This document shows, piece by piece, positions 1-39,253 of a stretch of DNA of 39,253 nt (the first letter of the stretch is position 1; each line of letters opens with the position of its first letter). The notes beneath the pieces are model-generated. The model made no database searches and had not been told where the DNA came from. It saw only the letters and a list, made by a program, of their open reading frames with translations. Location of the stretch: NCBI RefSeq assembly GCF_004010195.1, contig NC_057718.1:67192396-67231648 (forward strand), given 5' to 3'. A program made the translations under genes and the position numbers. Origin of the DNA: Chiloscyllium plagiosum. Lineage: Eukaryota.

Positions 1-285
1 ACCCTCCACCACCACCCTCTGTCTTCTACCTTTGAGCCAGTTCTGTATCCAAATGGCTAGTTCTCCCTGTATTCCATGAGATCTAACCTTGCTAATCAGT
101 CTCCTATGGGGAACCTTGTCGAACGCCTTACTGAAGTCCATATAGATCACATCTACCGCTCTGCCCTCATCGATCCTCTTTGTTACTTCTTCAAAAAACT
201 CAATCAAGTTTGTGAGGTATGATTTCCCACGCACAAAGCCATGTTGATTATCCCTAATCAGTCCTTGCCTTTCTAAATACATGAG
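1..285 (-). mobile_element. CR1-clade LINE ORF2 (RT) fragment, runs off the window edge
   Basis: Reverse complement of ~113-155 encodes VDVIYMDFSKAFDKVP, the CR1 RT motif. Confidence 0.9.
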
Positions 286-324
286 CATAAGAGTTCCTTC
301 GTTATGAGAAAGATCACCTTCCTA

Positions 325-890
325 GTGGAGTGTCAAGTGGGAAAATGTGAAGTTGTTTATTTCGGAAGGGAGAACAAAAGAATAGAATATTATTTAAATG
401 GAGAAAACTTGCAAAGAGCTGCAACACAAAGGGACTTGCGGGTATTCGGGCATGAAACGCATAAAGCTCACACACTGGTGCAGTAGGTAAGCAGGAAGTT
501 TAATGGAATGTTGACTATTATTTCCAGGATATTAAAGTGTGAGAGGAGGGAAATCATACTATAACTGTACGTGATGCCCTTAATTAAGGAAATATATCAT
601 TTCATTGGAGGCAGCTCGAAGAAGGTTCAATTGGATGATCCTGGGTATGGAAGGATTGCCTAAACAGGTAGGGAGTCTACTCCCTGGTGTTTAGGAGTTG
701 GGTTATGATCTCATTGAAACACATAGGATGCTTAAGGGGCTTGACAAGGCAAATGCTGAGAAGATGTTTCCCCTTAGGAAGAGTCTAGGACCAGAGGGCA
801 TAATCTCAGAGTTAAGGTGCACCAATTTAAGACTGAGAAGAGTAGGAATTTACTCTTTCAGAGCGATGTGAGGTTTTGAAATTCCTTTCT
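325..890 (+). mobile_element. Degenerate CR1 LINE 3' ORF2 fragment
   Basis: Encodes KCEVVYFGRENKRIEYYLNGE..QRDL and later DLIET/ESRTRGHNL-type motifs, with stops and frameshifts. Confidence 0.85.
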
Positions 891-934
891 GTCAAGTTCC
901 TTCTTAAACTGTTGCTATTATATTCGCCTACGCT

Positions 935-1895
935 ACCTCTTCTGGTTGCACATTCCAGGCACTTATCACACTTTGTGTAAAAAAACTTACCTCTCTCATC
1001 TCCTTTAACCTTACCCACTTCTACCTTAAACCTATATCCCCTAGTAATTGACATTTCTACCTTAAGCAAAAGACTAGACTATCCATTATATCCATGCCTC
1101 TCATAATGCAAACTTCTATCAGGTCACTCATAATGTTCAATCAATCTTATAATGTTCAAGTGAAAACAAACCAGTTGTCCAATATCTTCTCATCACTAAT
1201 ATCTTCCAAACCAGGCAACATCCTAGTAAACTATTTCAATATCCTTTCCAAAGCCTTCACATCTTCTAATAGTGTGGCAACCAGTGCTGTATGCAAATTC
1301 CAAATGTGGCCTAACTAATGTTCTATGCAGCTACAACATGAGTTTGCCAATGTTTACAACCTATGGCCTGACCAATGAAGGAAAGCATGCTATATGACTT
1401 CCTGGAAACCTTATCCTCTTGTGTTGCCACTTTCCAGGAACTGTGGACTTGTATGCCATTACTGAATACTTCCCTCCTGCATTAGATCTTCCATTAGATC
1501 TTGCATTAGACCTTGCATTTGTCAGTATTAAACTCTATCTGCCATTCATCTGCCCACGTCTCCAGCCTATCTATATCCTTTTGCATCCTCTATCAATCCT
1601 CTGGTAATCTCATCACTATCCATAGCTCCTCCAATTTTTGTGTCGTCTGCAAAATTACTAATCTGATCACCTATATTCTCCTCCAAATCATTTCTATATC
1701 TTACAAACAACAGAGATCCCAGCACTAATCCCAGCGGAACACCACTAGTCACAAATCTCCAGTCTGAAAAATACTCTTCCTCCGCTACTCTCTGTCTTTT
1801 GTGACAAGTCAGTTCTGTATCCATCTTATGAGCTCTCTATGGATTAATGTGACTTCATCTTTTGTATAAGCCTACCTTGAGGGACCTTGTCAAAG
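935..1895 (-). mobile_element. Degenerate CR1 LINE ORF2 fragment (RT to C-terminus)
   Basis: Minus ORFs give VTSGVPLGLVLGSLLF..ISNFADDTKIGG (1567-1824) and TRGYRFKV..RGKFF (827-1069). Confidence 0.88.
1478..1519. repeat. 12-bp tandem repeat (~3.5 copies) inside CR1
   Basis: tgcattagatct tccattagatct tgcattagacct tgcatt. Confidence 0.8.
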
Positions 1896-2059
1896 GTCAT
1901 TCCTTTAGGTTATTTGTTTTATATCACTAGACTATTAATGTGCTCTGTAACAAACTCTTTTTTTTAGCAAACTGATAAGCATCCTGCCATTCTTTGTGTC
2001 TCAATATACATTAACAGTGAGGAGCAGCCTAGATGTGACAGTAAAGAATGTTGTGGGCC

Positions 2060-3125
2060 ACTGACCTCCTCTCCACTGGAGATCTACCCTCTATGGTTTG
2101 CAACCTTGTCATCCAATAAGTGCAAACAATCCACTTCTATCTCCAGTCCAAGATCCTCAAACATGACTGCCCTGATAGACCAATCATTTCAGCCTGCCCC
2201 TGTTTCTATCTCAACTCTATTTTATTAATCCTTGTCCAATCTCTACTTACAGTCTCTGAGACTTCTGGTGCTCTTTATCACTTTAATAGCTTCCACCCTT
2301 GGCCCTAACCCTATCCTTTTCCATGTGCATGTTACCCACCAGAATAATCTAAGAGCCCTCTATTTCTTCCTTGAATAGACATCCAACCAGTTTCTCTCCT
2401 CTTCCACTTGGCAGAACTTGTTCTCGCATTCAACAATTCCTCCTTCAACCATGTTCACTTCCTCCGAATATAAAGTGCTGCTTTGGTACCTACAGGAATG
2501 CTTGTCCTTTTTTGGAATATATGAAGCATTGTTCATTTCTGTCATGCTCAGGTCACCTCCTTCACCTCTTTTTCTGTAATTTTGATAATTGTACCAGTGC
2601 CATTTCCTGCATTCACTTGGAACCGGAACATTTAATCAACTTAGCTGTAAATTTCCACCCCATTCTTATCGTCACGTGGTACATTTTTGACACTATTTTC
2701 CCTTCCTCATTTTTCCATCTCCATTTTTGGGGATAAGCAATTAAACAATATTTGATGTAAGTCTACTGATCCCACAGCTACTTCTTCACATACACTTCTT
2801 CCTATAAGGTGTCCATTCCATCCTCCTAGTTTCTCCACCTCTGTCACCTTTGTTCTGATGATGTAACCTGTCATTCCTGTACTTTTAATATGTCTTCCTT
2901 TCCCTTAGATGGAGACTTAGATGTGTTTAACAGAGCTGTCAGCCACATTCATTAAAATTCTATATATATCCCTTCCCCTCTCTCCAGGAACAATGACAGA
3001 GCTTTCATGCCTCACCTTCCATCTCACCAGCCTCCATGTTCCACCATTTCTATTACTTCCAGCATGATATAGCACAAAGCATACCTTCTCACTTACCAAG
3101 GTCCCAAACACTCTTCCAGATGAAG
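2060..3125 (+). mobile_element. Decayed Penelope-like element, RT/thumb region
   Basis: Remnant motifs KHDCPDRPIISAC (PGRPIVS-like), LAELVLAFNNSSFN, a YKPTDSH-like ctactgatcccacagcta and an SIP..FL.L...CSDD segment; many frameshifts. Confidence 0.8.
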
Positions 3126-3342
3126 TAATGGTGCATGTGTACCATTTAGATGCAGAACATATCCATTCACTCCATCTCATCTCATTTTTCATTGTATTAA
3201 ACTCTCCTTGCTACTTGTTGCTCCAAGGTCCTACTAATGCCTTGTTAAATTTGATTGTATCATCCTCTGCCACTCCTCCAAATCTGGTATCAACAACAAA
3301 TATTGAAATTACACTTTGTATACCAATAACCAATTCAATTAC

Positions 3343-3441
3343 AACAAAAACAGAAATTGCTGGTGAAACTCAGTAGGTCTTGCCTATATCTGTGGGAAGA
3401 AAGTGATTTAATGTGTCGAGTCCAATGACCCTTCATCAGAA
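3343..3441 (-). mobile_element. PLE terminal fragment with degenerate hammerhead core
   Basis: Reverse complement reads ctgatga-a-gggtc-attg-gactc-gaca-catt, followed by the typical PLE terminal sequence. Confidence 0.7.
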
Positions 3442-3560
3442 AACCTAATACTGAAGGTCGCTTCAAAGGGTCAAACAAAGCCTTTTTTCAAACTCAGCAT
3501 CGCTACATATCTGTTTGGGTCTATTCAGGGTAAGTAAAGTTTTGTTTCCAAAGAATCCTA

Positions 3561-4306
3561 TGTAGCGATTGTAGTGAGATCAATCAGTTGGACTACAGAG
3601 AATATGAGTTCCCTAATTGGGACTGTTAATATGGTCCAATCAGGGAGACCTGGCTAACATAAAAGGATGAATGGCAGAGTTTTTGAGATCCTGAATGACT
3701 CAGTGAGAGGCAGTGCTATTGTCTAAGTCGATAAAATGTGGAGCAGCACAGCAGGTCAGACAGCATTGGCGGAGCAGGAAAGTCAATGTTTCAGGTTGGG
3801 AGACCTTCATCAAGACTGGGGAGGGGCAAGGGAGCTCAGAAATAAATAAAGGGAGGTAGGCTGGGGCTGGAGGAAATGTAGGTGGGATATTGATATGTGG
3901 ATGCAGGAAAGGTAGATGGCATGGTGATAAGTGGATGTAGGTAGGGGATTATTGTGATTGGTCAGTGGGAAGAGTGGAACGGATAAGTGAGAAGGAAGAT
4001 GGACAGGTTATGTCAGTCAAGGAGGTGAGGAGGAGAAGGAGGGCTGGACATGGGATGAGGTTGGGGATGGGGAGATTTTGAAGTTGGTCAACTCCATGTT
4101 GTAGCCATTGAGCTGTAAGCTCCCAAGATGGAATATAAGATTTTGTTTGCATATGGCCTCATTTTAGTAGTGGAGGAGGCCCAGGGTGGACATGCCGCCA
4201 GGGAAGTGGGAGAGGGAGTTGAAATGGCTGGCAACTGTCTAAGGCTGTATGCTTAAGAATAAAAGATGATTGGTGATGGGATGTTGGCCTCTGAAGAATT
4301 GTTTCA
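3561..4306 (+). mobile_element. Gypsy-type solo LTR interrupted by a PLE insertion
   Basis: Starts TG (tgtagcgatt), ends CA (ttgtttca), AATAAA near 4258; flanks ccta/ccca form a 4-bp TSD with one mismatch; about 230 bp once the insert is removed. Confidence 0.75.
3728..4235 (-). mobile_element. PLE 3' end: GIY-YIG C-terminal region, pyrimidine-rich UTR and hammerhead terminus
   Basis: Minus strand encodes VASHFNSLSHFPGGMSTLGLLH..LGSLQLNGYNMELTNF; ttgatga-aggt-ctccca-acct-gaaa near 3787-3812; 8-bp TSD tgtctaag at 3720-3727 and 4236-4243. Confidence 0.85.
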
Positions 4307-4849
4307 CCCAATAGTAGACATAAGTGTATCCTGGTAAATATTAGTCTTTTGCTGAGATATGTTTTGTGCCTAATTCATCATCTCTGCCGAATAGTTATGT
4401 ATACATACATATGCACATAACGTGATCGATAATCATTGAGTGCAGCCATCACAGGAAGTGCTGACCATTCTGAATGATTTACTGCTTTGTTAAGCAAGGT
4501 GCCAAAAATTTCCCATACAGTCTGCAGGTCTTGATAGGTCCCAGAAATTCAAGCATACGCTGTGAACTTAATTTTTACCTTCTTTACCAAGTTAGAATAA
4601 ATCATTAGGACTGCAAGTGCCCATTATCCAAGAACCGAAAATATCTTTCTTCCAAAAAAACAGTTGGTCCTGACAATTTCCAGGAAAGGACACCCCACCT
4701 GTCCACAAAGCTACGGTGTCTTAGTACTGCATATTGAAGAAACCCAATCTTATCACCACATTTCCCACCCGTCTGAGAAACAACCATTATGCAACCTTTT
4801 CTAGTTTTTTTTCTACCCAAGTTGACACTGACTTTTGAATTCCATAAGT

Positions 4850-5490
4850 TTCAAACCTTATCGATGAGATTTTTAGGTGATAATTTGCAAAGACTTTCTT
4901 AAAATCAATAAATCTTTCTTAAATTCAATATCCATTGCTTTCCCCCTAACAATATTCTCTGTTTCTTCACCAAAAAACTCAAACAGATTATTCAAACATT
5001 ATCCCATACCATTGAAATTCATTATGTATCCAGCTTGGACATGAAACGCTCCTTCCTAAAGATCAGGCATTATTCTGTTTCAGATTTACTTGTCAGTTTA
5101 TGGGTCCATTTCATCCAGGCTAGATCCCTCTCTCTCCATTGAAGGCTGTTTCACTGCTAATCTAAACATTTTGATACAATCATCACTCTTACCTAAGTGT
5201 TGATCCATAGACACTTGATCCATCAGGCCTACCTCATTCCCCACAGCAGATTTAGCATTGCCTCCATTCTTGTTGGATCAAAAGCATTCTGGTCAAGCAA
5301 GTTTTCTGAAATACGTTTCAGATATTATTCTCCTTCCTTTCCCTTTACAGCATCATTATCTTGGTCAATATTAAGTTCCCCAGTATCACCATTCTCTAAT
5401 ACTGTGATTTCTCTGTAGATTTTCAGTGTTAGTTTTTTTTATTACTACTTGGAGGCCTATAGGATAACTCAAGTAGCATGACCATCCCTT
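4850..5490 (-). mobile_element. Highly degenerate CR1 endonuclease-region fragment
   Basis: Minus strand resembles GV.YRPPS and GDFN.P...W-type segments and (E)A.LNL endonuclease motifs. Confidence 0.55.
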
Positions 5491-5504
5491 CATGTTTCTG
5501 ATAT

Positions 5505-5615
5505 TTGCTGAGTGGCACTGATGCCTGATGAAATGTTAAGCTGAGGTTCTATCCACTATTGTGGGTGGATGTAAAAGACTAAAATGAAAGCAGGACACTT
5601 TGGAAGAAATCAGGG
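5505..5615 (+). mobile_element. DeuSINE (SacSINE1-like) central-domain fragment
   Basis: gatgaaatgttaagctgagg..ggtggatgtaaaagac..gacactttggaagaa resembles the recalled Deu-domain core gatgagacgttaaaccgagg..taaaagatcccatggcact. Confidence 0.5.
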
Positions 5616-5619
5616 AATA

Positions 5620-6040
5620 GACAATTTCAGATCTGATACTTTATAATGAAACGGGACTAGTTAATGATGCCATACTAATGGATTCACCAAAGAAAAGTGA
5701 TCATAACATTATTGAATAGCACATTCAGTTTAAGTGAGAGAAACAAGGCACTGAAGCTAATATCTTAAACTTAAAGGCAGTTATGAAGATAGGAAGACAG
5801 AGTTAATGATAGTTAAAATATGTTAGAAGTTAAAAGATAGATATTGGGAAAAGTTTAAGGAGATAATTCATAATTTTCAATAAAAGTATGTTACATTGGG
5901 AAAGAAAGATTCTATGACAAGGATGATGAACTAAGGAGGCAAAGGAGAGTATTTCATTGAAAGAAAAGAGTAAATATACCTGTGAAGGTTAGTAATAACC
6001 CAGAAGATCGAAAAAATGTTAGCAATGAAAATGGCCAGAA
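5620..6040 (+). mobile_element. Degenerate CR1 endonuclease/tether fragment
   Basis: LDLIL.NE.GLVND and SDHNIIE..IQF-like remnants. Confidence 0.65.
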
Positions 6041-6759
6041 GGAGTTTTACAATGTAGTTCCTAAACAACATCTTTTATGATTCAACGGTAGCCAAAAGCA
6101 TACAATCAAACTATATACTTGTAAGAAACAATCATAAAGGGTGATTAATTAATTGAAGGATTCAATGTTTAAATTGACAGAAGTTAGTAACATTTGGGAT
6201 GGACCATTTAAAGTCATTGTTAAACAGGTGGGACTTAAAATAAGGCAAAGAGACTGAAATTCTTGTATATGTTGGCTGAGTGTTTTGAATTTGGTTCAGA
6301 ATCAGAACAGGTAGAAGTTGAATTAGAACCAGATTGAGTTACTTTAGCCCAGTTCGACTGAAACAATTGAAAATTCAACTGAAATTAAGGATCAGAGAAG
6401 ATGGAAATGTTTAGAAAGCTGCTAAGGAAATCTCACTTTAGCTAATATAGTTTGCCTTTCACTTTCCATGCCAACGTTTCCAATATTGGTATAGTTCAAA
6501 ATGCATTCTGACAGAAAATAATGATATCAGTCCATTGATGTCCCTATTGAGAAGAAAACACACTCATTCATGCAAAAAATGCAATATTTTGAAATTGCTC
6601 CAACTAAACTTTTGTGAAAATAAATATTTTGCTCAAATGCTTAGGTCTTATCTAAACAAATATTCTCCTAATTGCCTAATCCCTACATAAATAAATATTC
6701 AATAAACAATTGGAACTGTGCATTTCATTTGATTAGCATCCTTTATAAAAATCAGTCAT

Positions 6760-7335
6760 TCAGCACAAACAGAGGTTAGAGGTGAGAAGTGACCAAGGGA
6801 GATCTGGGAGGCATTAGCTCAGTCACTACAACTGAGAAGGGGATCGCACAGGACATGGTGTCAAACAATAGTTAGAGGTGATAGATTGAAAGGGGTTGGT
6901 GACCTTGTTGGATATTTAATATAGATCTCCAAATAGTGCAGAAGAAGTAGAAGAGAGCATTTGTAGGCAGGTTATGGAAATCTGCAGGAGAAGTAAGATT
7001 GCGATAGTTGATTATTTCAATTACCCTCCAGTAAACTGGGAAAGGGGTACAATATGGGACATAGAAAAGGAGAAATTCCTGTAATGTATGCAGGAGATTT
7101 TCAATATAAGGAAAGATTAGAGAAATTGGGCTTATTCTCCTTGAAGCAGAAAAAGTTAAGAGGTGACCTTATTGAGGTGTTCAAAATTCTGAACAATTTT
7201 AACAGGGTAAAGAAGGATATTCTGTTTCCATTAGTTGGTATGTCAGTAACTTGGGGAATAATTTCAAGATTGCCAGCAAGAGACTTAGGATTTAGAATGC
7301 ATTGCTTGAAAGAATGGTGGAAGCAAGATTCTGTG
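6760..7335 (+). mobile_element. CR1 fragments (endonuclease piece joined to C-terminal piece)
   Basis: YRSPNS..V..DFNYP.VNW followed directly by YKERLEKLGLFSLKQKKLRGDLIEVFKIL. Confidence 0.8.
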
Positions 7336-7353
7336 CACAACCTCCCCCCCTCC

Positions 7354-7386
7354 CACACACACACACACACACACACCCACACACAC
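7354..7386. repeat. (CA)n microsatellite
   Basis: About 16 CA units with one interruption. Confidence 0.95.
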
Positions 7387-7394
7387 TCCCTCCC

Positions 7395-7598
7395 TCCAAA
7401 GCACTCACCATCCTGACTTGGAACTATATTCCATTTCTTCAGTGTTGCTGGAACAATATCCGAACAGCATTGAAGCTATATCTATACCAATTTGACCGCA
7501 GTGTTTTAAGAAAGCAGCTCACCACTATTTTCTCAAGGGCAATGAAGGTAAAATAGGCAAAAGTGACACCAACACCCCATGAATGAACTTTAAAAAAA
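7395..7598 (+). mobile_element. 3' tail of a CR1/L2-group LINE (tail shared with the SINE at 11049)
   Basis: cactcaccatcctgacttggaac..aagaaagcagctcaccact..tctcaagggcaat..cccatgaatgaa followed by an A-run; same family as 20867-21363. Confidence 0.7.
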
Positions 7599-7599
7599 A

Positions 7600-9165
7600 G
7601 ACAAGAGTCAGAAGAAAACTTTAAACTAGTTAGTCTAACTTCTGTCATTGGGCAAGTGTCATTAGGGAAATGGGAATCCATTAGTGAGGAGGTAGTAACA
7701 CGACATTTAGGAAATTATAAACTATTCAAGCAGAGTCAACATGGTTTTATAAAAGGGAAATCATGTCTGATGAATTTATTAGAAATCTTTGAAGATAACA
7801 GAAGCACGAACCATAAAAGGGAATTAGTAGATTTAGATTTTCAAATGATGCTTATGAAGTAACAAAAGGTTACTTCGGAAGAACGCATGATATCAAAGAT
7901 AATATATTAGCTTGAAAAGACGATTGGCTAACAATGAGGAAACGTACAATTGTGATAAATTGGTCACTTCTAGCTAGGAAATTGAAAGTAAAGTCACATA
8001 TTGCCAGGGCCTCAAATGTTTACAGTCTAGATTCAAGGTTTGGTTGAAGGGAGAGTGTATATTGGAGTCAAATTTGCTGACAAAGACAAGAATACAGGCT
8101 AAGGAGGAGACAAAGTTTGTATTTTCCATGGAGAGCCGAGAACATGGCATCCATATGAACTCTGGTCCTGATCCCAAACCCAAACCATGTTACTGTTGCA
8201 TAATGATCTTTAAAGCTGAATGGAAGTAAGCTTAGCTTCCAATGATAAGTACTGATTGCCCGCAGACACTACCCCTCTGGCATCAGTGGCAAAGGCTGGC
8301 AGTAACCATGATACAGGGAATTGCTGCTTTGCTGATTAGAACTAGGCAGCTCTATGGAGCTTAAGAGGTTGAAACCTATCACCAAACATGAGTCGCGCAA
8401 CTATTGCACCAGTGCTAGTTGCCTACTCAAATTTTATATCAAGATAACTTCAGAAGAAATTAATCAGATCTTGCTGTGAACCTAACAACTGTGCACTAAC
8501 CTTCAAAAGATTGCTCAGGTTTACCTGAAAAAAAGTCATAAATTCCAAACCTGACCAGCCAGCTGTTTGAAGGTACAAAACAGTCTGGGAGGCATTAGAA
8601 TCCTGAGACCTCTCCAAGAACAGTGATTTTTAACTCCCATCTACCACAGGTCTGAGCTCCAGGGTTTCTTCATCCTCCAGCCCAAAGTATCTGCAAAAGG
8701 ACACGGGAAGGTTAACTGAATGGGCAAACATTTGTCAGATGGAGTATCAGATGTCAAATGGAGATACAATAAAAAGAAAGAGTGACACCAACACCCAATG
8801 AATGAACTTAAAAAAAAAGACAAGAGACAGAAGAAAACTTTAAACTAGTTAGTCTAACTTCTGTCATTGGGCAAGTGTCATTAGGAAAATAGGAATCCAT
8901 TAGTGAGGAAGTAGTAACACGACATTTGGTCGGAAGAATAGAAAAGCAAAATACAGAGATTGTAGAATGTGGTACAGATGGAGCTGAGTGTCCTGATGCA
9001 TGAATCACAAATAATTAACATGAAGGTACAACATGTGATTATGAAAGTAAATAGAATGTTGGTTTTTATTGCAAGGGGAACTGAATGTAAAAGTCAGGAC
9101 TTCTTGTGACAACTGTAAAAAATATCAATGTAACAGTGCCTGGATACTGCACACAGTTTTAGGCT
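7600..9165 (+). mobile_element. Fragmented CR1 RT region, interrupted by unclassified sequence (~8135-8705) and a local duplication
   Basis: ENFKLVSLTSV, SQHGFIKGKSCLMNLLE, KFADKDK, and ..GRKNRKA..RMLVFIARG remnants. Confidence 0.7.
8781..8927 (+). repeat. 147-bp direct duplicate of 7562-7708
   Basis: Ungapped alignment with 6 mismatches by eye. Confidence 0.93.
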
Positions 9166-9435
9166 AAATCTTATCAGTACCTGAACGATATAGACATTGG
9201 TGTGAAAATTGGGAGGATTGCATGAGAGTAACAGAGTGGAGCTTCCTGCATCAAGACTAAAATATTCAATTTTTCAACAAAGTTTTGGATGGTGAGGCAA
9301 GATTTTCACATGCATCTCCATTCTCATGATGATGTCATTTTGCCTAATTGATATACAATTTCCCATTCTCCACTCAATGCATTGAAACTAAATGGTGGCA
9401 AGTGTTGGCATGAAAGTCAAACAGTAATCTAGTAA

Positions 9436-9526
9436 GTTAAAAATCACACAACCACAGGTTATAGTCCAACAACATTATTTGGAAGCTCTAGCTTTCAGAG
9501 AGCTGCTCCTTCATCAGGTGGTTGTG
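9436..9526 (-). mobile_element. PLE terminal fragment (second family) with hammerhead core
   Basis: Reverse complement cac-ctgatga-a-ggag-cagct-ctct-gaaa-gcta: CUGAUGA and GAAA boxes, helix II, palindromic AGCU helix III. Confidence 0.78.
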
Positions 9527-9591
9527 CCACTGATTGGCATCAGTCTTCATGTAACATTCCAAAAATACTAAACAATCTAATAACACAAGAA

Positions 9592-9927
9592 GGAGAGGCA
9601 CAGTGGCATGGTGATTAGCATTGCTATCTCACAGCACCAGGAACCCAGGGATTCCAGCCTCAGGCAACTATCTGTGTGGAGTTTGCATGTTCTCCCTGTG
9701 TTTGCGTAGGTTTCTGCTAGGTGCTTCGGTTTCCTCCCACAGTCCAAAGATTTGCAAGTTAGGTGGATTGACCCATTGTGTTCAGGGACATGTAGGTTAG
9801 GTGCGTTAACCATGGGAAATATAGGGCTACAGGGAAAAGGTAGGGGATAGGTCCAGGTGGGATGATTTTCAGTTGGTATGGACTTATTGGGCCGAATGGC
9901 CTGTTTCCACACTGTGGGGATCCTAGA
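9592..9927 (+). mobile_element. HE1-type V-SINE, near full length, diverged
   Basis: tRNA-like head, V-domain gtgtggagtttgcatgttctccctgtgtttgcgtaggtttc, and CR1-derived tail gggccgaatggcctgtttccacactgt. Confidence 0.9.
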
Positions 9928-9929
9928 TA

Positions 9930-10087
9930 CAGAGGAACCTCAATTATCTGGCATTTAATTAACCGAATTTCAGATTATCCAAACAAAATCGCAAGGTCCC
10001 GGTGTTTGGCTAACTATGTTAACCGGCATTCGATTAACCGAATGAAATACTCCCACCCGTGTCCTTTAGATAATCGAGGTTCCTCAA
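9930..10087. mobile_element. Tc1/mariner-pogo (Tigger-like) MITE
   Basis: TA at 9928-9929 and 10088-10089; ~20-bp terminal inverted repeats cagaggaacctcaattatct / agataatcgaggttcctcaa; internal repeated attaaccgaat. Confidence 0.85.
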
Positions 10088-10578
10088 TATGCAAAAAAAA
10101 TCATGAGAGGAAAACGTACCAGAGGCAAAAAACCCTAAAAGTGCCCTATCCCTGATGGGATCAGTCCTGGGACATTAAAGGAAGTATCTACAAAGTTAAT
10201 GGGTGCACTGATAGTAATCTTCCGAGAATCCTTGAATTCTGGAAAAGTACTAGAGGATTAGAAAACTGCCAACACAATACTTTTATTCGAAAGGTAAGAA
10301 ACATACAGCATGTAACTACAGATCAGTTAGCCGAACATCTGTCATTATGATTTTTTAAATATATTATAAAGAATGCAATAGCAAAGCATTTAGATAAAGA
10401 TAATATGATCAAGCAGAGCCAGCATGACTTCACAAATGGGAAATCATGCCTAAAGAGTTTATTAGAAAACTTTGAAAAGGTAACAAGCAGGATAGATTGA
10501 GAGAAAACTGTGAATGTAATATATATATGGATTTCTGGAAGATATCTGGTTGGGTACCATGTGTTAGGCTACGTAGTA

Positions 10579-10763
10579 AGATTAGATTAGATTACTTTAC
10601 AGTGTGGAAACAGGCCCTTCGGCCCAACAAGTCCACACCGACCCGCCGAAGCGTAACCCACCCATACCCCTACATTTACCCCTTACCTAACACTATGGGC
10701 AATTTAGCATGGCCAATTCACCTGACCTGCACATCTTTGGACTGTGGTGCCACCGTGCCGCCC
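10579..10763 (-). mobile_element. HE1-type V-SINE, young, internally deleted
   Basis: (TAATC)n tail and near identity to 21531-21855, but the head ggtggca joins directly to ccacagtccaaag. Confidence 0.92.
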
Positions 10764-11048
10764 ATGATTAGAACCCATGATGTTGGAGGCATTATATTAA
10801 CATACATAAAGGATTAGCAAACTAATATAACTCGGAGAGTTGGCCATGATGAAAAGTATTTTCTAGATAGCAACCTATGATTAGTGGAGAGTCACCAATG
10901 CTGTAGTTATTTACAATATATATTAATGACACGGATGAGAAAAGTGAATGTATTTTTGCAGATGACACAAATATTAGTGGGAAGGCAAATGGTGAGCATG
11001 ACACAAGAGTCTTAAGAGAGAAATAGACATGTTAAGGTGTGCGTGTGA

Positions 11049-11374
11049 AGGCGACAACCTCGTGGTATTATCGCTAGATTGTTAGTCCTGAGACCAAGGT
11101 AGTGTTTTGGGGACCCACATTTGAATCCCACCACTGCAGATGGTGGAATTTGAATTCAATGAAATGAATTAATAATTGAGAGTCAAATCATGGCCATGAA
11201 TCGATTGTTGGAAAAACCCATTAGTCCAGTCATGTCCTTGAGGGAAAGAAACATCCAGTCTGGCCTATATGTGACTCCAGATCCACAGTAATGTGGTTGA
11301 CAACTAGGCAATTAAGGATGGGCAATAAATGCTGACCTAGTCAGCGACACTCCCATCATATGAATGAATTAAAC
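11049..11374 (+). mobile_element. tRNA-derived SINE with LINE-shared tail (MER131-like from memory)
   Basis: Head with B-box-like ttgaatccc; body gtctggcctatatgtgactccaga; tail gggcaataaatgctgacctagtcagcgac..atgaatgaa. Confidence 0.8.
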
Positions 11375-12149
11375 AAACTGAATGGGCAAAAACACTTGAC
11401 AATGGAATATAATGTGGGAAAATGTGAGGTTATGTACTTTGACTGGAAGAGGAATTGAATATTATTCAAATTGAGAAATCTCACAGAAGGTTGCAGAACA
11501 GAGGGATTTGGAGTCCTCATTCAGAAATCATAAAAAGCTAGCATACAAATTCAGCAAGTAATAGAGAAGAAAGATAAAATGTTGGCCTCTCTTTCAAAGG
11601 GAATGGAGTATAGAAATATGCTAAACCTATTCAGTTAAACCTGGAATACTGTAAATAGTTTTAGTTCTCATGTCAGGAAAGATATACTGATATTGGAGTC
11701 AGTCAAGAGAAATTCATCATGTTGATCCGAGGGGTATGGCAGGACTGTCTTATGAGGAGAGGTTGAGTAGATTGCGTCTGTGTTTACTGGAATTTAGAAA
11801 AACGAGACATGATCTTATTGAAACACACAAGATTCTTAGGGCGTTTGGCACAGTAGAAGCAATAAACTCATTTCCCCTTGTGAGAGAGTGTAGGACTCCA
11901 GGGCATAATCTCAAAGTCACCCAGTTAGGCGAGAAACTAGGTTTTGATTTCACTCAGTGGATCCTTGGAAGTTAAATATATTCAGGGTTGAATGCGATAA
12001 TTATTTAATTAGTAAGGGAATCAAGGCTCATAGGGAAAAGGCAAGAAAGATCAGATCAGCCATGGTTTCATTTAACGTCAAAGCAGACTGGATGGGCTGC
12101 CATAGACTATTTCTGCTTTTAAGCCCTGTGCTCTTATGGCTTGGGCAGT

Positions 12150-12830
12150 TTAATTCCTCATAAAACTCACCAAAACTGATACTTAGCTGATTTCTGACAA
12201 AATTCAGCCCTTAGTGTTGTTATTTAAGGAGAGATGTTCTTATATTGGAGGTGGTGCATAGATTCATGAGATGAAGCGAAAACCAAAAGAATTGCGGTTG
12301 CTGTAAATGAGAAACAAAAACAGAAGTTGCTAGAAAAGATAAGCAGGTCTGGCAGCATCTTTGAAGAGCAATCAGAGCTAATGTTTCAGGTCCTGTTCTG
12401 AGGTAGGGTCACTAGACCTGAAACGTTAACTCTGATTGCTCTTCACAGATGCTGCCAGACCTGCTGTTCTTGAGGAGAAGAGGAAAGAATAAGTAGATGA
12501 GGTCTCTAGTCATTAGAATTCAGATGAATTAGAAGTGATCTTATTCAAGAATATAAGATTCTGAGTGAGTTTGAGGGGCTGACAGACTAATGTTCTTTAT
12601 ATGGGTTTCTAGAATTTCAGAATAGACTGATCCCCAGTTAAAACAGGGACAAGGAAGAATTTGTCTCCTTCTGAAGGCTATTCATTTATTAACTTCCCTA
12701 TCTCAGTAAGCATCAGTGATAGACAACTGTTATTGGGGGAGAGGGGAGGCAGGCAGATCAGATCAGCCATGATTTTCTTGAATGACGAACTAAGCTCAAA
12801 GGAAAGGTAGACTTCTTCCAACTTTATTCT
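12150..12830 (+). mobile_element. Degenerate CR1 3' fragment interrupted by a PLE hairpin
   Basis: LEFR..RSDLIQEYKIL remnant and a CR1 3' UTR (gatcagatcagccatgat). Confidence 0.7.
12279..12466. mobile_element. Fold-back PLE-terminus cassette with hammerhead core
   Basis: 51-bp inverted arms 12342-12392 / 12415-12465 (3 mismatches); ctgaggta-gggtc-acta-gacct-gaaa-cgtt on the + strand. Confidence 0.85.
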
Positions 12831-13214
12831 CACGGTTGTTGTTGTGACATTTGCATCTGAATTCATTTTTTGTCAGTCAGATTTACCAGTGCAGCATTTT
12901 TGCTATCTTCAATGCCTTGAACTCACTTGCTGCATTTGCATTATTTATTATTTAATAGTCTTTTTTAATGTTTCTAAAAGTATTTGTATCCAAGCATATG
13001 ATAGGTGCTAATATTTCTAGCTCACTATGAGAATACTGTTACTGAAAGCAATTTTTTTCTGAATAACTGTTTTGTTTCATCTAATAGCTGTCTCTGGTAG
13101 GATTATAAATTATGCTATGATCACCAGGAAATAATTCTTATTTAGACAATTTTGAAGAAATGATAAAACTCAAAAGTTTTAGCAGCATATGGTGCTATCT
13201 AAGAATTCTTTTTT

Positions 13215-14112
13215 AAGTAGAACTTACTTACATTTAAGACAAATGAAATGTAAGGCATTAGTGATATCAGGTAGACAGGATAGTGAAGAAGGCATTTGGT
13301 ATGATTGCCTTTATTGGTCAGTGCATTGAGTATAAGAGTTAGGAGGAGAAAGTGAGGGCTGCAGATGCTGGAGATCAGAGCTGAAAATGTGTTGCTGGAA
13401 AAGCGCAGCAGGTCAGGCAGCATTCAAGGAACAGGAGAATCGACGTTTCGGGCATTCCTGAAGAAGGGCTTATGCCCGAACCGTCGATTCTCCTGTTCCT
13501 TGAATGCTGCCTGACCTGCTGCGCTTTTCCAGCAACACGTATAAGAGTTAGGAGGTCATGATGTGGTTATAGAGGACATTGGTTAGGTCACTTTTGGAAT
13601 AATGCATTCATTTCTGGTCTCCCGGCCGAAAGGAAAGATGTTGTGAAACTTGAAAGGATTCAGAAAAGATTTACAAGGCTGTTGCTGGGGTTAGAGGGTT
13701 TGAGCTATAGGGCGAGGCTGAATAGGCTGGGGCTATTTTCTCTGCAGCGTTGGAGTCTGAGGGGTGACCTTATAGAGATTTATAAAATCTTGAGGGGCAT
13801 AGATAGAGTGAATAGTCAAGGTCTTTTCCTCAGAGTAAGAAGGCATAGGTTTAAGGTGAGGTGGGAAAGATCTAAGGGGCAACTTTTTCACACAGAGTGT
13901 AGTGGGTATGGAAAGAGCTGCCAGAGGCAGTGTAGGAGGCTGATACAATTACAACATTTAAAAGGCATCTGAATGGTAAATGAATAGGAAGGGTTTAGAG
14001 GGGTATGGGCCAAATGCTGGCAAATGGGACTAGATTAGTTTAGGATATCTGGTTGGCATGGACGAGTTGGACTGAAGGGTCTATTTCCATGCTGTATATC
14101 TCTATGACTCTA
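13215..14112 (+). mobile_element. 5'-truncated CR1 (HER1-type) LINE with intact 3' end
   Basis: LERIQKRFTRLLLGLEGLSY..RGDLIEIYKILRGIDRV; 3' UTR ending atctctatgactcta. Confidence 0.92.
13347..13538. mobile_element. Young fold-back PLE-terminus cassette with hammerhead core and 17-bp TSD
   Basis: 67-bp inverted arms 13389-13455 / 13472-13538 (1 mismatch), 16-nt loop; TSD gtataagagttaggagg at 13330-13346 and 13539-13555. Confidence 0.93.
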
Positions 14113-14199
14113 CAATATGTTCACCTGGATCATCTGCTCTACAAAATGCAGCTCAAGACTGAGAAGCACTTGTTACTGGCAGTTTGTGCTATCATTCAA

Positions 14200-14545
14200 A
14201 CTCATGAGAGATCTGAACAGAGTAAATTAAGAGGAAATGTTTTCACTTGTGAAACATTCAAGAATGAAAGGGCACACATTTAAAGTAACTAGTTCAAGGA
14301 GCATAAGCAATATGAGGAAATCCTTTTCACGCAGCAAGTGATTAGGATCACTGAGAATGCAGTAGAGGCAAGTTCAGTACATTTTTAATAGGCAAGTAGA
14401 TGGTTATTTGAAAAGGAACAATGTGCAGAGTTCTGGGAAGAAGGCAGAAGAATGGCACTATTTGAGATATTATTTTTCAACTGGCTCAGGATACGATAAA
14501 CTGCATGCCCTCCTTCTGCACTGTTAATAGTTCCATAATTCTGTG
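14200..14545 (+). mobile_element. Older CR1 3' end
   Basis: ..R.KGHTFKV..SFFTQ-like remnant and a CR1-type 3' UTR ending in an ttctgtga tail remnant. Confidence 0.7.
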
Positions 14546-14613
14546 ATGTTGTTACTCAATGCTGCAAACAATTGGGTCTTCAATTCTGGGCAGTCTATTT
14601 CATTGTTAAAAAG

Positions 14614-14824
14614 TTACTCAATGGACCAATGCACAAGACAAAATACCTTTGGAATGTTTTCCATTTAATGACATTGGATTGGACTTTGTGGAGGTGGCTG
14701 AAATTTCCATTCTGAAAACTGATGGATCAAAAGATTCAGAAGTGCCACAATTTGCAGTGAGTGTTGCTGAAACAGCAGCTGCAGAATGTGGGCACATCAA
14801 TTACCAGCATGACCTCAAAGGAAG
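14614..14824 (+). other. Weak candidate coding exon, unidentified
   Basis: Non-repeat 70-codon open frame (TQWTNAQDKIPLECFPFNDIGLDFVEVAEISILK..AECGHINYQHDLKG) between a weak AG and aag|gtaaat; no homologue recognised. Confidence 0.22.
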
Positions 14825-14967
14825 GTAAATAGAGTTTAGGGATTCCAGGGCCAAGTGAGCAGACATGGACAATCAGGAATGAGATAGGGTGAGGGTGGAG
14901 TGGATGTCACTGTGCGCAATAGTTGTTTCCACAAGGGCAGAGTTGAGCATTCGTGGCCACTCCCCTA

Positions 14968-15181
14968 GGGCGGCATGGTGGCTCAATGGTTAGCACTGCT
15001 GCCTCACAGCGCCGGATTTCCTCCCACAGTCCAAAGATGTGCAGGTTAGGTGAATTGGCCATGCTAAATTGCCCATAGTGTTAGGTGAAGGGGTAAATGT
15101 AGGGGAATGGGTCAGGGTGGGTTGCTCTTCGGAGGGTCGGTGTGGACTTGTTGGGTTGAAGGGCCTGTTTCCACACTGTAA
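14968..15181 (+). mobile_element. HE1-type V-SINE, internally deleted
   Basis: gggcggcatggtggctcaatggttagcactgctgcctcacagcgcc joined to ggatttcctcccacagtcc; standard tail. Confidence 0.92.
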
Positions 15182-15369
15182 ATGAAAAAGAAAATCCTAA
15201 AGCTAACCCTACGAACCATTGAGAGCCCTTAAAGAGGGGCCATAATCTTCCAGACACCAGTGGGAGAAAATTGTTTTGTTTCATTCTGTCTTTCAACACA
15301 CTTTTTAGGTAAACTCTAATGTGCATTGTTTTATTTGAACATTGCTAAACATAATCATTAATGAAGTTG

Positions 15370-15650
15370 GCCCAACCATCTTCAGCTACTCCATCAATGA
15401 TCTTCTATCATTAGATGAAAATGTTTGCTGACGATTGCAGAATGTTCAGTACCGTTCATGGCTCTTCAGTTACTGAAGCAGTCCATGTCCAAACGTTGCA
15501 AGATCTGGACAATAGTCAGGGTTGGACTAACAAGTAGCAAATAGCATTCTATCACACAAATGCCAGACAATGACCATCTCCAACAATAGACAGGCTGACT
15601 CTCTTGACATCACCATCACTTAATTTTCTCACTTTTTACATTTTGGGGGC
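15370..15650 (+). mobile_element. CR1/L2-group LINE RT fragment
   Basis: GPTIFS..INDL and MFADDCRMF..QDLDNSQGW motifs. Confidence 0.8.
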
Positions 15651-15651
15651 T

Positions 15652-15892
15652 ACTGGCTTAGGTTACCATGAAACTCCCACCTTCTCAACCTGACGCCTCC
15701 CTTGAGGCGTGGCGACCCTTAGATTAAACCATCAATGTTCAACTCTCTATCAAAAGGGAGAACTGCCCTGTGATTCTCTGGGACAACGGTCGCTGTAGAT
15801 TTGTGAGTTGGTTAGCTCATTTGGCTGGACGGTTGGTTTGTAATGCACAGTGATGTCAACCGCGTGGGTTCAATTTCCTTACCAGTTAAAAT
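15652..15892 (+). mobile_element. Unclassified tRNA-headed SINE pieces (body followed by head)
   Basis: A-box ggttagctcatttgg and B-box gggttcaatttcc at ~15810-15878; the body-type sequence (ggttaccatg..ttaaacca..) lies upstream at 15655-15792. Confidence 0.55.
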
Positions 15893-16150
15893 TATTGCTC
15901 CTCTTGACCCTTCTGACCTGCCATCCTGCAACTCTTTGTTACCTTTAGAATAAGTGTGGACTTATTATGAAAATGTAATGTACTATTTCTCAGAAAATGA
16001 GAGAATGGAAAGGTCTACAAAATTAATCACAAATTGAATATTAATTTTAACTTTAAAGATTGGAAATAATGACCAAACCTACTCACCAATCAACTGTGTT
16101 CCCCACACTTATGATGTCATGTCATTGTTCATCTCAGTACAGATAGATTT

Positions 16151-16211
16151 TACCACCGATGGGACTTTAACCCACAATCTGTGGCTTAGGAGGCCAAAGC
16201 CATATCCATTA
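16151..16211 (-). pseudogene. tRNA-Arg(CCT) pseudogene, 5'-truncated
   Basis: Reverse complement taatggatatggctttggcctcctaagccacagattgtgggttaaagtcccatcggtggta matches the recalled vertebrate tRNA-Arg-CCT (~51/61); anticodon arm tggc-ctCCTaa-gcca is intact; T-loop altered and 5' acceptor strand missing. Confidence 0.85.
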
Positions 16212-16712
16212 CCCTTTATCCATATAAAGACACAAATATGGGAAACTCCAGACATTAACCATTGTTATTTCCACTGGAAATTTGCAGAAGTGGAAACAAA
16301 AGCTGTGAAGCCAATGCCTGCCTCTCCTACTCGCCTCAAAAATGCCCAATTTATGGGTTGGAATTGAATTGCACAGTGATATTTGAAATTTGATCTATCC
16401 ATTTAAATTACCTTATCAAATTTCCAAGATGCATAGATGAGGCATGATTTTAACAAAAAGGTGTTGAAGACCAAAACCTGCTGACTTTCTAAACTGGGAA
16501 CTAAATCTTGAGTTTCTTTCTTGGAAGGAGCCATACCAGATAATACGGGCAGGAAATTCTCCAGTCTTCTGTGGGATTGACCTCAGCACATTTTAATTAC
16601 TGTTTAATCAAATGAGTGTATAATGTGAATACAACAGGCAATGATTAAATTTATTTTATAAGAGTAGACAGAAGAGTGAGTTAACTTGATGAAGATGCAA
16701 TAAATTGTGAAG

Positions 16713-17613
16713 NNNNNNNNNNNNNNNNNNNNNNNNNNNNNNNNNNNNNNNNNNNNNNNNNNNNNNNNNNNNNNNNNNNNNNNNNNNNNNNNNNNNNNNN
16801 NNNNNNNNNNNNNNNNNNNNNNNNNNNNNNNNNNNNNNNNNNNNNNNNNNNNNNNNNNNNNNNNNNNNNNNNNNNNNNNNNNNNNNNNNNNNNNNNNNNN
16901 NNNNNNNNNNNNNNNNNNNNNNNNNNNNNNNNNNNNNNNNNNNNNNNNNNNNNNNNNNNNNNNNNNNNNNNNNNNNNNNNNNNNNNNNNNNNNNNNNNNN
17001 NNNNNNNNNNNNNNNNNNNNNNNNNNNNNNNNNNNNNNNNNNNNNNNNNNNNNNNNNNNNNNNNNNNNNNNNNNNNNNNNNNNNNNNNNNNNNNNNNNNN
17101 NNNNNNNNNNNNNNNNNNNNNNNNNNNNNNNNNNNNNNNNNNNNNNNNNNNNNNNNNNNNNNNNNNNNNNNNNNNNNNNNNNNNNNNNNNNNNNNNNNNN
17201 NNNNNNNNNNNNNNNNNNNNNNNNNNNNNNNNNNNNNNNNNNNNNNNNNNNNNNNNNNNNNNNNNNNNNNNNNNNNNNNNNNNNNNNNNNNNNNNNNNNN
17301 NNNNNNNNNNNNNNNNNNNNNNNNNNNNNNNNNNNNNNNNNNNNNNNNNNNNNNNNNNNNNNNNNNNNNNNNNNNNNNNNNNNNNNNNNNNNNNNNNNNN
17401 NNNNNNNNNNNNNNNNNNNNNNNNNNNNNNNNNNNNNNNNNNNNNNNNNNNNNNNNNNNNNNNNNNNNNNNNNNNNNNNNNNNNNNNNNNNNNNNNNNNN
17501 NNNNNNNNNNNNNNNNNNNNNNNNNNNNNNNNNNNNNNNNNNNNNNNNNNNNNNNNNNNNNNNNNNNNNNNNNNNNNNNNNNNNNNNNNNNNNNNNNNNN
17601 NNNNNNNNNNNNN
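16713..17613. other. Assembly gap (901 N)
   Basis: Run of N. Confidence 1.
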
Positions 17614-17631
17614 AGAAACAACAATATATTT

Positions 17632-18185
17632 CCTAGTCAGGATGGTGAATGGCTTAGTGGGGAGCTTGCAGGTGATGATGTTCCCATATATCTGCTGGCC
17701 TTATCCTTCTCGATGATATTTGATATGGGCTAGATAGTGCTGACCAAGAAGCCTTGGTGAATTTCTGCAGTGCATCTTGTGTATGGCACACACTGCTGCT
17801 CCTGAGCATCAGCAGGGTTGAGAGTGGATGTTTGGGGAGCTGGTGCCGGTCGGGCGGGCTGTTTTGTTCTGGATGGGGTCAGGCTTCTTGTATGTTGTTG
17901 GAGATGCACTCATCCAGTAACTGGGAAATATTCCATCACATTCCTGACTCAATCCTTGCAGATTGTAACAAGCTTTGGAGAGTCAGGAGGTGAGTTAATT
18001 GCTGTAGCATTCCTAGCCTCTGACCTGCTCTTGTGGCCACTGTATTTATATGGCAAGTCCAGTTCAGTTTCTGGTCAACGATAATTCCCAGGATATTGAT
18101 GATGGGGAATTCAGTGATGGTAATGTCATTGAATGTTAAGGACAGTGGTTAGATTGTCTCATATTGAAGGTGGGCATTGTTGCAG
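17632..18185 (-). mobile_element. CR1/L2-group LINE 3' ORF2 fragment
   Basis: Reverse complement is homologous to 20867-21170 and 15370-15650. Confidence 0.78.
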
Positions 18186-18199
18186 GTCAGCACAAGACA

Positions 18200-18397
18200 G
18201 CAGAGTCACGTGTAAGCCAGACCAGCTAAGGATGGCAGATTTCTTTCCCTAAATGACATTTGTGAACCAGATGACATTTCCCAACAATGATAGTCATCAT
18301 TAGATTCTTTTCAGATTTGTATTAAATTCAAATTCCATCTTCTGCCATGGCATGATTTGCATCCAGATCCCCAATATACCACTAGGCTATTGCCTCC
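18200..18397 (-). mobile_element. Fragment of the 11049-type SINE
   Basis: Reverse complement contains gcagaagatggaatttgaatttaat..ctggttcacaaatgtcatttagggaaagaaatctgccatcc..ggtctggcttacacgtgactc. Confidence 0.78.
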
Positions 18398-18740
18398 TAG
18401 ATGTAATAATATGGTATTGAGCAATTCAATAGACTTTTAATATAGATCATTACATATTCACATATAACAGTCACAGATACTTCGGTGTCTAGGCTAATAT
18501 TAAGCTATTTGGTGACAAAGAGTTGCATGCTTTCACAATTTCTGATGCTTTGAGTGGCCCCAGTTAAGATGGAGTCTGTGCCCTCGCTGAAATGGTTTAC
18601 ATCTGTGGTGATTTTAAGGTCATAATTGATCCAATGCTGTGTGCTGAACCGTATCCTTTGTCTTTAATGAATAGCCTATTTGCTTGACTAGCTGGAGGTC
18701 AGCCTTTCAGTAAAATTGATCTTAGTCAAGCCTATCTCAA

Positions 18741-19194
18741 AGATTGAGCTATAGGGAGAGGCTGAACAGGCTGGGGCTCTTTTCCCTGGAGAGTTGGAGG
18801 TTGAGGGGTAACCTTATAGAGGTTTATAAAATCATGACGGGCATGGATAAGATAAATAGACAAAGTCTTTTCCCTGAGGTTAGGGAGTCCAGAACTAGAG
18901 GTATAGGTTTAGGGTGAGAGGGGAAGGATATAAAAGAGACCTAAGTGGCAACTTTTTCACACAGAGGATGGTACGTGTATGGAATGAGCTGCCAGAGGAA
19001 GTGGTGGAGGCTGATACAATTGCAACATTTAAAAGGCATTTGTATGTGTATATGAATAGGAAGGGTTTGGAGGGATATGGGCCGGGTGCTGGCAGGTGGG
19101 TCTAGATTGGATTGGGATATCTGGTCGGCATGGACGGTTTGGACCGAAGGGTCTGTTTCCATGCTGTGCATCTCTATGACTCTCTGACTCTATG
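18741..19194 (+). mobile_element. 5'-truncated CR1 (HER1-type) inserted in the Gypsy RT
   Basis: LSYRERLNRLGLFSLE..FFTQRMVRVWNELPEEVVEA; tail ctctatgactctctgactctatg; the Gypsy frame resumes after it. Confidence 0.93.
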
Positions 19195-20866
19195 TGTGTA
19201 TGTCCTGACTCACAGTAATACTTGATGATTGCAGCACATAAAAGACTGTTCAATACAAAGTATTTCCATTTGGAATCACATCTGCACCTGCATTATTCCA
19301 ATGTGCCATGGATTAGATTTCAACTGAGTTGATATAAGTCCAGTATTACCTACATAATATTTTAGTCATGGGCAGAAATGAAAAAGAGCATCTCCACAAT
19401 TTAGATGCTGCTCTGCAGATACTTGAAGATTATAGCCTAAGAGTGATGGAAGACACATGCATTTTTAAAAATTATTCATCAAATATTTAGACCAAACATT
19501 TTTGCTAAGTCACTTCATGAGTAAAAGCTATAACTGAGGCACCATCACCTAAAAATATAATCCAAGTACAATCATTTTGGGGCTTGCTAAATTATTATGA
19601 CAAATTTATCCCAAGTCTTGCAACCATTCTCAAGCTGTTACACAATTTATTATGCCAACACAAAATTGGAAATGGGAAGGTCAATGTGAAAGAGCTTTTA
19701 CACAGCCAAAGAGTTTTATTAAAGTCCAGAATCCTGAGCAATTTTGACCCAAGGCTCACTCATGCAAATAGCATGAACGAGTGGGAACAATCATTTCTTA
19801 CATAATACCTAATTGTGAAGATGGACCAATAGCTCTTGCATCAAGATTGCTAAACAAAGCAACAAAGAATTGTGCACAAATGGAGCTAGAAGATTGCGGA
19901 ATCATTTTGGACATTAGACGTTTCCACCAGTAACTGTATGGTCAGGCATTTATCCTACCAACAGACTTCAGACTATTGATCACAATAGGTGGTCCTCATA
20001 CAGGCATATCTTTTCTAGCAATGAGCTGTATGTAGACATGCATGTTAGTGCTATCAGCTCACACTTACACAATTAAGTATTGGTAATCCAACTTACATGG
20101 GAATTCTGATGCCAAATGATTCAATAACAAACAGTTCTTATATAGACATATTTTGTTTCAAACAAGTACAGAAAACTCTGGTAACAGCAGGTCAAGTTAA
20201 GAAGTACAGTAGAAATGATCGACTACCATCAAAAGTGATGGACATGGTACTTCATGGCACAATCACAAGAACAACTCCCGAACTGAAATCATATATCATA
20301 CCGAAGCTAGAACCATCTATCTAAGCAAGATCTCTCCGACAGGAAAGGAGGGACATTATTCCAACAAATGTAAGGAAATGTGTGTTATCAATTATATGAA
20401 TATCACTGTGGCATTATCAGAATGAAGGTGATAGCCAGGGCTATTTTTAGTGGCCACGGTTCAAATCTGAAATGGAGGAGGAAGTGGCAATGTATGCAAC
20501 TTGCACAAGATCTTGCAATCTACCTTCATCTGCACCATTACATACATGAGAATGACTCAGAAGGCCATGGCAAATAATCCATACTGACTACGCCAGACAT
20601 TTTGAAGGGTGAATGTCTTCCATTCTGGTTGGCATACATGTTAAATGACCTGAAGTTGCTATTATGAAGATGACATCAACAGAAAGATATCATTGAAAGA
20701 TTCAAGGAGCTCTTTGTGAGGTTCTATTATCCAGAACAACCTATTAGTGATGATGGTTCATAGTTTACATCACAAATGTTTATGGGCTATCTAAGGCAGA
20801 ACAGAATTGAACATATCCAATCAGCTCCTTATCAACCAGCCACAAATGATTTCTTTGAAAGATTTG

Positions 20867-21363
20867 TTCCTCCTGACTCCCCATAGCTTGTCCACCATCC
20901 AGAAGGCATAAATCAGGAGTGTAAAGAAATACTGCCAACTTGCCTGAATGAATGCAGCTCCAACGACACTCAAGAAGCTTGGTACCATCCAGGACAAAGC
21001 AGCCCACTTGATTAGCACCACTTTCACAAGGATCTACTCCCTCCGCCTCCAAGATGCACTGCAGAAATTCACCGAAGATCTTCAGACAAAACCTTCCAAA
21101 CCACAAGACTTCCATTGAGAAGGACAAAGGTGCAAATGCATGGGAACACCACCAACTGCAAGTTCATCTCCAAGTCACTCACTATCTTGGAAATATTTTG
21201 CCACTCCTTTACTGTCACTGGGTCAAAATCTTGGAATTGTGGGTCTACCTACAGTATGTGGACTGCAGCAGTTCAAGAAGGCAGCTGACCACCACCTCCT
21301 CAAGGACAACTCTGGGCAGGTGATAAATGCTAGCCAGTCACCTCCCATGAATGCATAAAAAAA
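20867..21363 (+). mobile_element. CR1/L2-group LINE 3' end inserted in the Gypsy integrase
   Basis: AAPTTLKKL.TIQDKAAHLI; tail cagttcaagaaggcagctgaccaccacc..ataaatgctagccag..cccatgaatgc followed by an A-run. Confidence 0.82.
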
Positions 21364-21530
21364 TGTACCTGGAGCTTTTGAGGGTGACAGTATTTTCATA
21401 GAGAATACCATGACATTGTGCGAACCTTTGAATGTTCAGTCGTCTCAAGAGAAGACAATGGCAGATGGTGTTGCTAGTCCGCCTAAAACATCAGTTGTTA
21501 ATGGCAATGAGAAAAATAAACTGGTGCCTG

Positions 21531-21855
21531 AGATTAGATTAGATTACTTTAGATTACTTTACAGTGTGGAAACAGGCCCTTCGGCCCAACAAGTCCACAC
21601 CGACCGCCGAAGCGCAACCCACCCATACCCCTACATTTACCCCTTACCTAACACTACGGACAATTTAACATGGCCAATTCACCTGACCTGCACATCTTTG
21701 GACTGTGGGAGGAAACCGGAGCACCCGGAGGAAACCCACGCAGACACAGGGAGAATGTGCAAACTCCACACAGTCAGTCGCCGGAGGCGGGAATTGAACC
21801 CGGGTCTCTGGCGCTGCGAGGCAGCAGTGCTAACCACTGTGCCACCGTGCTGCCC
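21531..21855 (-). mobile_element. HE1-type V-SINE, full length, young
   Basis: Intact A box (tggcacagtgg) and B box (ggttcaattcc), V-domain, retained CpGs and (TAATC)n tail. Confidence 0.95.
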
Positions 21856-22934
21856 ACCAGAGGATGTGTCAACATCCTCTGGAACATCTTCCTTACTGAT
21901 TGTTATATATATGACTTTAAATATCAGGAATGTTTTCATTGCAACAATCTTTGACGTAAACGGTGGAGGGATAATGTGTGCTTGTGTAAGTATGGTGAAC
22001 TGTCACTTTAAGACTTCAACCACAATATGGAATGAGGATATTATAGGCCATTTTTGTGTGAACAAGCAGCTCTCTCTAACCTTGCTGACCTTTGGCCTCT
22101 GGTCTTCCTTGGAACTTCACTTTGATCTGGGAAGATTGGAAGTGGGGAAGTAAGACTACAAAGAGAGGAATTGCAAAAGGAATGTGGTGTGGTGAAAAAC
22201 TGTGGTATCCAGCATGTTAGTACTTTCCTTGCATGTTGTGACTTTAAATTTATAGAGATGATGATGGTTACTGAGAATATTGTTAAATTTTTTAAAATTC
22301 TGCTTCTGTATGATTCCTAATACCCCATGGCATCAAATCACCCAATAAAGGAGTTAGAATGAAAAAGGAGGCCCTGAAAATAAAAATATAATCCTCTCGA
22401 AAATCTTGGGGAGATCACAAAAAGTGTTTTGACCCACGATAGGAAATGAATCTTTTCCAACTAACTTTGTTCCATTTCTTGAAATTTTGCTCAGAATGTA
22501 TTGTAGCAGTTCCTGAATATGTCAACAGTAATCACTGCAATACCTTTACAGCCACTGTAAAATAAGTTGAGTATAAAACCATGCATCGAGCTCAATTGTG
22601 CCTTCCATTGCAGATCTTAACCATCTACCTTATCTTTTTCTGCCAATATTCATCCGTTTGATCCTCAATGCCCAATTTCTCTGACTTCTATGTTTATTGA
22701 TATCCCTTTCCCAGCGTGGCTACCCAACATGGCCGACATATCTGGGCTCAACATTTTTAATTACTCAAGCCTAGTGCCGCCGGGGGTCAATATGTGTTAC
22801 ATAATTTTTCTTCATAAAAATTGTATTTTTAAAGTCAGTGATGCATTTTTTCCTACTTTGACTTTCTGAAGCCTATTCTCTTTCTGGTGACTTATTTCTT
22901 GATCTGATTCTGAAATCAATGTATGCAATAGCCA

Positions 22935-24095
22935 TAACTCAAGGATCAAATAGCTGCAACTAGAATGTTCAAGCTTGTTTGACAGAAAGTCAGTGTCAAT
23001 CAATGCAAATATGCATAGTACATTGTCAATTACAATCTTTAGTTGTATGAAGAGTTTCCCACTGCACACGCACTCAGTCTATTTTAAATATCTTTGAAGC
23101 TTCTGCTGTGAAGAGCAGGAGCATGATGAATTCCTTTGGAAAAAAACATTAAAGCAACTTGTAGCAACAAGCATAGAATGGATATTTTAACACCCATGCC
23201 CTTCAAGCATTGTCTGGTTTTAAATAGTCCAAGCTAAAAGAAATGGCATGGAAATTACATAGTCAACAACTGCATGAATTGATATTTGGTAGTGGATAAA
23301 AAAAATTCTCAACATTTTTCAATGCCTTCTACTGAATATTGTGAAACATAACCCATTTTCTATGGTATTGAAGTATTTCTATGATAATGATACACAAGGA
23401 GCATACATCAAGAAGATAGAGAAGGTACCTCACAAGCTCTAGCTATTCTGATTCAACTCATTCAGTATTATCCTTGAAGGTTATTCCAAGTATTGATTAT
23501 TTGAATGAAGAAACAATCTATGTTTCTAGTTGAAATTTGTCTTTTGTGAGCTTGAATTTGGTACTTCTTGTCTTTTCTTCAATTACTTTTAGGCTAACAT
23601 TATCTCTTCCAGTTTTCAGAAAGAAAGACTTGCACTCTCGACTGCATTTCAGGACATGATATAGGATGTGATCAATCTCCTGACTCAGGGAAAAGTACTG
23701 CCTACTGAACCACAACTGATACCACAGTTCCATAATGTTGGTGAACTTGCATGGCTAGATTTTTACATCTATTAACTATGAATGGATGAAACATAATTCA
23801 AAACCTGAAGAACAAAACTGGAGCTGTAAAAGTTTTATGTAACTTCTTTAGATGTATGGTTTAACTTTAGTAGTAGGCTTAAACCTGATAGGAGTTGATC
23901 AATTGCTTGGTTTTCTTTTCGACTAATGTCTAACTTTTCATTGAATCTGTTCAGTTACTGTGAAATTGCAACCATAAGAGAGTAATGTTTGTCACAACTG
24001 TGTATTTACAGTCTGGTAAGTTTTAGAAAAAATGTTAATCTTTGGCTGAACACGAGTACATAAAGCTAAAAACATGACTGCTATTTGTCACCTGA
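22935..24095 (+). mobile_element. Probable very old hAT (Buster/Charlie-type) transposase relic
   Basis: Ordered remnants: DES-like (22981), W.KL.S.TT-like (23249-23272), IHQE (23403-23414), ELAW (23743); many stops and frameshifts. Confidence 0.4.
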
Positions 24096-24111
24096 CTACA
24101 CATATTTTGCT

Positions 24112-24340
24112 AGGAGGAAGTGAGGACTGCAGCTGCTGGAGATCAGTGTTGAAGAGTGTGGTGCTGTAAAAGCACAGCCAGTCAGGCAGCATCCGAGGAG
24201 CAGGAGAATCGGCATTTTGGGCATAAGCGTTTCATCAGGAATGAAGCCTCATTCATGATGAAGGGCTTATGCCCAAAACATTGATTCTCCTACTCCTCAG
24301 ATGCTGTCTGACTAGCTGTGCTTTTCCAGCACCACACTTT
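24112..24340. mobile_element. Fold-back PLE-terminus cassette with a hammerhead core on each arm
   Basis: ~90-bp inverted arms 24155-24244 / 24249-24338 with a 4-nt loop; same family as 13347. Confidence 0.9.
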
Positions 24341-24419
24341 TCTACAGAAGTTTTACCTTGTGTAAAGAGAGATGTACCCAGATAGTTAACAACTTTCAGC
24401 CAAAAAAAAAGTTCCAGCT

Positions 24420-27400
24420 TTTACAGCATAGAAAAAGGTCTTTGAGCCCATCATGTCCACACCAGCCATATGAACATATGAACAAAGTAGGCCTCTCAGC
24501 CTTTTGAACCTGCTGCACTATTCAATAAGATCATGGCTGATCTGGTTTTAATTTCAACTCTACATTCCTGCATATCCCTCACAATGTATTATCCCCTTGG
24601 CAATCAAGAATCTACCTTTTCATTGCCTTTTCAGAAAGGGAATTCTAAAACATCACAATTCTGTTTTCGATGAGAACCCCTTAATTTTTAAACTACAACC
24701 TAGTTTTAGGTTCTCCCACACAAGGAAGCAACATTTCAACATTCTCCTGGTCAAGTCCCCTCAGGATCTTCTATGTTTATGACACTTCTAAACTTCAGAG
24801 AACACAGGTGTAGCCTGTCTAACCATTCCTCAGAAGGCAATTAACTCCTTCCAGGTTTTGGTTTGGTAAGCCTTTCCAATGCATTAACTGTAATACAGTG
24901 ACTATTACTGATCACAGTACTCCAGATGCAGTCTCACCAATGCCAAACCTCCCTACTCTTGAATCTCCTCACATTATTAGTTTTCCTTATTACTTGCTGC
25001 ACATGCATACTAACCTCCTATGATTCATCCACTAGGGCATCCATTTGTGGATACATGGGAACAGGTCTAGGTCATTCAGCCCTCAAACCTGTCCCATCAT
25101 TCAATGAGATCATGTTTGAACTACAACCTAGCACTGTATAGGAGAAAGAGAGGACTGCAGAGGCTGGACAGTCAGAGTTGAAAAGGGTGGCGCTGGAAAA
25201 GCACAGCAGGTCAGGCCCCATTGGAGGAGCCGGAAAGCTGAATTTTCAGACATAAACTCTTCATCAGGAATGACTTATGCCTGAACATTGACTCTCCCAT
25301 TCCTCAGATGCTGCCTGAACTGTTGTGCTTTTCCAGCACCACTCTTTTGGACACTAACACCTGCCTTTGTCCAATATGCTTTTATACCTTTTCTTAATAA
25401 ATATTTGTTGATATGATTTAAAACTAACTGATTCAGCATCCACTGCCATTTGTAGAAGAGAGTTTCAAGCATTTACCACACTTCGTGGATAGAAGTGTTT
25501 CCTAACATCTGTGCTGAGTGAGCTGGCCCTAATTCTCAGACTATGCCTCTAGTTCTAGAATCTCTAAACAATGTAAATAGTTAATCTTTATCTGCCCTAT
25601 CTTTTCTTGTTAATATATTTAATACTTCAATCAGATAGCCCTTAATGTTCTAAATTCTAGAGAAAACAGGCCTAATTTGTATAATCTCTTCTCATATCGT
25701 AATACCTGAAGTCCAGTTATCATTCTTGTAAACCTATGTTATACTCCCTGCAGGACCAATATATCCTTCTGAAGATATGGTACACAGATATACGGATATT
25801 ATCTCAGGTGGGATATAACCAAGGTTTTGTATTTCTGCAACAAAGCTTCTGCATTCTTGTACAGCAGTCCTCTAGATAGAAAGGCCATCATTTCATTAGC
25901 CTTCTTGATTATTTTCTGCACCTGTTAGTAACATTTCAAGATCAATGCACCTGAATCCTCAAGTCTCTTTGGACATCCAATGCATTTAACTTAATAACAT
26001 TTAGAAAGCATTTGGATCTGTCCTTTTTCAGTCCAAAATGGAAACCTAACATTTGCTTACATTGAACTCCATCTGCCAGAGTTTTGCCCATTCATTCAGT
26101 CTATCAATATCTTTTGTAATTTTATGCTACCATCTACGCTGTCTACAATATCACCTAACTTTGTGTTATGAACAAATTTAGATGTATGACTTTTTATGCC
26201 ATTATCAAAGTCATTAATAAATACTATGAATAATTAAGGCTCTAACATAGAACTCTCTGCATCTCAGAGATCTGTAACCTTTCACTATTTAGATAGCAGC
26301 CTTCATTTTTTTCTTTCTATCAAAACGGATAATTTCGCACTTATTCACATTTTCCAGACCTTTGTCCACAAACTTTACCTTTCTACATACCTTTGTAGGC
26401 TCCATATGTCTTCTTCACAGCTTAGTTTTCTAATTATCCTTGTGTAGCCAGCAAACATTGCGACTAAACTTCGATCCCTTCAACCAAATTACCTCTATAA
26501 TTTGCAAAGAATTGGGGTCCCTGTGGTACACCACTTGTAACATCTTGCCAGCTTGATAACGACACATTCACTCCCACTGTCTCTTTCCTGTTAGTAAGCC
26601 AGTTGTCTATCCATTCCAATATGTCATCCCTACACCATGACAGTTGTTATTTTCATAATAATCTTTGATATGGCACATTATCAAATACCTTCTGGAAATC
26701 TAAACACAATATATCCACTGGTTCCCCTTTATCTAAAGCATAAGTTACTTCTTAAAAGAACTCTAATAAATCAGGTAAATCTGATTTCCCTTTGACAAAA
26801 CCATACTGGCCTGACTATCTTGAACTTTTCTGAATGCCCTTTTACAGGAACATAAAGAACTCGGAGCAGGGCTACGCAATTAAGTCCCTTGAACCTGCAC
26901 CCCCCATTGATACAATTATGGTTGATTTCATCTTAGCCTCAACTCCACTTTGCTGCCCACTATCTATGATCCTTCAACCATTATCTGTCTATCTCGTAAT
27001 TAAATTTGCTCAATGTCCCAGCACTCTGAAGTAGTGAATTCCATAGATTCATGACCCTTTGAGAGGAGTAATTTCTCCTCATCTGTGTTTTAAATCTGCT
27101 ACCCTTTATCCTAAAACTAAGACCTCTTGTCCTAGGTGGCTGCATATGAGGATACATTCTTGTTATGTCTATTTTGTCAATCCTCTTTAGCATCATAGAC
27201 CTCAGCTAAATCTCTTCTCATTCTTCTAAACTCTAGAGACTATAGGCCTAAACTGCTCAATCTCCTTTCATAAGACAAATTCCTCATCTCTAGAATCAAC
27301 CAAGCAAACCTCCTCCAAACTGCCTCTAATTCAATTACATCCCTCCCCAGTTAAGGGAACCATATTGTAGGCAATACTCCAGGTGTGGTCTCATTAATGC

Positions 27401-27560
27401 CTTGTACAGTTGTAGTAACATTACGTTATTTTATATTCTGTCCCTTTAACAGTAAGTGCTAAAATTCTATTTGCCTTTCCTTTTACCGTTGTATAGGCAT
27501 ACTAGTTTTTGGCAATTCATGCACGAGGACATACAGAACCCGCTGTACTGAAGCACTCTG
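24420..27560 (-). mobile_element. Cluster of nested CR1 fragments (3' ends near 24420, 24470, 25050 and 26845)
   Basis: Repeated CR1 3' UTRs (aacataagaac.., cagcc..tgaacctgc), RTRGLSFRIKG..SQRVMNLWNSL, and DFQKVFD remnants on the minus strand. Confidence 0.85.
25140..25352. mobile_element. Fold-back PLE-terminus cassette, diverged, inserted in a CR1 3' UTR
   Basis: Inverted arms around ~25270; minus strand ctgatga-a-gagt-ttat-gtct-gaaa. Confidence 0.85.
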
Positions 27561-28081
27561 AAGTCTTTAATATTCACTTCTGACATTTTCCCCATTACAG
27601 AGGTTAACCTATCTGGCCTGCAGTTTATTTTTTTCTGCCTCCCTCCCTTTTTCAAAAAATGAGTTAAACTAGAGGAACTCTCCCTGAATCTCATGAATTT
27701 TGGCAAGTTAAAGACTGTGCATCAACTATTTCCCTGGTTACCTCTTTTAAAATACCAGGGTGAACTCCATCAGAACTTTTCAACTCGCAGTAATCAGTAT
27801 TACTTCCGTCGTAATTGCAATTTTCTTGAGTTCCTCCCTCCCTTTACAGGTATTTTGGAGATGTTACTTGTTTACTCTCTAGTGAAGACAGGTGCAAAAT
27901 ATCTATTTAATTCTTCTGCTATCTCTTTATCCCCCATTCTAATTTACCAGGCTCATTTTCGAATGAACCAATATTTACTTTGTTAAATCTTTTAACTATT
28001 TGAACAAACTTTTCCTATCTGTTTTTATATATTTTGCTGACTTCCTCTTGCACTCTAATATCTCCCTCCTGATTATCTTTT

Positions 28082-29050
28082 AGTCAACACGGCTTTGAGA
28101 GGGGCAGGTCATGCCTCACAAACCTTATCAAGTTCTTTGAGGATGTGACTAGAAACGTTGATGAGGGTTGAGCTGTGGATGTGGTGTATATGGACGTCAG
28201 CAAGGCATTTGATAAGGTTCCCCATGGTAGGCTCATTCAAAACGTCAGGAGGAATGGGATACAGGGGAACTTAGCTGTCTGGATACAGAATTGGCTGGCC
28301 AACAGAAGACNNNNNNNNNNNNNNNNNNNNNNNNNNNNNNNNNNNNNNNNNNNNNNNNNNNNNNNNNNNNNNNNNNNNNNNNNNNNNNNNNNNNNNNNNN
28401 NNNNNNNNNNNNNNNNNNNNNNNNNNNNNNNNNNNNNNNNNNNNNNNNNNNNNNNNNNNNNNNNNNNNNNNNNNNGTTTAAGAGTCGTGAGATCTTGTTG
28501 CAGCTCTATAAAACTTTGGTTAGGCTGCATTTGGAATACTGCGTCCAGTTCTGGCCGCCCTATTATAGGAAAGATGTGGATGCTTTGAAGAGGGTTTAGA
28601 GGAGATTTACCAGGATGCAGCCTGGATTGGAGGGCTTATCTTGTGAAGAGAGGTTGACTGAGCTCGGACATTTTTCATTGGAGAAAAGGAGGAGGAGAGG
28701 GGACCTAATTGAGGTATACAAGATAATGAGAGGCATAGATAGAGTTGATAGCCAGAGACTATTTCCCAGGGCAGAAATGACTAACAACAGGGATCATAGT
28801 TTTAAGCTGCTTGGAGGAAAGTATAGAGGGGATGTCAGCGGCGGGTTCTTTACACAGAGAGTTGTGAGAGCATGGAATGCGTTGCCAGCAGCAGTTGTGG
28901 AAGCGAGGTCATTGGGGACATTTAAGAGACTGTTGGACATGCATATGGTCACAGAAATTTGAGGGTGCATACATGAGGATCAATGGTCGGCACAACATTG
29001 TGGGCTGAAGGGCCTGTTCCGTGCTGTACTGTTCTATATTCTATGTTCTA
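28082..29050 (+). mobile_element. Young 5'-truncated CR1 with (TTCTATG)n tail; contains an assembly gap
   Basis: VDVVYMDVSKAFDKVPHGRL..WIQNWL; LEYCVQFW; FFTQRVVRAWNALP; tail ctgttctatattctatgttcta. Confidence 0.95.
28311..28475. other. Assembly gap (165 N)
   Basis: Run of N, shorter than the CR1 segment expected between its flanks. Confidence 1.
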
Positions 29051-29282
29051 ATTCTTTCTTCTTTTTATATTCTGTTCAATCTTCCGACCCATCATCTGTC
29101 TTCGCAGCATTATGTCTTCTTTTGAGTTTGATATCATCTTTAACTTTCTTAGTTAACCACAGTACTATCTCTGTCCCTTAAAATTTTTCTTAGTTGTTGT
29201 ATGTGTCTATTTTGTGCCTGGTAGAATATCCCTTGCATCATTATCCAACACCAAGCATCCAGCTATTTTAATCTCCCATGCC

Positions 29283-29901
29283 TGTCTTCATGGGTTCATT
29301 GAAAAATGTCATTTGAGTGTTGACCAGGACAAAAACTAACACCTCTTGAAGCAGATAAAGGGTGAGGAGAAGAAGAGAAAAACTGAATCTTCTCAAAACA
29401 AAGTAACCACATTAATTGTGCCAGGCTTGCAGGTCTGGAAGCCAGAAATTCTCTTTTTCTCTCTCTCTCAAAGCTTTGTCATTCAGAGGATCCTACCTGT
29501 ATAATAAAAGATCGAACAATTTATCCATTGAAGCTATAGCAGATGTTGGATCTGATTTCAAGTGCTAGCTTCTTCCCTTCTAATAAGAGACTCAAGCATG
29601 GGCTTTAACAGTATACTATGATGACTTGTTCAGAGTTTCTTTTTATAAGTATTCTTTTTTGCCTTATCTATACTAGTTTTCACTTGATATCTTTACTTGC
29701 TTAATAATAGCTTTACATCTTTATCCCGAAGAAACCTTTGGTAATAACCATTAACCTGTGTAAACCAGAAGTTTGAATGCAGGTCTACTTTAAATTGAAT
29801 GATAAATTTTTATATTGAATTAATAGGGCTAAACGTAGCCGATATTTTTTTTAATCTACAGTTTGCTGACCACAGTGGAAATATGCCTGGTGGACATGAC
29901 A
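29283..29901 (+). mobile_element. Possible degenerate solo LTR
   Basis: TG..CA-bounded (ends catgaca), CT-run and AATAAA; general resemblance to fish Gypsy LTRs; no TSD seen. Confidence 0.3.
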
Positions 29902-30749
29902 ATGCTTAACTGTATTGTTAAATTGATAATGTGTAAATCTACATAAATTTCAATTTCACCCATGTTATTTCTACTTAATTTATATTGTGTGCATGAAACC
30001 GATTTTTCCTTCTAATGTGCACTGCCATTCGCTCATTTTTATTACATGCCCATTTTCACTATTTAATTTATTTACTTAATTTATCTGACTTACCTTCCCC
30101 AATTCGGATTGATTAATGAACAGAAAAAGAACAGGAATGAACAGGGCAAGCTATATGTAGTAGAGTGTGCTATGACCAGTACCAGGTGAAGGTCCCCAGT
30201 TCATTATGATTCTGGATGGAATACCTCCAAATTGTTCTACTCCCGGGTGAAGAGTGATGAACTGCCTTCCTTTCAATACGCAGCACCTCCTTCGGTTCGC
30301 TACAACAGTGTTAATGCCTTTAAAAAGTGTCTTTCCTTGAGAATACTTTTCAAAGCTCAAAATATATTTATGCTTTAAAAGAAGTCAATTTCACCAGACT
30401 TTCTTGAGTCAAAGGATATGGGGATCCTGAAGGAAGTGGAATTGAAGTCAAAGGTCAGTAATGATTTTCCTGATTATTATGGTTTGATCAGCTTCTGCTG
30501 AGTTTAGATCAGCTTTTAACTCTCTTGTTTATTTTATGGGTAATAACTTAAGTCAATTGGAATCTCCAAAGTCTCCAACACTGACCCAGAGTTGTGGAAT
30601 TTTTTGAAAGGTTTGCTAGAAGCCAGGTTATTGCCCATCAGACATTTCAACCTCCCAGGAATTACCTGCAGTGTCAGTTGTATAGTCACAATTCCTCAAG
30701 TTTCTGCTGCTGCAAAATGACTATCTGCTCATTGGGAAATCTGGGCCTC

Positions 30750-31105
30750 TACCTTCTATCAACATTGACAATCCCACTCTGCAGGTCTTCAGCATTCTTT
30801 GGATCAACAACCATTCTGTCCTTTGGTACAGAAATTAAGACCAGGAATGCCATTAGCACAGCAGACCTGTCAAAGTTAAGAAGGACAATGTAGAACAATC
30901 ACAAACTTACCAAAACAACAAACCTTCACATGTACCATTACCCTCTTCCCCAATTTCTCAGCACCTTCCTTTACAATAGTGACATGCAACTTGCATGAGC
31001 AAAGAACTACAATTGGACAATGTTGCCATCCACTGCACCAGATAAAACATTAGCATCTTCTGACATGAGACCGTGATGAACATGGAAGTACACCAGTGTG
31101 CAAAA
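30750..31105 (+). mobile_element. RTE-clade LINE fragment (post-RT region)
   Basis: PSINIDNPTLQV..GST..LS...EIKTR..LSKLRRTM*NNHKLTKTTNLHMY..LSTFLYNS..V.NMEV matches the RTE C-terminal pattern. Confidence 0.7.
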
Positions 31106-31123
31106 ATCCCTGGATTTTTTTTT

Positions 31124-31220
31124 AGATTAATTAGATTCCCTACAGTGTGGAAACAGGCCATTTGGTCCAACAAGTCCTCCGCAGAGTAACCCACCCAAAC
31201 CCAATCCTCTATATTTACCC
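31124..31220 (-). mobile_element. HE1-type SINE 3' fragment
   Basis: agattaattagattccctacagtgtggaaacaggccatttggtccaacaagtcc. Confidence 0.85.
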
Positions 31221-31954
31221 GGTTTGTTGAATCAGTGGCAATTCTGTTGGCTGGGTCAAGTATGCCAAATTGATAATGGTTGCATTCTCAAAGAAATGTT
31301 TGTAGCAATCCTGCTATTGGCATGGGCTAATAGGTCACCCACATTGAGCATTAGAATTAGGTTTTATTGCAACAAGGCAACTGAGACCTCAAGCTGACTG
31401 GGTTCAGAGTCAATGGGTACTCCTCAATACTGACCAGAGTCAATTGGGATAAAAATGGAAAAAAAATCAGAGGATGAAAAAAATGACCAGATTGCTGAAA
31501 AGTGGAAGGAAAAGAGAACAGTTGGCTTCAGGTTTTTGCTCTTCATTTGTTCAATCTACAGAATTGACTATCACTTACAAGTCAGCCTTTACAGCCACAC
31601 AGGATGATGTTCAGTCCTGAAGTGACAAACATCCAGATGCAATATGTCATCTCCCACGAAGGACAATTGGAACTATATTTTGATATGGGCAGTAATGCCC
31701 ATGTTTTAACCACTCCTCTTAATCTGCTGTCCTCTTATTTCAGATTTTTGTGCCTGGTTCAAATATTCCATGAATCCAATACCAAAGTCATGTATTCATG
31801 GCACATCACCATTATGTTTATGTTCAAAATTGGTGCATGAATTGGATCACAATCAACACGTTCAGATGAAAACATCAATCTTTATTGCAAACACAAAATC
31901 AGCTGTACAATTAACAATAGAAAATGATTGTGCCCACATGCCAACAGGCTCTCA

Positions 31955-31967
31955 CCACCAGAGGGCA
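31955..31967 (+). promoter_or_regulatory. Candidate CTCF core motif
   Basis: ccaccagagggca fits CCASYAGRKGGCR exactly, in apparently non-repeat DNA; motif match only. Confidence 0.35.
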
Positions 31968-32999
31968 ATAATATATAAGGATATAACCTTGCTTATTCTC
32001 GTCACTGTGCATCAATTTGCCATCTTGTCTTAACTAACAGCACTAGGAATACAAGATGAATTTATGCAGCCTCCTGCATCATATGTTTATAAAAGGTTAT
32101 TGAAGCACGTGCGTAAGAATTGTAAACAATGGTATGTATACTGAACATATAACACATTTGACAGGAGTGGACTACCCTTGAGCAATTAAGGGTTTGTTCT
32201 ATTATTCATTAGAGAGTTAAGCCAGAAATATAAAATTGGGTAGCATCTGTGACAGGTTGAACAAGTTAAAACAGGTACCAAAGGAACAGGCTTGGTGTAT
32301 TTGTGAACGGCTGATTGGATATGCTAAAGTCCAGTGCTAAAGGATTCGGGGCCTGTATTAATGAACTACAGCATAAAGAGTGTAGCTTTGGATCAGGTAC
32401 GGCATATCCTGGGGGCAGCTTAGGAATATGTCCTGAAGTCAATGGTTGAGAAAGGATCAGGGGACATCTAGATGATGTGTTTGACCCCCAGTTGACACCT
32501 TGGAGCTGTGAAAGATGTAGACAGGTCAGTTGATATGTTAGGATCTGCAGGGACAAGCTGAGAGCATTCATCACAGGGGTTGGTAGAACCAAATTTGGAA
32601 ATGGAACAGTTCATGCAACCAGGGCAGAGGGACAGGATTTTGAAGATCACTTGACTTAATAAGTTGTCTGATGTAGCTTAGGACTAATGAACCAGCGAAT
32701 ACTTCCCCAGCCATCACTAATAAAGGTAATCAAGGAGAATTGGCAGCCCTGTGACTTGTTGCAATCATTATCAAGGTGACCAGATCACCAGTGTGAACAG
32801 AGATGAACAGCTGATTGTACTTCTGAAAGAAGGGGTTCAAATTTCCAGCTGTACAGCTGATCGATGTGGCCTAGATGATGTTAAGCATCAATAACCTTAT
32901 TGTCAAAAAGGGAAATCTGTGTATGGATGAACTGATCTCCCTGTGCCCATAATTCATTTGCTGAAAGTCTGTGGAAATGAAATGCATGAGTTGAGTCTA

Positions 33000-33370
33000 C
33001 TCTCCAATCTTTCGCACATGTGGTAAACTTCTTTTTGCCTGAATACAGCCAACACTTACTGGACTGTAAGTGACCTTACTGTCACCAGTGGGTGACAAAT
33101 TTTGAGTGATGACACGATGAGTAACAAGACACAAATCATTTTGCCTAATGATAATGCATTCTCTGGAGTGGTCAAGCGGCTCCTTTCACTAAATGATGAG
33201 TAAGCTATTCCATGCAATGGTAGAAATATTAAGGTAGTGTTTGATATTGTGTGTGAAGTTAAATTTCTTTAAAGGACCTTGCATTAGAGAGACACTAATG
33301 TAATGAAGGAGAAATAGAATGGGGCCAAGAATATGGCCTTGAGGAACACTGGAAGTAACAGTGATTCTTA
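33000..33370 (-). mobile_element. Old CR1/L2-group RT fragment
   Basis: VTSSVPQGHILGPILFLLHYI on the minus strand. Confidence 0.6.
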
Positions 33371-33375
33371 ATTTT

Positions 33376-33782
33376 AGAACATAGAACATAGAACAGTACA
33401 GCACAGAACAGGCTCTTCAGCCCACGATGTTGTGCCGACCATTGATCCTCATGTATGTACCCTCAAATTTCTGTGACCATATGCATGTCCAGCAGTCTCT
33501 TAAATGTCCCCAATGACCTTGCATTCACAACTGCTGCTGGCAACGCATTCCATGCTCTCACAACTCTCTGTGTAAAGAACCCACCTCTGACATTCCCTCT
33601 ATACTTTCCTCCAACCAGCTTAAAACTATGACCCCTCATGTTAGTCATTTCTGCCCTGGGAAATAGTCTCTGGCTATCGACTCTATCTATGCCTCTCATT
33701 ATCTTGTATACCTCAATTAGGTCCCCTCTCCTCCTCCTTTTCTCCAATGAAAAATGTCCGAGCTCAGTCAACCTCTCTTCAT
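33376..33782 (-). mobile_element. Young 5'-truncated CR1 3' end with (TTCTATG)n tail
   Basis: Near-identical reverse complement of ~28645-29050. Confidence 0.95.
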
Positions 33783-33784
33783 CT

Positions 33785-33814
33785 TCCTGATGAAGAGCTT
33801 ATATTTGAATCGTC
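33785..33814 (+). mobile_element. 30-bp PLE hammerhead relic between two CR1 pieces
   Basis: cctgatgaagagcttatatttgaatcgtc resembles cctgaagaagggcttatgcccgaa.cgtc at 13457-13485. Confidence 0.6.
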
Positions 33815-35628
33815 TCCTCTATACCTTCATCCTAATATCTTAAACCCATGATGCCAGTCAATCCTGCCCTGGAGAAAAGTCTCTGGCTACTGACTCTATC
33901 TATGCCTCTCATTACCTTGTATACCTCAATTAGGTCCCCTCTCCTCCTCCTTTTCTCCAATGAAAAAAGTCCAAGCTCAGTCAACCTCTCTTCATAAGAT
34001 AAGCCCTCCAGTCCAGGCAGCATCCTGGTAAACCTCCCCTGAACTCGCTCCAAAGCATCCACATTTTTCTTATAATAGGGCGACCAGAGTACCTGCACAC
34101 CAAGAGCCCTCTGTTCCTCCACACTGCCAAGAATCCTATCCTTAATCCTGTACTTAGCTTTCAAATTCGACCTTCCAAAATGCATCACCTCGCATTTATC
34201 CAGGTTGAACGCCATCTGCCACCTCTCAGCCCACCTCTGCATCCTGTCAATGTCCCGCTGCAGCCTACAACAGCCCTCTACACTGTCAACAACACCTCCA
34301 ACCTTTGTGTCATCTGCAAACTTGCTGACGCATCCTTCAATCCCCTCATCCAAGTCATTAATAATAATTACAAACAGAGGCCCAAGGACAGAGCCCTGTG
34401 GAACACCACTCACCACAGACTTCCAGGTAGAATATTTTCCTTCTACTACCACTTGCTGTCTTCTGTTGGCCAGCGAATTCTGTATCCAGACAGCTAAGTT
34501 CCCCTGTATCCCATTCCTCCTGACCTTTTGAATGAGCCTTATCAAATGCCTTGCTGAAGTCCATATACACCACATCCACAGCTCGACCGTCATCAACATT
34601 TCTAGTCACATCCTCAAAGTACTCGATCAGGTTTGTGAGGCATGACCTGCCCCTCACAAAGCCGTGTTGACTGCATTTAATCAAGCCATGCTCTTCCAGA
34701 TGGTCATAAATCCTATCCCTCAGAATTGTTTCTAACACCTTGCAGGCGACAGACGTGAGACTTACTGTTCTGTAATTGCCGGGGATTTCCCTATTTCCTT
34801 TCTTGAAGAGAGGAATTACATTTGCCACTCTCCAGTCCTTAGGTATGACTCCAGTGGAGAGCGAGGATGCAAAGATCTTCGCAAGTGACGAAGCAATCGC
34901 ATTTCTCGTTTCCCAAAGCAGCCGAGGACAAATCTGGTCCGGGCCTGGCGACTTGTCAATCTTAATGTTTGACAAAATTTTCAGCACATCAGCTTCCTCT
35001 ATCTCTATCCATTCCAGCATGCACACCTGCTCTTCAAAGGTTTCATTCACTACAAAGTTTGTTTCTATCGTAAAAACAGAAACAAAAAACTCATTTAGGG
35101 CTTCCCCTACCTCCTCAGACTCCACACACAAGGTCCCTATGCTATCCCTGATCGGCCGTACTCTTTCTTTGACCATTCTCTTATTCCTCACTTAAGTGTA
35201 AAATGCCTTTGTGTTCTCCCTAATCCGTTCTGCCAAGCCTTTCTCGTGCCCCCTCCTGGCTCTCCTCAGACCATTTTTGAGCTCCTTCCTTGCCTGCCTG
35301 TAATCCTCTAGAGCTGAACTTGACCCTAGTTTCCTCCACTTTATGTAAGCTACCTTCTTCCTTTTGACGAGACGCTCCACCGCTCTCGTCATCCAAGGTT
35401 CCTTGATCTTACCCCTTGCCTGTCTCAGAGGGACATATTTATTCATCACTTGCAACAACTGTTCCTTAAACAGTCTCCACATGTCTATAGTGCCTTTACC
35501 ATGGAACATTTGCTCCCAGTCCATGCTTCCTAACTCATGTCTAATTGCATCATAGTTTCCTCTTCCCCAATTAAATATCTTCCCATTTTGCCTAATCCTC
35601 TCCTTCTCCATAGCTATGTAGAATGTGA
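33811..35628 (-). mobile_element. Young CR1 ORF2 (tether plus RT), inactivated, lacking its own 3' end
   Basis: ORFs 35611-35192, 35191-34358 and 34599-33832 carry KSPGPD, WRVANVIPLFKKG, SQHGFVRGRSCLTNL, GVPQGSVLGP and KFADDTK; one stop and internal deletions. Confidence 0.96.
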
Positions 35629-36352
35629 GCTACTAGTTAGTGGAATAAATCCAGATAGTGTTTATGGGATGATTTTAATCAACAATAGAAAGTTTACAGA
35701 GTAAGGTAACTTAAGAGTCCTTAATGATGTTCGTTCCCAACGATATGTTGCTCCTACACTGGAGAGATGCATTTTCTGTAATATTGCAAAGACTCCTTGA
35801 GCAATGATAAAAGCCATTCCCAGAAAAAGAAAATTATTTCTTAATGCCTCCACCAATGAAGGGAGGGGTAGGTAATGTTAACATAACATATACCTTTGCT
35901 ATTCCCATCTCACCTTCATGATTGGAGCACATGACCAAGTGGATCTTAAGTAGCCCTGCTTTCTCTGTGCTGTCAATTGCTTCTGCCATAAAGATCAGAC
36001 TAGCTTCATGAAGATGCCACACTGTATAATCAGCCCTCTCTTCTTAAAGACAGGCTACTTGAGTAGAGAAGGCACTCTTAATAATATTGAAGGAATTCAA
36101 ATTATGAATAATTAAATGCCAAGGCAGAGTGAGGGTGCCATGATGTGGTGATGGAAATGTTAATAGTGGAGCAGGACATAAGAACAGATGCCATGTTTCT
36201 TTAAGGACAAGGGGCTGTCAATACTATGTTCAGAAAGAAATAGGAGTATATAGCCATACAGCTCAATCCCCAATATCTGGAGCTGAGGGTTCAAAAAGAA
36301 GTCTAATGATCTCAGAGGAGTGGTCAAAGTTGAAGAAGGCACATTCACTTGA

Positions 36353-36455
36353 CATCTGAAGAAGGGTTATTGGACCTGAAATGTTCACTCTATTTTCTCT
36401 CTACAAATACTACCAGACCTACTGAAGTTCTCCAGGAACTTCTGTTTTTGTTTCA
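36353..36455 (+). mobile_element. PLE terminal fragment with hammerhead core
   Basis: ctgaaga-a-gggtt-attg-gacct-gaaa-tgtt followed by the terminus seen at 12279 and 3343. Confidence 0.75.
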
Positions 36456-37075
36456 CTTGATATCTCCTACTCACCACACTACCAAGCTCTCACATTGTTC
36501 TATGTGCCACACCGCTATTACTCATGCTGCAGCATTCATTGCCACTTAACATTCGCACCAAACACCAAGATATTCAATATTATTTTCAAATTCCTATGAT
36601 GCTGCCTCCACATACCTCCAGCTAGTAAGCTTTTGCAGGACTTTGCCCAAATGCATCAATACACAATCCTTGCTGTCATGCCTATTTTCGCAGGACAAAA
36701 TGACACATAGTAGCAGAGCAGAACCAATGGGGAGCAAAGATGTCTGCAGTTCCTTTTGGGAAAGATGATTTTCAGTGTCATGGGGTCATTAATGATAGAG
36801 CCCATAACACTTAACATCCCAGAAATCATAGATGTAATGGTCTCTTCCTGCCTTTTGTGTATTCTCAACTCTCAATCCATCATCAAACTGCTGTCTGCTG
36901 TGATGAGCAAGATGCAGAGGACATTCTGGGACTTTACAATAGTAGATGTTCTTAAAAATAGTCTTATGTGCAATTTGGTTGGCATGCCCTTTCAGGAACG
37001 CTCTTAGGCCCTAACTTACACCTCCACGTTTGCTGTTAGAAAGTGTTTCCAGTTCTGGGCTATTGATGTTTCTGT

Positions 37076-38448
37076 AAGAACAGAAAAGATGGTAAAAGAG
37101 AGGGAGGTGTGGCATTTTTAGTCAAGGGCAGCATTACGATGGCAGAAAGGACATTTGAGGACTCATATACTGAGCTAGTATGGGCTGAGGTTAGAAACAG
37201 AAAAGGAGAGGTCATCCTATTGGGAGTTTTCTATAGGCTTCCAAATAGTTCCAGAGATGTAGAGGAAAGGATAGCAAAGATAATTCTGGGTAGTTGTGAG
37301 AGTAACAGGGTAGTTGTTATGGGAGGCTTTAACTTTCTAAATATTAACTGGAAATACGACAGTTCGAGTGCTGTAGATGGGCCGGTTTTTGTCCGATGTG
37401 TGCAGGGTGGTTTCCTAATATAGTATGTCAACAAGCCAGCAAGGGGCAAGGCCACATTAGATTTGGTACTGGGTAATGAACCTGGTCAGGTATTACATTT
37501 GGAGGTAGATGAGCACTTTGGTGATAATGACCATAATTTGGTTATGCTTACTTTAGTGATGGAAAGGGATAGGTATATACCGCAGGCAAGAGTTATTGCC
37601 AGGGGAAAGGCAATTGTGATGTGATTAGGCAAGATTTAGGATGCATAGGATGGGGAAGGAAACTGCAGAAAATGGACACAATTGAAATATGGAGCTTTTT
37701 CAAGGAACAGCTACTGCGTGTCCTTCATAAGTATGTACCTGTCAGGCAGGGAGGAAGTTGTCGAGTGAGGGAGCCGTGGTTTACTGAAGAGGTTGAATTG
37801 CTTGTAAAGAGGCTGATAGGGTTGTTAAGAAGACAAACGGTATGTTAGCTTTTATTGATAGAGGGATTGAGTTTCGGAGCCACGAGGTCATGCCACAGCT
37901 GTACAAAATTATGGTGCTGCCACACTTGGAATATAGCGTACAGTTCTGGTCACTGCATTATAGGAAGGATGTCGAAGCTTTGGAAAGGGTTCAGAAGAGA
38001 TTTACTTGGATGTTGCCTGGTTTCAAGGAAAGGTCTTATGAGGAAAGGCTAAGTGACTTTAGACTGTTTTCATTAGAGAGAAGAATGTTGAGAGCTGATT
38101 TAATTGAGACATATAAGAAAATCAGAGGGTTAGAAAGGGTGGACAGGGAGAGCCTTTTTCCTCAGGATGATGGTTAGCACGAATGGACATAGCTTTAAAT
38201 TGAGGGGTGATAGATATAGGACAGATGTCAGAGGTAGTTTCTTTATTCAGAAAGTAGTAGGAGTGTGGAACACACAGCCTGCAGCAGTAGTAGACTTGAC
38301 AACTTTACGGGCATTTAAATGGTCATTGGATAAACATGGATGAAAATGGAATAGTGTAGGATATATAGGCTTCAGATTAGTTCCACAGGTTGGCGCAACA
38401 TCGAGGGCTGAAGGGCCTGTACTGTGCTGTAATGCTCTATGTTCTATG
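37076..38448 (+). mobile_element. CR1 with endonuclease/tether joined to the C-terminus (RT core deleted)
   Basis: ELVWAEVRNRKG..GVFYRLPNS..GGFN; LDLVLGNEPGQV..DNDHN; jumps at ~37812 to MLAFIDRGIEFRS; tail ctctatgttctatg. Confidence 0.92.
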
Positions 38449-39117
38449 ATTGCTCAATTCATTCCTTGTTCCAAACGTTCAATTTAGTTGTCAGGTGACA
38501 TACCAGCCAGTTGGGCTATATGAAGTTGGAACCGCACAAATTAATAGCTTACAACTCAGGATGCTCTTTCACCTGCCCTTTTTTCTAAAATGATGCTAAT
38601 AGATTGCACAGAAAATTGACACTGGAGCTCAGCAAACAATACGAGATCTCCATGGCACTGCCAAAAATTTATAATTGTATCGTGCTTGTGGATGAATTTA
38701 CACATGAGGATGTTCTTTTTCTCTTGGTCTAGTATTATGAGGCCTGCTTTGTTGTATTAATGAAATGGATTGAGCAGCACTGATAATCTCCTGGGAGCAG
38801 TTCTACACCTAGATTAAGGGCATGAGGTTCAGGGTTCAACTGATATCTGCTGCATTCTGAAATAAATAACAAATATACAATTCAAAGGTTAACGGAGCCT
38901 GTGAGCCAGAGAATGTAATTGATTCAGCAATTATCTGTGGAAAATGCTTCCTTGAGGCATAATAAAAAATATTTTGTGGAAAGCAACACTCCCTTGCAGC
39001 TTAAAGTTTAAAACAAGTTGCAAAATGATCAGAAAACAGAATAAATGCAATTAGCTTATTCGTATAGATGAAGCATTAAATGCTTACTTCAATGAAATAT
39101 TTTCAAATGGAAGCTAC

Positions 39118-39253
39118 CATGATACCATGAGAATGACGAGAACGAGGGTAGGTCTGATCAAGGACAGTAGTGGGAGACTGTGTATTGAGTTGGAAGAGAT
39201 AGGAGAGGTCTTGAATGAGTACTTTTCTTCAGTATTTACAAATGAGAGGGACC
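39118..39253 (+). mobile_element. Start of a 5'-truncated CR1, runs off the window edge
   Basis: RVGLIKDSSGRLCIELEEIGEVLNEYFSSVFT. Confidence 0.88.

Follow-up and report, generated by a model that had tools for sequence, protein, structure and literature searches.

Our results suggest that the hairpin lying inside a LINE fragment of Chiloscyllium plagiosum consists of two short 3' termini from a Penelope-like element (PLE), joined head to head and assembled at the moment of insertion by two passes. We put the probability of this reading at about 0.6, a joint figure that covers both the PLE identity of the insert and its two-pass assembly at insertion. All coordinates refer to the window, that is, the whole stretch of 39,253 nucleotides that was analysed. 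As we read it, the locus is composed as follows.

13250-14110, plus strand: the host, an older degenerate LINE fragment interrupted by the insert (limits approximate), whose paralogues align across the insertion point.
13330-13346, plus strand: left copy of the target-site duplication, an exact repeat that is single in the LINE paralogues; its letters 13344-13346 are also the terminal letters of the element.
13344-13388, minus strand: one-sided tail of 42-45 nt at the very 3' end of the PLE terminal sequence, carried by the long arm alone and outside the inverted repeat.
13389-13455, minus strand: long (left) arm, an inverted PLE pseudo-LTR (pLTR) end that stops inside helix II and has GAAACGUC without the CUGA box.
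13453-13455, no strand: head-to-head junction, where the long arm ends and the short arm starts on a shared 3-nt microhomology, CAT, as seen in the alignment to the hairpin at 24112-24346.
13453-13538, plus strand: short (right) arm, a forward PLE pLTR that starts 5 nt ahead of the hammerhead core and stops 42-45 nt before the end of the tail.
13456-13487, plus strand: minimal type I hammerhead motif with C instead of A at position 15.1 (13481), predicted inactive and sequestered.
13539-13555, plus strand: right copy of the target-site duplication, an exact repeat; the junction is bridged by a contig of single-copy depth with 0 differences.

The direct repeat formed by 13330-13346 and 13539-13555 is identical at 17 of 17 positions, and about 4e-5 such 17-mer pairs are expected by chance per 700 bp. 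The insert itself folds at -146.6 kcal/mol (z = -20), a stability that none of 200 shuffles reached, and a chance origin of hairpin and duplication is therefore excluded. Between the repeats lies a span of 192 bp (13347-13538), in which the inverted arms 13389-13455 and 13472-13538, 67 nt each and identical at 66 of 67 positions, enclose a loop of 16 nt; the sole mismatch opposes T at 13446 to C at 13481. The size of the insert, the length of its arms and their single mismatch had been given correctly in the original prediction, as had the lack of coding sequence (the focal copy holds no ORF), and the arrival of the whole in a single insertion event is likewise supported. The target-site duplication, which had been described as a perfect one of 17 bp, needs a qualification, since its outer border is shared with the element. 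When the contigs of three DNA runs were aligned onto 13000-13900 at a likeness of 88%, loose ends appeared ahead of 13344 in 874, 861 and 872 contigs, these ends being mutually unrelated (agreement 0.33-0.34), and ahead of 13345 in 345-464 contigs. The family end is therefore placed at 13344. The final 3 nt of the left repeat represent a microhomology between target and element, so that the repeat of 17 letters stands and the duplication proper measures 14-17 bp, with an insert of 192-195 bp.

The host sequence was recognised through its paralogues in the window (37800-38030 and 1270-1410), which align on both sides of the insertion point, skip the insert and carry the duplicated stretch only once. 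The read depth of this host repeat begins near 13248-13278, and a related LINE ORF in the window matches RVT_1 (Pfam); the translated host piece was not recognised when searched directly in Pfam. The earlier description of the host as CR1 therefore holds as far as an older LINE fragment is concerned, which would be of the CR1 type. Other repeats of the window include two LINE 3' fragments in opposite orientation (28644-29051 and 33374-33781), 96% identical over 408 nt, 4.3 kb apart and adjoining an assembly gap, which could be either young copies or an effect of assembly or inversion. A SINE-like family is present at 10579-10747, 15009-15182, 21541-21722, 9598-9915 and 31122-31220, with 74-96% identity among copies, and the assembly gaps (16713-17613 and 28311-28475) bring the window to 1066 N in all.

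The hairpin is lopsided. Read in the sense of the hammerhead, the insert combines, head to head, two stretches of one sequence that overlap, each of which carries sequence that the other lacks: the 42 nt of 13347-13388, which form the tail, are confined to the long arm and excluded from the inverted repeat, and a head of 16 nt belongs to the short arm only. Neither arm can thus be a plain copy of the other. This bears on the idea of a cut-and-paste element, either a MITE or a fold-back DNA transposon, with borrowed PLE sequence. The insert is indeed short, non-coding, flanked by a duplication and provided with a strong inverted repeat, but this repeat is not terminal, as the 42-45-nt tail stands outside it on one side only, and the entire insert is PLE terminal sequence. 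DDE transposons generate short target duplications of fixed length, and the duplication found here is 14-17 bp. Neither inverted repeats terminal at both ends nor many copies of uniform structure were found; the one-sided tail largely refutes the MITE reading, which we regard as very improbable.

The PLE identity of the insert is best approached from another copy in the window.

3739-4238, minus strand: copy E, a related 5'-truncated PLE copy with a broken GIY-YIG C-terminus (4238-4053), a pyrimidine-rich spacer, a degenerate hammerhead core at 3813 and the terminal sequence.

The terminal sequence of copy E aligns with the focal arms over 80 nt, with about 77% identity over 57 nt, and its broken GIY-YIG stretch of 62 residues lies about 240 nt upstream of the degenerate hammerhead core. 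Searched with X at the stop, this stretch retrieved 17 relatives at E values up to 0.001, and a weak Pfam GIY-YIG was seen in two of the 13 that were scanned. One of the relatives with weak GIY-YIG led to five longer proteins, all of which show a weak GIY-YIG below the curated cut-off; four of them (P0139-P0142) combine it with RVT_1, which is above the cut-off in two. The carpet shark proteins P0138 (Stegostoma tigrinum) and P0139 (Chiloscyllium punctatum) match the remnant of copy E by tblastn at E values of 3.5e-13 and 1.5e-5, respectively, and the zebra-shark model P0138 continues past the endonuclease into a stretch where 8 of 15 residues match the translated focal motif. Searched directly, the 62-residue remnant was not recognised by Pfam, and a word-index protein search with it found nothing. 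In the canonical PLE layout, as described for these elements, the RT is followed by a C-terminal GIY-YIG and then by a terminal repeat that bears the hammerhead (PMC8557442, PMC4209133). From this sequence evidence, namely the GIY-YIG C-terminus that precedes this terminal sequence in copy E and the RT/GIY-YIG relatives in sharks, the focal insert is almost certainly PLE sequence, in agreement with the origin originally proposed for it. The placement of the terminal sequence downstream of an RT and GIY-YIG ORF is observed through copy E, which represents a related subfamily and not the parent. The marks of a truncated insertion of an EN+ PLE are all found at the locus, namely an inverted 5'-truncated pLTR placed head to head, a one-sided tail and a target-site duplication; the tail, for which about 30-40 bp is the usual measure, reaches 42-45 nt on the long arm and is similar in two further hairpins of the family (B and C, below).

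Several other PLE traces were observed in and around this material. A decayed PLE reverse-transcriptase remnant at 2063-3033 (plus strand) matches P0138-P0142 by tblastn (best E 2.6e-14) and faces both a minus-strand motif at 3439 and copy E; the three could stem from a single PLE insertion, old and complex, or from several that are nested. Protein P0011, the gene model of a skate neuromedin-U receptor 1, ends with about 60 residues of PLE endonuclease sequence, which is likely a gene-model chimera, exonisation being the alternative. The tail ends at 13344-13360, 24109-24125 and 25137-25153 (all minus strand) show a pyrimidine run followed by TAG in hairpin B and are one letter off in the focal copy and in hairpin C, an arrangement that resembles a 3' splice site; introns close to the pLTR are known to be retained by PLEs.

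The hammerhead letters of the original prediction (CUGAAGA-A-GGGC/UUAU/GCCC-GAA(C)-CGUC) were located at 13458-13485, and the reading of a minimal type I motif is supported. C3-A9 correspond to CTGAAGA at 13458-13464, followed by a bulged A (13465), helix II (GGGC/TTAT/GCCC, 13466-13477), GAA (13478-13480) and C17 (13485); positions 15.1-16.1 read CCGT, and ACGT in the left arm, where the A is kept. The CUGANGA box, the bulge before helix II, G10.1-C11.1 and a helix II of at least 4 bp are all present. The arm mismatch does fall in the GAAA box, as had been stated, since the C at 13481 occupies position 15.1. A15.1 is invariant in hammerheads. At this position A accounts for about 98% of the family contig depth in all three DNA runs and for 485 of the 605 RNA-run reads, which makes the C most likely private to the focal copy; an intact GAAA (G12-A15.1) and a palindromic 15.1-16.1 characterise the family motif and are absent from the focal one. 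Helix I has only 2 contiguous bp, with a probability below 0.1 even in the isolated motif, where minimal hammerheads are expected to have 4-5 bp; nevertheless, the hammerhead motifs of the Drosophila virilis PLE are described with a helix I of 2 bp as well (PMC4209133).

The description of the hairpin as ribozyme-bearing thus holds for the presence of the motif and has to be weakened for its function. In the predicted fold, the pair probability of helix II is 0.98-1.0 in the isolated short arm vs 3e-6 in the whole insert, where a hammerhead fold would cost 27.4 kcal/mol relative to the stem. On the minus strand the left arm keeps GAAACGUC, as noticed originally, but it has no CUGA box and no 5' strand of helix II, so that no complete motif exists on either strand. 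From these folding values and the missing CUGA box, the insert is predicted not to cleave, even leaving the mutation at 15.1 aside. Rfam returned no hammerhead match at the insert at E values up to 10, and no hammerhead at gathering score in the whole window; its microRNA matches, mir-1253 and mir-90, were rejected, as they lie far below the gathering score and reflect merely the long stem. A strict hammerhead descriptor found two motifs in the window vs one in 30 shuffles, and misses the focal motif because of its mutation.

The ends of the insert (13344/13347 and 13538) do not coincide with the cleavage position (13485/13486), which is crossed by both arms; the template RNA was therefore most likely uncleaved. 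The features of a non-LTR retrozyme, tandem units with at least two complete hammerheads on the same strand and boundaries at the cleavage site, are thus lacking, and the insert is not a retrozyme.

The focal copy is very young, as its arms are identical at 66 of 67 and its duplication at 17 of 17 positions. Both arms also share a minority pair, T at 13424 and A at 13503, where the other letter accounts for about 89-95% of the family contig depth, so both derive from one template or one master. The contig that bridges the right junction comes from organism A, in a run (X1) that may lie near the source and is non-independent. Organism B shows 4 differences over the 298 letters of the unique flank. 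One of its contigs (run X5) covers 13539-13655 with 1 difference and then continues leftward for 8 letters unlike the insert, its orientation being deduced from other rows, as an empty site would produce; no such piece is among those listed for a second run of organism B. An empty site at the orthologous locus of organism B is therefore probable. As it has no ORF, and as its only hammerhead motif is mutated and predicted to be trapped in a stem, the focal copy was likely dead on arrival.

Three further hairpins of the window allow this anatomy to be compared.

24112-24346, no strand: hairpin B, an older sister of the same family, with a full palindromic centre and 98-nt arms (86%).
25140-25348, no strand: hairpin C, an older sister of the same family, with an antisense hammerhead start at its centre.
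12336-12471: hairpin D, from a second family of PLE termini, with 57-nt arms (91%), a near-intact hammerhead core at 12398 and the tail on the left.

Counting the focal copy as A, four family relatives (A, B, C and E) lie within the 39-kb window. Single-arm relatives of hairpin D occur at 36356 (plus strand) and 3439 (minus strand), and a third family with a hammerhead core is represented by a single arm at 9430-9525 (minus strand) with an intact core at 9517. The searches for a target-site duplication around B, C and D gave nothing better than 7-8 nt with a mismatch. The tail end is common to copies A, B and C, whose short arms all terminate inside a range of about 8 nt. In contrast to these fixed outer ends, the centres differ in all four hairpins of the window: the start of the motif is in sense in A and D and in antisense in C, and B is a full palindrome.

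Related contigs extend this diversity, with at least 15 further distinct hairpin-type joints (long arm running into short arm) among the joints listed. These counts come from contigs and not from assembled copies, and as the main table lists 15 of 843 joints (11 hairpin-type and 4 LINE), many of the 843 belonging to the LINE, its rows are examples rather than frequencies; two LINE-to-element rows of a second table were left out. Across the 15 listed joints the long arm ends anywhere from 13367 to 13455, several joints having extra letters between the two sides, and the sequence resumes at 13453-13464 in 11 of the 15, which is partly an effect of the reference.

In the sequence of events that we infer from this anatomy, an RT-endonuclease supplied by an autonomous PLE copy would nick the target strands 14-17 nt apart. 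The left nick would prime at the tail end of an uncleaved element RNA, aided by the 3-nt microhomology, and the right nick would prime 42-45 nt further in; both cDNAs would stop at or near the hammerhead region, anneal through CAT/ATG, and then be trimmed and filled in. Two passes are indicated by the tail found on the long arm only and the 16-nt head found on the short arm only, and a common template by the minority pair carried by both arms. The literature offers a basis for such two-ended priming. In vitro, the tail of an anole PLE is defined by two adjacent RT start sites, which are those of a Poseidon-clade element of a lizard, and the purified PLE protein, a predicted dimer, is described as cutting and extending both target strands and as using unprocessed RNA, hammerhead cleavage not being needed (PMC11167929). 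Two-ended priming is the simplest account of anatomy and literature taken together. It retains part of an alternative of the original prediction, a stereotyped fold-back product of PLE insertion: a product of PLE insertion is favoured, and a simple single fold-back does not explain arms that differ in content.

Besides the failure to find a duplication around the older hairpins B, C and D, and the GIY-YIG scores below the curated cut-off, two observations weigh against this reading. First, the focal centre aligns to the centre of hairpin B minus 28 nt, the gap falling between two CATs, and this could also be explained by a later deletion. A full palindrome like that of B, itself a near-perfect one, would have formed by fold-back of the cDNA at a palindrome 5' of the hammerhead, or by self-priming of the kind proposed for rotifer PLEs, and lost 28 nt between the CATs while being resolved or afterwards; palindromes at PLE junctions have been read as self-priming on an antisense template, and microhomology-mediated deletions in PLE copies are described (PMC3846280). 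The near identity of arms and duplication would have left little time for a later deletion, and the listed joints often lose far more of the long arm (to 13367) with the short arm intact. Such losses of the long arm next to a whole short arm, together with the extra letters of several joints, point rather to variable cDNA length and end joining. This course of events, the chief rival of two-ended priming, is in our view unlikely, yet deserves some weight.

Second, the focal junction recurs. Among the 24 contig pieces listed, one contig of run X1 bridges it at another locus with 11 differences in 95 nt and at single-copy depth, and a second, of run X5, nearly bridges it, with 11 differences and 29 letters on the left. 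Together with the abundance of the family (about 94,000-102,000 contigs per DNA run align to the stretch, the LINE part included), at least one and perhaps two other loci with the focal junction, among the contigs listed, could suggest a non-autonomous family copied by PLE proteins as a pre-formed 192-nt unit, in the manner of a retrozyme, and non-autonomous PLE derivatives are known to exist (PMC8557442; bioRxiv 10.64898/2026.07.22.740005). The summed arm depth is about 1e5 times that of the unique flank, a figure that is not a copy number and reads merely as very abundant. Nevertheless, recurrence of a junction is expected from a 3-nt microhomology in a very large family, shared descent being the alternative, and the junction-sharing copies differ at 11 positions where the focal arms differ at one. 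The varying centres also speak against a pre-formed unit, as do the reads of the RNA run: at an arm depth of about 600, 166 of them depart from the reference past 13455 and 248 join it ahead of 13453. On the unique flank this raw run (poly(A) single-cell, about 2% read, and blind to small or circular RNA) has zero depth, and its read ends do not pile up, which speaks neither for nor against small or circular RNA. A search over sequencing runs listed no RNA data set with the sequence. Moreover, a stem of 67 bp (-146.6 kcal/mol) would presumably be a poor template for RT, the tandem arrangement is absent and the ends are off the cleavage site. A pre-formed unit is therefore improbable.

Rebuilding of the hairpin at each insertion is favoured over a pre-formed hairpin family, because many junctions are combined with one common outer end in three DNA runs, the ends of A, B and C being fixed and the centres variable in four of four hairpins and in the listed joints. 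An independently amplifying retrozyme-like or MITE-like unit, the other alternative of the original prediction, is disfavoured by the different centres, the lack of terminal inverted repeats and of tandem units, and the position of the ends; unique junctions in every copy, which had been named as its refutation, are not fully borne out, since one contig shares the focal junction and a second nearly does. A scan of viral contigs for the centre pattern gave 0 matches, and phage records gave no match. The 118 metagenome loci with the centre pattern were rejected as unrelated, the best match to the insert being 37 nt at E 0.013 (BLAST). Most of the 80 listed are labelled gut metagenome, with recurring spans of 34 and 48 nt, some on both strands; they are a bacterial palindromic repeat unrelated to the insert.

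In all four hairpins of the window, the start of one arm lies 5-10 nt ahead of the hammerhead core. A tentative and rather doubtful proposal is that the hammerhead region serves as a fixed stop-and-join point for reverse transcription and not as scissors, either because the folded or protein-bound motif halts the enzyme or because an RNA of about 135 nt starting at the motif is the template. If the short template of about 135 nt is true, the stubs would be footprints of a huge non-autonomous single-arm family; on either version, the great number of hairpins in sharks would document, as it happens in nature, the second half of PLE integration, which is still unsolved.

The single locus matters little in itself, since it is likely an inactive insertion within an inactive LINE. 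What makes it useful is that it is a clean, very young specimen and gives the exact geometry of one PLE insertion, through its perfect duplication, near-identical arms, outer-end microhomology and the probable empty site in organism B. The origin of inverted PLE copies and of their one-sided tails is described as still undefined (PMC8557442), and the role of the hammerhead as open (PMC4209133, PMC11167929). The stubs of shark genomes bear on two-ended priming and on whether the hammerhead region fixes the stop of copying, and repeat annotation may mistake them for MITEs or microRNA hairpins. A search of literature that includes few subscription journals and few Repbase or Dfam entries listed no paper devoted to such stubs of shark PLEs.

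Compared with known systems, the motif resembles the minimal PLE hammerheads, whose described marks are CUGANGA, an unpaired base before helix II, G10.1-C11.1, palindromic 15.1-16.1 and no helix III (PMC4209133). It shares the first three of these, a palindromic 15.2-16.2, the absence of helix III, and the very high copy number with mainly solo motifs; opposite-strand pairs 100-700 bp apart are noted for them as well. It differs in its helix II of 4 bp, its helix I of just 2 bp, the mutated 15.1 and its burial in a 67-bp stem, and sharks are not among the examples that the available text gives for these hammerheads. The non-LTR retrozymes are described as head-to-tail tandems with at least two complete hammerheads on the same strand and units running from cleavage site to cleavage site (PMC7761336; bioRxiv 10.64898/2026.07.22.740005). 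The insert is like them in being non-coding and PLE-related, in having a type I hammerhead motif and in that it would need PLE proteins in trans, and unlike them in being a head-to-head pair with one broken motif.

The element PAc (Poseidon from Anolis carolinensis; Frangieh et al., 2024, PMC11167929) fits the focal anatomy by its dual start sites, its extension on both strands and its uncleaved template. It is, however, another element in another host, the available text of that report describes no head-to-head products, and the joining step is one that we infer. The closest likeness is to the canonical EN+ PLE units. The typical PLE insert has been described as pLTRs next to an inverted one, with a target-site duplication and with a tail that one of the pLTRs carries (Arkhipova et al., 2013, PMC3846280), a pattern given again, its origin being called undefined, by Craig et al. 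(2021, PMC8557442). The head-to-head inverted pLTR, the one-ended tail, the short overlap or palindrome at the junction, the target-site duplication and the insertion into another retroelement are common to both. In contrast, the partners of the focal insert are cut to 86-112 nt and have no ORF, and its tail of 42-45 nt and duplication of 14-17 bp compare with a canonical PLE tail of 30-40 bp and a rotifer duplication of 8-10 bp. The insert is thus a real, young and clean but ordinary example of an already described PLE pattern.
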